DNA of 64,000 bases from Bacillales bacterium UBA743 (GTDB taxonomy: Bacteria; Bacillota_I; Bacilli_A; RFN20; CAG-826), in contig DBKT01000011.1 of the NCBI GenBank assembly GCA_002297365.1, positions 210,650 to 274,649 of the forward strand. Direction: 5' to 3'. Shown here in pieces: positions 1 to 64,000 of this stretch (its first letter is position 1; every line of letters begins with the position of its first letter). The notes beneath the pieces were generated by a model. It ran no database searches, had not been told where the DNA came from, and was given only the letters and a program-made list of their open reading frames with translations. Both the position numbers and the translations under genes were made by a program.

Positions 1-681
1 GACGACCGTTTCCTTTCCACTCCAGAATTAGCCTTAACGCAGGCCATTTCTTATTATCATATAATGGCTAAGCTATCTTTAGATGATTTGAATTTGGCTT
101 TAAACGCTTTTCTTGAAAGGGATGTGAGCAAGAAAGAGGAAATCGACGCTTTAGAGAATAAGGTTTTGCACATGTCAAAAGAATTGAGCGGATTTTTGGT
201 TCAAATTGCAGCCAAAGACGTAAGCGAGGATTCGCAAAAACGCATCTCGAGAATGCAGCTTGATATAGCGGATATCATCCGCTTTACGGAGGTTGCGGAC
301 AATATCACGGGCTACACCCGTCATGAAGTCGAGGATGAGCTTACTTTCTCTCCCATCGTTTTAATGGATGTCAAGGAGATGCAAATTCTCCTGAATAAAA
401 TGTTCGAAGAAGTAAATAAAATCGTGGATAAGCCATCTTTAGAGCAATTAGAAGTGGTAAGAATGATGGAAGATGGGATCGATAGCAAAAGAACATCCAT
501 GGTACACGGTCATTTAAAACGCTTGGAAAATGGGGAATGCAAACCGCAGAATTCCAACGTCTTCATCAATTTAGTCGGAAACCTGGAGCGTTGCGGCGAC
601 CATTTGAATTTCATTGCCGAACGCTCATCTTCCGATATCCTTCCTAAAGGAGAGGAAGATGCCATAAGCCTGCATCCGTAG
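1..681 (+). CDS. PhoU-domain protein with two PhoU-like repeats. The reading frame is open to the window start, so this is either a stand-alone PhoU-like regulator starting at the ATG at 64, or the C-terminal part of a Na/Pi-cotransporter-type protein.
   Basis: Long ORF in this frame with no stop back to position 1. Two PhoU-type helical repeats, the second with the E..D...(N/D) signature (NLERCGDHLNFIAE). No SD before the ATG at 64. Confidence 0.5.
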   Translation, partial: DDRFLSTPELALTQAISYYHIMAKLSLDDLNLALNAFLERDVSKKEEIDALENKVLHMSKELSGFLVQIAAKDVSEDSQKRISRMQLDIADIIRFTEVADNITGYTRHEVEDELTFSPIVLMDVKEMQILLNKMFEEVNKIVDKPSLEQLEVVRMMEDGIDSKRTSMVHGHLKRLENGECKPQNSNVFINLVGNLERCGDHLNFIAERSSSDILPKGEEDAISLHP

Positions 682-769
682 TTCTGTAAACGTTTTCAAA
701 TAAGAGAAGAATCGCTTCCTTTTTAAATCAGGGCTTTTCAAGATAAAATACAACCGCGGAGGGAAAAGC

Positions 770-1501
770 ATGTTTCTTTATTACGTTCGACACGGAGAGC
801 CAAATTATGAATTGGATTGCTTGACCGAAAAAGGAAAAAAACAAGCTCAGGCAATAGCTGCATTTTTTAAGAAAGTCGGCATCCAGAAAATATACGCATC
901 CACAATGGGGAGAGCTCAAGAGACCGCCAGCCCTACCGCAGACGAATTTCATCTCCCCATCTTGCCCTGCTCTTGGGCTAGAGAGGATGTTGCTTGGAAG
1001 AATTTCTCCGCCCCGATTGACGAACATCATAGAACATGGTTATTTTGGCACCCAAAATGGGCTGAGGAGTTCCAAAAGAAGGAAACGAGGGAAGCGGGGT
1101 ACGCATTCTACGACCTTCCCGTTTATAAGGATTGCAACATCAAGAAGGGAATCGAATCAACCGATAAGGCCGTGGACCGATTTATGGAAGAGCTCGGCTT
1201 CCGGCACGAGAGAGAAAAGGCCTGTTACAAACAAATAAAGAAAAATGACGACAATGTCGTTTTATTCGCCCACCACGGTTTTGGCTTGGCTTTTCTTTCT
1301 TCTTTGCTAGACATCCCTTATTCCTTCTTTTCGCTAAGGTTTGATATGGGGCACACCTCCTATTCCCTCATCCAATTTGAAGCGGATGAAAAGGGGAGAG
1401 TCATACCGAAAATAATTCACTTATCGGATGATGCCCATCTTCATGTGGGCGGATTATTCCAAAAAGAAAACCCTTCCCAAATATACATAGAAGAAAAATA
1501 G
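770..1501 (+). CDS. Histidine phosphatase superfamily protein (phosphoglycerate-mutase-like)
   Basis: N-terminal RHGE catalytic motif (YVRHGEPNYE). A conserved His lies in the C-terminal HHGF region. SD GGAGGG upstream of the ATG. Confidence 0.7.
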   Translation: MFLYYVRHGEPNYELDCLTEKGKKQAQAIAAFFKKVGIQKIYASTMGRAQETASPTADEFHLPILPCSWAREDVAWKNFSAPIDEHHRTWLFWHPKWAEEFQKKETREAGYAFYDLPVYKDCNIKKGIESTDKAVDRFMEELGFRHEREKACYKQIKKNDDNVVLFAHHGFGLAFLSSLLDIPYSFFSLRFDMGHTSYSLIQFEADEKGRVIPKIIHLSDDAHLHVGGLFQKENPSQIYIEEK

Positions 1502-1512
1502 AGGACGCATAT

Positions 1513-2622
1513 ATGGAAGAACAAACAAACAGAGAACAAACAAAATCCAAATCCAAACTCTTTTGGAAAAACCTTAAAGAGAAAGCCATGACCACCACAA
1601 ACGGCATGGCCATCGGTTTATTCGGGACTTTAATCATAGGGACAATATTGGATTTATTCGCTCAGATCCCCTTCCTTTCCTCCTTATCAGAATGGACGGC
1701 GGTAATCAAAGGGCTTATGGGAGCTGGAATCGGTTTAGGCGTGGCTCTTTCTTTAAAAAAGAGCGGGGTTGTCCTCGTCGCATCCATGGCCGCCGGCCTT
1801 ATTGGGAATTACGCATTTGATTTCACTAATGGAAAAGTAACTTCCATAGGGGATCCTCTATCTTGCTACATCAGCTCCGTTCTTTGCCTTTTAGCCATCC
1901 GATACATCATGAGAAAAAAGACCCCCGTCGACATTATTTTATTGCCGCTTGTCGGCCTTCTTTTCTCTTTGCTTTATTCTTTCCTTCTTGCTCAATATGT
2001 GCACTATATCACGGTAGGAATTGGCTGGGTTATCGAGAAATCGTTCACGGTTGTTCCTTTCCTTATGTGCATCATCATTTCCGTGCTCGTTGGCATGGCT
2101 TTGACGGCCCCGATTTCTTCGGTTGCAATATGCGTTGCCATTTCCATCGGAAACGTGCCTTTAGCCGCGTGCGCCGCTTTAATCGGAACATCCGTCCAAA
2201 TGGTCGGATTTGCCTTAGAAACGGCCTATGACAATAAATGGGGTTCGGTTATAGCCGTTGGGATAGGGACATCCATGCTGCAATTTAAAAACATCGTCCG
2301 CAAACCCTTAATTTGGTTGCCAACGATCATTGTTTCGGCGATCTTAGGGCCTTTTGCAATGCTAATGCCTATCCAAAATGCGGAATACTATGCTCAAAAG
2401 GGCATGACCTCATCTTTGTCTGTCGCAGGCGGCATGGGGACGAGCGGCTTGGTAGGGCCCTTGAATATGCTTGCAGCCAATAACTATGATTGGATACTCA
2501 TTATTGAGGTGATTGTATTCTGCGTGCTTCTTCCTCTTCTCCTCGTTTTTGGCGTTGATTTCCTTTTCCGCAAATTAGGTTGGATCAAAAAAGGTGATTT
2601 CGCTTTGGAAAACGACCTTTGA
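1513..2622 (+). CDS. Polytopic integral membrane permease (PTS EIIC-like/uncharacterised transporter superfamily)
   Basis: 369-aa ORF with about 10 hydrophobic helices rich in Gly/Ala. SD AGAGGA upstream. Confidence 0.4.
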   Translation: MEEQTNREQTKSKSKLFWKNLKEKAMTTTNGMAIGLFGTLIIGTILDLFAQIPFLSSLSEWTAVIKGLMGAGIGLGVALSLKKSGVVLVASMAAGLIGNYAFDFTNGKVTSIGDPLSCYISSVLCLLAIRYIMRKKTPVDIILLPLVGLLFSLLYSFLLAQYVHYITVGIGWVIEKSFTVVPFLMCIIISVLVGMALTAPISSVAICVAISIGNVPLAACAALIGTSVQMVGFALETAYDNKWGSVIAVGIGTSMLQFKNIVRKPLIWLPTIIVSAILGPFAMLMPIQNAEYYAQKGMTSSLSVAGGMGTSGLVGPLNMLAANNYDWILIIEVIVFCVLLPLLLVFGVDFLFRKLGWIKKGDFALENDL

Positions 2623-2934
2623 TTAGCATCCTTTCCCATTAAGAGAACAGGACTTATGCTCATTTATGAATGGGGTAAGCCCTTTTTCTTTTAAATAGGC
2701 CTGCCAATCGGTGAAAACCTCTCCATCTTCTTTGATGATGGCAGGAAGGCCGATATCGTGAATGGCTTTCAAGTGGTCGAATACGGAAGAGGTGTCGCGA
2801 TAAAAGAGGAATTCCTTTAAGTTCTTAAGGTTTTTCATCACGTCGATGAATTCATAGGAAATCCCATAATGATCGAAATTCTTTTTGCAGGCGATGCAAT
2901 CAGGGCAAAGCTCGTTTCCGTATATTTTTAACAT
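2623..2934 (-). CDS. Glutaredoxin-like protein (thioredoxin fold, CPDC active site)
   Basis: 103 aa. CPDC redox motif near the N-terminus, typical of small glutaredoxin/NrdH-like proteins. Strong SD AAGGAGGAGGGG upstream. Its start overlaps the stop of the preceding gene by 7 bp. Confidence 0.6.
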   Translation of the reverse strand: MLKIYGNELCPDCIACKKNFDHYGISYEFIDVMKNLKNLKEFLFYRDTSSVFDHLKAIHDIGLPAIIKEDGEVFTDWQAYLKEKGLTPFINEHKSCSLNGKGC

Positions 2935-3452
2935 GTTGTCCCCTCCTCCTTATTTCCATTTAGTTTCACGATAATCGGTTCATGATGAACCATAGGCAGG
3001 AATTTATGAAACAAATCGGCGCGTTCAATTTTGATAGTCATGGTGTTCATGCAGGGATGGAATCCTAGGTATTTCTCTTTCAAGAGGTCTTCATCAATTA
3101 ATAGCTGAACTTTGTTTTCTTCATCAAAGAACAGACCAAGAACGCTCGTAGATCCCTTAAAGCAGTGCAAATCCTCCGCAAGAGTCTCATCGCTTGCAAA
3201 GGAAAGGCGGGCGGAATGGATCTGTTTCGAAAGCTCTTTGGTTTTAAAGCGTTTTTCTCCAGGCATTACCAGCAAATAGAACCTGTTATGCTGCTGGTTA
3301 TTCAAAAAGAGATTCTTCGGAATCAGAACGTCCATCTCTTTTTCGATTTCCGCATAATTGTCCATCGAAAATAATGGTTCGTGTTCCTTATATTGAAAAG
3401 AAATGCCCCAGGAGTTTAATGCATCAAGTATTTCTTTCTCGTTCTTTTCCAT
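2928..3452 (-). CDS. YbaK/ProX-family aminoacyl-tRNA deacylase (Cys-tRNA(Pro)/Ala-tRNA(Pro) editing protein)
   Basis: 174 aa. Conserved ProX-type motifs (GSTSVLGLFF, HPCMNTMTI). Confidence 0.65.
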   Translation of the reverse strand: MEKNEKEILDALNSWGISFQYKEHEPLFSMDNYAEIEKEMDVLIPKNLFLNNQQHNRFYLLVMPGEKRFKTKELSKQIHSARLSFASDETLAEDLHCFKGSTSVLGLFFDEENKVQLLIDEDLLKEKYLGFHPCMNTMTIKIERADLFHKFLPMVHHEPIIVKLNGNKEEGTTC

Positions 3453-3498
3453 CTATTTTCCTTTTGCGTGGTTTTTTTAAAAAGAGCGGACCCATTAG

Positions 3499-4743
3499 CT
3501 ATTTCTCTGCCGCGGTGCCAGATAATAGATCCGTTATGGCAGGATCAAAATTAATCACAAGATGAACCTCTTTCCCATATCGATTGCGGATAAAGGAATA
3601 TAGCTCATCCTTTATTTTTCTATGTTCCTTCTCGTTATCCATCTCATTCGGAACAATCATGTCAAAAATAACGTTAACGTGCTCTCTTCCAGAGAGAATG
3701 CGAAAATCATGGATATGGATGTTTTTCTTTGTTTGGGAAATGTACTCTTCCACAAGCACTTTGTATTTTTCCGTATCGGGATCGTCCACAAGAATGGGAT
3801 CCATATGAACGGTTAGATGGATCCGAAGTTTGTTTAACGCGTCTTTTTCTAATTCGTCGCATAGCTCATGCGACACCATAACATCCACTTTAGAATCCAC
3901 CTCGACATGGATAACCCCGAAAAGAAGATGACCGTAGGAATGTATTTCCAAATCGTGAATCCCCAAGACCCCTTTATGGGAAAGCAAAAGAGAAACCAGG
4001 GATTTAATTAGTTCCTCGCTTGGATGCTCTCCAACAAGGGAATTGGCCGCTTCCTTGATAATTCCGCTACCAGAGACAACAACAAGGATAGCAACAGCCA
4101 AAGTAAAGAAGCAATCGATGTTATATCCCGTAAAGAAAGTGATTAGCAATCCGATGATGACCATAAATGTTGAAATGCAGTCATTCAAAGCGTCTTTGCC
4201 TAAGGCTTTTAATTGCTGGTTGGAGATTTTCTTCCCATAGGAAAAATAGATAGAGGATTGAACGACTTTTATGAAAATGGCCAAGATAAGCAAAATCAAA
4301 GAAACCAAGAACATGGTATCGGATATTTTGCTAGTAACTGGTTTGCCCGTTTCAATCATCGTCTGGATGAAGACGACCAAATCCATCACGCCCTGATAAG
4401 CCATAATGGCCCCTAAAGCGATGATGACGCAGCCGATGATTAACGAAATGACGTATTCCGTTCTTTGATGACCATAAGGATGTTCCTTATCGGCTGGTTT
4501 GTAAGTGACTTTCACCCCGAAAACGCTAAGAGCGTTGTTCCCAAAATCGCTTAAGTTGTTAACGGAATCGGAAATCAAAGAAAACAAGCCAAGCATAAAG
4601 CCGATGGCGATCTTCGCTCCAAAAAGAAGGAAATTCGTCACCAAGCCAAAAAAGGAGGCAACCAAACCGTATTTCTTTTGGACGTCAGGGTCTTTCGTAT
4701 TCTTATAATTTTTAACAAAAATCTTTAATAGCAGTGTTCCCAT
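3499..4743 (-). CDS. Cation diffusion facilitator (CDF) family divalent-metal efflux transporter
   Basis: 6-TM N-terminal domain with SDSxxxxxD and HxxxD metal-site motifs (ISDSVNNLSD, HELCDELE) plus a C-terminal cytoplasmic domain, typical of CzcD/FieF-type transporters. Confidence 0.8.
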   Translation of the reverse strand: MGTLLLKIFVKNYKNTKDPDVQKKYGLVASFFGLVTNFLLFGAKIAIGFMLGLFSLISDSVNNLSDFGNNALSVFGVKVTYKPADKEHPYGHQRTEYVISLIIGCVIIALGAIMAYQGVMDLVVFIQTMIETGKPVTSKISDTMFLVSLILLILAIFIKVVQSSIYFSYGKKISNQQLKALGKDALNDCISTFMVIIGLLITFFTGYNIDCFFTLAVAILVVVSGSGIIKEAANSLVGEHPSEELIKSLVSLLLSHKGVLGIHDLEIHSYGHLLFGVIHVEVDSKVDVMVSHELCDELEKDALNKLRIHLTVHMDPILVDDPDTEKYKVLVEEYISQTKKNIHIHDFRILSGREHVNVIFDMIVPNEMDNEKEHRKIKDELYSFIRNRYGKEVHLVINFDPAITDLLSGTAAEK

Positions 4744-4790
4744 ACATTTCCATTCTATTTCTTTTGCTGCAGTATGTGAAAATTAACTCA

Positions 4791-7334
4791 TCACTCAATG
4801 TCTCTAGATGGATGGCAGGTAAAATAAACGATTTGCTCATTTTGAGATAGGTTTTCCACGAATTTCCTCGCCATATCCATATGGGTCTCATCTAAATCGG
4901 CAAAGATATCGTCCAAAATCAGGAATGGTTTTTCTTTCCCTTCAAAAATATTGTCTGTGATGGCAAGACGATAAGAGAGAGCGCATAACGTCATTTCTCC
5001 AGAAGAGAGATATTCCGCCCCACTTCTTTTCCCATCGCGAAGGAAGCTCACGTTAAAGTTCGGATCCATTTCGATTTCTTCGCCTAAAACGTTTTCCAGA
5101 TTCTGGGAGTATTTCTTAAATTGGTTTTCAACAGGGGAAATATATCTTCTTTTTAATGACTCTTCCGCATCCGTAAGAGCGGCAAGGGTTTTTGATACGA
5201 TTTCATAGTCTTTTTTTAGTTTTGCTAGGTTTTCTTTTTCCTCTGGCAAGGAAGAAACATCGTCTTCCAAAGAAGAAATGTTTCTTTCATCTTCATCGAT
5301 TTGCGAAGAAAGGGTCTGGCGTTCGTTAATTTCCTTTTCTAATTCTTGAGAAAGGGCATTTAGATCGATTTCTTCAAGAGTAGACGGCCTTTCGGCTAAG
5401 TGTTCCTTTTCTTTGAATGAGGCAAGATCGTCTTTTTGCTTTGCAAGTTCTTTTTCCTTGTTTTGGAGAGTGTTTCGATCAATTGGAAGCTGGCTTAAAT
5501 AGGCATTTGGCTCACCCATGTTGTATTTTTGGACAAGCTCTTTGATCTTTTGCCCTTCTTCCTGAATCTTTCGATCTAGCTCTTTTCTTTGCTCTTCAAG
5601 CTGTTCTTCCTTTCGAAGATAGAAAGAGTATTTCTTTGCGTCAGAAGAAAGATTCATCAAAAGATTGGCATAGTCATTTCCTTTATAGTGATAGCGAGAG
5701 AAATTCTCTTGAAGGATTTTCTCTTTTGCTAAGCAGGAAAGTCTATTTTGCTCGTTGATTTGATTCAGCTCTTTTTCGCGTTGGAGTGTTTTTAAATAGG
5801 AATTGTATTTCGCTTTAAAGAGAGCGAAAGAGCCTTCTAATTCGTTCTCTTCCACTGCAAATGACTTAAAAGTCGAAGAAAGCGAAATCCTTAATTCCGT
5901 AAGGTTTTCTTCCGTTTTTTTCTTTTGAGGATTGGGAATATTCTCGCTAGCAGGCATCATTGCTCTTCTCTTTTTTTCATGAAGATAATGAAGGGCAGGG
6001 ATAAGTAACAAGATAGCCCATGACGCAAACAAGGAGTAAAAGGCAGGATGAACGAAGATTCCTAAAAGGATCGCCCCTATAGAGCAAATGAGAGATAAAA
6101 AGAAATAGACAAGAAGAGAGGCCTTTAGTGAGATTTTCTTTTGCTCAACAGGAACCGAAATCTGATCTGGTTCCTTCTCGTACATCTCTTTAAGACAACG
6201 ATAATTTATCATCATTTCCTCTAAGTGTTTCAAATTTACGTTTCTGCCATCAAAAAGACGAACAAGGGAAGTTTCTTCTTGCGACAATTTTAAAGGATCT
6301 TTGCTTTTTTCGCTGTTATAGGCAAGCACCAAGCTCTGGAGATCATTTAAAGCGGAGGAGCTAGGCACACCTCCTTCAAAACGGAGCTTCAAGTTGTCGT
6401 ACTCTTCTTTTTCGGCGTTGGATAATTTCAGATTGGCATAGGAATTGCCATCTAATTTATATTGCTCAAGTAGGCTTTTTGCGGAATTTTCTTCGGCTAA
6501 GGAAATCATTCCAAGAGGATATTTATCTTTCAATTGCTGAATTTCTTTTTCCTTTTCTTCGATCTTCTCTTTTTCGCGATCATAGTTTTCCCAGCTTTTT
6601 ATCAGCGCATTATGAGAGACGGCTTCCTTGTTTTTATTCTGAATAGTAGAAATATTCTTATCTAATTCTTGAAGCCTTTCATATTTAGCGGGCATTGCGT
6701 CTTTCATATCGCTAAGATTTGTCTCTTGCATTTCGAGATCGTTGATTTTGCTCATTTCCAAAGCAATAAGGCCTTTTGTATCTGCGTTTTTCTGGGGTTT
6801 GTATTTCTTTTTTAGGTTCTCAAGAGATTCTTTTACAGCCGGGAAATCGCATCCATCGGAGGAGCCTTCCACAAAATGGGACATTTTCGCATTAAGCGTT
6901 TCGCTCGAGGAAATTTCTAAATCCTTAGGCGAAATGAAGATGGTTCGGTTGAAGGAATCTAAGTCCAAGCCGAAAATCACGTTGCCAGGAACCTCTCCGA
7001 GTTCCTTGGTTTCGATTCCGTTTTTATAGCAGACTAATGTATCGTCTTTCGGCGTTTTTCCTTTGAAAGAACGCTCTATGGCATATCGATTTTCCTTCCA
7101 TTCGAAGTCCAAAGAGCCTCCGCAAGGCGAACCGTCAAGAGGCATGGCCCTTTTGCGATCGTTGTTCGCTTTGTTTGCTTTTTCCAAGCCGTAAAACATC
7201 GCGCGGATAAAAGAAGCAAGGCTGCTTTTCCCAAAGCCGTTTTTCTCGCAAATGGAAGTTAAGGATCCCTTAAAATCGATGGTCTTGTTTTTCCAATTCC
7301 CAAAACCCAAGATATGGCATTTCAATAATTTCAT
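4791..7334 (-). CDS. SbcC/Rad50-like AAA ATPase with long coiled-coil and an internal double transmembrane segment (Bacillus YhaN-like)
   Basis: N-terminal Walker A (GFGNWKNKTIDF...EKNGFGKSS). Extensive K/E-rich coiled-coil. C-terminal signature/Walker B-D loop (LSSGEMTLCALSYRLA...FLILDDIFADLDE). Two adjacent TM helices around aa 400-450. Overlaps the upstream nuclease gene by 4 bp. Confidence 0.7.
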   Translation of the reverse strand: MKLLKCHILGFGNWKNKTIDFKGSLTSICEKNGFGKSSLASFIRAMFYGLEKANKANNDRKRAMPLDGSPCGGSLDFEWKENRYAIERSFKGKTPKDDTLVCYKNGIETKELGEVPGNVIFGLDLDSFNRTIFISPKDLEISSSETLNAKMSHFVEGSSDGCDFPAVKESLENLKKKYKPQKNADTKGLIALEMSKINDLEMQETNLSDMKDAMPAKYERLQELDKNISTIQNKNKEAVSHNALIKSWENYDREKEKIEEKEKEIQQLKDKYPLGMISLAEENSAKSLLEQYKLDGNSYANLKLSNAEKEEYDNLKLRFEGGVPSSSALNDLQSLVLAYNSEKSKDPLKLSQEETSLVRLFDGRNVNLKHLEEMMINYRCLKEMYEKEPDQISVPVEQKKISLKASLLVYFFLSLICSIGAILLGIFVHPAFYSLFASWAILLLIPALHYLHEKKRRAMMPASENIPNPQKKKTEENLTELRISLSSTFKSFAVEENELEGSFALFKAKYNSYLKTLQREKELNQINEQNRLSCLAKEKILQENFSRYHYKGNDYANLLMNLSSDAKKYSFYLRKEEQLEEQRKELDRKIQEEGQKIKELVQKYNMGEPNAYLSQLPIDRNTLQNKEKELAKQKDDLASFKEKEHLAERPSTLEEIDLNALSQELEKEINERQTLSSQIDEDERNISSLEDDVSSLPEEKENLAKLKKDYEIVSKTLAALTDAEESLKRRYISPVENQFKKYSQNLENVLGEEIEMDPNFNVSFLRDGKRSGAEYLSSGEMTLCALSYRLAITDNIFEGKEKPFLILDDIFADLDETHMDMARKFVENLSQNEQIVYFTCHPSRDIE

Positions 7335-8392
7335 AAATCAAGCTCCCTTCCTTCCAAAGCTTTTAGCCCTAAAGCGACGATTCGTTTTTTATCTTCTTCG
7401 CTTAAATCCGTATTTGCATACACGCCCCTGACGAATTCTCCTTTTAAGGAAAGATCGTTTTCATATTTTTTAGGATCGATTAGAGGCGTTGTCTTATCCT
7501 TCACGTTCACAAAATAAGCATCGTTTTTTAGATAGCTTTCGATATCTTTTGCTGAAAAGGAAGAGTCAAAAGGCACCTCCCCAATCAAATTAATGCGATA
7601 TATGTCTTTGGAATTGAACGACGCTTCTTTTTCCACCTTATCGATGATAGCTGGGATGTTGCTTAACGAAGATATATCTACGTTTATTTCGCGTATTACC
7701 CGTTCGCAGAATGGGTGGAAAGAATAGGACAGTTTATCTCCGTTCGCATCCAGAAGAACAAAACCCTTTTCACCCGTTTCATCAAAGCCTCGGCCTTCTA
7801 GGCATCCAGAATAGGCATAACGCCCTCTTTTGTCGATTTCCCCGTCTTCAAAGGAATGGATATGGCCCAAGGCTAAATAATCGATGTTCTTGTTCTTCAA
7901 ATTGGATAGTTTTATTTTTTCCAAACCAATCGAATCGCTCAACGTGCCGTGCAGCATCACAATATTGATGCGCTCAGGATTTAACGAAAGGGTGGAATAG
8001 AAGGACGTGGAATTATTTGGCCCTAATTCAAGACCGGTGACATCCACATTCCCATAGGAGTAAGTATGCCATTCCTCCCCAAATGTCTTTAAATTCGGGT
8101 ATACGTCCTCGTTCTTTTCCTCGGTATCATGATTGCCTCTAAGATATAAGAAATCAATATCCGGATATTGTTTAATAACATTATAAAAAGTATCTTTGTC
8201 TTTTTTAAAAGGCCTATCGGAATCAAAAACATCGCCACTTAGAAGAATGACGTGGATATCGTTTTCGTGAGCGTATTTTGCCAAACGTAAGAAAGAGTTG
8301 CGCACCTCCGCTTTTCTTTCCTCTGAAATATCTTTTAGCTTTGCTTCGATCTTTGATCCAAGATGCAAATCGGCAGCATGAATAATTTTCAT
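7331..8392 (-). CDS. SbcD/Mre11-family calcineurin-like metallophosphoesterase (DNA repair exonuclease, YhaO-like)
   Basis: Phosphoesterase motifs: DLHLG, GDVFD, GNHD and GHIH. Translationally coupled (ATGA overlap) to the downstream SbcC-like ATPase. Confidence 0.75.
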   Translation of the reverse strand: MKIIHAADLHLGSKIEAKLKDISEERKAEVRNSFLRLAKYAHENDIHVILLSGDVFDSDRPFKKDKDTFYNVIKQYPDIDFLYLRGNHDTEEKNEDVYPNLKTFGEEWHTYSYGNVDVTGLELGPNNSTSFYSTLSLNPERINIVMLHGTLSDSIGLEKIKLSNLKNKNIDYLALGHIHSFEDGEIDKRGRYAYSGCLEGRGFDETGEKGFVLLDANGDKLSYSFHPFCERVIREINVDISSLSNIPAIIDKVEKEASFNSKDIYRINLIGEVPFDSSFSAKDIESYLKNDAYFVNVKDKTTPLIDPKKYENDLSLKGEFVRGVYANTDLSEEDKKRIVALGLKALEGRELDL

Positions 8393-8791
8393 AAAGTTCC
8401 CTCACCTAAGCTTCTATTATTTTAACAGCAAGATGGCAAAGATAAGGAAGATTAAAAAACAAATAAAGGCGAAGGCTTCCTAAAACAAAAAAACGAAAAT
8501 CGCATCTCTAAACCAAAAAGCATCAGGGATGAAATCTCTAATCTAAATATAAATAAGAAATGAGCGCCTTTTATCCTAAAAGAGGAGGCTGCCATAGCAA
8601 GAAACACCCATAAATCCCAAATTTTGGTAATGTCGGCAAGACTTTTCCATTTTAAATCAGCGATCGATAAGCAAGAAACGCGAAAAATATCGCTTCTGCC
8701 CATCTTTTTTGATAACCATCTAGCAAAATTAATCCCATATGTACTTTTGTTAAATCGCTATTTAGAATAAAAATAAGGTAGTTGGATTCAT

Positions 8792-9499
8792 ATGTTAAAC
8801 GTTGCAATTGTTGAAGATGATGAAAAAGTAGCGGCCACAATTGAGACATTCTTACTATCCAAAAAAGAAGAATTCGAAATCACGAAATTTAAAAACGGCA
8901 AAGAATTCATTGATGACTTCCACGATGAATTCGATTTGATTTACATGGATATCGAGATGCCGGAAATCGACGGATTATCCGCTTCGGAAAAAGTTAGGGA
9001 AACCAATAAAAAAGTTCCGATTATTATCGTGTCTTATTCCCCAAAATATGCGGTGAAGGGATATAGCGTGAACGCTTTAGGGTATTTGGTGAAACCAATC
9101 AGCCAGGTAGATTTCAATAATTTACTCGAAAAAGCATTAAAGACGATCCAAGCCAATGAAGACTCTTCCATTTTCGTCTCGGTTAAAGACGGCATCCTGA
9201 AAGTTGACACCAACGATGTTCTTTATTTGGAGGTGAAGGGTCATTATTTGACATTTTATTTCGCAAACGATAAGGACCCGCTTGTCGTTAGAGGGCGAAT
9301 TGCCGATTATCAGGACATGCTTGGCAAGTACGGTTTTTCACGTTGCAATGAATGCTATTTGGTTAATCTTAAGCATGTCACGCAAGTATTGAGCGGAAAG
9401 AACCTTATTTATTTAAATGACGTAAGCTTGAATATCTCACGCTCAAAAAAGAAACGATTCTTAAGCGATTTCACGACTTTCGTTTCCGAAGGAATGTAA
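8792..9499 (+). CDS. LytTR/AgrA-family response regulator (REC + LytTR DNA-binding domain)
   Basis: REC domain with acidic pocket (VEDDE...YMDIEMPEIDG) and phospho-acceptor Asp. C-terminal LytTR-type domain (about 100 aa). Confidence 0.85.
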   Translation: MLNVAIVEDDEKVAATIETFLLSKKEEFEITKFKNGKEFIDDFHDEFDLIYMDIEMPEIDGLSASEKVRETNKKVPIIIVSYSPKYAVKGYSVNALGYLVKPISQVDFNNLLEKALKTIQANEDSSIFVSVKDGILKVDTNDVLYLEVKGHYLTFYFANDKDPLVVRGRIADYQDMLGKYGFSRCNECYLVNLKHVTQVLSGKNLIYLNDVSLNISRSKKKRFLSDFTTFVSEGM

Positions 9500-9502
9500 G
9501 TT

Positions 9503-10804
9503 ATGTATGAGGATTTTACCGGCCTTAATGCGATTGAGTATTATTTAACTCGCTTTGTCATTCCTCTTTTTATCGCGGAATCCTTATATTTATTTACTCT
9601 TCCAAAAAGGAAAAGGTGGATTCTTCTTTTTATCAGCACCGCATTCATGTTCTTAATGATTTCGATTAACATCATTTATTTCGATTTGGATTTAAAAACA
9701 GGCTGGTTCCGATTCACTTTTCTCCTTATCTTCCTTCTTTCCTTGCTTCCTATGCTTGCGACCTATTCCTTAAAAGCCAAACAAACGATTTTCTTTGCGC
9801 TTTCCGCTTATGCGATTCAAAACCTAGGCGACAACCTTGGGAATATGGCCATTTTCCTTTCCGATTTGCTCGATAAAAAATATGAAGTTTATCAGTTGCT
9901 GATCTATTCTGGCATATACGCTGTGGTCTTTGTTTGCTATTACTTCCTATTCGTGCAGAAATTTAAAGCCGACATGATTCCGGATTTTATGAACGGGAAA
10001 ATCATTTATTTCATTACGATTATAACTTTGATGGTTGTTTATATTATTTCGATGTTCGCCCAATCCGCTACTGATTTTGTTGGTTTTATCGCAAGCCGTG
10101 TATACGGGATAGTCGCTTGCTTGTTTTTGCTTTTCATTCAATTCAACGCTTTTTATAGCAAAAAGCTCGAAACCGAAAATAAGATGTTCGCTCAAATTAT
10201 CCATAACGAGAACGAGAAATACAAAACATCCAAGCGGAACGTTGACATGATCAACATGCGCATTCACGACTTAAAGCATGAAGTGGAAAACATCAAAGAA
10301 TACGCCCGATCGAAAGAAGAGCAGCTTGCCCTAGCGAATCTTCAAAATGAGTTAGAGATTTATAATAACGAGATCGAAACCGGGAACGCGACATTGAATT
10401 TCATCTTGGCGGAAAAATCCCTTTATTGCAAAAATAACGGCATCAAATTTTCCATTCTTGCTGACGCTTCCGCCTTGGATAAAATGAATAGCAATGATAT
10501 TTATTCTCTCTTTGGGAATGCCCTCGATAATGCGGTTGAGGCAGTTTCAAATGTGAAAAAAGAAAACAGGACGATTATTTTCAACGTCATTCCAAAAGGA
10601 AAATTCATAACGATCCATATCGAAAATTACACGAACGAAGATGTCGTTTTTCATGATGGATTGCCTATCACGCGTAAAGACAAGGATTATCATGGCTACG
10701 GCATAAAGTCGATTCTCCGTGTCATCAAAAAGTATGATGGCACTTATGCGATTAGCTGCAAAGACCACATTTTCATTTTAAACATCGTTTTTTCCAATCT
10801 TTAA
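9503..10804 (+). CDS. Sensor histidine kinase, HPK10 (AgrC/ComD/LytS-like) type with multi-TM sensor domain
   Basis: Six or seven TM helices N-terminal. H-box region (DLKHEVENI). GHKL ATPase N-box (GNALDNAVEA) and G-box (GYGIKSI). Starts 4 bp after the RR gene. Confidence 0.8.
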   Translation: MYEDFTGLNAIEYYLTRFVIPLFIAESLYLFTLPKRKRWILLFISTAFMFLMISINIIYFDLDLKTGWFRFTFLLIFLLSLLPMLATYSLKAKQTIFFALSAYAIQNLGDNLGNMAIFLSDLLDKKYEVYQLLIYSGIYAVVFVCYYFLFVQKFKADMIPDFMNGKIIYFITIITLMVVYIISMFAQSATDFVGFIASRVYGIVACLFLLFIQFNAFYSKKLETENKMFAQIIHNENEKYKTSKRNVDMINMRIHDLKHEVENIKEYARSKEEQLALANLQNELEIYNNEIETGNATLNFILAEKSLYCKNNGIKFSILADASALDKMNSNDIYSLFGNALDNAVEAVSNVKKENRTIIFNVIPKGKFITIHIENYTNEDVVFHDGLPITRKDKDYHGYGIKSILRVIKKYDGTYAISCKDHIFILNIVFSNL

Positions 10805-10948
10805 TTTATCTTCCGTCAATTAAGACAAATAGCTTGCAAGATAGGACTAGCCACTACCCATCTTTTTGTTTTCCTTATTATCATAAAAGCGCTTACATAA
10901 TTCATAACATCAAATTGCTCGTACCGAGAATTTGAAGAAAGGATAACT

Positions 10949-13900
10949 ATGAAGAGAAAGCGAATCATTTTAATGGTGATTTCAGGCGCAGCTGCAATTG
11001 GCATCGTCGCTGGTTTGAATGTGGGCAATAGCCTCTACAAACAATTTGAAGGGACCATCGTCGGCGTACTTTGTCCGCCGATAAAGGACGAGAAAGCTGC
11101 CGAAGCATCCACTTCCGCTGGAAACGAACTTGCGGAAAAGCTCGTCGCGGAAGGTTCGGTCTTACTCAAAAACAATGGAACTCTTCCTTTAAGCGAAAAT
11201 AACGTCACCGGCGTGAATCTCTTGGGCTTTGGCTCATATAATTGGCAATACACCGGCTCCGGAAGCGGAATCTCAGCCCCGCAACAAGGCGGTTGGGAGA
11301 CAAACACCGATCTAAGGGACGCTTTTATTGATTATGGAATAGATATCAATGAAAAACTTTATCGATATTACTCTTCTTATTCCAGCACTAGGCCGGAACT
11401 TGGAACGTTAGGCACGAATCGCGATACCAATCCTTATTTTTCTTATTTAGTAGAGCCGGACCTTGATGCAGACGAGAGTTATAAAGCTTTATTAACGCAA
11501 GCCCCCTCCTTTTCTAACACGGCGATTGTCTCCATCGGGAGAAGCGCGGGCGAAAGCGAAGACCTCCCTAAGAGCCAATACAAAACGAAACCAGGCGGCA
11601 TAGATGAGACTCGTCACACCCTTCAGCTGACCACAGAAGAAGAAAAGCTTCTTCGTTTTGCGGGAAGCGCTTTTGAAAACGTCATTGTACTGATTAATTC
11701 CACCAATACCTTCCAAACGGATTTCTTAGATACAATTCCAGGCATTGATGCGGCCCTATGCGTGGGTGTTACGGGCAACCACGGTGCTTTAGCGATCCCG
11801 AAATTGCTTTTTGGCGAAGTCAATCCTTCCGGTCATTTGGCGGATACGGTCCCTTATGATTTTTTGAAAAACGTGAATACGGAATATACTGGTTTCGAAG
11901 GCGTTTCTTTCTACAAGAATTCCGCGGACGTTACTACCCCTGAAAGCCAAAAAAGGTATGGGTACACAAACGCTGGATACAGCGACAGACCTGGTCTAGC
12001 CTATGTCGATTATATTGAGGACATTTATGTCGGATATCGTTGGTATGAGACCGCTGGCGCAGAAGGGGTGTTCGATAAAGAAACACGTCAGACGCTTGAC
12101 ATGAACGATAACCCCATTACCAAAACAAAATATGACGCCGTTGTTCAATATCCTTTTGGATATGGCCTCTCTTACACGAATTTTGATTGGAAGATCAATT
12201 CCGCGAAAGTGCTCGAAAAAGAAAAAAATGAAGATGGCACCATTTCCGAAAAAGAGGTCAATGATGATTCTATCGAAGCAAATCGCGTGTACCGTTTTGA
12301 AGTAGAAGTCACAAACGTTGGTTCGGTGGCTGGGAAAGACGTTGTTGAGCTTTATAACGCCCCTTCTTACACCGAAGGCGGTATTGAAAAAAGCGTTGTG
12401 AATCTACTGGATTTTGCAAAAACGGATATCATTCAGCCAGGCGAAAGCGAAATTGTCATCGTTGAAGCGGAAACCAGAGATTTCGCTTCATTTGATGCTT
12501 ACGACAAAAACAATAACGGCAAAAGCACATACGAGATTGATGAAGGCAACTATGCTCTCCAGCTTATGAGTGATTCCCATCACATAAAAGAAGTTGTCAA
12601 TGATGGCGGAGAGAAAGTCCCTGGTGTTAAAAATTACCAAGCGAAATCCACCCTCATTCTGGATAAAGACCCTTATACCGAACAAGAAATCTCTAATATC
12701 TTTACCGGCACAAACGCAAAAGATGGCGTCAGCATTGATGGATTAGGCGAAGCCGGTGGCAATCAAAATATCGATTATATTTCTCGTAAGGACTTCAATG
12801 GCGATTACGCTTATCCACGTGCAAAATCTTCTACCGGAGACATTACTACTGGCAGAGACATGGCTTCTAATATAGCCGACAAAATGTATTTCCAAGGATA
12901 TGACAGAAAAGATAGAAGCAAAGCAATCGCTTTTGACAAAGCTACAGTCGATGCATTCGGAAACGAAGTGGACCAAACCCCTGTAACCTATAAATCAGGC
13001 GATTTAAAAGTCACGAACTCGGTGCAAGAGTCAAAACTCGAGAATGTGACCGAACTTGGCTTTGCTCTTGGAGAAAATTATGACGATCCGCGCTGGGAAG
13101 ATGTTTTGAATCAAGTGTCAAGCGAGGAAGCAAAAAATACCCTTAGCAACGCCTTCTCAAAGCAAAGCGCAATCGCTTCCATTGGCTTACCGGAAGTTAA
13201 TACTTTAGATGGCCCTTCCCAAATTGGCGGATTTACCTCGCCAAATAAAGGCGTCGGCTTTCCGAATTCCACTCTTGTCGCTCAAACTTGGGATAAGATT
13301 CTCGCCTACGAAGAAGGCTTATCGATTGGAAATGACATGGAAGCCCTTGGTCTGTACGGAATCTGCGGAACGGGTGCGGATATTCACCGCTCTCCATTTT
13401 GCGGAAGAAACTTCGAATATTATTCAGAAGATCCTCTTTTATCTGGCATCATGGCCGGAAATTATGTGAAAGGCATCCGCCAAAACGGGAAAATCGCTTA
13501 TTTGAAGCATTTCGCTTTGGCGGAAACCGAGACTTGCCGCGATAACCTTTACACCTGGGTAAGTGAGCAAGCGCTCAGAGAAATCTACTTGGAGCCATTT
13601 AGAATTGCGGTTCAAGAATATGGCGCGAACGGATTGATGACCTCCTATAACCGCGTCGGAGCCCTTTGGGCTGGCGGAAGCGTCTCATTGATGACTGGCG
13701 TTTTACGAAACGAATGGGGATTCAAAGGAGCGGTCATTACCGATTATTCCGACCTGAATCGCTATATGGATTTAGACGAAACGTTAAGAGCCGGCGGCGA
13801 TTTAGGAATGGCCGTAGGAACAGTAAGCGACTACTCGACCCCTCGCGCACAACGCGTGCTTAGAAATGCGGTAAAACACGTTGTATACGCTTATCTCAAT

Positions 13901-14137
13901 GCGATGTATTCGCGCCGTGAATATAACAAGAACCCTTGGAAGGGGAAAACCATCACCTCCTCCAATTCAAGGCCATCTTTCAATTGGGTATCACCATTAG
14001 TCCTTGATGTGAATATCGCCCTTGGGTTCGTTGTCTTTGGCTTAGTCTTCTTCGGAGTGTTCGATTCCTTCGGATTATGTGCGTGGATTGACCAAAAAAT
14101 CGCATCCAAAAAGAAGAAAAAAGAGGAGGAGAAATAA
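10949..14137 (+). CDS. Glycoside hydrolase family 3 (beta-glucosidase/beta-xylosidase-like), domain-permuted, with N-terminal signal-anchor and C-terminal TM anchor plus poly-Lys tail
   Basis: The GH3 C-terminal-type domain and FnIII-like region occur first (LLKNNGTLPL...). The GH3 catalytic (beta/alpha)8 domain with the KHF and nucleophile motif (GFKGAVITDYSD) occurs last. Hydrophobic N-terminus (ILMVISGAAAIGIVAGL). C-terminal helix (IALGFVVFGLVFFGVF) followed by KKKKKEEEK. Confidence 0.8.
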   Translation: MKRKRIILMVISGAAAIGIVAGLNVGNSLYKQFEGTIVGVLCPPIKDEKAAEASTSAGNELAEKLVAEGSVLLKNNGTLPLSENNVTGVNLLGFGSYNWQYTGSGSGISAPQQGGWETNTDLRDAFIDYGIDINEKLYRYYSSYSSTRPELGTLGTNRDTNPYFSYLVEPDLDADESYKALLTQAPSFSNTAIVSIGRSAGESEDLPKSQYKTKPGGIDETRHTLQLTTEEEKLLRFAGSAFENVIVLINSTNTFQTDFLDTIPGIDAALCVGVTGNHGALAIPKLLFGEVNPSGHLADTVPYDFLKNVNTEYTGFEGVSFYKNSADVTTPESQKRYGYTNAGYSDRPGLAYVDYIEDIYVGYRWYETAGAEGVFDKETRQTLDMNDNPITKTKYDAVVQYPFGYGLSYTNFDWKINSAKVLEKEKNEDGTISEKEVNDDSIEANRVYRFEVEVTNVGSVAGKDVVELYNAPSYTEGGIEKSVVNLLDFAKTDIIQPGESEIVIVEAETRDFASFDAYDKNNNGKSTYEIDEGNYALQLMSDSHHIKEVVNDGGEKVPGVKNYQAKSTLILDKDPYTEQEISNIFTGTNAKDGVSIDGLGEAGGNQNIDYISRKDFNGDYAYPRAKSSTGDITTGRDMASNIADKMYFQGYDRKDRSKAIAFDKATVDAFGNEVDQTPVTYKSGDLKVTNSVQESKLENVTELGFALGENYDDPRWEDVLNQVSSEEAKNTLSNAFSKQSAIASIGLPEVNTLDGPSQIGGFTSPNKGVGFPNSTLVAQTWDKILAYEEGLSIGNDMEALGLYGICGTGADIHRSPFCGRNFEYYSEDPLLSGIMAGNYVKGIRQNGKIAYLKHFALAETETCRDNLYTWVSEQALREIYLEPFRIAVQEYGANGLMTSYNRVGALWAGGSVSLMTGVLRNEWGFKGAVITDYSDLNRYMDLDETLRAGGDLGMAVGTVSDYSTPRAQRVLRNAVKHVVYAYLNAMYSRREYNKNPWKGKTITSSNSRPSFNWVSPLVLDVNIALGFVVFGLVFFGVFDSFGLCAWIDQKIASKKKKKEEEK

Positions 14138-14138
14138 C

Positions 14139-17090
14139 ATGAAAACAAAACGTATTGCTTTGATTGTCTTAAGTTCGGCGGCTTTAATCACATGCGGAAC
14201 CGTCCCTTTAGTAGAGTATCTGAAATTCCTCAGCGACCAAGCTCTAGCCTCCCAAGACAGCATTCAAGAAGATGGAAGCTCTAGTAACGAGCAACAGCAA
14301 AAGAAACGTCTCACCGACATGAACATTTCCTTAAAAGAAGGCTTTTCCTATTACAAAAATAGAAAAGCAAGCCCAAAATTTGAGGATTTTGATGTCAATG
14401 GTGTTTATAACGACGGCAGCAATTCCCCAATGGAGAAAGAGAAAGTAAGTCTCTCCTATGGCGATGATTTCTTCTTAAATGGTGGAAAAATCGTCTTTTC
14501 CTCAGGCTCCGTCACGAAAGAAATCACGGTTGAGCTCACCGATCTAAAAAAGGTCTCGCTCACGATTAGTTCCCTTCCTTTCAAAACGGTTTATGAAAAA
14601 AATGAGACGTTCGATGAAGAAGCATTAAAGGTAGAGGTTCTCTACAATGACGGCAGCAAAGAGAGCGTTGCCAAGCAAGACGCTTCAAATCCTAACGGCT
14701 ATCAGATAATAACCTCAGAATTTTCTGAGCCTACCGACGCCCATGAAGTCAAGATTGTTTATGGGGAAGGGGATGAAAAGATCGAGACCGCCTTCTCAGT
14801 GAAGGTTGTTACGAGTTTGGCAAACGATGAGCTTAAATCCGTTTACGTCGAGCCTGTCACTTTATCGGAAGGGGATTCGTTAAGCTCCTTATCCTCTAAT
14901 TGTCGCGTTATCGGCGTCTATGAAAGCGGAAATAAGAAAGTCTTAAATGACGATGAATATTATTTCTCTTCCCTAAATGGAACTGCTGAGCTCGGGGAAA
15001 AATATGACATTTCCGTTATTTTAAATGATTCTGGTCTAAAAGCACCGGTTTCCATCACCACAAGAAAGAAGATTGAAGCGGAATCCGCAACTCTTCCTGA
15101 GAATACCTACTATCCGCATGTCGGGACGCACTTAGGAGTGACTTACGTCGGCGGCTTCAACCCGCTGAAAGGGAAAGAGGGCGAAAATTGGATGGCCTTT
15201 TCCGTATCTTCCGAAAATTATTCGGAAGGGAAGCTCACTCTTCGCCTTAGCAATGGCTTCGCCAGAAATATCCAAGGCGAAAATGCATGGACGCAATATC
15301 ACGCTGCATTGCCTTTGGATCTATCCGATGTCGCGACGATTACCTTAAATGGCAAAGAATTGGAAGGCGATTTCTGGCTCCCTGGATATGTCACAACCAA
15401 AGAGGAAGAAGTTGGCTATTACGATGAAATATTCGGTCATTACGTCAACCTCACGATTGACGATATAGCGCTTCATAGAGGTGATGACAACATCCTGAAA
15501 ATCCAATGGAAAACAAGCGAAAGCGGGAAACAAAACCTTTGGAATGAGACCCCTTCTTGCAACATCGATTATTTTGTTTATGAAGTCGAAAGCAAAGAGC
15601 TTAATGCAAGCGATGTCGTTTCGCTTGAATCTTCCTCCTTCCCAAGTAGAATTTCATCTTTGGATCTTGAGGAAAAGAATTTCATAGTTAATGCCAAAAT
15701 GAATGACGGCAGCCTTCGTGAGGTGTCTAGAGATGATATCCTCATTTCGGTGAGTAACGTCTTTGCCCCAACCGAATTCGGGGTTGGATATCATGACGTT
15801 ACCGTTTATTTGGCCAAGAATAAATCTATTTTCTTCGTTCAGAAAAATGTCCTTGTTTACGATGAAACTTCCGCGGATTACATGGATGCCAACGGCGGAG
15901 CAAAAGGGACAATCCAAGATTCTTATGGCGTTAAGCACAAGGTTTGGACCGATTTGAGCGATGGAAACACCCTCAATGTGTCTTTCGCGGTGCATCAAAA
16001 GCAATCCATTGATGTCTTCCTTGAATTGATTAATCTCTATAAGCAAAACGATATCAGCTTAGATGTTCCCCTCAATAAAGTAATGGACGTCACGCTTGAT
16101 GATAACGCTTTGGCTATAAACGACTCTGTCATTTTGAAAGGAAAAATGAGCAGCAGTCAAAAAGAACAAGGAAACATCTATCCTTCTAGCGTCAAACTGA
16201 TCACGCTCAATGATTTAGAGCGTGGGGAGCATTCCTTAAAGATCACGCTCAAGAGCGAGAACGAATACACGCCAAGTCTTGCTTTAGAGAAGGTTCGTTT
16301 CGAAAGTAGCAAATACGATGTGAAAGATGTGAAGTCTATCGCTTTCGAGAAAGAAAGCATCTCCGTTGAAGGCAATACGTATTGTTCCGAAGTTATTTTG
16401 CCTCGCGTTATCGCAACGCTAAACAACGAGGAAAAAGTTGTGCTCGATGATGCGGATTTAATCTTCTCTTATAGCGAGGATTCTATTATCTATGCTCCAT
16501 TAAGCGAAGAAAGAATAGAAGCTAAATTAGGTGAGCTTAAAGCAACGCTCACGATTCATGTCTCCGGTAAAATGGAGGCAGAAAATCGCACTGGACTTAG
16601 CTATAACGTGAACACGGAGAAGAATGAAGCTGGTGACGTTTATGTTTCTGGCTTTACCAATAAAAACACTTGGCGGTCTACTTTCGACTATAAATTCACC
16701 ATAAAAGAAGAAGGAGATTACAAGATTTCTGCAAATTTAGCGAATGGCTATATCGTTAAAAACAACGAAGGCAGCTATTATTCCAAAGAAATCGCCTTAA
16801 AAGAATTCGTTGATTTCAAAATAAACGGCGAAGCATTGACGTTGAGCGATTCTGCGAAATTTGAAAATTCAAGCAATAGCGATTTATGGGATTTATACAA
16901 GATATTTAGCCTTCTCACAATCTCTGATGGCACACACCTTAAAAAAGGCGAGAATTCAATCCACTTTGAATTTAAATCATTCCATAACGATTTGGATGAA
17001 GATTTCTATTGGGTTAATCAAAATGGCGTGGGCAAAGACCCCCAATCCCCAACCTTCAATCTTGATTACTTCCTTTTGGAGAAAATATAA
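14139..17090 (+). CDS. Large surface (lipo)protein with tandem Ig-like beta-sandwich repeats. The preferred start is the ATG at 14139; the ORF track's start at 14079 overlaps the previous gene.
   Basis: Strong SD AAGAGGAGGAG 8 nt upstream of the ATG at 14139. Signal peptide MKTKRIALIVLSSAALITCG with Cys. About 980 aa, Ser/Thr-rich, with repetitive beta-rich modules. Confidence 0.55.
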   Translation: MKTKRIALIVLSSAALITCGTVPLVEYLKFLSDQALASQDSIQEDGSSSNEQQQKKRLTDMNISLKEGFSYYKNRKASPKFEDFDVNGVYNDGSNSPMEKEKVSLSYGDDFFLNGGKIVFSSGSVTKEITVELTDLKKVSLTISSLPFKTVYEKNETFDEEALKVEVLYNDGSKESVAKQDASNPNGYQIITSEFSEPTDAHEVKIVYGEGDEKIETAFSVKVVTSLANDELKSVYVEPVTLSEGDSLSSLSSNCRVIGVYESGNKKVLNDDEYYFSSLNGTAELGEKYDISVILNDSGLKAPVSITTRKKIEAESATLPENTYYPHVGTHLGVTYVGGFNPLKGKEGENWMAFSVSSENYSEGKLTLRLSNGFARNIQGENAWTQYHAALPLDLSDVATITLNGKELEGDFWLPGYVTTKEEEVGYYDEIFGHYVNLTIDDIALHRGDDNILKIQWKTSESGKQNLWNETPSCNIDYFVYEVESKELNASDVVSLESSSFPSRISSLDLEEKNFIVNAKMNDGSLREVSRDDILISVSNVFAPTEFGVGYHDVTVYLAKNKSIFFVQKNVLVYDETSADYMDANGGAKGTIQDSYGVKHKVWTDLSDGNTLNVSFAVHQKQSIDVFLELINLYKQNDISLDVPLNKVMDVTLDDNALAINDSVILKGKMSSSQKEQGNIYPSSVKLITLNDLERGEHSLKITLKSENEYTPSLALEKVRFESSKYDVKDVKSIAFEKESISVEGNTYCSEVILPRVIATLNNEEKVVLDDADLIFSYSEDSIIYAPLSEERIEAKLGELKATLTIHVSGKMEAENRTGLSYNVNTEKNEAGDVYVSGFTNKNTWRSTFDYKFTIKEEGDYKISANLANGYIVKNNEGSYYSKEIALKEFVDFKINGEALTLSDSAKFENSSNSDLWDLYKIFSLLTISDGTHLKKGENSIHFEFKSFHNDLDEDFYWVNQNGVGKDPQSPTFNLDYFLLEKI

Positions 17091-17102
17091 GGAGAACATG
17101 CG

Positions 17103-18800
17103 ATGAAAAAGAAAAACTTTCTGACATTAGTTGCGCTTTTAAGCGGACTTTCTATGGCAAGTTGCGGAAATACCCCTGCCGACGTTTCAAGCAATAGCGA
17201 TTCGCAATCTACTACTTCCACAGGCAGTAGTGAGGCGTCCGCTTCAAGCGACTCTTCGATCACCGATCCTAACGAGGGGGCTAGCATCTCCACGCTATTT
17301 GCCTCCCTGAAAGAAGGAATCTGTTTCTATAACAACGGGAGAGCCAATCCAAGCAAAGAAGATTTTGAAGTCTATGCGATGCTTAGCAATGGCTCTAGCT
17401 TAGAGCTTGCCCCTAGCGAATTTGAGATGGAAGTGCCAGCCAATTTTAAAGCAGAAGGCGGCACGATCATCTTCAAGGCGGGGGAAAAGAGTTTCGATTT
17501 AGCCATAACTCTAGCGGATTACTCTATCCGCGATTTAAGCGCAAGTCTTAAAGAAGAAAAAACTTTCTACAAGGGGGATGTGAAGCTAACCAAAGACGAT
17601 TTAATCGTTACTGCCATCTTTGTCGATGGCGTTAAAAAGACGCTGCGAGAGACGGATTACGAGTTGTCCTTAGGAAAGGATTTCCCATATTCCGGGGGTG
17701 AGGCGATAATTCAAACCGTCGACAAGAAAGCATCGACGAAGCTTGAAATCAAGGCGGTTGATGTCATTCTTGACCGTATTGAAGTAGCGAAAATGCCGGG
17801 CAAAACGCATTATGCCGTTGGTGAGGCCTTTGATTCCTCGTTGATGGAAATACGCTCGATCCTCAATAATGGAGTATCACGTATACTGAAAGAGGGCGAA
17901 TATGAGATTGAGGCTCCGTCTTTTTCCGAAGCGGGAAATAAAAGCGTAAAGGTCTCTTACACGTATAGCTATGTGCCAAATGGCTATAGCAATGAAAGAA
18001 TCGATATAACAAAATGGACTTCTTTTGATGTAACAATCAATCAAACTTTAGATAACGGAGACCTCATTTCAATTGAATCCTTCAGCCAACCAATCATCTA
18101 TGATGGCGAGACGCTGGATAAGCTAAATGGCGGTTGCAAATTCTATGGCAAGTATGCTAACGGCAACATCCTTTCGATTAATGATAGCGCCTCGATAACT
18201 TATCCAACAGGCAATGCCGTCTTTGGCGAATACGCCTCAATCATGGTTAATTGCGGAGAAGTTAGCGAAGAGTTTCCAATCAAAATTTCAAACAAAATTG
18301 AATGCGAGACTTCCACTAATTTCAAAGGGGCAGAAATACAGCATAATGCCCTTCGCAATTTCAATTTAGTAAAGAATGTCGGCGTGGAGAATAATTTCTT
18401 TGAGCTCGAATATGACGCCCCTTCCGATATAGAAGGGAACTTGTCTCTCAATATGGCGCCGGTCACCTTGCAAATGTATGGGGATAAAACCTTCATGGCA
18501 GGAGCAAGGCTCAATACTTTCATGCGTCTATTTGTGAACGATAAAGAAATCGCTATTTCTAATGACAGCGTCATGAAGCAAGGCGAAGTAGGCGCAACTC
18601 CTAATGATTGGAATTTCGGTCCTTTTTATGAGCAATATCAGCTTGTGGACGTGAGCGATGTTTCTCTGAAGAAAGGCGCAAACAAAATTAAGGTCGAGCT
18701 TTTCCCTTGCACGAGCGGATTAAAAACTTGTTGGGACGACAATTATTGGCCATCCGCTGACTTTGACTACATGCTTATCTCCACTGCCGCAAAGAAATGA
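17103..18800 (+). CDS. Surface lipoprotein with Ser/Thr-rich linker and Ig-like repeats
   Basis: SD AAGGAG upstream. Lipoprotein-type signal (LLSGLSMASCGNT). Low-complexity S/T linker followed by beta-rich modules. Confidence 0.55.
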   Translation: MKKKNFLTLVALLSGLSMASCGNTPADVSSNSDSQSTTSTGSSEASASSDSSITDPNEGASISTLFASLKEGICFYNNGRANPSKEDFEVYAMLSNGSSLELAPSEFEMEVPANFKAEGGTIIFKAGEKSFDLAITLADYSIRDLSASLKEEKTFYKGDVKLTKDDLIVTAIFVDGVKKTLRETDYELSLGKDFPYSGGEAIIQTVDKKASTKLEIKAVDVILDRIEVAKMPGKTHYAVGEAFDSSLMEIRSILNNGVSRILKEGEYEIEAPSFSEAGNKSVKVSYTYSYVPNGYSNERIDITKWTSFDVTINQTLDNGDLISIESFSQPIIYDGETLDKLNGGCKFYGKYANGNILSINDSASITYPTGNAVFGEYASIMVNCGEVSEEFPIKISNKIECETSTNFKGAEIQHNALRNFNLVKNVGVENNFFELEYDAPSDIEGNLSLNMAPVTLQMYGDKTFMAGARLNTFMRLFVNDKEIAISNDSVMKQGEVGATPNDWNFGPFYEQYQLVDVSDVSLKKGANKIKVELFPCTSGLKTCWDDNYWPSADFDYMLISTAAKK

Positions 18801-19380
18801 GCGATAACAATATCGTCCCATTATCGACAGAAGAATAAGGAATTCGCATTTGGGCCAAAGGCTGAGTTTCTAACCTAACGGAATGCGGTGAGGATTCTCG
18901 TTTTAAATTCTGCAAGTCCATTTGGAAATTGAGAAACAACGAAACCTCTCGATCTTAGAAAATATTTTCGTTGATTTGTTTCTCGCATCATTTTCAGAAT
19001 CGGATACAGCACGCTTATTGTCATTGAATTTCCACTCTTCTAGCGCCATTCAATTCCCTTTTGCCCAAATATTCCATATCGAAAATTCCTACATCCTTGA
19101 AAAAGCAAGCAATGAATGAATCAATTGCCTTTTTAGTCTTTCATGCAATGTCGAACCGTATCCGCTTCCCTTTTTTCTATATTTTGAAATAAGAAACGAT
19201 ATGAAAGATGCGGCGATGGTATTTGAGGTAGAATCATATGTTTTTTCATTTTATCGTCCGTTTAATGGTTTATCTTCCCACTTTAAGGTAATAAAATTGA
19301 TGTAAAGAAATAACATGTGGCAAGCACATCTAGAAATCGAGTTATGCTGTCCATAACACTTACATACAAGGAGGTCACCT

Positions 19381-20676
19381 ATGAATTGTCCGAAATGCGG
19401 AAAGGAAGTAAAAGATGGCGCAACATTTTGCAAATATTGCGGCTCTCCCATCATCCCTCATAAACAAGTTTGCCCAAAATGCGGCAAAGAAAACGATGAA
19501 GACGCTCTCTTTTGCGAAGAGTGCGGCACTTCGTTAGTTCAAGAAAAGGCTCCCGCCAAAAAAGATACGCGGGGCACTAAGGAGAAGCTTTCTCCTATCT
19601 TTAGCATGATCCTGTCTATTTCGATGATCGTTTATTTTTCTTTGTCGATCATATTACTAGGAAGCAGCTATCTTTATGTGGTTGCGGCAAATGGGGTTAC
19701 TCATATCGGCCTAAAAGAAATATTTGATGTCTTCCAACAAATCAAAAACCAATATTCAGAGACAAGCCTAGGCCATCAAATCATGGATATGGCCAATGGC
19801 GGCCTTGTTTTGGCAGAGGGCGTTTTTGCCTTGCTTTTTTCGGCTGCGATTATCACCTTTGGAGCAATAGGCATCGTCAAAGAAGCAAGGTGTCTAAAAC
19901 AAAGGAAACCTTCTTCTAGCGATATGTGCCTCATTGCCGCCGTCTTATCCACCGCCGCTTTCTATGCCTTAATGTATGGCAGCTTAACCATCGGCCAAGA
20001 AACCGTAGCTGGAATGGGGTTTGGCGTTGCTTTTATTTTCGGCTTGGGTGTGTTCTTGCTCATCTTAAAGATAGTCTATCGCTTCGTGTTTTCTTTCCAA
20101 AAAGGCAAAGGCCTTTGCTTTGCATCTTATATTTGCACTGCTGTTCTTGTATTCCAAACGATTGGTTTGCTTCGTGGACTAGCTGGGAGCTATGTTCTTT
20201 TCACAGATTCTTATTCTTCTACAACAACGACTTATCAAATCGGTTTCATCTCCTTTTTCTATCGAGGAATGGCATCAATAGCTAGTCTTTTAGAAGGAGG
20301 AACTGTAACTGTCGAGGATGCAAATGTTGCAATCGCTTATCTTATTGTCCCTATGGTTTTGACGGCTCTCATTATGATTGCCATTTGCGTTCTTTCTGTT
20401 TTAACGGCCAGAAATCTCTTTATTTCCAAAAAGAGCGCGACCCTGATTGTTTTCCCGGCCATAATTCTTTTCTTATCCATTTCGTTAATAGCTTTAGTTC
20501 CAACGGAAATCATTTGCTTGAAATCCATTAACGAGAACGCTTCCAAAATTCTGGAACAAATTAATCAAGGCAACATTGGTTTTGTTTCTTTGGGCGCTTC
20601 AGGCGTTATTCTCTCAAGCGGAATCGTTTCCTACGTTCTTAAAGCGAAAGCAAAAGAGAACACATACCTCTTATAA
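19381..20676 (+). CDS. Double zinc-ribbon domain membrane protein (N-terminal CxxC...CxxC x2, then about 8 TM helices)
   Basis: CPKCG...CKYCG and CPKCG...CEECG motifs. Long hydrophobic C-terminal region. Strong SD AAGGAGG 7 nt upstream. Confidence 0.5.
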   Translation: MNCPKCGKEVKDGATFCKYCGSPIIPHKQVCPKCGKENDEDALFCEECGTSLVQEKAPAKKDTRGTKEKLSPIFSMILSISMIVYFSLSIILLGSSYLYVVAANGVTHIGLKEIFDVFQQIKNQYSETSLGHQIMDMANGGLVLAEGVFALLFSAAIITFGAIGIVKEARCLKQRKPSSSDMCLIAAVLSTAAFYALMYGSLTIGQETVAGMGFGVAFIFGLGVFLLILKIVYRFVFSFQKGKGLCFASYICTAVLVFQTIGLLRGLAGSYVLFTDSYSSTTTTYQIGFISFFYRGMASIASLLEGGTVTVEDANVAIAYLIVPMVLTALIMIAICVLSVLTARNLFISKKSATLIVFPAIILFLSISLIALVPTEIICLKSINENASKILEQINQGNIGFVSLGASGVILSSGIVSYVLKAKAKENTYLL

Positions 20677-20841
20677 ATAACTCAAAACACGAGTTTTCTC
20701 TTATTTCCATTCACGCCAACAAAAGATAATAACAAAGAAAAGCTGGCATTCCAACAAGAAAGCGCTCTATTTACTTTTTATCTAGATTTCTCTTTCTTTT
20801 TGCTCTAAGGTATCCGAAATACCTTTTTAAAAGGAGCCGAA

Positions 20842-21972
20842 ATGAAACTAGAAAATATTAGAGTGGGCCTCACTTATGACGACCTTCTCCTCATCCCCCA
20901 AGAATCCAGCGTCTTGCCAAAAGAAACGAAAGTCGACACCTGCCTCACCAAACGCATCCATCTAAACATCCCAATCCTATCCGCTGCCATGGATACGGTA
21001 AGCGAGCATGAGATGGGGATCACCCTTGCCCGTTTAGGAGGGTTGGCCATCATCCATAAAAACCTATCGATTGAAAATCAAGCAAAAGAAGTCTCGTTAG
21101 TTAAGGAAGCGGATGTTAAAGGCTACCCTAATGCCGCTTTAGATATAAATGGGCGTCTTCTTTCAGGAGCGGCTATCAGTGTCTCTGATAATATGTTAGA
21201 AAGAGTGTCCGCTCTTCTTAAAGCGGGCGTAGACGTGCTCGTTTTAGATTCTGCACACGGGCATTCCAAAAACATCATCGATGCCGTGAAAACAATAAGG
21301 AAACTATATCCAGAGATAAATCTCATCGCTGGTAACATTGTCACAAAAGAAGCTGCAGCCGCTTTAATTGATGCAGGCGTCGATGCCGTCAAAGTAGGTA
21401 TTGGCCCCGGATCTATTTGCACAACGCGTGTTGTCGCTGGCGTGGGTTGCCCTCAAGCCACGGCTGTGGATGAAGTTGCTAGCTATTGCAAAGAAAAAGG
21501 AATTGGAGTCATTGCCGATGGTGGGCTTAAATATTCAGGCGACATTGTCAAGGCACTCGCTCTTGGCGCAAACGCTGTCATGTTAGGATCCATGTTAGCC
21601 GGATGTGACGAAACACCAGGTGAAATCATCGAATCCAACGGAAAGAAATATAAATCCTATGTTGGAATGGGTTCTTTAGCGGCAATGTCCAGAGGCTCTG
21701 CGGACCGTTATTTCCAAGATAAAAACACGGAACAAAACAAACTTGTCCCAGAAGGCATTGAAGGGATTACTTCTTATAAAGGAAAAGTGTCCGATGTCAT
21801 TTATCAACTACTTGGTGGCCTTCATAGTGGTTTGGGTTATTGCGGCGCTCACAGTCTAGACGAGCTCAAAGAAAAAGCCGTTTTCATCCGAGTCACGAAT
21901 AACGGTTTAATCGAAGGGCACCCTCACGATATAAACATCGTGAAGGATGCACCGAATTATCAAAAAAGATAG
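20842..21972 (+). CDS. guaB: IMP dehydrogenase, short form lacking the CBS/Bateman subdomain
   Basis: Catalytic loop [16 protein letters not shown]-specific flap with RY dyad (GSADRYFQ). K+ site GGLxxGxxxxK-like motifs. 376 aa, with no roughly 120-aa CBS pair. SD AAAAGGAG upstream. Confidence 0.85.
21842..21972 (+). repeat. Left copy of a 131-bp direct repeat (the last 43 codons plus stop of guaB); putative attL of the integrated element
   Basis: Nearly identical (4 mismatches) to 25842..25972. Both copies end exactly at the TAG stop codon. Confidence 0.85.
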
Positions 21973-22358
21973 CCTAAGTAAAATCGAATCTTCAAGGCGC
22001 AATTTGCGATCCAATTTGTGGATTCTTGGTTCTTGATGTGGTTATGGGCGTTCCTCCAGCTTAGCACCAGCCCTTAGGCAGAAAAACATGCGCGTCGTTT
22101 CTCTCAACGATATCCCTGCCAATGAGGGTAATAATTTTAGTCCCTAAATCTAATTCCATCTTTTTCCTCCTCCGGGTATTGACGTTATGAATCTGATTTC
22201 CAAATTTTCTTTAGGCTCCCCATACACTTGTGACGATATTGCCTTTTAAAATCGTTTTAGCCTCACATTTCAAGCATTTTTCTTCAAATCCACTAAAAGT
22301 CAGAGTCTTAATCTCCGTATTGGAGAATAGGGATTCCAAATCGTATTTTGATTTAAAG

Positions 22359-23501
22359 TTAAGAGACTTTATTTTTCTTCTTGCAAGATGAGTAAGAGAA
22401 ACCGGGAAAAAGCTTCCTTTGCTTAATAAAAAGTTTTTTTCTTTGATTTAAAGTCAGCGAAGAAATAGACATCTTATCGTCAGGATACTCTTCAAACCCC
22501 GAATCCTCCCATCCGCACACAGGGCATATCTCATGGCTGAGGGCGTCCGGGAAAGTGTGCTCCCCGCAGCATGGGCATTCATGAGGCTCCTTCTCCTCTA
22601 CTTGTGTCTGTATCTCTATCCCCTTTTCGCCTGTTTCGTTTCCTGTCTTTATTCTTCTCTTTTCACCTTTCTTTGGCTCATAGATAAAACTATCATTAAC
22701 TTGATAAAAAGAGACTACATAACCGTTCCGTGTCACAATGACGAGAGTTCCATCACGGACATCATATTTGTAGGTTTTTCCTTTCCAATCCGCCAAATTC
22801 TTCAAGTGTTTATGATCCGATGAGTTCGCAAAACGAACGGCGAAGGAAGCATAATCATCAGGACTAGGAGTGGAAAAATCCGATGCGTTCGCAAAGAATT
22901 GTTCTAGAAGATATCGCTTGTTAAAAGCCTTTGCCAATTTACGAAGATTGTTTTTCGCTTTTGTTTTTCCTTCATTCTCCTTAGGAGCTCTATTTTTTCT
23001 CCCTCTCGGCCTTCCTAAAGGCGAGAAACGGAATTTAGGATTTCGTTTTCTGTGCTCAGTGAACCATGACTTTCTTTCGTTTAGGCTCATACAAAAATAT
23101 GATATTCTCTCATCTGGCTCATCCTCAAACCCCGAATCCTCCCATCCGCACACAGGGCATATCTCATGGCTGAGGGCGTCCGGGAAAGTGTGCTCCCCGC
23201 AGCATGGGCATTCATGAGGCTCTTTCTTTTGGGGTTGCTCGTTATCATATTCCCATTTGGGATTGCCGCGCTTTTTTGCTTTATACCAGGCTTTGTACTC
23301 ATTTAAGGACATCACATTGGATTGCTTCTCTAAATTAGGATTCCGAAATTGTTCAAGGTCGTAAAACCAACCGCAACAGGTGCACTGCAAATCGTTCGGT
23401 GTTTTTCCGTCTTCTATTTCTTCTTCCGAAAGTTTTGTAAAATAAAACTTATGACAGACGGGGCAAAGCATGGGCTTCACCTGTTTTATTTTTTTATCCA
23501 T
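22359..23501 (-). CDS. Cysteine-rich CPCC-type zinc-ribbon repeat protein (three CPCC modules) with a central domain homologous to the adjacent 125-aa ORF
   Basis: Three modules of C-P-x-C...C-P/T-C-C-G-W...ED followed by SLNE(R/Y)K motifs. Two are identical at the protein and DNA level (98-bp perfect repeat). The central about 70 aa (FANSSDHKHLKNLADWKGKTYKYDVRDGTLVIVTRNGYVVSFYQV) aligns with the C-terminus of ORF 23486..23863. Confidence 0.5.
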   Translation of the reverse strand: MDKKIKQVKPMLCPVCHKFYFTKLSEEEIEDGKTPNDLQCTCCGWFYDLEQFRNPNLEKQSNVMSLNEYKAWYKAKKRGNPKWEYDNEQPQKKEPHECPCCGEHTFPDALSHEICPVCGWEDSGFEDEPDERISYFCMSLNERKSWFTEHRKRNPKFRFSPLGRPRGRKNRAPKENEGKTKAKNNLRKLAKAFNKRYLLEQFFANASDFSTPSPDDYASFAVRFANSSDHKHLKNLADWKGKTYKYDVRDGTLVIVTRNGYVVSFYQVNDSFIYEPKKGEKRRIKTGNETGEKGIEIQTQVEEKEPHECPCCGEHTFPDALSHEICPVCGWEDSGFEEYPDDKMSISSLTLNQRKKLFIKQRKLFPGFSYSSCKKKNKVS

Positions 23502-23863
23502 ACTGTTTTCTTCCCCCTTCCTTTTTTAGGAACATAAGTAAAATGATCTGCTATGCGGTAATAAGAAATCACATAGCCTTTTTTATCTATCAATGCTAAA
23601 ACGTGATTTACTATATCATATTTATAGGTCGTCCCATTGCAGTCGACAACGCTCTTAAAATGTTTTCGGTCAACTGTATTGGCAAAATGCACCGCCTTTG
23701 AAACATACTCTTCTGCTGTTGTTGCGCCAAACTCTTTTCCATGATCGTGAAAGTGCCTTTCTAAACCGCCTCGATTAAATCCTTTTGCCCAAGCAAAACG
23801 GATATGCTCTGTTCTTGAACCATTCGTATTTCCGTAGCGAAAGCTAGCTCCTTTAGTTGCCAT
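23486..23863 (-). CDS. Small hypothetical protein; possible BECR-fold (RelE/colicin-like) nuclease-toxin-like domain (inference only)
   Basis: 125 aa, basic. Conserved block FANTVDRKHFKSVVDCNGTTYKYDIVNHVLALIDKKGYVISYYRI shared with the neighbouring CPCC protein. Overlaps both neighbours (translational coupling). Confidence 0.4.
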   Translation of the reverse strand: MATKGASFRYGNTNGSRTEHIRFAWAKGFNRGGLERHFHDHGKEFGATTAEEYVSKAVHFANTVDRKHFKSVVDCNGTTYKYDIVNHVLALIDKKGYVISYYRIADHFTYVPKKGRGKKTVWIKK

Positions 23864-24560
23864 AAGAGTTTACCTCCAAATTTCGTTTCCTTCTTTCTTC
23901 AATGAAGGAATCATAAATATAGAATTCCACAAATTTTTTGTAGTCGTCGATGATGTCTTGCGGAAGATGACCAATAACGATAAAACCTCTTGGTTCTAAC
24001 TTTTGAATTAAAGATAGTATCCAAACTCTCCATTCATATCTCTGTTCTTTGCGTTTAATAAAACCATGTACACCTAATGCAATATAGGTATGTTTCGGAA
24101 AGGCTTGTAGATATTCCTCATCGAGACAATCAGAGCCGCCCCTGCAATTGGGAATCAAAGGAATGCCGTTTTTCCCATAGTAGAAAGATAGTGAAAGATT
24201 GTCGTTCAACTGGGCCTTTTGTTTTACAAGGGGCATGTCAGAATGAACGGAGAAATCAAAGCCAACAATTCCTCCACAGCGTTTGAAGAAACTTAAATAT
24301 CTTTTTGGATTTCTGCGAATTCTCTCAAAAGTTTTATCAGGAGAATAAAAATAAACATAATAATCGCTTAAATCACCGCGATAAGTGATTGCCCTTGAAA
24401 AAGGCATGATTTTTCTTGGTGGAATGGAAGAAATCATCGATTCTTCAAGAATTGGGTACTCCTCGTTTTGAGTGAAATTCGCTCCATCCACCAAGAAAGC
24501 TTGGAACGAGTCTTCGACAATTCCGTCTTTGTTTTTGTACATTAGAATACCTCCTAGCAT
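23853..24560 (-). CDS. Hypothetical protein (235 aa, Cys/His-containing; function unknown), first cargo gene downstream of immA
   Basis: ORF with SD AGGAGG 7 nt upstream of the ATG. No recognisable catalytic motif by eye. Confidence 0.4.
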   Translation of the reverse strand: MLGGILMYKNKDGIVEDSFQAFLVDGANFTQNEEYPILEESMISSIPPRKIMPFSRAITYRGDLSDYYVYFYSPDKTFERIRRNPKRYLSFFKRCGGIVGFDFSVHSDMPLVKQKAQLNDNLSLSFYYGKNGIPLIPNCRGGSDCLDEEYLQAFPKHTYIALGVHGFIKRKEQRYEWRVWILSLIQKLEPRGFIVIGHLPQDIIDDYKKFVEFYIYDSFIEERRKRNLEVNSYGN

Positions 24561-24583
24561 TAAGCCGATACAAATTTGAGACG

Positions 24584-24627
24584 GATATGCTACAATTTAC
24601 TCGGTTAGGTGTGCTTTGTAGCATATC
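24584..24627. promoter_or_regulatory. Perfect 12-bp inverted repeat (GATATGCTACAA-N20-TTGTAGCATATC) between immA and the cargo genes; candidate repressor operator
   Basis: Exact reverse-complement arms read directly. Located about 35 bp upstream of the cargo-gene SD. Confidence 0.45.
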
Positions 24628-24666
24628 TCTAATGCTCTTGTTACTGCGAATAACAAGGGCTTTTTA

Positions 24667-25284
24667 TTAGCGGATTTTCTCAATACGTTTATTGAGCGAA
24701 TCCTTTAATAAACCATTTATAATCGTTTCGTAGCGGACCTCTTTTAAGCCATAGCTAGCTTGAGTTCTGCTTATATTGCGACTGACGATAATATTGGCTT
24801 CCGCCTTCGAGACTTCAAATATTTGGCTAACCATTCCTGTATTAAATAGAGTTTGATCGTTTGGCCTTGTTAAAACAAGAGAATTGGGGGCCAATAGATA
24901 TGTCGCACCAAAATTCGCTTCATATTCATTTCTCTCGTTTTGTTCCGTGTGGCCCAAAATTAAATGGCATATTTCATGAGCCAAGGAAAATCTTTGCCTC
25001 TCTTTGGAACAGCCTACATCATCCAAATAAATAACCGTTTTTTCAGTGAATGGATCAAAATAAAGATAGGACTCTTCAGAAGGGCGTTTATAGTAAACAT
25101 ATCCCTTTGTTGATTTTTTCGGATGTTTTTCGCTTTCTAGAATTAATTTTATGTTCATTTTCTCAACTAAATCAAAGACATTAATAGGGATGCAGTTCAC
25201 ATTATAATCTTCTAAAAGATATGCAATCTTAGTTCGAATTGATTCATAATCCCGACAACATAAACGCATAAAAGACCTCGCCAA
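24667..25284 (-). CDS. ImmA/IrrE-family zinc metallopeptidase (anti-repressor protease)
   Basis: HEICHLILGH (HExxH) motif in a roughly 200-aa protein immediately downstream of, and abutting, an XRE repressor gene. Confidence 0.8.
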   Translation of the reverse strand: MARSFMRLCCRDYESIRTKIAYLLEDYNVNCIPINVFDLVEKMNIKLILESEKHPKKSTKGYVYYKRPSEESYLYFDPFTEKTVIYLDDVGCSKERQRFSLAHEICHLILGHTEQNERNEYEANFGATYLLAPNSLVLTRPNDQTLFNTGMVSQIFEVSKAEANIIVSRNISRTQASYGLKEVRYETIINGLLKDSLNKRIEKIR

Positions 25285-25590
25285 CTAACTTTTTAATATA
25301 TATGCGATAAGCATTTTCTTCTCTTTTTCGCTCATATTTTCAAGGCCTCGAGCAAGAAGAACTTTTCTCTTTGCGAAACTAGGAGCATCCTCCACCTCGT
25401 TTCCGATAAGGTCATCGGTTGTAACGCCTAAAGCTTTAGAAAGATTCGCAACCACGTCAATTCTCGGGGTTCTTTCGCCATTAAGATACTTCGACATGGA
25501 AGCTTCCGTGATTCCGGTTTTCTCTGCCAATTGTTTTTGTGTCATTTTCTTTTCATTCATAAACATTTTGACCCTTTCATTGAATTTCAT
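25285..25590 (-). CDS. XRE-family helix-turn-helix transcriptional repressor (ImmR-like). The preferred start is the ATG at 25590, which has an SD; the ORF track extends to 25617.
   Basis: HTH_XRE signature (QKQLAEKTGITEASMSKYLNGERTP). SD AAAGGAGAAAG 7 nt upstream of the ATG at 25590. Confidence 0.8.
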   Translation of the reverse strand: MKFNERVKMFMNEKKMTQKQLAEKTGITEASMSKYLNGERTPRIDVVANLSKALGVTTDDLIGNEVEDAPSFAKRKVLLARGLENMSEKEKKMLIAYILKS

Positions 25591-25626
25591 GGTTCTTTCT
25601 CCTTTGGTTGTTTTCAACTTGCCATT

Positions 25627-25655
25627 ATTGTAATTTTCATTATTATTATTGTCAA
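25627..25655 (-). promoter_or_regulatory. Sigma70/SigA-type promoter for the immR operon (TTGACA-17 nt-TACAAT)
   Basis: Perfect -35 (rc of 25650-25655) and near-consensus -10 (rc of 25627-25632) with a 17-nt spacer, about 30 nt upstream of the immR SD. Confidence 0.55.
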
Positions 25656-25726
25656 TACGGCATATATTATTTAGGACTGCTAATCTTTAAGTAGACAGCA
25701 CATTACAATTTTGCACGCAAATTGCG

Positions 25727-25972
25727 ATGCTCTGTGAACAAGGGGGCCACGAAGATGAAACTCACGGAAGAAGAAAGGCTCCCAGTCGGAAGAATGCTGC
25801 ACGAAGGGATCCCTCCCAACCCCCGTGGGGGGCTTGCGCTGGCGGCACTCACAGTCTAGACGAGCTCAAAGAAAAAGCCGTTTTCATCCGAGTCACGAAT
25901 AACGGTTTAATCGAAGGGCACCCTCACGATATAAGCATCGTGAAGGATGCGCCGAATTACCAAAAAAGATAG
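25727..25972 (+). pseudogene. Non-functional duplicate of the guaB 3' end (last about 43 codons) fused to unrelated GC-rich sequence
   Basis: C-terminal 43 aa near-identical to the GuaB C-terminus. The N-terminal part is unrelated, and there is no promoter or SD. Confidence 0.5.
25842..25972 (+). repeat. Right copy of the 131-bp direct repeat (duplicated guaB 3' end); putative attR
   Basis: Sequence identity with 21842..21972 apart from 4 substitutions. Preceded by an atypically GC-rich stretch of about 100 bp (25740-25845). Confidence 0.85.
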
Positions 25973-26412
25973 GGTTTATTTACATACAAAGAATTCCCTT
26001 GTCAAAAAGGGCTGCTAATCAATCTAATTGTTTTAAACAGCCGCTTTCTTTCATGTACGAAATGTAGGCGACGGAAAGACGACTCAGGAAACAGGAGAAG
26101 GAATCATCTGTGTGTCATCCTTCAATGATTGTTTGGAAAACAGCATCTAGTCCCGAAGTAAAGAAATCCAAACAAAGCATGTCTTTCTCGTTGGTTTGTT
26201 CTCTTAAGACTTTTTCTTTTTCTTTTTTGGATGAATAAAAATAGGTGCGGAAATCACTAACTCTTAAGAGCGAAGACATCATTTGAGCATTCTTCTTCAA
26301 CCAAAAAATAAACCTTTAAGCGTGTCTTGAAAGTTCTCGCTTGCATTATTCATTCGGAACAAATGATGATCAATAATGTAACGAATAAATCGCTTTTAGA
26401 AGCGCCACGAAC

Positions 26413-27513
26413 ATGTATTCCGTTGGAACCGATGAGGCAGGCGTTTATAAGCACTGGGCTTGGTGCCAGGCTACTATTAGTCAGAAAAAAGAGGGTTTTT
26501 GGCTTTGGGAAAAAACCTATATCGATAAGGACTTTTATTCATTTGATATGGTTTCAACCGGAACTTTGACGGTGACTTTAGAAAACATACCAACAAATTG
26601 TGATTATGATTTAAGGCTCTATCGTTTGGAAGACTCACCGATAGCAAATGTCAAAACCATGAATTTTCAAAACCACATTGCAAAAAGTTCTGCTGCAGGA
26701 AATCAAAACGAAAAAATCGAAGTTTCGGCAAAGCCAGGTACATATTACGCTTGTGTTTATTCGTACGAGGATAGAACATATGACAATGATAACCCATATA
26801 AAATCACCTTTGAAGAAGCCATTGATACCGCTAGAGCGGGATCCCATTACAGCATAAGTGAAGGAAGAAACAATGGTGATTTAGGAGCAATTTGGATAAG
26901 TGACTACGCTCCTTTAGGAATCACTCCAAGCACGATTTATCGTGACTACAACAATAAAACGTGTAGACAAACTTATTCGAATTATGATGACTACCCTTAT
27001 ATAAGGCATTTAGCTGACAAATATTCCGATTGGAAAGACATGACTTATGCAATTCTATATGTATGGGATGTTGAAACAAGAGCAGCTATATATGCCACCC
27101 TTAAGTGCCTGTTAAAAACGATTGATGGATATGGTGATTGGGAAGATTCACAAGAAAGAGAAATGAGTATTTTTTTGAATGAAACTAGTCTTTGCGTTAG
27201 CGTAGCCGGCTTAGCGAGCTGCTATGAAACCAGCAATCCATTCTCAACCAGCAAGGGGCGTTTCCGCGACTATCTAATTAGTATGATTAGTGCATTCGAA
27301 ATTGGAATGGGGAGTAATGACAAAGAAGTCGTCATGATGCGTTTTAAATATCATTTCGGAAGATCAAACATGAGATATGTAGAATGGCTTCCAATGTACG
27401 ATGTTGGCGAAGGTACAAGATATAATAGCGATGCCATATCATTTCAAACGAAAGGAAGCGGAATTGACGGAAGAGTATTTGGATTCAAAAACGAGACGGA
27501 CGTCGAATTCTGA
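26413..27513 (+). CDS. Hypothetical cytoplasmic protein with a PPC (pre-peptidase C-terminal)-like beta-sandwich segment
   Basis: 366-aa ORF. The segment TLTVTLENIPTNCDYDLRLYRLED...GTYYACVYSY resembles PPC-type domains. An in-frame stop lies 8 codons upstream, so there is no signal peptide. Confidence 0.4.
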   Translation: MYSVGTDEAGVYKHWAWCQATISQKKEGFWLWEKTYIDKDFYSFDMVSTGTLTVTLENIPTNCDYDLRLYRLEDSPIANVKTMNFQNHIAKSSAAGNQNEKIEVSAKPGTYYACVYSYEDRTYDNDNPYKITFEEAIDTARAGSHYSISEGRNNGDLGAIWISDYAPLGITPSTIYRDYNNKTCRQTYSNYDDYPYIRHLADKYSDWKDMTYAILYVWDVETRAAIYATLKCLLKTIDGYGDWEDSQEREMSIFLNETSLCVSVAGLASCYETSNPFSTSKGRFRDYLISMISAFEIGMGSNDKEVVMMRFKYHFGRSNMRYVEWLPMYDVGEGTRYNSDAISFQTKGSGIDGRVFGFKNETDVEF

Positions 27514-27529
27514 CTAGGGTTGTAAAGGC

Positions 27530-27805
27530 ATGGAAGAAAAACAGACAATACGAACATCGTCAAATAGAAAAACCATTAGTAGACTAAAGTTTTTAGAAGG
27601 ATGGGTACTGTTACTACCGCTCTTGATTTTGATGTTTTTTGATATTTGGATGATTTTTAAATTGGTATTTGGGCTTCAGACATCCACCATCAGTAATCTC
27701 GAAATATATTATTTAATCATGCTGATCTTTATTTTTCTCTTCTTCTTTATGTTTGTTTTTCCCGACCTACGCAAGGAAAACTCCAAAACAGCACAATTGT
27801 GCTAG
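27530..27805 (+). CDS. Small membrane protein (2 TM), hypothetical
   Basis: 91-aa ORF with two hydrophobic helices. Confidence 0.3.
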   Translation: MEEKQTIRTSSNRKTISRLKFLEGWVLLLPLLILMFFDIWMIFKLVFGLQTSTISNLEIYYLIMLIFIFLFFFMFVFPDLRKENSKTAQLC

Positions 27806-28017
27806 ACCACAGGGTCATTGTCACAGAACGTATACTGCGTTCAAATAATTTTGTTGTGGAAAGACAACCGATTCTTTATATCAAAGAAAGTCGTCGTTGT
27901 TTCAAAATAGGACAAAGCTGGTATTCTTCCTTCATTGTTCCTAAAGAATGCCTCTCCCATGAGCAAAAGGACGCGATACGTAGATTAAAAACGAGAATCA
28001 AAAACGAAAAGAAATGA
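27799..28017 (+). CDS. Small basic hypothetical protein
   Basis: 72-aa ORF overlapping the previous one by 7 bp. No further support. Confidence 0.2.
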   Translation: MLDHRVIVTERILRSNNFVVERQPILYIKESRRCFKIGQSWYSSFIVPKECLSHEQKDAIRRLKTRIKNEKK

Positions 28018-28087
28018 TAAGATTATCATCAAAAAGATCATTCAAAAAAGGCGCACTTCTTACGTTTACAATGTGCGCCTTCTTTGT

Positions 28088-29623
28088 TTATTCCAATTCA
28101 ATCGTGCTCGGTGGTTTTGAAGTAAAGTCATAAACCACACGGTTAACTCCTTTGACTTCATTCACAATGCGGTTTGAGATATGAGTAATAACTTCAAATG
28201 GAATATTAGCTGGTTTAGCAGTCATGAAATCATCGGTCGTCACCGCGCGAAGAACGATCGCATACTCATACGTTCTTCCGTCTCCCATGACTCCCACAGA
28301 ACGCATATTGGATAAGGCTGCAAAGTATTGGTTAATCTTTTTATCTAAACCCGCTTTAGCGATTTCTTCACGGAATATGGCGTCCGCATCTTGGACGATA
28401 CGAATCTTTTCTTTATTGATTTCGCCGATGATACGAATGCCTAAGCCCGGCCCTGGGAATGGTTGGCGATAAACAAGTTCATGAGGCAATCCCAACAAGA
28501 GCCCTAATTCTCTGACTTCATCCTTAAATAAATCTTTTAACGGTTCCACAAGTCCTTCAAAACCTAGATCCTTTGGAAGTCCGCCAACGTTATGATGAGA
28601 TTTAATGGTTTGAGAAATTCCCAAGCCTGATTCAATTCTGTCTGGATAGATGGTTCCCTGAGCAAGGTATTCGCAATGAGGGATCCTTTCTTTTGTTTCT
28701 TTGAAAACATCGATGAAAGATTTGCCGATGATTTTTCTTTTTTGCTCCGGATCGGTAACGCCTGCAAGCCTTTCAAGGAAAAGGTTTGAAGCGTCCACAG
28801 GCAAGAAATGGAAGCCAAATTTCTCTTTGTTAGAGAAGGTGGTAATAACATTCTTTGCCTCATCTTTCCTAAGAAGCCCATGATCGACAAATACGCAAGT
28901 CAATTGAGAACCGACGGCTTTGCCAATCAATGCGGCAACGACCGAGGAATCCACTCCTCCCGATAAAGCGCAAATAACTTTCTTATCTCCGACTTGTTTA
29001 CGAATTTCCCTAATCTTATCGTCAATAAAGGAAGAAGGTTTCCAGCTTGGAGAGCATTTGCAGATATCCCACACGAAATTCTCAATAATCTTTTGGCCGT
29101 ATTCGCTATGCTCCACTTCTGGATGGAATTGGGTCGCGTAGAGCTTTTTTTCTTCATTAATGAAAATGGAATTATGGCAATGAGCACTGCTTCCAATACA
29201 GGAAAATCCCTCAGGGAGCGTCGTGACTTGATCGTTATGCGACATGAAAACGTTGCTCGTTTGAGGAATGCCTTTGGTTAATAGAGATGAAGAATTTAGA
29301 GTCACTTCCACATTTCCGAATTCGGAAGATTCGCAGCTTTCCACTTTGCCCCCAAGAGTATATGCCATAAGCTGAGCGCCGTAGCAGATTCCAAGAATCG
29401 GTTTCCCAAGAGAGAAGATTTTAGCGTCAATATGAGGCGATTTCTCATCGTAGACACTGTTTGGGCCACCAGTGAAGATAATGCCTTTGATATCGGGCGA
29501 AGAAAGAACATCCAAAGAGGTCGTATAAGGTAAGACTTCGCTATAAACGTGGGTTTGTCTTACTCTTCTGGCGATTAACTGGTTATATTGGCCGCCAAAA
29601 TCCAAAACAATTATTTTTTCCAT
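28088..29623 (-). CDS. guaA: GMP synthase (glutamine-hydrolysing)
   Basis: Class I glutamine amidotransferase domain (GICYGAQL, catalytic Cys/His). ATP-PPase P-loop SGGVDSSV. Conserved C-terminal dimerisation domain. 511 aa. Confidence 0.9.
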   Translation of the reverse strand: MEKIIVLDFGGQYNQLIARRVRQTHVYSEVLPYTTSLDVLSSPDIKGIIFTGGPNSVYDEKSPHIDAKIFSLGKPILGICYGAQLMAYTLGGKVESCESSEFGNVEVTLNSSSLLTKGIPQTSNVFMSHNDQVTTLPEGFSCIGSSAHCHNSIFINEEKKLYATQFHPEVEHSEYGQKIIENFVWDICKCSPSWKPSSFIDDKIREIRKQVGDKKVICALSGGVDSSVVAALIGKAVGSQLTCVFVDHGLLRKDEAKNVITTFSNKEKFGFHFLPVDASNLFLERLAGVTDPEQKRKIIGKSFIDVFKETKERIPHCEYLAQGTIYPDRIESGLGISQTIKSHHNVGGLPKDLGFEGLVEPLKDLFKDEVRELGLLLGLPHELVYRQPFPGPGLGIRIIGEINKEKIRIVQDADAIFREEIAKAGLDKKINQYFAALSNMRSVGVMGDGRTYEYAIVLRAVTTDDFMTAKPANIPFEVITHISNRIVNEVKGVNRVVYDFTSKPPSTIELE

Positions 29624-29800
29624 ACAGCTCTTTATTTAACCACTTATCTCTATTTTTGCCATCTCATTTCTTTTTCGTGCGACTTAAACCGTAAGAAATT
29701 CTTTGAGAAATATAACGACGCATTTCTTGTCTGGAGAAGCATCCAGACAAACAGTCTTTTTAATCTCCTGCCGTGTTAACTTATCATTCGTTTTGAATGA

Positions 29801-29836
29801 AATGATAAGATAAATGATAAGATAAATGATAAGATA
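29801..29836 (+). repeat. Perfect tandem repeat, 12-nt unit AATGATAAGATA x3 (plus a degenerate 4th copy)
   Basis: Read directly. Encodes (NDKI)n in the remnant ORF frame. Confidence 0.85.
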
Positions 29837-30019
29837 AACGACACCGATAAAATCATTGTCGAGGCAATAAAAAACGATAAATACGTCACTATTTCGGATT
29901 TGTCAGCAAAAGCTAAAAAGTCCTTGCCGACGATACATAGACATTTGGATAACTTATCAAAACAAGGGCTTATAGGGAGAATGGGCTCTAGAAAGGCGGG
30001 CTATTGGTACGTTAAGTAA
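29801..30019 (+). pseudogene. Gene remnant: C-terminal winged-helix DNA-binding domain (about 70 aa, Fic/RecG-like-regulator type C-terminus) with no start codon
   Basis: Open frame begins directly after a TGA and contains no ATG, GTG or TTG. C-terminal motif SKQGLIGRMGSRKAGYWYV is typical of the wHTH tail of larger regulator/Fic proteins. Confidence 0.35.
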
Positions 30020-30082
30020 GGACGAGCCCAAATAAAAAACGGATGTGTTTCGCTCACATCCGTTTTGTTTTTATCAAACTTA

Positions 30083-32461
30083 TCAAAGAGGCAAATCTTT
30101 CTTCTTGAAGTCAATTCCCCCTAGAACATAAGTCACTATGGCGATAACAAGAAGGAACATCAATTTGAACCAATATGTTCCATAATCTTGTGTCATAACC
30201 GCAAGAGCATCGAATAAGGAATCGATGGTCATGTAATTGAAGATGGACATCATGGTGATGCGGATCGTTCCGGGAATGGCTTTTGTGGCAAACAGACCAA
30301 GAATGGAGCAAATGAAGAAGAAGATCGTAATTCCTCCGCCCACGCCAATGGATTCGCTTGTCTTGTTGAAATGGCAAGAAGCAAGGAAGTTGATTCCAGA
30401 AACAGCGAGAGCAACCATGAAGTTGCCAAGGGCATATAAGCAAAGATCAACGATAGGCAAACTGGTAGATAAGTCGGTCGAGCCAGACCAAATTCCTATC
30501 TCTCTTGTAACAATGCTCGCGACAAGCAAAGCAAGGGCCATTACCACTTCAGAGAAAAGGAGATAGCAGCCTTGGGTAAAGATGAAGGAGTTTCTTGTAG
30601 TTGGCGTGGATAAGGTGAAAGCAAGGGAACCCGTTTCCACTTTTTCGGATACGAGGCTCTTTGCCAACAAGATGGTGTAAACCATCGGAATAAGCAAGGC
30701 GGCGATTCCAAAAGCAACAACGCCAACGATAATGCCATACGTGTTCATCTCCCCCATTTCTTTAAGGGATTCATCAACGCTGGTAGGAAGCTGAGCCATA
30801 ACGCCTTGGCTCCCTTTGTTCATGGCAAGAAGGTTGCTATCCATTAAGGAGTAACCATTTTCTTGAAAGTCGGAATAATAGGTTTCGTAGGAAGAGATGC
30901 CGCTAGCGGCATATCCTTTCACCAAAGTCATCATTTCTTTTCCGGACATAGAAGAATTCTCAACCGTGATTTCCTCAATGCTTGAGATTTTAGGCTCATG
31001 TTTCTCATTATAGGTGCTGATTAAAGTGAGTCTTGCCATTTCGGAGACTTCTTTCTCAGCGCGGGAAGCGATGCTTTCTTTATTCACGCCTCTTTCATCA
31101 TAATAAGCGTTCTTTCCATCTTTTCTTTCAAGATAAGATTTCATGAAGTTGCTTAGATTCAAGGAAATGGTATCGATGTTTTCTTGAGCCTCTTTCTTTG
31201 CCTCGGCAATTTCTGAAGCGGTATATTCTTCACCAGTCAACGCTTCTTTTCTCATCTTTTGAAGCATGTTGCTGGTTTTGCCCATCTTGTCTTTTTCTTT
31301 GACGAAAACGTCTGGGTTATACGTCTTTACCTCGATTTCTTCTTTGATTTCATTGCCATTTTCCGCATATTTCCCCGTTCCAACCAAGCGGATTGGCCAT
31401 CCAAGGTCGCTTGTCTTGTATTCAACGGTGAAATCCGGAAGATATTGGTAATAGGCAAAGGAGGAAAGGGTATCTATTACATATTCTTGGCAGGCACTGG
31501 AAACATATAGGCTACGAATCGTTTCGTCTTTCTGATAAGCGTCTTTGTTTTTGGCATAGACCTCTTCAAGTCCGGAACAAAGCCCACCGATAAAGGAGGA
31601 GGTGTCCCCGCTAGCGAGCGTAGGGAGAAGTTTCAAAGCCGTATCGATTTTCACTTCTTCTGTCTTCTCGGATTTGTCATAAACGCGGCTGATCGCATCG
31701 GCTAAAAGGGTATATGTCTCCGCTCTTTTTGTTTCATCGAGATGATAAACGCTGACAATGCTGTCCGTGAAAGCTTCTGGGATAGCAAGCTTTAAAATCT
31801 CCTTTGTGTCTTTGCTTGTATCGGAGGCATAAATATCGAAATAATAGGAGATGATGCTCTTCGCAACGCTCTTTTCTTCTTCGGTGTAGTCCCCGTTGGC
31901 GTCTAAGGTCTTATTTACGACTTCAAGGGTTGCGCTCTTTGCGACATTCTCCTTTGTCGCGCTATCTCCTGGGGTAATGCTGTAAGTCGTGTCATAGAGT
32001 TTTTTTGCTGCATTCACGCTGTTGTTAAGTGTCTCATCCTCAACTTTGCTTACTTCCGTCTCGATAAGATTTTGAGCTTTGTTATCTGAAGCGATGAAGG
32101 ACTCATAAGCTTCGGCGCTGTTATCGTAGGCAGAGTAAAGAGAGATGGCGCCGCTCTTGATGGTATTCTCATAGTCTGCATTATCGAAAAGATCGGCTAA
32201 AGCAGAGGCCGTGGAATTAATGTGAAGGGTAGAAAGAATCGAAATGATGATCACCATGATTAAAGCGTTGCCGATCGAAACGACGCTTAAACCGCGACGA
32301 TTGGAATGGAGGGATTCCTTAAACAAAGCGGAAGAGAACAAAGAATTCCTTTTCTTTTTTTCCTTCGTTCCGTTGGAATTAGAAAGTTCTGGTGGCAATG
32401 CCATGACGCTTTCTTGCGCATTTTCGCTAACAACTGGGGTTTCAACATTCTTTTTCTTCAT
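30083..32461 (-). CDS. ABC transporter permease with one N-terminal TM, large extracytoplasmic domain and C-terminal 5-6 TM bundle (YhgE/Pip-like/ABC-2 type)
   Basis: Topology read from hydrophobicity. Directly downstream of two ABC ATPase genes with a 1-bp gap. Confidence 0.65.
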   Translation of the reverse strand: MKKKNVETPVVSENAQESVMALPPELSNSNGTKEKKKRNSLFSSALFKESLHSNRRGLSVVSIGNALIMVIIISILSTLHINSTASALADLFDNADYENTIKSGAISLYSAYDNSAEAYESFIASDNKAQNLIETEVSKVEDETLNNSVNAAKKLYDTTYSITPGDSATKENVAKSATLEVVNKTLDANGDYTEEEKSVAKSIISYYFDIYASDTSKDTKEILKLAIPEAFTDSIVSVYHLDETKRAETYTLLADAISRVYDKSEKTEEVKIDTALKLLPTLASGDTSSFIGGLCSGLEEVYAKNKDAYQKDETIRSLYVSSACQEYVIDTLSSFAYYQYLPDFTVEYKTSDLGWPIRLVGTGKYAENGNEIKEEIEVKTYNPDVFVKEKDKMGKTSNMLQKMRKEALTGEEYTASEIAEAKKEAQENIDTISLNLSNFMKSYLERKDGKNAYYDERGVNKESIASRAEKEVSEMARLTLISTYNEKHEPKISSIEEITVENSSMSGKEMMTLVKGYAASGISSYETYYSDFQENGYSLMDSNLLAMNKGSQGVMAQLPTSVDESLKEMGEMNTYGIIVGVVAFGIAALLIPMVYTILLAKSLVSEKVETGSLAFTLSTPTTRNSFIFTQGCYLLFSEVVMALALLVASIVTREIGIWSGSTDLSTSLPIVDLCLYALGNFMVALAVSGINFLASCHFNKTSESIGVGGGITIFFFICSILGLFATKAIPGTIRITMMSIFNYMTIDSLFDALAVMTQDYGTYWFKLMFLLVIAIVTYVLGGIDFKKKDLPL

Positions 32462-32462
32462 A

Positions 32463-33389
32463 TTATTTTTCCTCCTTATTTAAGGATTTTCTTCTCTCGT
32501 TGAAGTAGGTCGTGAGATTGTATTTCACTTCCGAGATGAATTTGAGATCGTATTTCTCTAATTGATCAAATAGATGGGGTATTTCTTTTTTGTCGATTCG
32601 TATGGTGGCTTGATGGTACTGAGGTTGAAGCCTTAGTATGTCTTTTCTGTTTTTGATGAAGGATTGATAGTCTTTTGCTTCCTTGAATTCAATCTTGAAG
32701 TCTCTCACCATGCGTGATTGGATTTCATGGACATCGGCTATGTCTAATATTTTCCCTTGAGACATATAGGCAACGCGGTCGCAAACCCTCTCAAGCTCTT
32801 CAATTGTATTCGAAGACATCAGCATCGTCGCGCCTCTCTCTTTTTGTTCGAGAATGAGCTTCAGAAGCTCTTCTCTCATAAGAGGGTCAAGGCCGATAGA
32901 TGGCTCATCCATGATGATGATCGGGGCTTTTAGCATCATGGCAGCCACGATGCTTGTTTTTTGTTTCATGCCCTTGCTCATCCTCTTAGGATAGGCACGG
33001 ATGTCCAGTTGCATTCTTGAGATGATTTCATTCGCATAGGCGAAATCCTCATCCTTCATGCCAAGAGCCCTGCCATAATCATGCAAGAACTCATCCCCTG
33101 AGCGGACATCGGGAAAATTGATTTCACCTGGAATGTAACCCATATAGCGTTTCGTTGAAGCGGAATCTTTATAGGCATCATAGTTATAGATGTTGATATT
33201 CCCCGTATCCGATTTGATAAAACCCATAATCTGACGGATAAGGGTTGTTTTTCCTGCGCCGTTTTCTCCAACGATTCCAAGGGTTTCACCCTGTTTTATT
33301 CGGAAAGTGACATCAAAGTTCCCTCTCCCTTGCCCATAATCCTTGGAGACATGATTCACGGAGATGACGGTTTTCTTTTCTTCGCTCAT
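32463..33389 (-). CDS. ABC transporter ATP-binding protein
   Basis: Walker A GENGAGKTT, ABC signature and Walker B IIMDEPSIGLD. Overlaps the upstream ATPase gene by 4 bp. Confidence 0.85.
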   Translation of the reverse strand: MSEEKKTVISVNHVSKDYGQGRGNFDVTFRIKQGETLGIVGENGAGKTTLIRQIMGFIKSDTGNINIYNYDAYKDSASTKRYMGYIPGEINFPDVRSGDEFLHDYGRALGMKDEDFAYANEIISRMQLDIRAYPKRMSKGMKQKTSIVAAMMLKAPIIIMDEPSIGLDPLMREELLKLILEQKERGATMLMSSNTIEELERVCDRVAYMSQGKILDIADVHEIQSRMVRDFKIEFKEAKDYQSFIKNRKDILRLQPQYHQATIRIDKKEIPHLFDQLEKYDLKFISEVKYNLTTYFNERRKSLNKEEK

Positions 33390-34315
33390 TTCTTAATTCC
33401 TCCATAAGTCTTGTCTTCTTTATAGAAGGACATGAAATAATCCTCCAACGTTTCTTTTCTTTCCGAGAAGTCGACAAAGCCGACTCGCGGCATCTCTTTG
33501 ATAAAGCGGTTAATGTCTTTTTCATCCACATATGCAGAGAGGCGGCAAGGGTTAAGGCTGCTATCCTCTACTCTGAAATGATGGGATATCAGGCTTTTCT
33601 TTGCCTCGTTCTTTTCTTTTTGATTTCCATAGGTGACGTGATATTGTTTCGTGCTCTTGTGTTTCAAATCGTTAGCGACAAAATTCGAAACGATTTTGCC
33701 ATCCTTGATAACGGCAATGCGGTCACAGCAGGAATCGACTTCTTGGAAAATGTGGCTGGAAAGGAGAATGGTTTTTCCTCTTTTCTTTTCTAGTTCGACA
33801 AGATTGATAAATCTTTCTTGCATCTCTGGATCAAGCCCAGAGGAAGGCTCATCCATGATGATGATGTCTGGGTCCGACATGAAAGCGCAAATAATAGCGG
33901 TCTTTCTTTTCATTCCCAGCGACATTTCTTTGCAATATAAATTAGAATCGTACTCAAAGGTTTTGATAAGCCAATCCAGGAAGGTTCTGTCACTCATTCC
34001 CTTGAGTTTCATTTGCTCTTCGATGACTTCCGATCCTTTTAAGGCAAGAGGAAGAGCTACTTCCCCAGGGATATAAGAGACGCCCTGCATGATTTTCGCC
34101 CTATCTTTCAAGGAGTTCTCCCCCCGAAGCAACGTCTCCCCGGCATCGGGTACGCTAAAGCCCATCAAATGACGAATTGTGGTAGATTTGCCCGCTCCAT
34201 TAGGCCCTAGGAATCCAAAACATTCCCCCTCATGAACGGAGAAAGAAACATCAAATACGCCACGTCCTTCGCCATAGTCTTTCGTAAGGTGTTTGATTTC
34301 AATGACGTCGCCCAT
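33386..34315 (-). CDS. ABC transporter ATP-binding protein
   Basis: Walker A GPNGAGKST, signature MSLGMKRK and Walker B IIIMDEPSSGLD. Confidence 0.85.
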   Translation of the reverse strand: MGDVIEIKHLTKDYGEGRGVFDVSFSVHEGECFGFLGPNGAGKSTTIRHLMGFSVPDAGETLLRGENSLKDRAKIMQGVSYIPGEVALPLALKGSEVIEEQMKLKGMSDRTFLDWLIKTFEYDSNLYCKEMSLGMKRKTAIICAFMSDPDIIIMDEPSSGLDPEMQERFINLVELEKKRGKTILLSSHIFQEVDSCCDRIAVIKDGKIVSNFVANDLKHKSTKQYHVTYGNQKEKNEAKKSLISHHFRVEDSSLNPCRLSAYVDEKDINRFIKEMPRVGFVDFSERKETLEDYFMSFYKEDKTYGGIKK

Positions 34316-34443
34316 ATTCTTTACCTCCTTTGAAGTTATTGACCTTTAGTACAATATCTTCCGTTGAGTATGTTATTACAACACTATTCCATTTACAATA
34401 CTTTAGTGCTAAAATTTTTCACGTTCGAAAGAAGAGGCAGATT

Positions 34444-35040
34444 ATGACAGACGAAAAGAATATCAGCAACAAAGAGGATGCGCGTATCGTGCGCACGAAA
34501 AGGGATTTGGCAAACGCCTTGGAAGATCTTTTAAAAGAAAGAAACATGGAAGACATATCGATTAAAGACATCACCGACCGCGCGTTGATTTCCAAAAATA
34601 CTTTCTATAACAATTTCAATGATAAGAATGAGTTGCTCGTTTTTCTTTTTGAGCGTTATGAAAATGCTTTATTGAAAGATATAAAACCGATACTCGACAA
34701 AACGTTTTATGCGACCCGTATCTTCAATTTCCGCAAAACGGTTGATGTCATAGTTCACTTTTTCTACACCACGGATCTGCCCTTTAAGCAAATCATTCGG
34801 AACGACACATCCCGCGTCCTATTTTATAGTCTTAACGTTTTTATCCAGGATATCTTTGCGAGATTGGAGAAGAATTATGAGAAATTCTTAACCAAAAAGG
34901 TAAATAGCGAGATCACTTCCGCTTTTTATGCAGGCGCTTTCGCCAGCACCATTTATTTCGCTTACACCAAGGATTTGGATATGAAAGAAAAAGAGCTCTC
35001 TCACGATCTTGTTCGTTTGTCTTTGCCGATCGTGGAATAG
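34444..35040 (+). CDS. TetR/AcrR-family transcriptional regulator, divergent from the ABC operon. The preferred start is the ATG at 34444.
   Basis: N-terminal TetR HTH (IVRTKRDLANALEDLL...ISIKDITDRALISKNTFYNNFNDK). SD AAGAGGCAG upstream of 34444. Confidence 0.8.
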   Translation: MTDEKNISNKEDARIVRTKRDLANALEDLLKERNMEDISIKDITDRALISKNTFYNNFNDKNELLVFLFERYENALLKDIKPILDKTFYATRIFNFRKTVDVIVHFFYTTDLPFKQIIRNDTSRVLFYSLNVFIQDIFARLEKNYEKFLTKKVNSEITSAFYAGAFASTIYFAYTKDLDMKEKELSHDLVRLSLPIVE

Positions 35041-35045
35041 CTCAG

Positions 35046-36386
35046 TTAATCCTTCATCTCTTCGGGATGATGCAAAAGATGCACATCGAGGAAGGCCGAA
35101 AGAATCACCCCCGTGCAAGCAATCCCGCTCATCACAAAGAAAACCACGAAAGTGAAATCGGTGAAGTAAGGATAGCAAAGCTGCAGGAGGGAGTTGACCA
35201 ACTGAAAGATAAGCGGGGCAACAAAGACCGCTTTTCTTCTTAATTTTGGCCCTAATATATGGTTAAGCATGCCTAGATTGCTTGTAACGTATAAGCCACT
35301 TGCCATCCCCTTCAAAGAATGAATCAAAATGATGCCCGTTACCAAAAGTGTGGAAACGTGCTCCGGGCCAACAAAGAAATAAGAGAAAAGGCCGAAAGAA
35401 AAAGTTTCGATGCAAATTAGCCCTAAGGCGAGGCTTAAGGAGAAACGAATCTTTTTCCCGATTCCAAAATGAGTGTTGATGAACACAAAAAGAAATTCAA
35501 AAAGATAGCTCACGCCCAAATAAATGCCCCACGTCAGAGGATTAAAAGAATTCAATGTTTCCGTAAGGCTTTCATAAGAAGACCACAAAGAGGAAGTCAA
35601 GGAATCGCTTGCCCATATAAGAGGAATCCACAAAGAGGCCAAAAAGAGATAAAAGACATAGTTCTTATTCTGAAACAAGAGCCTCGTTGGAACATGCTCA
35701 TCGCTATCGGAATGATACAAAGAACTTGGGAATGGCTTAAAAATAAAAGTGAGGCCAAAGAGCAAAATAAGCAAAGGGGATGAAACAAGAAACAGAAACA
35801 AATAGCCTTTATATCCAATAAAGTAGGATTCTGCGATATAACCCGCTAAAGGAGAAGCAATCGCCGGCATCAAGACCCCATAAAGGCAAATATGCCCGTA
35901 TCGGCTTCCCTCTGCAACATTAATGTCCGCTGCGCAGGAAGCATGAAAAGAAAGAAAAGCCCAATGAAGTCCCATCAAGATAGAAGAGAAGGCGACAAAC
36001 AAAGCGAATAACGCATAGTATTCCCCTTTTCTAACAATCTCCCCTGTCGGATTTAAGCCGGTTGGCAGAAAAATACCGAGCAAAGAAAAGACAAGGATGG
36101 AAACAAAACTTCCGCAAATCAAGCCTCTCATGACTTTAAGATTCGTTTTTTGATGTGAGACGAAAAAAGAACAGATGAAAATGCCAATCGCTGCGCCAAA
36201 AGGAGGCAAAAACAAACTCAAGGAAGACATTTTAGAGGTCCACCCCAATTGTTTTCTGCACTCGTTTAAAAAAATAGTGAGAAACGAAATCACCATGCCT
36301 TCAAAAAAAGAAGCGGCGGCAAAAAAGATTTGGGCTTTAGCCGTCTCAGGTTTCTGTTTTCGATCCAAATAAAAGGTAAAACGCAT
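35046..36386 (-). CDS. Major facilitator superfamily-like transporter (12 predicted TM)
   Basis: 446 aa, two 6-TM halves. No ATPase partner. Confidence 0.5.
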   Translation of the reverse strand: MRFTFYLDRKQKPETAKAQIFFAAASFFEGMVISFLTIFLNECRKQLGWTSKMSSLSLFLPPFGAAIGIFICSFFVSHQKTNLKVMRGLICGSFVSILVFSLLGIFLPTGLNPTGEIVRKGEYYALFALFVAFSSILMGLHWAFLSFHASCAADINVAEGSRYGHICLYGVLMPAIASPLAGYIAESYFIGYKGYLFLFLVSSPLLILLFGLTFIFKPFPSSLYHSDSDEHVPTRLLFQNKNYVFYLFLASLWIPLIWASDSLTSSLWSSYESLTETLNSFNPLTWGIYLGVSYLFEFLFVFINTHFGIGKKIRFSLSLALGLICIETFSFGLFSYFFVGPEHVSTLLVTGIILIHSLKGMASGLYVTSNLGMLNHILGPKLRRKAVFVAPLIFQLVNSLLQLCYPYFTDFTFVVFFVMSGIACTGVILSAFLDVHLLHHPEEMKD

Positions 36387-36405
36387 GAGAATATCTTACT
36401 TATCT

Positions 36406-36891
36406 TTAAGAAACGGGCGTTTCGTTCTTCTTTAAGAAACAAAAAGTCCTCATAGTTAAGATATGCAATGTCAAATAGCCAGCCATAAGCAAAAGAATGA
36501 CAAATACATAAACGAGATTTATGATTCCCTCCCCTTCGGTTAAAGAAAGGATAGACCCCACAATAAAGTAAACACCCAGAGACAGAACAACAAGGCAGAT
36601 TAAGATTTCAAAAACAAGCACGCTTATTCTTTTGGCTTTTGTTTTTTCTTTCTTGGAAAATCCAAGTGCCAAACCAAAGGCATCCAAAAGAAGAGCAAGA
36701 CAAATCGGAATCAAAAAATACAAGGAGAGCAAAGTCATTTGCGTTGACGTGGCATCTCCTCCCCCTTGAGCAGCATCTCCTAAGCCGCCAATCAAAGCAA
36801 AAATCAAATGGATAAACAATCCTAGAAGCAGCAATAAAATATCGCTTAAGATATGAAACACCAACAGAATGGTTTTTTGTGTTCTGCTCAT
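36406..36891 (-). CDS. Small integral membrane protein (4 TM), hypothetical
   Basis: 161-aa hydrophobic ORF. Confidence 0.35.
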   Translation of the reverse strand: MSRTQKTILLVFHILSDILLLLLGLFIHLIFALIGGLGDAAQGGGDATSTQMTLLSLYFLIPICLALLLDAFGLALGFSKKEKTKAKRISVLVFEILICLVVLSLGVYFIVGSILSLTEGEGIINLVYVFVILLLMAGYLTLHILTMRTFCFLKKNETPVS

Positions 36892-36977
36892 AGATTTTCC
36901 TTTCTAAGCAAATTGTATTAAAAACGTTCTAAATTATCAAAAACAACATGTAAAACGAATGCATGTCTCCCTTCTTT

Positions 36978-37673
36978 TTATAAAACGTCTGATATTTTGC
37001 TTAAATCGGAAATCGCAAAATCAATCCTATCGGGGGGCGTATCCACTTTTTTCTTATTAAAGAAACAGGTGTGCATCCCCGCATTAAATCCGCCTTTCAT
37101 ATCAGAGGTTAAGGAATCTCCGATGATGCAGGCATCCTTAGGAAGGATGATATCCGTCCTATTTGCGTTAATCTCCCCAAAGGCTTTTAAGAAGAAAAGA
37201 GGAGACGGTTTCGAATAGCCGATTTTTTCCGAAATAAAGAAATAGGTGAAATAACGGTCCATCTTTGCGAGGGATAAACGATGGATTTGCTGCTCATAAG
37301 GGCCGTTGCTTGCAACCGCAAGAATATATTTCTTAGAAAGATAGTCAAGCATCTTGTAAGCGCCATCAACAGGAATCGCGCTTTCAAAAAGCTGAGAACG
37401 ATAATATGCTTCAAATAAAGTCGGATCAAAAGATGGTTTTATATGCAACGCCTCGAAAACTCTTTGGAAACGAACGTGCTTAAGCCCGTCGATATGGAGC
37501 GTTCCCTCTTCGATTTTCCGCCAAAGCTTATCGTTTTCTTGGTGAAATACATCTAACATATAGGGTTCGAATTCCGGCAAAGAGAAGCGCTTAAAACCCT
37601 TTTTCAAGCTTTCTTCCGTGTATTTATCAAAGTCCAACAACGTATTATCAATATCGATAAAAATCAATTTCAT
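36978..37673 (-). CDS. HAD-superfamily hydrolase, subfamily IA (YjjG-like nucleotidase type). The preferred start is the ATG at 37673; the track start at 37685 is a TTG.
   Basis: Motif I FIDIDNTL (DxD). Motif II SNG (ASNGP). Motif III/IV K...GDSLTSD. SD GGGAG upstream of the ATG. Confidence 0.75.
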   Translation of the reverse strand: MKLIFIDIDNTLLDFDKYTEESLKKGFKRFSLPEFEPYMLDVFHQENDKLWRKIEEGTLHIDGLKHVRFQRVFEALHIKPSFDPTLFEAYYRSQLFESAIPVDGAYKMLDYLSKKYILAVASNGPYEQQIHRLSLAKMDRYFTYFFISEKIGYSKPSPLFFLKAFGEINANRTDIILPKDACIIGDSLTSDMKGGFNAGMHTCFFNKKKVDTPPDRIDFAISDLSKISDVL

Positions 37674-37862
37674 AATCGCTCCCAATTCCTTTCTGTATTC
37701 TAAATGAATGCGTCCAACTATAGAAAGCTCTATTGATTATATAAATATAAAGGTAAGCATTCGAAAGAGGGAGGCAATTAAAAAACCTGGCGAATATCCA
37801 TGCTTGTTTTGAAAAAAAGGACGGACCCCTGTATGAAAAAGCCTTCCTAGGAATATTTTTCT

Positions 37863-39365
37863 TTAATTAAGAATTTCATCCAAATACGTTTTGAAAGCGG
37901 ATGGTATGGAATAAAGTCTTTCCAATTCCTCTTTTGTAGCCAATAAGAAACCACAATTCCTTGGATAATCCTTTAATTCCACACGGAAGCCGCTCATTTT
38001 CCATAACAAATGGGTAAAGACGTGCTTCCCTTTCTTGTCTTTATGGATTGCACAAACGGAAAAGTCATTCTCCTCTAAATAATTCTTTGCTTCTGATAGA
38101 TTAAAATGCTCATCCACGTTATAGAATTCGTATAAAGAGGCAAGCAATCCCCTATTCGGCCTTTTGCGAATTAGATATTTCCCTTGATAAGAAAGAAGAA
38201 AGACAGTTTTATGAATCTCCTTCTTTGGGCTTTTTTTCTTAGAACGTGGGTATTTCTCTTGGATCTTCTCTCGGTGCGATTGGCAAAACTGCTTAAGGGG
38301 GCATTCTTCGCATTTAGGCGAAGCGTTTGGCAAGCACACCAGTTCCCCCAAATCCATCAGGGCCTGGTTGAAGGAAGAGGAGTCCTTTCCGAGCAAGGAA
38401 AGGAAAGATTTGTTGCATCTCTCTTTTATTTCCTTCGATTTAGCATCATAGGGGGAGCAATGTAAACGGGCATAGATACGAATCAAATTTCCATCTACCG
38501 CAATATAAGGCTGTTTGTAAACAATAGAAAGGATTGCTTTCGCGGTATAATCGCCAATCCCAGGGACGTTTATTAATTCTTGATAGGTATTGCAAGAAAG
38601 GTTGTTCTCGAGAATATATCTTGCCCCTTTTTGAAGATTTCTTGCACGGGAATAATAACCCAACCCCTGCCAAAGCTTCATAACCGTGTCTTCTTTAGAA
38701 GAAGCGAGATCTTTCAAAGTTGGCAAGACTTTTAAGAATCTCTCATAGTATCTCTTCACTGCTTCAACACGGGTTTGTTGCAGCATGATTTCGCTTAAAT
38801 AAACATGATAAAAAGAAGAATCCTCACGCCAGGGAAGTTTTCTTCCCTTTTCTTGATACCAATTTAAAAGAAGCTCAGAAAAAGAAGCGACTTTCTCATA
38901 AGCAAGACGGGTGCTTCCGTCTTCAACAACGATTTTCCCGCAATACGCAAAGCCCTCTTCTTCAATTCGTTTTCTCATTGGGTGGTTGTCTTCATGCGTG
39001 TCGATTCTGATATGTCTGTTTTGAAGGTAGGCATAATGAAAACATGCCGTAGCATACCCCCCGCCATGTTTATTTACAGCAATTCTATGGATAGTGAAAT
39101 AAGGGGAATCGTCCATCCATTTTCCTTCTATTGTTTCGTAAGTTGGATCAGAGGTCTCTAACAAAGTGAAAACCGCTTGAATCTCACCTTCATCTATCAA
39201 GATGTGGGAGATTCCTTTTTTAACGTCATCTCCGACACGATTCTTTAACGTCTCAAGGTTCTTCCATTGGTCTGGGTTCCCTTCTTCTTTCATAAAGGAA
39301 GCGGCGTTTTCGTAAATTTTAAAAACGGCAGGAAGATCGGAAATCGTTGTTTTTCGAAAATGCAT
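37863..39365 (-). CDS. mutY: Fusion protein: N-terminal GNAT-family N-acetyltransferase (about 150 aa) plus A/G-specific adenine DNA glycosylase MutY (HhH-GPD, 4Fe-4S, NUDIX-like C-terminal domain)
   Basis: Continuous 500-aa ORF with no in-frame stop at the junction. GNAT core (IHRIAVNKHGGGYATACFHYA). MutY motifs LPWRED..YHVYLSEIMLQQTRV, the HhH (PGIGDYTAKAI), a catalytic-Asp region, and the Cys cluster CLPNASPKCEECPLKQFC. Confidence 0.75.
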   Translation of the reverse strand: MHFRKTTISDLPAVFKIYENAASFMKEEGNPDQWKNLETLKNRVGDDVKKGISHILIDEGEIQAVFTLLETSDPTYETIEGKWMDDSPYFTIHRIAVNKHGGGYATACFHYAYLQNRHIRIDTHEDNHPMRKRIEEEGFAYCGKIVVEDGSTRLAYEKVASFSELLLNWYQEKGRKLPWREDSSFYHVYLSEIMLQQTRVEAVKRYYERFLKVLPTLKDLASSKEDTVMKLWQGLGYYSRARNLQKGARYILENNLSCNTYQELINVPGIGDYTAKAILSIVYKQPYIAVDGNLIRIYARLHCSPYDAKSKEIKERCNKSFLSLLGKDSSSFNQALMDLGELVCLPNASPKCEECPLKQFCQSHREKIQEKYPRSKKKSPKKEIHKTVFLLSYQGKYLIRKRPNRGLLASLYEFYNVDEHFNLSEAKNYLEENDFSVCAIHKDKKGKHVFTHLLWKMSGFRVELKDYPRNCGFLLATKEELERLYSIPSAFKTYLDEILN

Positions 39366-39371
39366 ATTGTC

Positions 39372-39698
39372 TTACTTATCCAGTTCAGTGTATTTTTTCG
39401 CCGTGCCTTTTGCTTTAGAAACTGGGTATTTTTTCTCATTTTTCTCCATTTTGGAGTTAACGATTTCATCTTCATCGAGTCCTAATTTATCCAAAAGATC
39501 GCGAGAATAGATAATCACATCCGCTAGTTCTTCTTTAACGTGCTCTAAATCATACTCATCAGAGGACCATTGGAAACATTCCAAGAGCTCTGCTGCTTCG
39601 ATGGATATGCTCTTAGCTAAATTCTCTGGCGAGTGAAACTTAGACCAGTCTCTATCCTGAATGAATTTATGGATTCTATCGATTGTTTCTTTTTTCAT
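39372..39698 (-). CDS. MazG-like nucleotide pyrophosphohydrolase (small all-alpha NTP-PPase)
   Basis: 108 aa. Motif EAAELLE...W...EELADVIIY characteristic of MazG/YpjD-type NTP pyrophosphatases. Its stop lies 6 bp upstream of the mutY-fusion start. Confidence 0.7.
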   Translation of the reverse strand: MKKETIDRIHKFIQDRDWSKFHSPENLAKSISIEAAELLECFQWSSDEYDLEHVKEELADVIIYSRDLLDKLGLDEDEIVNSKMEKNEKKYPVSKAKGTAKKYTELDK

Positions 39699-39945
39699 AT
39701 ATTGAATTCGTTTTCTCTTTCTTTTTCTTCCTTCATTAATGATAAAAGATTTTGCTGAATTAATTTATATTTATTCTTTTTAGAGGTTATAGAGAGATGG
39801 AAGAATTTAATCATCCATTTAAGTAATGAATGGGGTGCCTAATTTAAGGCTACCGGTGCCATAAGAAAAGCAGGAGGCAATTGAACCTCCTGCTTTCTTT
39901 GAGCTGTTGCCAAGGGTTTTAGAAGGCTATTTGCCCGCCTTCTAT

Positions 39946-42345
39946 TTAATGGAAAACGCCATCTCGATTAATTTCAACGCCATCCAATCTTTGAATGAGT
40001 AGACCGCTGCCTAACGTGTATTTAGGGGTGGCGTTAGGAGAGAAATGGAAGAAAGCAATGTCATTATCGTAAATGACTCTTAGCTTTCCCGGAATCTCAT
40101 AAACGGTTTGCTTGCTCGCATCAACATAACGGATCGGATCGGTATAGCCGTTAGCTATATAATCATCATCGCGATAGCCAACATCAATAAGGCCCGATTC
40201 GACTTTCGTAAATCCTTTAGCGAGGAAGCCTTCATCCAAAACGCTTGTAGGAGTCGTGCTTCCAGAGCAATAAAGTCCAATTCCAATCAATGGATCATCA
40301 TAATCTATCTTTCCTTCCGCGTTTAGATCAGGAACGCCAGTGCCAGAAGCGTAACGTGGCTCCGCATACCATTGCCCGACGAAGCGCTTGTCATAATAAT
40401 AAGGAATCAAAGACGCGTATTCTTCTCCGATATAATTCACCAAATCCTGCCACTCATCCGGAGAATCATCTTCATAGCAAGTTAATTCCATTGGCCCAAT
40501 CTCGTTGACATTGATATCAGAAGGAAGCGAAACATCGCCGTATTCAAAAGTAAGGTACTCATATGGATAAAGGCTATAATTGACCTGATAGGTGATGCTG
40601 GTTAGCAGGCCTTGGGAATTCGTTTCCATAACAACATTCGTCGTAACGACGTTGTCTGAAATCCAAAGGGTGTTTTTCGTTTCGGTGACAAGCTCTCTGA
40701 AGGAAAGAGTTCCATCAGTATTCTTTTTGACTGTAAAAGGATCAATGAGAGCGGGGAAATGGTTGGTGATTTTATCGTTTTCCACAACATCGTCGCTTTG
40801 CACCAATTTATTGCTGTTTTTAATCCAACGGAATGGGACGATTGTTCCATCTTCTTTGGTAGTATAGCCGTTGATGCTCTTCTCCCAATCGCTATTGCCC
40901 TTATACTCTTCCTGCACCAAATATGTCGTTCCATCAAAAATGTATGTGGTTTTTCTTGTTGGATTCTCTTTGTCGTTCACTTTCGTGATGCGGAAAGAAT
41001 CTTCTCCCTTGAAAATGCTCATCGCTCTTGTTATTTCTCTTGATGGAGTGTCTTTATAAGAAGTAGGAAGAGTTATCCCATCATATTTGTGGAAGGTTGT
41101 TATCGCTGTATAGGTGGGATTTTCAATATCGCCCATTGATTTCATCTGAATGGAGGATACTTTGTTGTCCGTTAAATTCAAGACGATATCTTCAAAAGAG
41201 CAATTCTGATCGTTTATGGAAACGTGGGCAAAACTTTGATAAACCACGTTTGGATCAAGCGCGAAATATTTATAAGTTCCGTCTGACATCCGGCGGAAAT
41301 CTTTATAATCAAGCTGGCAAGGCAGTTTGTATTGCGAGTAGAAATATCTCGTTTCTGTTTGGATTTCTTTGTTTTGGCCATCTAACCCGTAAGAGATCAT
41401 TCGCTCATCGGAATCGCGTTTTTTAAGATATCCGATATATTCTTGTTTTGTTCCATCAGGGTCATCAATGGTATTCAAATAGATTGTGCTGTCGTTGCAT
41501 TTGAAATGAACGGTAGCAGCATGCTTTTTGCCAACGAGCAAAGAGGCAAGATAAATCTCCGTGGTAGAGGAATTATTCACGGCAAAAACATCTCCTGCTT
41601 GTTCTTCTGTTAAAGAAGGCATGCTATTTTCCCAAGAAAAGGAAGCACGGTAAGACTCCAACTCCTCATCTTTTGTGTTGTTGATATGATTGAATGAGCC
41701 TAGTACCAAAGAAGTGTTCGACGCATCAAAAAGCTCATAATTCAAGGTCTTGTTTCCATTATCAAACCAGAAAGAAACCTGCCCGATGTCCGAGGTGCTA
41801 TATAAGTTCATGAAAGCGGAAAGAACACCGGAATCATCCGTATAATAAGCACCATTTTTGCTTTGGAAAGAGCTCGTGCTTAAAGAGTCAGAGATTTCAG
41901 CTAAAAAATTGAAATAATCTATCGTGAGCTCATATCGGTTGCCATATTGATCCATGTAATAACCCATGGAATCCACATACGGTTTTCCTTTTTTATCGAA
42001 AGAAAGCTTGTAAGCAACGTTCTTTGATTCATCCTTGTGATAAGGAAGATTTATATAACCTACCTTATCTTTCACGCGTTTGTAATAATTCTTGGTAAAA
42101 AGGATTTCCTTTTTGTTTGTTTCCAAAGAAAAATTAATGTTCCTCTTCATCAGCAACAATGTATCGATGACCCCATCAACAGAATCTTCTGCGACATAGT
42201 CATTTTGATTTGGGTCAACAGATGAAGTTTCTTCAGAGCTCATTTGAGAGGAATTTTCGGAAGAAGAATCCGAAGAGTTCCTACAAGCCGAAAGACTTGC
42301 GATTAAGCAAGGGATCAGTAAGGACAAAATACGTGTTTTTTTCAT
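39946..42345 (-). CDS. Large surface lipoprotein (799 aa) with Ser-rich linker; function unknown
   Basis: Lipobox LSAC after the signal peptide MKKTRILSLLIPCLIAS. Poly-Ser/Glu low-complexity linker followed by a beta-rich body. Confidence 0.55.
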   Translation of the reverse strand: MKKTRILSLLIPCLIASLSACRNSSDSSSENSSQMSSEETSSVDPNQNDYVAEDSVDGVIDTLLLMKRNINFSLETNKKEILFTKNYYKRVKDKVGYINLPYHKDESKNVAYKLSFDKKGKPYVDSMGYYMDQYGNRYELTIDYFNFLAEISDSLSTSSFQSKNGAYYTDDSGVLSAFMNLYSTSDIGQVSFWFDNGNKTLNYELFDASNTSLVLGSFNHINNTKDEELESYRASFSWENSMPSLTEEQAGDVFAVNNSSTTEIYLASLLVGKKHAATVHFKCNDSTIYLNTIDDPDGTKQEYIGYLKKRDSDERMISYGLDGQNKEIQTETRYFYSQYKLPCQLDYKDFRRMSDGTYKYFALDPNVVYQSFAHVSINDQNCSFEDIVLNLTDNKVSSIQMKSMGDIENPTYTAITTFHKYDGITLPTSYKDTPSREITRAMSIFKGEDSFRITKVNDKENPTRKTTYIFDGTTYLVQEEYKGNSDWEKSINGYTTKEDGTIVPFRWIKNSNKLVQSDDVVENDKITNHFPALIDPFTVKKNTDGTLSFRELVTETKNTLWISDNVVTTNVVMETNSQGLLTSITYQVNYSLYPYEYLTFEYGDVSLPSDINVNEIGPMELTCYEDDSPDEWQDLVNYIGEEYASLIPYYYDKRFVGQWYAEPRYASGTGVPDLNAEGKIDYDDPLIGIGLYCSGSTTPTSVLDEGFLAKGFTKVESGLIDVGYRDDDYIANGYTDPIRYVDASKQTVYEIPGKLRVIYDNDIAFFHFSPNATPKYTLGSGLLIQRLDGVEINRDGVFH

Positions 42346-42602
42346 GTGATCTACCTCAGCGGGAAAGGTCTAATAGCCTTTCACTACGCTTCATACTAGT
42401 ATAAGGAAAAGAAAAAGAAACTATTTATTTATTTTTGAATGTAAAAATTGTGTTACGTTTTAGATGTATTTATTTTAGTTTTTTTACATTTGTTTTTCAT
42501 TAAAAACGCCATTTAAAAATTAATGGGTTAATTGTGATTTTTTTGATTGAAAAGCGGTGAGAAGTATGCAAGATAAGAATGATTTTCTTAGGAGGAAAAT
42601 TT

Positions 42603-44498
42603 ATGAAAAACGCAAACAAATTACTATGTTTAGTCTTGAGCGCATTCGCTTTGGCTGGATGCGCCGCAACCCAAAGCTCATCTTCTGACTCTGCGGAACC
42701 AGTCGTTGGTCCGCAAGGCCCGAAAGGAGATACCGGAGAACAGGGGCCAAAAGGAGACGCAGGGAAGGATGGAAACACTCTCTTAACTGGCACCGGTGCC
42801 CCATCGAATGAGGATGGAAAGGACGGAGACAGTTACATCGATACCACAACCTTCGACTTTTACGTCAAAGACAATGGAGTCTGGTCGAAAAAAGGAAACA
42901 TCAAAGGAGAAGACGGGCAAGATGGCTTTGATGGCAAGGACGGAAATACCGGCAAAGACGGCAAAGACGGCTCTTCCTTCCTTTCTGGAACAGTAGATCC
43001 GACCGCTGACCTCGGAAGCGATGGCGACATGTATTTAAACACCGAAACCAACGACGTTTTCAAGAAAGCCGATGGCGAATGGACCAAATTAGGAAACATC
43101 AAAGGCGACAAGGGAGACAAAGGAGAAGATGCGATACCAACATACGCAAATACCTTCTTACCTTCCCTTGGGGGATATCTCTATTCCGATAAGGGCTCTT
43201 ATGAGGCCGGAGAAAAGATTCAGCTAAAAGCAAAAGTCGAAGCAGGATACGCTTTAGAGAGCGTTGAAGTCGGATACAATGGCAACACCTATATTTATGA
43301 TAAAGCAACAGGGCTTGATGGCTTGCTAACCGACGGTCTTTCAGCAAAAGAAGGAGGCTTCGTTTTTAAACCGATCTTCACCCAAGAGAAAGCGAATGCA
43401 TATACCATTGCGGATACAGCTGCTTTAGCAACCGTCGGAGAAGAAGGGGATGGCACGTATAGCCTAACGGCCGCAACATATGGCACCCAAACAAATGGCG
43501 TGACCTTAACCTCCAAAGGCAATTTCGTAAAATTAGTTGGCAAGGTTGGAGAAGACAACACACCTGCAACCACTTTATATCTCAGCGGAAAATCATCCTT
43601 TAATGCCAATTATTTCTCCCTTGAGAACGTGAATGTCGTTCTTGCCGATGATTATGCTGATTCCACCTCTATTTTGGAATTCAACAATACCTTTGCCGAA
43701 TTCAAAAACTCCACAATCACCATTGGAAAAACAGTCAATGCGGCTTTGAATTTCAAAACAGGGAACTTCGCCATCGACGGCGTTAAGATTGAATCCGGAA
43801 AAGACACATCAGACGCGACCTTCTTAACCACCGCTGTCCTTTTTGGCGAAACCGCAGATACTGCCTTAGCTCGCATAAGCGTAACGAACTTAACCGTGAA
43901 CAACGTGAAATTCACTACTTATGGCGACTATAAAGGATCCGTATTCAAATCTTTCTATGACGCGCCATATTTTAGCTTCACGATTAAAAACTCTACCTTT
44001 GGTACAAGTGAAACCAAAATCGGTGAAGTCTGGAGCCATTTCCGTAAGCAAGATCACATCTCTAATAACGATGGACGTGGGGAGTTCACCGAAGAAAACT
44101 ACAAAAAGATGATGAAAACAGCTCTCTTAGAAATTGAAGGCACTACTTTCTATAGTGCTTTGGAGAATCATGAAGACGATACATATAACCCAGCATTGAT
44201 TTCCTTCCGCCCAATGGAAAACGATAGCGATGACGATTATGTGAGGAGGGACGTTTTTGCGGATATTCTTATCTCCGTTAAAACTTCCACATTCAATGGA
44301 ACGGCTATCACTTCTAACAATGTCCATTATGGCAAAGTCGGCGATGTACCTCTTACGACCATTTATTGGTATTCTGACGAATGGTATGGCGCGGATAAGC
44401 CCTATTACTACAATTTCGTCTATCCTTATGGGCAAGTGGATGGAACAGACGCTGATTTAACAAACGCCAGCTCCAATAGTTCATACTATCCGTTTTAA
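42603..44498 (+). CDS. Collagen-like repeat surface lipoprotein. The preferred start is the ATG at 42603 after SD AGGAGG.
   Basis: Lipobox LAGC. G-X-Y triplets (GPQGPKGDTGEQGPKGDAGKDGN; GEDGQDGFDGKDGNTGKDGKDGS). Recurring module G(K/S)DGD(S/M)Y(I/L)(D/N)T(T/E)T...W(S/T)K(K/L)GNIKG about three times. Large C-terminal beta-rich domain. Confidence 0.6.
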   Translation: MKNANKLLCLVLSAFALAGCAATQSSSSDSAEPVVGPQGPKGDTGEQGPKGDAGKDGNTLLTGTGAPSNEDGKDGDSYIDTTTFDFYVKDNGVWSKKGNIKGEDGQDGFDGKDGNTGKDGKDGSSFLSGTVDPTADLGSDGDMYLNTETNDVFKKADGEWTKLGNIKGDKGDKGEDAIPTYANTFLPSLGGYLYSDKGSYEAGEKIQLKAKVEAGYALESVEVGYNGNTYIYDKATGLDGLLTDGLSAKEGGFVFKPIFTQEKANAYTIADTAALATVGEEGDGTYSLTAATYGTQTNGVTLTSKGNFVKLVGKVGEDNTPATTLYLSGKSSFNANYFSLENVNVVLADDYADSTSILEFNNTFAEFKNSTITIGKTVNAALNFKTGNFAIDGVKIESGKDTSDATFLTTAVLFGETADTALARISVTNLTVNNVKFTTYGDYKGSVFKSFYDAPYFSFTIKNSTFGTSETKIGEVWSHFRKQDHISNNDGRGEFTEENYKKMMKTALLEIEGTTFYSALENHEDDTYNPALISFRPMENDSDDDYVRRDVFADILISVKTSTFNGTAITSNNVHYGKVGDVPLTTIYWYSDEWYGADKPYYYNFVYPYGQVDGTDADLTNASSNSSYYPF

Positions 44499-44517
44499 TT
44501 TAATTTAAATAAAACGA

Positions 44518-44548
44518 AACCCCGTCTATATTATTAGGCGGGGTTTTC
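44518..44548 (+). terminator. Rho-independent terminator (11-bp stem with one G-U pair, 6-nt loop, T-run)
   Basis: AACCCCGTCTA-TATTAT-TAGGCGGGGTT followed by TTTT. Confidence 0.55.
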
Positions 44549-44572
44549 CCTCAAAAAAGGAGTCGTAATCAT

Positions 44573-46765
44573 ATGCAAATCCAAAAACGTGTTCTCTTAT
44601 TGCTTTCTTCATTATTTGTTTTAGCTAGTTGCCGAAACACAAACCCAGCCTCTTCTGGTGATTTGCAAACATCCAGCGCGCAAAATAAGAAAATGACAGT
44701 GAAAGCAACGGTGGGTGCTTTTTACCAATATGATTTGATCGATTACTCTTCCTTTGAGGTGAAAGACCTCTCAAACAATACGGCTGTCGTTGGTTTCAAG
44801 GTGTTCTATGAAGGCGAGGAATTGGCCGATAAAAAAGACCGCATCCTTTCTTTTGGGAAGGTGAAATTGTACTTTGAAGCAGAAGGATACGGGACCATCA
44901 TTTTAGAAATTAACGTGAAGAAATCCCCACGTTTCAACGAAGAGTTAGTTATCGAGCAAGCGCCAACAAAAACGTCTTATAAAAAAGGGGAAGCATTCAG
45001 CAAGGAAGGCCTCAAAGTATACGATGAGCTCACTTATACCCGAGCGGATGGCCAACCCGTTTCCCAAAAAGAAGAATGCCTTGATTACAGTATCCAGATT
45101 GACGGAATGGACGCGGCCAATTACGTCTTCCAAGAAGAAAACCACACCATCCGATACGCTTTGATATCCGCAAAAGGATTGGACGGAAGCATTTTAACGA
45201 CGTCCGTTCCTTTAACCATTTTGTCTTCCGTTAAAAATTCAACCAATCCAAAATATGACGATAAAGAGGAACAATATAAATGGGAGACATCGGAAAAGAA
45301 GATGAAGGTTCGTTTTTCTTCTTCTAAGAAAGACGTCCAAAAAGCCTATTATTCGCCAGATGAGGTAAATCTGGATTTCAACCTCAACTCTTTTATGAAC
45401 AAGGAATGCACCACTTTTAGGCAAACCCCATCCTTGGGAGAGGTTCCTTTGCTTGTCATACCTGTTGTGTTAAATGGGTTTGAGGAACAAGCAACCGAGG
45501 AAAATCACAAGAAAATCGAATCCGCTTTCTTTGGAAAATCAAAAGAAGGAGAGATACCGTGCTCCTCTCTTGCTTCGTATTATTATTATTCCTCTTTCCA
45601 GCAATTAAAGTTTACCGGTGCCGTAACCCCTTATTTCAATCCTGTCAAGGAAGGATTCCTTGGCTATTCCAACCCTTATAATTTTTCCTTGGATACGCCT
45701 TCCTCATTAGCAAACGACGCATTGAAGTGGGCAAAAGAAAAGCTGTCGATCAATTTAGATGATTACGATAGCGATAATGATGGATATGTAGATGGGGTGT
45801 GGCTTATATATATGGAAGATCCCTCCAATTCATTTACTGGCAACGTCAGTGCTTTTTGGCCTTTCACAAGTGCCGCTAGCGTTGCAAGAGGAACCAAAGA
45901 AAACCCTGCCTTAAACACCTATTCTTGGACTGGGGCCGCTCATTTATACGGGAAATATGGCATTTCGAGTTATCTTGATACCTTAGGATACGATCCTCAT
46001 GTCCTTGAACATGAAACAGGTCATTTGCTGGGATTGAACGATTATTATTCCTATGATTCAAATACCGCTCAAGACACCTATTATTCTCCATTAGGCAAGA
46101 TGGATATGATGGACAAGGATTTTGGGGACCATAACCCTTATTCCAAAATGCTTTTAGGCTGGATAAAGCCATATGTTGTCTTGGGGGATTGCGAGATAGA
46201 AATTCCTTCAAGCCAAATTCAAAATAGCGTTTTCCTTCTTCCCTATGACGATAAAACCTATTCAACAGATGAGTTCGGAAGGATCATCCTGAATCCTTTC
46301 GATGAATATCTTTTGTTGGATTATTACTCTTACTCGAACCTCTACAAAGATACATTCGAACAGAATACTTTTTCCTATCAGTTCCCTACCGAAGAAGGAG
46401 GAAGGCTCTATCACATCGATGCAAGAGCGCTTGAATATAGCAATAATTCCTTCTTTTTGCCAGAAGACCCCGATGAAGTGATGACCTCTTCCGAAAGTTT
46501 CTTTAGAGGGATTACAAACACCCAATCAGGGGAGAGAGCCGAAAGCAATTACAACGTTCCTGGTCTAAATGATTATTTCGATGAGGTGCGCTGGATTTCA
46601 AAAGACGGAAAGAAGGTAGATGGCAATGCCGCCCCAAGCAATTCTTCCCTTTTCAAAGTAGGAGATTCTTTCTCTTTTGATAATTACAAAAACCAATTTG
46701 TGAACGACAAACTGGATAATGGAAAGAATTTCTCCACCACATTCAAAATCCTATCCATCGTTTAA
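44573..46765 (+). CDS. Lipoprotein zinc metallopeptidase, M6 (immune inhibitor A)-like HExxHxxGxxD motif
   Basis: Lipobox LASC. Motif VLEHETGHLLGLNDYY. 730 aa with N-terminal beta-rich domains. SD AAAGGAG upstream. Confidence 0.55.
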   Translation: MQIQKRVLLLLSSLFVLASCRNTNPASSGDLQTSSAQNKKMTVKATVGAFYQYDLIDYSSFEVKDLSNNTAVVGFKVFYEGEELADKKDRILSFGKVKLYFEAEGYGTIILEINVKKSPRFNEELVIEQAPTKTSYKKGEAFSKEGLKVYDELTYTRADGQPVSQKEECLDYSIQIDGMDAANYVFQEENHTIRYALISAKGLDGSILTTSVPLTILSSVKNSTNPKYDDKEEQYKWETSEKKMKVRFSSSKKDVQKAYYSPDEVNLDFNLNSFMNKECTTFRQTPSLGEVPLLVIPVVLNGFEEQATEENHKKIESAFFGKSKEGEIPCSSLASYYYYSSFQQLKFTGAVTPYFNPVKEGFLGYSNPYNFSLDTPSSLANDALKWAKEKLSINLDDYDSDNDGYVDGVWLIYMEDPSNSFTGNVSAFWPFTSAASVARGTKENPALNTYSWTGAAHLYGKYGISSYLDTLGYDPHVLEHETGHLLGLNDYYSYDSNTAQDTYYSPLGKMDMMDKDFGDHNPYSKMLLGWIKPYVVLGDCEIEIPSSQIQNSVFLLPYDDKTYSTDEFGRIILNPFDEYLLLDYYSYSNLYKDTFEQNTFSYQFPTEEGGRLYHIDARALEYSNNSFFLPEDPDEVMTSSESFFRGITNTQSGERAESNYNVPGLNDYFDEVRWISKDGKKVDGNAAPSNSSLFKVGDSFSFDNYKNQFVNDKLDNGKNFSTTFKILSIV

Positions 46766-46788
46766 ACTAAAAATAAATGAGTTTCCAA

Positions 46789-46830
46789 AAAGATTTTTAG
46801 ATGTTGAATCTAGAAATCTTTTTTCTTTTG
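46789..46830 (+). terminator. Rho-independent terminator (14-bp stem with 1 mismatch, loop GTTGA, T-rich tail)
   Basis: AAAGATTTTTAGAT-GTTGA-ATCTAGAAATCTTT followed by TTTTCTTTT. Confidence 0.45.
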
Positions 46831-46925
46831 CTCTCCTATCTAAAATTTGCTTTCTATAGACAAACTAGAGTCAAAAACACAAACTAATTGTAAGTCCCCA
46901 AAAATAGGGAAAACGATCTCCCAAT

Positions 46926-47008
46926 AGGTTGGAAAAGTTTAATAAAAGGCATTTTTTAAGGTTGGAAAAGTTTAGTTTTTTATCGTTTTTAAGGTTGGAA
47001 AAGTTTAA
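46926..47008 (+). repeat. Three direct repeats of AAGGTTGGAAAAGTTTA(A/G)T spaced about 32 bp apart, immediately upstream of and overlapping the -10 region of the ATPase gene
   Basis: Copies at 46926-46943, 46958-46975 and 46990-47008. TATAAT at 47009-47014. SD AGGAG. ATG at 47033. Confidence 0.7.
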
Positions 47009-47032
47009 TATAATAGTGTTAGGAGAATTTAT

Positions 47033-48361
47033 ATGTTAAGAAGAAGATTTGAGGAAAAACTAGAAATGTGGCTCGCTACAAACAAAGCTTTGTTAGTAGA
47101 CGGAGCTCGTCAAGTTGGAAAAACTTATCTCATCGACGTTTTTTGCAAAAAACATTTTGAAAATTACATTTATATAAACCTAGCTTTAAATCCTCAAGCA
47201 ATTCCCGCTTTTTCCCAAGCAAAAGATGTTAAAGACTTCCTTCTTGCTGTTTCCGCTTTTTCCGCCTCTCCGCTCATCCCTTCAAAAACAGTCATTTTCA
47301 TCGATGAGATTCAGTTAGCAAAAGACATCGACTTCCAGACAATGGCAAAAGGCTTTGTAATGGATGGCCGTTATCGTTTTATTTTTTCTGGCTCATTATT
47401 AGGCGTAACTACGTTTAATACCGCTTTAGAACCAACGGGATACCTTTATGAAGAAAGAATGTATCCATTAGATTTTGAAGAGTTTCTTTGGGCTAATAAC
47501 GTGCAAAACCCCGTCATTCAAAAAATAAAGGATTGCTACAGGAATAAGCAAGAAGTTCCAGCGTTTATTCACGAAAAGATGATAAATTTATTCTATCAAT
47601 ACTTAATGGTTGGAGGCATGCCTGACGCTGTGGAAACGTTTGTTAAAACGAATGATTTAGCCGCAACTCATCTTATTCACAAAGCAATTGAAACATATTA
47701 TAAAAAAGACATTACAAAATACGCCTCTGAAGAGCATCGTCCTTATATCATTAATGCGTATGATCTAATCCCAAGCGAATTAAGTAGCAAGACAAAGCGT
47801 TTTGTTCTTTCTAAAGTGGATAAAAATTATTCCGTATTACGTTGTGAAAACGATTTTCTTTGGCTTAAAGACGCAGGAATAGCAATTCCAGTTTATAACG
47901 TTGATGAGCCAAAAATCCCTTTATTGTTGAGCAAGAACAACAAATTATTAAAGCTTTTTGCAAACGATGTTGGCTTACTTTGTTACCGTTTATTATCAAC
48001 GGGCATACAAGAAAAAATATTAGCGCACGAAAAAGACATCAATTTTGGTGGAATCTTCGAGAACGTAACTGCTCAAGAACTACTTTGTCACGGATTTGAT
48101 TACAATGCCCTTTTCTATTTCTCTAGCAAAAAACAAGGCGAGGTTGATTTTTTAATTACATACCAAAACGAGGTATTGCCTATTGAGATAAAATCTGGCA
48201 AAGACTATAAAAGGCATTCCGCATTAAACAACTTGATTTCGAAGAAGGAATATGACATTCACCAAGCTCTTATTTTTGGCAATTGCAACGTAGAAATTCG
48301 TGATGAAAAAACATATCTTCCTATTTATATGATTGACTTTTTAAGACAAGAAACCATCTAA
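47033..48361 (+). CDS. AAA-superfamily ATPase of the archaeal-ATPase type with C-terminal DUF4143-type domain
   Basis: Walker A GARQVGKT, Walker B VIFIDEIQ. Architecture and length (442 aa) typical of AAA_14 + DUF4143 proteins. Confidence 0.7.
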   Translation: MLRRRFEEKLEMWLATNKALLVDGARQVGKTYLIDVFCKKHFENYIYINLALNPQAIPAFSQAKDVKDFLLAVSAFSASPLIPSKTVIFIDEIQLAKDIDFQTMAKGFVMDGRYRFIFSGSLLGVTTFNTALEPTGYLYEERMYPLDFEEFLWANNVQNPVIQKIKDCYRNKQEVPAFIHEKMINLFYQYLMVGGMPDAVETFVKTNDLAATHLIHKAIETYYKKDITKYASEEHRPYIINAYDLIPSELSSKTKRFVLSKVDKNYSVLRCENDFLWLKDAGIAIPVYNVDEPKIPLLLSKNNKLLKLFANDVGLLCYRLLSTGIQEKILAHEKDINFGGIFENVTAQELLCHGFDYNALFYFSSKKQGEVDFLITYQNEVLPIEIKSGKDYKRHSALNNLISKKEYDIHQALIFGNCNVEIRDEKTYLPIYMIDFLRQETI

Positions 48362-49200
48362 ACTAATATATGGGTCGCCTCTTTTAACAAAGCAAAAAGA
48401 AAACGGCCTCTTTTCCTTTTTCGGAATGGGGACAGATAGGCTTTACCGAACGGGCAATTAAACTGCGACACATCGGTTGTCCATTTCTTGTTCGACCCAT
48501 CGCTTTTGAAGTTCCTGTTGACGACATTCTCTGCGATACGCCCGACTTCGCCTTGATGCGAATGGTATTTCTGCTTCCTTCTCCTTCCGGATAAAGACAT
48601 CTCGTTCATTCGTTTTTGGATTTTTTTGTGGTTTACGGTCATTCCTTCGTTTCTTAAGGAAGCGTATATCCTTCGGACCCCGTATATCCCTTTGTTTTTA
48701 TGGAAGATGTCTTCAATGTGCTTCTTTAGTTCTTCGTCTTTGCCGGCCTTGCTAAATCGCTGCAGCTCAAAATAGTAGGTCGATTTGGGCAGGCCAGATA
48801 TCAGCCAGAAGAATCGTTAGGCCGCATTTATTTTCTTTTTGGGCGGTCTCGATGATCTTTCTTTTTTCGCCTTGCCTAGCTTGGCCGTTTTTGATGTGGG
48901 CATTTTTGGCGACGCCCACTACCGAGTTTCCGGCCAAAACCTTCACGACCAATTCAAATCTTTGTTTGGCAGTCCAATCCCGATTCGCTGAGCTGTGCTT
49001 CAATCCGCAGAGGCCAAGATTGTCTAACGCTTTCACCCAGGCTCTCACATGGTTTGAAAAGGGTTTTGCTTCTTGCGGCAGGAGCAAAATCTCACCTTAC
49101 TTCATTATACTTGAGAACGCAATCAAGTCTGAATTTCCAATCCTATTTCATGAAAAATACCCCTTTCCTGGTTTTGCCCAGGATTAGGGGTGCATTTCAA
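48362..49200. mobile_element. Degenerate IS3-family insertion sequence remnant (truncated orfB plus scrambled orfA-like fragments)
   Basis: Minus-strand translation of about 48400-48800 gives ...GIYGVRRIYASLRNEGMTVNHKKIQKRMNEMSLSGRRRKQKYHSHQGEVGRIAENVVNRNFKSDGSNKKWTTDVSQF, the conserved N-terminal region of IS3-family OrfB. No DDE core and no intact ORF. Confidence 0.6.
48365..48800 (-). pseudogene. Truncated IS3-family transposase OrfB (N-terminal HTH/linker region only)
   Basis: As above; frame interrupted and catalytic domain absent. Confidence 0.55.
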
Positions 49201-49328
49201 AATGCTTCTTCTTTTTGTGGGAATGAATGAACCCTGTATCAACATAACACTTGATTCAAACAAATATTTTTTACACAAATATTTTTGGGTCAAATTTTTT
49301 TGTGTTAAAATACTGAGGGGGAGAAACT

Positions 49329-50732
49329 ATGTTCGTTGGTAGAAAAGAAGAAATATCTAAATTAAAAGAATTCTTAAATGGCGACACCTTTAAGGCAGGA
49401 ATGATATATGGCAGGAGGCGCGTAGGGAAAACTGAAATCATTAAACAAGTTTTGAAAGAGGAGAAAGATTCTCTTATTTTGCATTGCGAATGTAAGAAAG
49501 TCCTTGATTCTATCAATCTGTCTCTTTTAGAAAGAGAAACCAAAACCGCCCTTCACTTGCCTGAATATGTCCATTTCTCGAATTTTGATGAATTATTTGA
49601 ATCCATATTCAATGAAGCAAAAAAACGGAAGATTATTTTCGTCATGGATGAATTTTCTTATTTACCATTAGGAGGAGAAAATGGTGTTGATGCAAGTCTG
49701 GCACGAATAATTGATTTAGAAAAATCTGACCAACTGCATCTAAAGCTTCTTATATCCGGTTCTTATTGCGATCTCATGCAAGGGCTTATTGACAACAAAT
49801 CGCCTCTTCACGGTCATTTCGATCTCATAGAAGAAATTCATGAATTTGATTATTATGATGCTGCGAAGTTTTTCCCAAACTATTCCTCAGAAGAAAAATT
49901 TAAGGCTTATGCTGTTTTTGGCGGGCTTCCATATGCTTTATCTTTATTAAACCCTGAAAAAAGTGTCGAGGAGAACATCAAAAAATTATTTGGCGTAGAC
50001 ACTTCAGAAATGATTTTGCTTTGTCAAGAAATGACGGAAAATGAAAGTTCTAAGGTCTCCTTTCTCAACAGCGTTCTTAACCTAATTGCCACAGGCAAAC
50101 ACAAATTTAGTGATATTGTTGCTTCCCTAGGCAAATCTTCAAGGCCAGAATATGCTTTAGCAAAAGGAATCGGTTTACATTTCATCAAGAAAATTTCGCC
50201 TATCAACGACGAAGAGAATAAAAAACTCACTTTTTATGATTTTGACGATAATCTAATTTATTTTTATTATCGATACGTTTTTGCGAATGGATCTGCACGT
50301 TCTTTTCTAGGCAAAGAACTCTTTTATAAAGAGGTCATAGAAGAGGATCTAAACAAATATTATTTGCCAAAAATGTTTGAGAAAGTGAGCAAAGAATTTT
50401 TAATTCGAAAAAATCGGGCCGGCTTTATCAAACCACCTTTCTTTAAAATAGGGACGTACAGCTTTAATGATGCTAAAGAAAAGAAAAACTATCAATTCGA
50501 CGTTGTTACACAAGATAAGAACGGCTTCATTTCCTATGAATGCAAATATGCAAAAAATCCTATAGATATTGAAGTTCTAAATGAGGAAATAAGGCAAACA
50601 TCTACATCCCCTCTTCCATTTTATAATTTGGGTTTTATATCCAAAAACGGCTTTTCCGCTAAAGAAAAGTACACAGGTAGAGTTACCTATACTCTAGAAG
50701 ACTTCTACGCTTCGAATTTAGAAACTATATAA
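49329..50732 (+). CDS. ATP-binding protein of the archaeal-type ATPase family (ATPase_2 + DUF234-type winged-helix C-terminal region)
   Basis: Walker A GRRRVGKTE, Walker B IIFVMDEFSY. 467 aa. SD GAGGGGGAG upstream. Confidence 0.65.
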   Translation: MFVGRKEEISKLKEFLNGDTFKAGMIYGRRRVGKTEIIKQVLKEEKDSLILHCECKKVLDSINLSLLERETKTALHLPEYVHFSNFDELFESIFNEAKKRKIIFVMDEFSYLPLGGENGVDASLARIIDLEKSDQLHLKLLISGSYCDLMQGLIDNKSPLHGHFDLIEEIHEFDYYDAAKFFPNYSSEEKFKAYAVFGGLPYALSLLNPEKSVEENIKKLFGVDTSEMILLCQEMTENESSKVSFLNSVLNLIATGKHKFSDIVASLGKSSRPEYALAKGIGLHFIKKISPINDEENKKLTFYDFDDNLIYFYYRYVFANGSARSFLGKELFYKEVIEEDLNKYYLPKMFEKVSKEFLIRKNRAGFIKPPFFKIGTYSFNDAKEKKNYQFDVVTQDKNGFISYECKYAKNPIDIEVLNEEIRQTSTSPLPFYNLGFISKNGFSAKEKYTGRVTYTLEDFYASNLETI

Positions 50733-50744
50733 CGTTATAACGAA

Positions 50745-51260
50745 TCAACATTCCTTAAATGCTTTTCCCCATGCACAAACAAGTTTCTCTAAAGAATACG
50801 ACGCATTCGCACTAGATGAACTCGGTAAAGAGATGACCGGAAGATTATCTTTCTTATTCTCCATGTAATACTTGTATGCGGATTTGCCATTACACAGAAT
50901 GACATGTATTTGAGAATTCTTTAAGATGTTAGAAAGATCGGTGGGTTTAGCATTTTGAATGCTAGAATCCGCCGCACCTTGGATTTCTAGGCTTTCAATC
51001 GCATCATAAAGAGCAATTCTATGTTTCTTTAGAAACGTCTTCTTTTCCTCGATCGTTTGGGGAATGTTTTCTTTGAAAATCCCAGCCAGGATTTTCCAGA
51101 AACGGTTTTGCTTATGACCATAATAAAACCCTTCTTGCCTGCTAACGGGGCTAGGAAAACTCCCAAGAATCAGAATCTCGCTGCTTTGATCATAAAAAGG
51201 CCCAAAAGGGTGAGAATGAAAGAAAGAGGCCTTCGTTTCGATTTGTTTTTTCATGCTCAA
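50745..51260 (-). CDS. Uracil-DNA glycosylase superfamily protein (DNA-deoxyinosine/mismatch glycosylase-like, family 4/HDG type)
   Basis: N-terminal motif ILILGSFPS...GFYYGHKQNRFW and C-terminal HP-like region typical of small UDG-superfamily enzymes. 171 aa. Confidence 0.5.
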   Translation of the reverse strand: MSMKKQIETKASFFHSHPFGPFYDQSSEILILGSFPSPVSRQEGFYYGHKQNRFWKILAGIFKENIPQTIEEKKTFLKKHRIALYDAIESLEIQGAADSSIQNAKPTDLSNILKNSQIHVILCNGKSAYKYYMENKKDNLPVISLPSSSSANASYSLEKLVCAWGKAFKEC

Positions 51261-51299
51261 ATTAAAGAAAACAGGAAATCCATTAGACCCATATGTATT

Positions 51300-54200
51300 T
51301 TAACGATTTTGAATGGCGTCGATTGGCTTTTTATTTGCCAACCTCGCAACCGGAAGGAACGAAGAAATAAAGGCGGCAAGGAAAGCAACCCCGAACATAG
51401 CCAAAACCACCACTATATTCGGATTCATAACAGAGAATGAAATAGAGAAGTTTTTTGCAAGCTCTACGTTCATCAAGAAAGAGAAAGCAAAGGTGCAGAT
51501 AACCGACAAAACGAAATTAAAGAGGGCGATAATGCAGGCTTCCGAATAAAAAATCTTAAAGACGTCCGCGCGTTTGGCACCGACTGCACGAAGAATGCCG
51601 ATTTCCCTTTTCTTATTGTTAATCGAAACAGAGATGAAGTTATAGAAAAGAAGCATGCTAAACGCCGCCAAACCAATACCGATATAAAGGAAGATGGAAG
51701 TGAACATCGTCAGCATGTCCCCAATGAATTTTACATAGGAAAGGGAATTCTCAAAGAAAGAGAGGGACCAATCCCCGTCCTTCATGGTGCTATAGTCGTT
51801 ATTCTTGGCTTTTTCCAAAAAGAAATCCATGAAAGATCCAACCGTTTTTGAATCATTCCCGAAAGCAACGTAAGAATAGGATGAGGAAGAGGATCCTCCA
51901 TTCGAAGGAGCGCTTTCCTTTATGGATGGCGCGTCATCTTTGGAGACGCTCATCATAATCGCTCCTTCCTCACAATCCAAATCTATACCCACCACCTTTA
52001 AAGGCAATGAATAGCTGTCTTCATAGCTTAAAATGGTCTCAAAAGGCTTTTGGTTTACTTTTTCTATAAGTGTTTTTATCCCTTGCGTAAGGTAAGCTTC
52101 AAGTTCTTCCCCTTCATCTATTTCGTTTTCATATCTGTTGAGAAAAATCTTAACGGCCTCTTTCTTTGATCTCTCATCGGTGATTTCCCCCATACCCGCC
52201 ACGGCATTCTGAAATGGGGCCGCGTCTTTGTATTTCTCGTAGATTTCGACATAATGGTCGTCAAGATAATCTGAAAAAAGCTGGTTCCAAAAATCTTGGT
52301 AATTATCCATGAAATCCTTTAAATCGAAAGGATAGGCCTTATCAATTGAATCCTGATACGTTTTTATAGCGGAAAGATAATAGGAATAATATTCTCCGGT
52401 TTTGTCTACAATGTCTTCACCGAACTTCCCAGTGACAAAAACGTCCACATAACGACTGAAAATCTGATATTTTTGAGAATCCGTGGCACCCGTGTAATCA
52501 AAATTAGGGTTTCCTTTATCATCATAGGTCGGTTCGATGACCCGCAAAGAATAGGAATCGTTCCCTTCGTTGATTCTTTTCACTAAGTCGATATGCTTAT
52601 CAAAGAAGTCGCTGTATTTATCACATTTGGTTTTATAGGCTGCAGCCTCTTTCGTCGCCTCTTCGCTTAAAGAGAAACGGCTGATTCCAGAAACCCGATA
52701 AAGATTATCGTCTTCTTTTTCCTCTGTTTGGTAAGCGCCAGGGAATACGAAATCATAGGTATTTTCTTGTGAGCCGTCGTCTAAATAAGTAGAAAGGGCG
52801 CCCAAAGAAAGCAAGGCCTCTCCTTTTGAAAGAGCTGCAGGATGGGATTGATCAAAGTAAACAAAATTCTTATGGTTGCGATAATAGCCGATATCGTTTA
52901 TAAAGGCCTTCCCGCCTTTTGTGGTGAATTGAAAGTTCTTTCCTGATACGACAACGGACGCATCCGTTCCTTTTCTTTCTCCAACAAAAAGAGAAGAATG
53001 CAGGCTTGGCCCATAACGTAAGGAATTCAAATCCGAGTTGATTTCAATGTTTTCACCGTTGGATGCAGTGTCTCGATATTTTAAAAATTCCTCTGGAAGT
53101 TTCGTGTCAACAATTCCTGAAATCGTCAAGGAAGGGACGTCTATGCCGGAATCGTATCTATTAGAGACGGTATCCAATTTCGATCCGATGATTTTCTCTT
53201 GCGTTACTTTCCCCGCTTCGATACTGTCAAGATCGTTCTGATTGCCAAAGCCAAAATCTTCATAGGTATAGTATTCATATAAAGTAATAAGGCATTCCGT
53301 GTCGTCTTTTGGCATTTTTCCGCTCACGAGAGTGAAATCAAAATCGTTTAAGAAAGAATCCTTTAGAGGAACGTTTGCGCTAAAACCAGTCAAATGGAAA
53401 AAATCGTTTTGGTTGCTAGGCGTATTAAAACGCGAATTGACTTCGTTCGTATACGAAAGATATATCTTGCTCCCCGTCTTATCTTCGATTTCTTTTACGC
53501 GCTCTGGCGAATATCCCTTAGCACTGCCGCGTTCGGATAAAATAAGAGTTGCATAATGCATATCCTCTTTTTTAACGACGGACATCAAAGCGTCTTTCGT
53601 ATTGAAAAGAGAAGCGGTAATGCTCATCCCGAACAGAGAAAAAGAAAAGGTCGAAAGCAAGATTGTCATTGCTAAACGGAACGGTTTCACTTTCATAGAG
53701 CGTGCGCCCATTTTTATGGCGCGTTCTAAAGAAAATTTGCTTTTAATTGCTTCAAAGGATCCATGCCTATCAACGATTTTATCCGCATCCGTATTCACGA
53801 ATTCCTCACGATTCCCATTTTTATCGATCTTCGCTTCTTGACGAATGCTTTCGTTGATGTGAGGGTCGGAAACAATAAATACATCACCTTTCCCTTTAGC
53901 GATTGTTTCGTTAATTAAGGGAAGATCATCTGCTGTTAAAGGGCGATTCCCATCAAGGAGAAGAAGGTTATCTCCAAGCACGGAGAGACCGTCTTTTGTA
54001 ACCTTAGAAGGGCATGATGTTTTGCTGACATCGGATATCACCTTCCCATCCTTTAATTCGATAATGCGGTCGCCATAACGCTCTGCAAAATCGCGATCAT
54101 GAGAAACGACAACGACCAATTTATCCTGAGAAAGTTTTTTCAAGGTATCGAAAACCTGTTTTCCCGTGTTGCTGTCCAAAGCGCCAGTCGGTTCATCGGC

Positions 54201-54689
54201 AAAGATGATTTTAGGTTCCTTTACTAAGGCTCTGGCAATGGCGACTCTTTGTTTTTGGCCACCGGACAATTCGTTTGGCTTTCTTTTGCCATAGCCGGCC
54301 AAATCCACTTTCTCAAGAATCTTTTTCACTTCTTCATCTGTTGCTTTTTTATGCTGTAATTGAAGAGCCAAGGCAATATTCTCTTTTACATTGAAGTCGG
54401 ATAATATGTTGTATTCCTGAAAAATAAAGCCGAGGTACGTGTTACGGTAAGAATCCATCTCTCCTTTAGAGAAGTCCTTGCTCGATTTCCCGTCGATGAT
54501 GATTTCGCCTTCATCGGCAACATCCAAGCCACCCATTACATTTAATAAGGTGGATTTGCCTGAGCCAGATTTGCCCAAAATGAAAACAAGGCCTTTTTCA
54601 GGAAACCTCAAAGAAATATCATTTAACGCATACACGGGTTCAGCATTTTTAACACGATAGATACGTTTTAGATGTTTTACCTCTAGCAT
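51300..54689 (-). CDS. Fused ABC transporter ATP-binding/permease protein (MacB/FtsX-like: ATPase, about 700-aa extracytoplasmic region, C-terminal FtsX 4-TM domain)
   Basis: Walker A GKSGSGKST, signature LSGGQKQRVAIARA and Walker B IIFADEPTGALD at the N-terminus. FtsX-type C-terminus (ILRAVGAKRADVFKIF...). Confidence 0.8.
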   Translation of the reverse strand: MLEVKHLKRIYRVKNAEPVYALNDISLRFPEKGLVFILGKSGSGKSTLLNVMGGLDVADEGEIIIDGKSSKDFSKGEMDSYRNTYLGFIFQEYNILSDFNVKENIALALQLQHKKATDEEVKKILEKVDLAGYGKRKPNELSGGQKQRVAIARALVKEPKIIFADEPTGALDSNTGKQVFDTLKKLSQDKLVVVVSHDRDFAERYGDRIIELKDGKVISDVSKTSCPSKVTKDGLSVLGDNLLLLDGNRPLTADDLPLINETIAKGKGDVFIVSDPHINESIRQEAKIDKNGNREEFVNTDADKIVDRHGSFEAIKSKFSLERAIKMGARSMKVKPFRLAMTILLSTFSFSLFGMSITASLFNTKDALMSVVKKEDMHYATLILSERGSAKGYSPERVKEIEDKTGSKIYLSYTNEVNSRFNTPSNQNDFFHLTGFSANVPLKDSFLNDFDFTLVSGKMPKDDTECLITLYEYYTYEDFGFGNQNDLDSIEAGKVTQEKIIGSKLDTVSNRYDSGIDVPSLTISGIVDTKLPEEFLKYRDTASNGENIEINSDLNSLRYGPSLHSSLFVGERKGTDASVVVSGKNFQFTTKGGKAFINDIGYYRNHKNFVYFDQSHPAALSKGEALLSLGALSTYLDDGSQENTYDFVFPGAYQTEEKEDDNLYRVSGISRFSLSEEATKEAAAYKTKCDKYSDFFDKHIDLVKRINEGNDSYSLRVIEPTYDDKGNPNFDYTGATDSQKYQIFSRYVDVFVTGKFGEDIVDKTGEYYSYYLSAIKTYQDSIDKAYPFDLKDFMDNYQDFWNQLFSDYLDDHYVEIYEKYKDAAPFQNAVAGMGEITDERSKKEAVKIFLNRYENEIDEGEELEAYLTQGIKTLIEKVNQKPFETILSYEDSYSLPLKVVGIDLDCEEGAIMMSVSKDDAPSIKESAPSNGGSSSSSYSYVAFGNDSKTVGSFMDFFLEKAKNNDYSTMKDGDWSLSFFENSLSYVKFIGDMLTMFTSIFLYIGIGLAAFSMLLFYNFISVSINNKKREIGILRAVGAKRADVFKIFYSEACIIALFNFVLSVICTFAFSFLMNVELAKNFSISFSVMNPNIVVVLAMFGVAFLAAFISSFLPVARLANKKPIDAIQNR

Positions 54690-54860
54690 AAATTTACCTC
54701 AGTTTGTGCATGAATACGTTACTGTTTTCTATTCATGACTTGTACATTATAAGCATTCCTTCCCAACAAAGAATGAAAAGAAAACGGCAGATATCTGAAA
54801 AAACAATTGAAATTTTCATTATTGCCTTTTAAATAATTTCATATTTCGCGAGGATAAATA

Positions 54861-56969
54861 ATGAAAAAAGGAAAAATAATGATATTGGCGTCGTTTCTCT
54901 TGTTAGGATCTTGCACCGTAAATGAAGGAAGTTCCAGTGAGGAAGCGAATTCAGAAGGAACCGCCTCATCCAGTAATGTTGCATCTTCTATTTCCAGTAA
55001 GGAGGAGAATCCGGCAAACGCCAAGTTCACCTTAAAAATGAATGGTGACTTGCATTTAAACCAAAGCCGTTCCATTTATGCCGTTCTTAAAGAAGGCGTA
55101 ACAGGAAACGTCGTCTTTGAATCTTCTAATCCAAGTGTCATCCGCACCTCCAAAATGGAAGGAATCAGCAACGAGGTTCTTTTGAGCGCCGTTAGTGAAG
55201 GAGAAGCAACAATCACCGCTTATCTAGAAGGAGAAGAAGACGTTGTCGTCTCAAAAACCATCACCATCGCTCATGGCACAGCTTTATCTCAAGAGACTTT
55301 CAACAAATTAACCGGCTCCATGAAAGTGAGCTTAACGCAAACGCTATACGATTATGATAGTCAGCTTCAGCCAACCCTCTATGAGAAATGCGATGTCACT
55401 ACCATCTATGAAGAAGTAGATGACATGGATACCTATCATAACACCGACGCGTATCAAATCACCGTTAAAGACCATGAGAGCCAAAAAGTCACTTTCGAAA
55501 GAAAATATGTTCGTAATGGCGTCCGTCTTGCTACCGAATACATCAACAAAGATAACGAAATAGGAAAAATTACCCAATTCAATGAAGAAGGCGAGGAATA
55601 TAAATGGGTGAACTCCTATTATGAAAATCTATGGAAATATGAAGAGAACACGGATTCTGAAGCTCTAGTAACCGCTAGCGATTTCGAAAGCTTTGATGGA
55701 GGAAATACCTACCATTATGTAGGGAATAGTCTTTGGGCTACCACTTATTTAGCCTGCTCCCTTCTTCTCGAGAATATCACCCCAGATGAATTTGCTATAA
55801 CCGTAAACGGCGATTCTCTAGGAATATATTTTGTCACCGATCCATACGGAAAAGATGGCGCGGAAGCAAAAGGAGGACAAGTCGTAGAAGGAAAAATCTC
55901 TGACATCGGCACGGCAAAAATCGAACATGAGAAGCCATACGAACATGAGGACTATCATGACGCTTTAGAAGTGGCGAGAGCAGAATTGGCCTCCTCTAAA
56001 AACTACACCACAACATATAGCATCGACGGAGAAGATGGCAAAACCACTTACACAATCGCTTACACCGACGACACTATCGAAGAGAAAATCGTTGATTCGG
56101 CAGGAAAGATCCTTGCTCATGATGGTGCCCACAAAACCGAGACAGGATACTTCACTTATAGTTACGACGATGAGACTTCAACCATCACGAAAACCAAAGA
56201 CTATGTTGCGGGGTGGGATTCCGTTAATCGTTATCCGACATTTGATTTTGCCGTTGAAATTCTTGGCCCGGAAACAGATGGTGTATATAAATCCCGCGGG
56301 AGCAACACCGGTTCATTCTTCTCCTATTGTTGGATTTTGCCAAAATACGCGTATTTCTACACAGTGAATGGCGAGGTTTCCATAACTTTGAAAGACGGGC
56401 ATTTCGCGAGCATGAAAGCGAAACTGACTTCTTCTACCCTAAACGATACGATCGAATTCACTGGAGAGTATTCCAAAATCGGCAACACCACCTTGGATTA
56501 CGATTGGAGCACGGTTCAAGACCAAACGGAACCAACCGAATATCCTTCCGAATTGCTCGCTTCTTTAAAAGAATGGGGCGTGGACAAAGTCGTTCCATAT
56601 CTCTACCCAACAAATACAGGATATAGAGATTCCTCTGTCGCCTGGGTTAGATGGAAAGATTCCTCTGGAACAATGGATTCCAATTATTCGAAATACGTCG
56701 CATTCAGAACGGAAGAATTCGAAACCAACGAACAAAGAGATGCCTACCTTAGCAAATACAAAGAGCTCTTAGTCTCCCTTGGTTGGAAACTCACGGATGA
56801 GGAAGATGAAAATATGGGCTATCTTTTCTATGTTGATCCAACAGGCGAATGGAAATTATCCGTAGGTGAAAATAAGAACTGGTCCGGAGGTTCTTCAACA
56901 AAGGGCGTTCTTTTCACCATTACCAATAAATCGAATAAGCTTCCAACCCCTGCCTCTTATTTCGATTAA
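54861..56969 (+). CDS. Surface lipoprotein with a Big_2-like Ig domain; function unknown
   Basis: Lipobox LGSC. S-rich linker. Ig-like segment (NPSVIRTSKMEGISNEVLLSAVSEGEATITAY). 702 aa. Confidence 0.55.
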   Translation: MKKGKIMILASFLLLGSCTVNEGSSSEEANSEGTASSSNVASSISSKEENPANAKFTLKMNGDLHLNQSRSIYAVLKEGVTGNVVFESSNPSVIRTSKMEGISNEVLLSAVSEGEATITAYLEGEEDVVVSKTITIAHGTALSQETFNKLTGSMKVSLTQTLYDYDSQLQPTLYEKCDVTTIYEEVDDMDTYHNTDAYQITVKDHESQKVTFERKYVRNGVRLATEYINKDNEIGKITQFNEEGEEYKWVNSYYENLWKYEENTDSEALVTASDFESFDGGNTYHYVGNSLWATTYLACSLLLENITPDEFAITVNGDSLGIYFVTDPYGKDGAEAKGGQVVEGKISDIGTAKIEHEKPYEHEDYHDALEVARAELASSKNYTTTYSIDGEDGKTTYTIAYTDDTIEEKIVDSAGKILAHDGAHKTETGYFTYSYDDETSTITKTKDYVAGWDSVNRYPTFDFAVEILGPETDGVYKSRGSNTGSFFSYCWILPKYAYFYTVNGEVSITLKDGHFASMKAKLTSSTLNDTIEFTGEYSKIGNTTLDYDWSTVQDQTEPTEYPSELLASLKEWGVDKVVPYLYPTNTGYRDSSVAWVRWKDSSGTMDSNYSKYVAFRTEEFETNEQRDAYLSKYKELLVSLGWKLTDEEDENMGYLFYVDPTGEWKLSVGENKNWSGGSSTKGVLFTITNKSNKLPTPASYFD

Positions 56970-57017
56970 TCAAAGTCGCAAGCCAAATTGTCTCATCTTA
57001 AAAGTTCTTTCTACCAA

Positions 57018-57056
57018 AACGCCCTTCGTTTTATTAAAAATAAAGGGCGTTTTTTC
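57018..57056 (+). terminator. Rho-independent terminator (9-bp GC-rich stem AACGCCCTT/AAGGGCGTT, T5 tail)
   Basis: Located 50 bp after the lipoprotein stop. Confidence 0.5.
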
Positions 57057-57371
57057 ATAAATATCTTATGAGGTCTATCTTTTGATAATGAATTATAAAA
57101 ATCACTAAGGATGATAACGTTTGATAATGAATGATAAAAATAAATCACAATGATAAATTAAAAGGAGGGAAGGCATAATAAATCCATATTCATTAACCTT
57201 CGGCATGGGGCCAAAGGAATAAATCAAAAAGACCCAAGGACTTTCTTAATGTTCTAAACGTTTTCTCGGATGATAACCCAGAAAATCGTTGCATCAACAG
57301 TCTTAGAATCCTTCACAAAGTCATTATAAGAAAGCAAACCTAATAACACCTAACCATTGTGATTCAAGGTT

Positions 57372-58772
57372 CTATTCTTGAAAAGAGTTCGCGCATTTAT
57401 TCGTCTTTCCCTTATAAATATGGCAGGTGAATATCAAAGCGTAAGCAGCCGCGACCGCTTCAGCAACATAGCTCCCCCACCAAATGGCGTCTATCCCAAA
57501 ACAGCGCCCGAAGAGGAAGCAAGCCGGGAAAAGGAGGACAAGCAAGCGAATCCCCGTGATGACCATCGGGTGGATGCCATTCCCAAAGGCCTGAAGGACG
57601 CCATTGGAGAGGATGCATATCGAGGCAAGGACGAAAGTCGGGGCGGTAATGCGCGTTAAGATGACACCCGTGTTGACCCATTCTTCATCAAGATTGAATA
57701 AGAGAAGCAGTTCTTTTGGAACCGCTTCAAAAATAATGGTTCCTGTTAGAGCAATGATTGCTCCATAAAGATAGCCCCACATAATCGCGTCTTTTGCTCT
57801 TTTCTTATTTTCGTTTCCATAGTTATAAGCAATGATTGGAAGCAACGCATTCACAAGCCCATAAAGAGCCATGAAAATGAAGCTCTGTAATTTGAAATAA
57901 ACGCCATATATGCCAACAAGCATGTCTTGCGTTGCCCCACTTTGGCTAAAAAGAGACATAAACACTAGTTGAAAGACAAGCGGTTGAAGACTTTGGAAAG
58001 CCTGAAGGATGATGCTAGGAAGACCAACACGAAGAATTTCCCTCATCATTGGAAAATCAAAGACTATATCTTTCTTATGAATCGTTATTTCTTTATTTAC
58101 GAACAAAACCAAGAGGAAACCGACAACCATAGACACCATCTGCCCGATGATGGTTGCAATAGCAGCTCCTTCAACGCCCATATTCCATACCAAAATGAAA
58201 ATAGGATCTAAGATGATATTTACAACAGCCCCAGATAGTTGCATCACCATGGCAAGGTTTGTTTTACCTGTCGCACATAAAGAACGCTCACTTACAAGCT
58301 GAAGGAGCTGCCCAAAAGAGAAAATAAAGCAAAGACCAAGGTATTTTGCACCCATTTCGATGACCATTTGGTCTTCGCTCATCTTTGAAAAATAGAAATT
58401 CCCGAAATAAATTGCTAAGCCAAAAGAGAGGAAAAGAACATAAAAGAAAGCCATCAAAAGATAGCCATTGATGCAAGAGCGGGCAGCTTTATCACCCTTA
58501 CCTTCTCCAAGGGCTTTCGACAAAACGGAATTGACGCCGATTCCTGTTCCAATAGCCACTGCTACCAATAACGTTTGCAAAGGATAAGCGTATCCCAATG
58601 CCGTTATGGCTTTCTCATTAAAAGGCGCTTCCATCATTCCGATGAAAATGCTATCCACAATGTTATAGAGAGCACTTACCACCATCGAAAACATCATCGG
58701 AAGAGCCATCTTTAATAATAAAGTTGGGATCTTTTCAGAGCCCATCCGGTTTGCCTTTGCTACACTCACCAT
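57372..58772 (-). CDS. MATE-family multidrug/sodium-antiporter efflux transporter
   Basis: 466 aa, 12 TM, duplicated 6-TM halves with MATE-type conserved regions (PMMFSMVVSALYNIVDSIFIG). Confidence 0.8.
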   Translation of the reverse strand: MVSVAKANRMGSEKIPTLLLKMALPMMFSMVVSALYNIVDSIFIGMMEAPFNEKAITALGYAYPLQTLLVAVAIGTGIGVNSVLSKALGEGKGDKAARSCINGYLLMAFFYVLFLSFGLAIYFGNFYFSKMSEDQMVIEMGAKYLGLCFIFSFGQLLQLVSERSLCATGKTNLAMVMQLSGAVVNIILDPIFILVWNMGVEGAAIATIIGQMVSMVVGFLLVLFVNKEITIHKKDIVFDFPMMREILRVGLPSIILQAFQSLQPLVFQLVFMSLFSQSGATQDMLVGIYGVYFKLQSFIFMALYGLVNALLPIIAYNYGNENKKRAKDAIMWGYLYGAIIALTGTIIFEAVPKELLLLFNLDEEWVNTGVILTRITAPTFVLASICILSNGVLQAFGNGIHPMVITGIRLLVLLFPACFLFGRCFGIDAIWWGSYVAEAVAAAYALIFTCHIYKGKTNKCANSFQE

Positions 58773-59145
58773 AAATAAAAAGCCTCCATGAATTCATTCA
58801 TCGGGGCGAAAAGTAAGCAAAGCTTAGGAAAAATCCTCCGTCATTTTCGCCTATAGTTTAAAGATTGTTATTTCAAAAATCAAATGCGGGAAAAGCAAAA
58901 TGACATTTCCAGCTCTCATTTAGTAAAGAACAGGATTGTTTCTTTACTGTTTGTGTTTTAAATGAACTCCCCCCGCATTTAATGCATTTCTTTTCTTTCT
59001 TAATTATTCCGTAAAAAAATGTTGTTTCTAATTCCGTCTAACGAGAGGGAAGAATCTCGCGAAGAAATCGTTGTTTAATCTTTTCTTATTACATTCATCA
59101 TGCACAATTTAAAAAAGAGTATTTTGGTCGAGTTTGCTTTCTCAA

Positions 59146-59697
59146 ATGGTTTTCATGATATTCCAAAATCTTCAATAGAAGCGTAATGATGATAAATCCT
59201 AAACTCAATACCATCTTTACGATAGCAAGGGTCGAACCCAGAATACGAATCGTCATATTCAAAATTCATCCCGAGGAAAACGTTGTTTATCCTTTCCTTG
59301 CTAGAACACATGCTCAATCCGTAGACATCAACATCTGGGTCGTTGACATAAATAGAACTGACGACAAAGGATTCGTCTTGAGGGTAAAGACGATAATTGA
59401 CACGTTTTTTTCATAATCGACGGTCCCGTCTTGGCCGATATTGTCGGAATATGCCGAATCCATGTAACAAATAAAAACTTCGCGCGGATAATACAAATTT
59501 CTTTCGTTTAAATCCTTGTGCTCAATCACGTCGCCCACCCAATAATCCAGAGCCCAATCGCTTGGCCTTACCCTGGGGTCGACGTCAACGCTCTCGGGCT
59601 TGGAAGGGTTGGAGGAAACCGTAGGATCGTGGTCATCGCAAGAAGGCAAGGTCAAAGAAAAGATCGCCAACATGCCAACAATTATTCTCTTTCTCAT
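59146..59697 (-). pseudogene. Small lipoprotein gene disrupted by a -1 frameshift at an A7 tract (T7 on the plus strand, 59405-59411); candidate phase-variable gene
   Basis: Lipobox LTLPSC. The ORF stops 30 codons after the A7 tract. A protein-like reading frame continues for 60 more codons in the +1 frame to 59146, and A8 would give a continuous 183-aa product. Confidence 0.5.
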
Positions 59698-61174
59698 TTT
59701 TGCTCACCTGCTTTCTCACATAGGGTGTTCAAGGGATAAACAGCATAGTATCCTACAAATAAATTATAATTATGCACTCCCTTGTTGTCTCTATCACACG
59801 TCCTTGGATCCATAATTATCTTTTTGCTATAGTCCTGGTTCGTAACTGCCCCTGTACCTGTTTTGTGTGACCAAGAGCCATCGGAGTTTTGGCGGTACCA
59901 ATGGTAATCATACCCATGAGCGTCATCTGCAGAATCCTGATTATCAATCACAAAAGCGACCTTGTACATTCCTGCCGGGAAAACTTCCCAGCTATTGATT
60001 TCGTTAAAGCCTCAGCATCTCCCCGAATTACCGAAAGAATATTGTTGGTATTAAGCAAATCCTCTGCCTTAATGCCTATTCCGCAAGCTTCACCAGGTTG
60101 CATCGACTCAATCGTTCCTTTCGTCGGGTTTATCTGAGCGTTTAAGGCATAAGAATAGCAATTTAGACGATACTGATAATCGTCCCAGATTTCAGGTTGG
60201 TAATCTAATTCGGATCCCGACAAAGGCATCTTATATTCCGTTGTGTAAAACGACATTCTTCCGATGCAAATTCTGCCCCTGTTATCTTCAGAAGAATAGG
60301 TTCCATCGTAACGCGAATAGAATCTAACCCTATATGCCGGCTGGGAGAATTCAAGCTTATAAATCCTTTTCTCGTTTCTATTCCTCGGTAACCCTGTTTC
60401 TTCAGATAGCAAATCTAACACCGTGACCCATCTATCGCCTATGAATTGCTGTACGACCGCTTCGCCATTGCTGTTCGAAAGCAATTCATTGGACAATTCT
60501 CGCCAATGGGACAGCTCAACATTTATTCTATTCAAAGCAACGCTAAAACGATACTCAATAAAGGCTTCATTAACACCTTTTCTTATCGGAGACATAACTA
60601 TATCTTCATTATGAATGTATCCAACCCTATATCTTCTAGTCTCAAAAGCGAAACCGCGGACTGAATGGGACTGAAAATTTGTTTTCGTCGCATCGTCGGT
60701 TGGATACGCATCCTCGAATCCATACTCGTTCGGGGCGACATATGGTTTATTCGTGTTAAAACCAGGTTTCTCAAATTCAGCCATGCACCAATAATCGTCC
60801 CAATAATGACAAGAATCCGATCCCAAAGTTATCAAAACATAGTATTTTTTCCCGGGGGTTTTGAAAAGAATCTGGTCCCATTCGGATGAAGTCAAAGCGT
60901 ATTTCCATCCAGAAAACTTTGCTTTTTGAAAAATCTTATTTTTACTTGAATCAAGTATCGAAAAGTTGAGGTAAGGGTTTGTGTTTCCCACCCAACGCTC
61001 CCTATAAAGCGATTTCCAAACGAATGTGGGTTTGAGATCAATATGTTCTCCCAATTGCATTTCAATTTCACGAGGGAAGATGAATGCTGACGCATCACAG
61101 TCGTCTCCTCCATTTGAAGAATGGTATTTTGCCCTTAGGTTTTTTCTGCATAAAAATCTAAGCCAATTGCGCAA
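59694..61174 (-). pseudogene. Downstream portion of a multi-domain secreted papain-like peptidase gene, split by frameshifts (at about 61140, an A6 tract, and about 59950-59990)
   Basis: A6 to A7 at 61136-61141 (plus-strand T6) would fuse this frame to the upstream C39-like ORF. The C-terminal region carries a Cys motif (NCYSYAL) and, after the second frameshift, a His motif (HGYDYHWYRQ), consistent with a second papain-like domain. Confidence 0.4.
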
Positions 61175-62070
61175 ACGATGTCCGTGTACCCTAAATCCTT
61201 TAACGAGGCGTGAGTAAGAGCGGTATTATTCTCTTCATTTCTCCACCCAGGATGGACATTAATAGTCCACGTAATAGAATTATAATCGTAGGCCACTACC
61301 GAGTGCGTGTTGGAAGAGTTTGGTTGTTTTACAATCAAAATCATCGGCTTTCCACGCTTAAGGTTTTCAGCGATTTTGTTTTTAATCGAAGATCCGCCAG
61401 AGTTTTCATAGAAATTTATGATGGCTTCTTTTTCAGAATAGTTCCTATATTTATGCATATAGGCATCCAGCAAATCACAAATGTTCTTGCCGCTTAGCCC
61501 AAGGTCCCCTTTAAGAACGGCATAGCTTAAAATCCCAAGGTGTTCCTCGGCCAGGTCGAACAGCTTAAACTGAAAATAGTCTTCTTTCTTTTGAATCGCA
61601 ATATTCAAATACTTATCAAAATCATCATTCGCGAACAAGCCAGATGGTTCGAAGCGAATTCCCGGAGACTCCGTGTTTGTTGGAACTAAATCAAAATCAG
61701 CCGATTGTTGTCTTTCGTATGAATAAATGGAATCAACATCATACGAGTTAGGAATAACCGAATCATTCCAATAAGAGTCGTAAAAAGTCAAAAGCATCCC
61801 AATGGAAACATAGCCGCAAGACCCATAGACATTATTACCGAAATTTTCTCTAAGATTGTCAAAATAATAGGAAGCGTACCTGCTTTGGTTATAGATTTCG
61901 CTTTGACCATTCGAAACCAACTTATTGAACAAATCATCGGTGCGTCCATCACCCAAATAAGCATTGGCAACAACGTCGTTTTCATGCATTGTTTCTTTTT
62001 GAATAGATGCATTTGAAAAAAATGAGAGTAAGAACAAAAAACCGCCTAAAATGAACATCCCCTTTTTCAT
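61135..62070 (-). CDS. Secreted peptidase C39-like (papain-fold, BtrH/C39_2-type) domain protein. The preferred start is the ATG at 62070 (MKKGMFILGG...).
   Basis: Signal peptide after the internal Met. Motifs GSCGYVSIGMLLTFY (Cys nucleophile) and HSVVAYDY (His) typical of C39-like domains. Confidence 0.55.
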   Translation of the reverse strand: MKKGMFILGGFLFLLSFFSNASIQKETMHENDVVANAYLGDGRTDDLFNKLVSNGQSEIYNQSRYASYYFDNLRENFGNNVYGSCGYVSIGMLLTFYDSYWNDSVIPNSYDVDSIYSYERQQSADFDLVPTNTESPGIRFEPSGLFANDDFDKYLNIAIQKKEDYFQFKLFDLAEEHLGILSYAVLKGDLGLSGKNICDLLDAYMHKYRNYSEKEAIINFYENSGGSSIKNKIAENLKRGKPMILIVKQPNSSNTHSVVAYDYNSITWTINVHPGWRNEENNTALTHASLKDLGYTDIVCAIGLDFYAEKT

Positions 62071-62280
62071 AGTGGTTTTCCTTTCGTTTGATTGCAAAAC
62101 GATTTTAAATAGGAGCTCTTTAAAAATCAATTTTATTCAAATGAACGGAATTCTTTGCTTCATATTCTTCGAAATGAAACGTTCTTCCTTTCGGCTTTCG
62201 CATTAAAGACCATTGGTGTTTCTTAACCAATTCGTCCCCTATTTTGATGCACGTCCCCCTTATTTTAAGCAATATAAGAG

Positions 62281-63483
62281 TTATTCAAGCGTTTTAATCC
62301 AAGCGTTCAAGCCTTCGAAACAGCTTTCATCCACCTTAAAGGAATATTTAAATCCTTCAACGGTTTTCATCTTTCTAGATAGAGCGAAGTCCGTAATATT
62401 CTTAATGGCCTCCCCACTCCAACCATAATCGCCAAAGGCAGCAAACTTTTTGCCAGTGAAGAACGGAATTGGCTTGCTGATAAGCAAATCATAGAAGATT
62501 GGCAAAGCGTCGTTTACAACGGTTGGTGTTCCAAAAAGAAGGATTCCTGATGTTTTTATTGCCTCAAGAATGTTTGCCTTCTCTTCTTGGTAATTTAAAG
62601 CGTCAACATAGAAAGAAGAAACCTGCTTACCTTCTTTAATAAGCTCATTTTCGATATGCTCCGCCATCTTTTTCGTATATCCATAGCAAGAAGCGTAAAC
62701 CAATGTCACATGATTCTTATCAAGAACGGGAAGGGCGTCTTTCGCTTCCTTTTCAAAAGCGGAAATCACTTCCTTTGCATCTTTATCGATAACAGGACCA
62801 TGCCCCGTTAAAATCATTGTTACATCCAAGGCACGCACTCTTTCTACAGCTTGAAGAGCAAACGAAGCAAAAGACGACATGATGCAATCGAAATAATAAT
62901 GGAAAGATTCATGATACTCTTCCAAGTTAGTCACTTTGGAGAAAAGGACATCATCAAAAGCATAATGCGTTCCGAAAGCGTCGCAGGTAACCAGCGCTTT
63001 TTCCTCTTCGATATAAGTGAAAAGAACATCTGGCCAATGCAAGAACAACCCCGATATAAAGCGAAGGGTGTATTCGCCAATCTTTAGTTCTTTATTTGGA
63101 GTCATAGCAAGACTCTTGAATGGGAAACGAAGGATGTTTTTTAAATTATTCAAGCCCGCCGGCGAGGCGATAACGACGATATCTGGATTCTTCTCAAGCA
63201 AAGCTTCAATTGCTCCAGAATGATCCGGTTCCGTATGAGCAACGACAAGGTATTTGATGTCTTTAAAATCAATCAAATTTGATATATGGGTCAAATATTC
63301 TTCAGAAAATCCAGCTTTGTTCCCTTCGAAAATAACCCCTCCTTCTTTCGTCTTAAGCAAATAAGAATTATAGGAGGTCCCGTATTTTAAGGGCATTACG
63401 CTATCGAATACTTTTAAATCGTGATCAATGCAACCGACATAATACAAATTTTCTTTCAATTTGAGAGTTTTCATAACATCCAC
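62281..63483 (-). CDS. FprA-family A-type flavodiiron protein (metallo-beta-lactamase-like di-iron domain + flavodoxin domain)
   Basis: MBL-fold ligands HTEPDHSGA, further His/Asp ligands and a C-terminal flavodoxin-like domain (LVYASCYGYTKKMAE). 400 aa. Confidence 0.85.
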   Translation of the reverse strand: MDVMKTLKLKENLYYVGCIDHDLKVFDSVMPLKYGTSYNSYLLKTKEGGVIFEGNKAGFSEEYLTHISNLIDFKDIKYLVVAHTEPDHSGAIEALLEKNPDIVVIASPAGLNNLKNILRFPFKSLAMTPNKELKIGEYTLRFISGLFLHWPDVLFTYIEEEKALVTCDAFGTHYAFDDVLFSKVTNLEEYHESFHYYFDCIMSSFASFALQAVERVRALDVTMILTGHGPVIDKDAKEVISAFEKEAKDALPVLDKNHVTLVYASCYGYTKKMAEHIENELIKEGKQVSSFYVDALNYQEEKANILEAIKTSGILLFGTPTVVNDALPIFYDLLISKPIPFFTGKKFAAFGDYGWSGEAIKNITDFALSRKMKTVEGFKYSFKVDESCFEGLNAWIKTLE

Positions 63484-63619
63484 CTCACAATATCATTCTA
63501 GCAAAATCTAAATGAGGTGATAGGGATAACGCTTTTAGGAAGCCCTTTGGATTCTTATAAAAGCTCATTAGGATATATAACTAACGCAACAAACGACCGC
63601 AGCAAAAGAAACGAAAATA

Positions 63620-64000
63620 TCAGCCACAATAAAAATAGGTTAAAAGCCTAAGAATCGGGATGTATCTTTTCTTCAAGAACAGGCTTGTCGCCGCAAAAGT
63701 TGTGACACCTCCGCTCAAAAGAAACGAAATCAAGCCAATTGGGTTCCCTTGTCCCCACGTTCCTGAAAAAATGCTGACGAAGAAGGCTTCGCGATTGGGG
63801 TAATCTTGACCTGCAGGTATTGGGTAAACATACCTTTTCCCCATGAGAAAGGGTATGAAAACCAGAATGCAGTAAACCACCATTATGGTTAAAACAATGG
63901 CCAAAGACGTCACATTTATCTTTTCAGAGATATCTTTTGCTTCGATGGTTTTCAAAGCGGTCTCGTCCCGTTCAATCAAATCGGAAGCAGGGATGTTGAA
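63620..64000 (-). CDS. Partial integral membrane protein (C-terminal part; ORF open to window end)
   Basis: Hydrophobic helices. The minus-strand reading frame is open beyond position 64000. Confidence 0.3.
   Translation of the reverse strand, partial: FNIPASDLIERDETALKTIEAKDISEKINVTSLAIVLTIMVVYCILVFIPFLMGKRYVYPIPAGQDYPNREAFFVSIFSGTWGQGNPIGLISFLLSGGVTTFAATSLFLKKRYIPILRLLTYFYCG

Follow-up and report, generated by a model that had tools for sequence, protein, structure and literature searches.

The 64-kb stretch of DNA analyzed here, referred to as the window, carries three minus-strand open reading frames (ORFs) at 62070-61135, 61174-59948, and 59969-59694, all of which are present as listed. 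Six-frame translation indicates that one additional A in an A-run yields the continuous frame ...GLDFYAEK-NLRAKYHSSNGG..., and that a second shift of -1 connects ...RGDAEAL with ...EINSWEVFPAGMYKVAF..., giving a fused product of 792 aa. The corrected frames of all three fragments contain zero internal stops. We found that 98 database proteins match the fused sequence, most of which are intact, 770-810 aa in length and aligned over 95-99% of the query (E = 0), with the best homolog (P0001, 789 aa) sharing 88% identity; approximately 90 intact relatives of 770-810 aa are collinear with the three ORFs. Since most of the 98 matches are full length, this collinearity is far beyond chance. An earlier sequence-only reading of the locus had proposed a single gene of roughly 790 codons that is broken twice, first within an A-run, and the intact collinear relatives confirm that the three ORFs are pieces of one such gene, which is predicted to encode a secreted cysteine peptidase. 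The domain order is a signal peptide, a C39_2-like Cys/His peptidase, two CBM-like beta-sandwiches, and DUF7689. A promoter-like site (TTGATT-17-TAAAAT; 62102-62130, minus strand), identified by a consensus scan alone, lies upstream of the peptidase start codon. No paralog of the fused protein was found elsewhere in the 64-kb window by tblastn, and no other gene in the window is obviously broken, the remainder being densely coding. Genetic code table 4 (TGA = Trp), considered given a Mollicutes-like organism, was ruled out as an explanation of the breaks since the fragment A stop is TAA and readthrough of TGA in fragment B yields no homology.

The first fragment (fragment A; 61135-62070, minus strand) encodes 311 aa comprising a Sec signal peptide (MKKGMFILGGFLFLLSFFSNA, followed by S after the cleavage site) and the complete N-terminal C39_2-like domain, and terminates at a premature TAA. 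Across 47 homologs, Cys85 and His256 never vary and conservation of Asp262 reaches at least 90%. All three positions lie inside fragment A, which holds C85, H256, D262, and H273 as catalytic-type residues. The signal peptide and the conserved Cys, His, and Asp in papain order uphold the proposal of a secreted protein that begins with a C39-like Cys/His peptidase domain. Pfam family PF13529 (Peptidase_C39_2) matches 21 of the 47 homologs (best E = 1.6e-6), while the fused window protein has no Pfam match at E <= 1. The NCBI family NF045837 (Mplas_Cys_pep) matches the fused protein over residues 140-316 (E = 2.3e-10). The domain resembles members of these two families, of which NF045837 comprises putative mycoplasma cysteine peptidases, in its invariant Cys (GSCGYV) followed by an invariant His (HSVVAYDY) and Asp, and in forming an alpha/beta domain after a Sec signal peptide; unlike them, it has no score above the curated cut-offs (40.8 bits vs 45 for NF045837, and 23.4 bits vs 24 for PF13529 in the homolog P0002). 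By its score the N-terminal domain is related to NF045837 and is not a member, since it falls below NCBI's membership cut-off. The mycoplasma protease CysP, we assume, may belong to this weakly matched family. PMC8593674 (citing Cizelj et al. 2011) describes CysP as a cysteine protease that cleaves IgG at the surface of M. gallisepticum and M. synoviae and, by that description, the window protein is like it in being a predicted extracellular cysteine protease from a Mollicutes-related lineage. Classical C39 domains, in contrast, act in the cytoplasm, where, fused to ABC exporters, they process leader peptides, whereas the domain in the window is predicted to be secreted and is fused to CBM-like domains.

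Translation, homologs, Foldseek, and tblastn to the window place fragment B at 60012-61139 (minus strand; listed ORF 61174-59948), where it encodes the two CBM-like beta-sandwiches and the first half of DUF7689, including the conserved NCYSYAL cysteine, with no signal peptide of its own. Fragment C (59694-60005, minus strand; listed ORF 59969-59694) encodes the second half of DUF7689 with the conserved DYHWYRQ histidine and the DGSWSHK and DP..CDR motifs. The beta-sandwiches match CBM51, CBM32, and galactose-binding-like folds in Foldseek, and these matches dominate the full-length Foldseek search, rendering it uninformative for the peptidase domains. Profiles built for the full protein and separately for its N- and C-terminal domains found nothing useful among PDB sequences. 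The C-terminal domain of the homolog P0060 (residues 633-746) matches PF24738 (DUF7689) at 31.6 bits, above the gathering cut-off of 22.6. DUF7689 matches 8 of 47 family members, and the fused window sequence and P0001 give no match. The copy of DUF7689 in the window is split by a 13-bp deletion.

The sequence-only reading had described the protein as a tandem papain-like peptidase. In the sense of a duplicated domain, this finds no support in profile-profile comparison: hhalign of the N-terminal (A3) and C-terminal (A2) alignments gave a probability of 0.2% with 1 aligned column, and DUF7689 therefore does not appear to be a duplicate of the N-terminal domain. The C-terminal domain has conserved C27, H117, D140, and D148 (alignment A2 numbering), and the only A2 sequence without the Cys, a divergent homolog, is without the His as well. 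The Cys is positioned where a helix begins, the His belongs to a beta-strand, and an Asp follows. In this order and secondary-structure placement of Cys, His, and Asp, the domain is like Clan CA papain-fold hydrolases (bacterial Josephin-type clippases, the PCAT1 C39 domain, and NlpC/P60). The top matches of the domain in a Foldseek search of the PDB are mostly papain-fold enzymes and are weak, with none reaching significance (best E 0.011, probability <= 0.35, TM <= 0.37); the entry 9g7g gave E 0.011, probability 0.30, and TM 0.28, and PCAT1 gave E 0.13.

DNA alignments with two syntenic, intact loci of a sister lineage (L001 and L005) define the two breaks in the peptidase gene. The first lesion is an A6 run at 61140-61145 (minus strand), one base short of the in-frame A7 found in both sister loci, which also have the 13-bp segment that the window lacks. 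The earlier reading was correct in attributing the first break to a homopolymer of six A, but it had set the run at 61136-61141; the TAA stop is at 61135-61137. In the AlphaFold2 (AF2) model, this lesion falls where the peptidase domain gives way to the first beta-sandwich, just past the last strand of the former. A second break without a homopolymer had been placed at approximately 59950-59990. Such a break exists, but its true junction is at 60006-60011 (minus strand), where a single GGCTTT copy is left and undeleted strains read GGCTTTGGGGTTCGGCTTT. This is a 13-bp deletion between two GGCTTT direct repeats of 6 bp rather than a point frameshift. The 13-bp deletion is irreversible. Since slippage could not revert it, a return to A7 would leave the window strain still lacking the intact protein.

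The peptidase gene is followed by a gene for a small lipoprotein, which is itself a pseudogene in the window (59153-59697, minus strand), consisting of a 127-aa ORF (59697-59314) and an out-of-frame tail. As had been claimed, the peptidase stop overlaps the start of this frameshifted gene; the ATGA overlap is real at 59694-59697 (minus strand), with an AGGTGA Shine-Dalgarno-like sequence upstream. We considered whether the overlap arose from a loss of an upstream stop specific to the pseudogene, and this was ruled out since the intact 796-aa sister alleles P0107 and P0116 have the same C-terminal extension (...NTLCEKAGEQK). In many related loci, the peptidase gene is followed by a small gene at a distance of between a few and about 40 nt, and a Pfam scan of the lipoprotein family returned no match. 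The lesion in the lipoprotein gene is the loss of a G between 59404 and 59405, directly after an A7 run (59405-59411). The suggestion that this gene depends on homopolymer length is not supported, since the A-run is seven in both allelic states and only the G differs.

We compared conspecific assemblies drawn from ENA ERZ27300230, JGI 3300029947, Logan SRR1747052, and ENA ERZ26859183, ERZ808280, and ERZ808240. The A6 state at the first lesion is shared by all six, counted on consensus sequences of metagenomes in which a minority A7 sub-population within a sample would not show. A search for an A7 (ON) variant of the species among JGI metagenome contigs, using a variable-gap pattern, returned only one further A6 contig. 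The remaining lesions are polymorphic. The 13-bp deletion is present in four of the six assemblies (the window, L033, L036, and L037), and the segment is retained in L034 and L035. The lipoprotein G is deleted in four of six, with an intact 181-aa allele in L033 and L035. A T7 run in the signal-peptide coding region (62016-62022, minus strand) is T8, and thus frameshifted, in one of five conspecific assemblies (L035). All four combinations of the 13-bp deletion and the G deletion occur among conspecific assemblies, which requires recombination or recurrent mutation; a lipoprotein lesion that arose repeatedly would bear some resemblance to a switch. Losses also occur outside the species: the sister lineage contains an independent 1.72-kb internal deletion of the peptidase gene and a C-terminal frameshift allele (P0105). 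Shortened peptidase ORFs lie directly before the lipoprotein gene elsewhere (401 aa in L021 and 208 aa in L038).

The ratio dN/dS against intact orthologs is 0.14-0.17 in all three fragments. A dN/dS of about 0.15 in every segment suggests that inactivation was recent, although low dN/dS alone cannot separate very recent loss from continued use. Within the species, fragment A contains one nonsynonymous and four synonymous SNPs, compared with seven nonsynonymous and four synonymous SNPs in fragments B and C and the lipoprotein gene combined. The contrast is not significant (Fisher p = 0.28) and is a weak hint that constraint may be relaxed downstream of fragment A.

Our data indicate that the locus is probably an ordinary young pseudogene pair that is still decaying, and not a phase-variable switch. 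The sequence-only reading had offered ongoing decay as its alternative, and the strain comparison bears this out. We propose that an uncultured, low-GC, Bacilli/Mollicutes-like gut species would have inherited a conserved two-gene module, with a secreted peptidase of about 790 aa encoded first and a small, tightly coupled lipoprotein encoded downstream. The founding knock-out would have been the loss, presumably by replication slippage, of one A from the A7 run, precisely where the first domain ends. The 13-bp deletion, the 1-bp lipoprotein deletion, and the T7-to-T8 change in the signal peptide would have followed and still segregate. Presumably this lineage can now do without the module. As to what was lost, our guess, made with the CBM-like domains in mind, is that the intact enzyme would hydrolyze host or dietary glycoproteins outside the cell.

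It is unlikely, in our view, that the locus has instead undergone domain fission, in which the 311-aa secreted C39_2-like peptidase is still used and decay is confined to what lies downstream, namely the CBM-like and DUF7689 parts and the lipoprotein gene. Fragment A may not be dead but may still be expressed as a functional peptidase in its own right, since four of five strains keep the signal peptide and the entire catalytic domain and most of the few SNPs in the fragment are synonymous. Moreover, all of the catalytic-type residues lie within it, the truncation falls directly after the last strand of the domain, and the shortened variants in L021 and L038 also sit directly before the lipoprotein gene. 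However, in L035 fragment A loses its signal peptide through the T8 frameshift, there are not enough SNPs to demonstrate constraint, and the domain stays fused in about 90 relatives, suggesting that the CBM-like domains are needed for targeting. The sequence-only reading favored a contingency locus. At such a locus, slippage at A6/A7 and at the nearby T7 and A7 runs would reversibly switch the peptidase and the lipoprotein. The locus does resemble the simple-sequence contingency loci of Haemophilus, Neisseria, Campylobacter, and Mycoplasma in having frameshifts in or beside homopolymers of genes for surface or secreted proteins: the first lesion lies within a homopolymer that is in frame as A7 in sister-lineage loci, the signal peptide shows a T7/T8 length polymorphism, and the lipoprotein lesion adjoins an A7 run with both of its states found on both 13-bp-deletion backgrounds. 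Unlike those loci, the window tract is short and invariant among strains, the second lesion lies beyond repair by slippage, and tracts are not enriched. The 64-kb window contains 143 tracts of at least 6 nt and none of 8 nt or more, and tracts at the locus are only 6-7 nt long and occur at 1.8 per kb vs 2.2 per kb in the window. The sole tract-length polymorphism at the locus is the T7/T8 difference in the signal peptide of one strain. Together with the lost lipoprotein G, which leaves its A-run unchanged, these data speak against a contingency locus, and we regard reversible switching as quite improbable.

Two further explanations hold that the full-length protein is made after all, and we give almost no credence to either. 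If the gene were intact in the organism, the frameshifts would be homopolymer errors of sequencing or assembly, and A-runs are indeed involved in two of the three lesions, in a sequence that comes from a metagenome assembly with a MEGAHIT-style contig name (k119_86462). Against this, the identical truncated fragment A ORF and the same lesions recur in ENA k119_ and NODE_ contigs, a JGI contig, and Logan contigs from different samples; this recurrence in separate assemblies indicates that the lesions are real. In addition, a 13-bp deletion is no homopolymer error, and the rest of the window is free of obviously broken genes. Alternatively, programmed recoding, by -1 ribosomal frameshifting or transcriptional slippage on the A-run, would allow the A6 allele to yield the full-length protein. 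On A_AAA_A, tRNA-Lys could slip back by one base and still pair perfectly, and a shift would give a full-length product in L034 and L035. Nevertheless, an X XXY YYZ slippery heptamer, which would permit tandem re-pairing, is absent at GCA GAA AAA ACC TAA, where the A-site codon ACC is unable to re-pair, and RNA downstream of the A6 folds no better than shuffled sequences (z = -0.82), arguing against a stimulatory structure. A run of six A is too short for efficient transcriptional slippage. The shift is also not conserved, since each intact homolog is encoded by one uninterrupted ORF and the A-run is read in frame in the sister-lineage loci L001 and L005.

With decay as the preferred reading, the finding in the window is itself of little weight, being a pseudogene formed by a frameshift plus a deletion. 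For annotation, the three ORFs should be joined and both the peptidase and the lipoprotein genes flagged as pseudogenes. Two side results may carry more weight. The locus constitutes a clean natural time series of decay, with one lesion common to all conspecific assemblies, three later lesions still segregating, and independent losses in the sister lineage. The other is the conserved, uncharacterized peptidase-lipoprotein module and its DUF7689 domain, which is abundant among representative proteins and, to our knowledge, has no known function; a search for the term DUF7689 found no paper in the library covered. We tentatively speculate, while doubting that the whole picture is correct, that the intact module could be a widespread, uncharacterized system of gut Bacilli for degrading surface or host molecules. 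It would comprise a secreted enzyme with two different thiol hydrolase domains and CBM-like targeting, together with a cognate lipoprotein that would serve as its inhibitor, anchor, or chaperone. Under this speculation, DUF7689 would be a new papain-like catalytic domain that has diverged very far, occurs in giant viruses as well, and is joined in bacterial proteins to lectins, Ig-like domains, and other peptidases. If true, repeated independent loss in related gut strains would reflect host-imposed selection against expression, for example through immune recognition. A profile built from the C-terminal domain matches 4565 representative proteins. Among 10 sampled matches, none has a DUF7689 match at E <= 0.001, and the Pfam partners are Ricin-B lectins, Big_2, CBM96, and subtilase. 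The AF2 model of the C-terminal domain matches giant-virus proteins strongly (M1HB16: E = 4e-13, TM 0.83).

Our sequence comparison indicates that the three minus-strand ORFs singled out by the sequence-only reading, all of them confirmed in the ORF listing, are pieces of one secreted cysteine-peptidase gene. In the six-frame translation, fragment A (62070(62130)-61135) ends in ...GLDFYAEKT*, with its premature TAA placed by coordinate check at 61135-61137 (minus strand), and the frame after it runs on as ...NLRAKYHSSNGG... without a stop in between. The third frame begins at ...GFNEINSWEVFPAGMYKVAF..., shortly ahead of the fragment B stop (fragment B, 61174-59948; fragment C, 59969-59694). 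The two shifts have the same sense, each equivalent to the loss of one base (or 3n+1 bases). The conceptually repaired 792-aa protein retrieved 98 homologues in a protein database search, and most of these are single proteins of 770-810 aa with 95-99% query coverage, as expected from the proposal that two frame corrections give one protein of about 790 aa. The gene is unbroken in the best homologue, P0001 (88% identity, 789 aa), whose locus is syntenic (flavodoxin/ODP gene, peptidase, 179-aa gene, then MatE gene), and in the identically arranged GTDB genome contig L005 (777 aa; 84-89% DNA identity to the window). L005 (CAVGNR010000017.1) belongs to a GTDB/ENA bin titled 'Escherichia coli isolate H07629-L1_cleanbin_000009', a label that looks wrong since this is a low-GC Bacilli locus with such identity to the window. 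Relatives are labeled uncultured Mollicutes, Bacilli, Erysipelotrichaceae or Anaeroplasmataceae, with a gut, faecal or rumen origin named in many of their record titles; the G+C content of the window is 40.4%.

We defined the lesions by DNA alignment of the window with L005 and a second intact sister-lineage locus, L001. The first break does lie in an A6 tract, as had been noticed, but the run sits at 61140-61145 (minus strand), approximately 4 nt from the position first assigned; against GCA-GAAAAAACC in the window, the two sister loci have GCACAAAAAAAT, with an A7 run that keeps the frame. The second break is also real, although its junction was misplaced by 15-60 nt: it is a loss of 13 bp that leaves a sole GGCTTT copy at 60006-60011 (minus strand). 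The undeleted site reads GGCTTTGGGATTTGGCTTT in sister-lineage loci and GGCTTTGGGGTTCGGCTTT in undeleted conspecific strains, and the single GGCTTT left in the window is the signature of a deletion between direct repeats. In the partner lipoprotein gene directly downstream, the window has GAAAAAAA-CGTG while intact conspecific alleles have GAAAAAAAGCGTG; the lesion is a missing G, and the A run is 7 nt long in broken and intact alleles alike.

We considered whether these lesions are assembly artefacts. The 311-aa truncated product is recorded as an exact copy from several contigs. The window is 100% identical to contig k119_86462 of ENA ERZ27300230 across a 7.9-kb overlap and identical throughout the aligned 3.1 kb to a JGI contig (sample 3300029947), while strains from SRR1747052, ERZ26859183 and ERZ808280 are 99.65-99.74% identical to it; a contig from ERZ808240 is the sixth to carry the locus. 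Since the lesions recur across separate assemblies, and since elsewhere the window is tightly packed with long uninterrupted ORFs, artefact is excluded for practical purposes. The lesion matrix places A6 in all six conspecific assemblies. The 13-bp deletion is present in the window, L033, L036 and L037 and absent from L034 and L035, the lipoprotein G deletion is present in the window, L034, L036 and L037 and absent from L033 and L035, and L035 alone has a signal-peptide run of T8 instead of T7. Every combination of the two deletions (sites 59404-59411 and 60006-60011 of the window, compared with L033-L035) is found, in strains that lie only 5-11 SNPs apart in 3.1 kb, which implies that strains have recombined or that one of the two sites has mutated more than once.

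The sequence-only reading had favored a contingency locus, in which two adjacent surface genes would be switched by homopolymer length, and our data argue against it. The candidate switch tract is constant in the six assemblies, although a minority A7 sub-population may be compatible with this; the 13-bp deletion puts the window allele beyond repair by slippage; and the lipoprotein polymorphism involves no change in tract length. Homopolymers of at least 6 nt are not enriched in the locus (1.8 per kb versus 2.2 per kb in the window, where all 143 across 64 kb at 40% G+C are 6-7 nt and none reaches 8). Programmed recoding at the A run is likewise unsupported: GCA GAA AAA ACC TAA holds no tandem slippery heptamer, RNA downstream of the site is no more stably folded than its shuffled versions (z = -0.82), and L001 and L005 cross the site in frame. 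Decay, which had been offered as the alternative, is the right interpretation, with A6 common to all conspecific assemblies and secondary lesions still segregating; in this uncultured gut bacterium both genes are young pseudogenes. The founding event, common to all conspecific assemblies recovered, would have been slippage at the A run, and the secondary lesions would have followed.

We calculated dN/dS (Nei-Gojobori) for the repaired window gene against L001 or L005. Values were 0.14-0.17 in each of fragments A, B and C (dS 0.27-0.72) and 0.19-0.30 for the lipoprotein gene, and no stop codon interrupts the frames once they are corrected. The low dN/dS indicates that most divergence arose under purifying selection and that inactivation is recent. 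Within the species, nonsynonymous and synonymous SNPs number 1 and 4 in fragment A, 4 and 3 in fragments B and C, and 3 and 1 in the lipoprotein gene; this trend fits relaxed constraint downstream of fragment A but is not significant (Fisher p = 0.28). A sister-lineage strain (L038/L039; ERZ28638172, ERR3451576) carries an independent 1.72-kb internal deletion (L038 junction 4097-4106, 10-nt overlap); what remains is a stub of 208 aa, with the lipoprotein gene unbroken. The P0105 allele has a frameshift near its C-terminus, and L021 encodes a 401-aa version with the lipoprotein gene directly behind. Given these independent losses, the peptidase is evidently dispensable and lost again and again.

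An AF2 model of P0001 built from 47 homologues (mean pLDDT 87.6) has four parts, beginning with the signal peptide. The N-terminal alpha/beta domain (residues ~35-312) has invariant C85, H256 and H273 and a nearly invariant D262 in the 47-homologue alignment; of the 47 members, 21 match Peptidase_C39_2 here, and the domain scores 40.8 bits against NCBIfam 'Mplas_Cys_pep', below the cut-off of 45. Two beta-sandwiches (~315-615) resemble CBM51, CBM32 and galactose-binding-like modules (Foldseek E 1e-6 to 1e-4). The C-terminal domain (~615-789; pLDDT 93.5 when modelled alone) corresponds to Pfam DUF7689 (P0060, 31.6 bits, cut-off 22.6). Profile comparison found no homology between the N- and C-terminal domains, and a 'tandem' peptidase made by domain duplication is not supported. 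The second Cys/His pair proposed earlier is nonetheless conserved: the NCYxYA cysteine, at a helix N-terminus, is nearly invariant, the histidine of DYHWYRQ lies on a strand and is followed by conserved aspartates, and the sole divergent member of the C-terminal-domain alignment (A2) lacking the Cys lacks the His too. These features suggest catalysis. In the ~915-aa paralogue P0054, Peptidase_M10 (matrixin; residues 789-912) stands where DUF7689 would, suggesting that this position holds a catalytic module. The ~915-aa homologues (P0054, P0057, P0084-P0089, P0093, P0094) align to ~72-87% of the query; besides P0054, a precomputed PF00413 match exists for P0088, P0089 and P0093, and the remainder have no recorded Pfam match.

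A second papain-like domain is a plausible reading of the DUF7689 model, although the fold evidence for it is weak. No PDB match was significant (best E 0.011), but papain-fold enzymes make up most of the highest-ranked hits (Josephin-type clippases, PCAT1 C39, USPs, NTAQ1, SpvD). Uncharacterised giant-virus proteins in BFVD match strongly (E = 4e-13, TM 0.83), the structural twins being M1HB16, F2Y2U4 and Hokovirus A0A1V0SF80. The DUF7689-like domain is very widespread: its profile (A2, P0128-P0269) matched 4565 proteins, each representing a 50%-identity cluster, and for 2644 the match reached E ≤ 1e-10; its partners in ten sampled proteins are Ricin-B lectins, Big_2, CBM96 and an S8 subtilase. 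The locus itself is of low interest, and wider potential is limited to this uncharacterised domain and the peptidase-lipoprotein module.

In many related loci a small lipoprotein or secreted-protein gene (~120-240 aa) follows the peptidase after a few to about 40 nt, and L008 (uncultured Erysipelotrichaceae RUG131) carries three tandem copies behind it (6416-8129). The overlap of peptidase stop and lipoprotein start (ATGA) noted in the window is confirmed, and it is not pseudogene-specific since intact 796-aa sister alleles share the ...NTLCEKAGEQK extension; tight coupling of both genes is accordingly a family feature. Closer lipoprotein relatives share the pattern RPxDYxLDYW ... YLDSxY ... 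DPxIxIYGLS, and a Pfam scan matched no family; inhibitor, anchor or chaperone are candidate roles. Elsewhere in the window, a GH3 glycosidase ORF (10949-14137, plus strand) has its Pfam 'C-terminal' domain ahead of the 'N-terminal' domain, and is overlapped by a 1003-aa ORF (14079-17090, plus strand) without a Pfam match.
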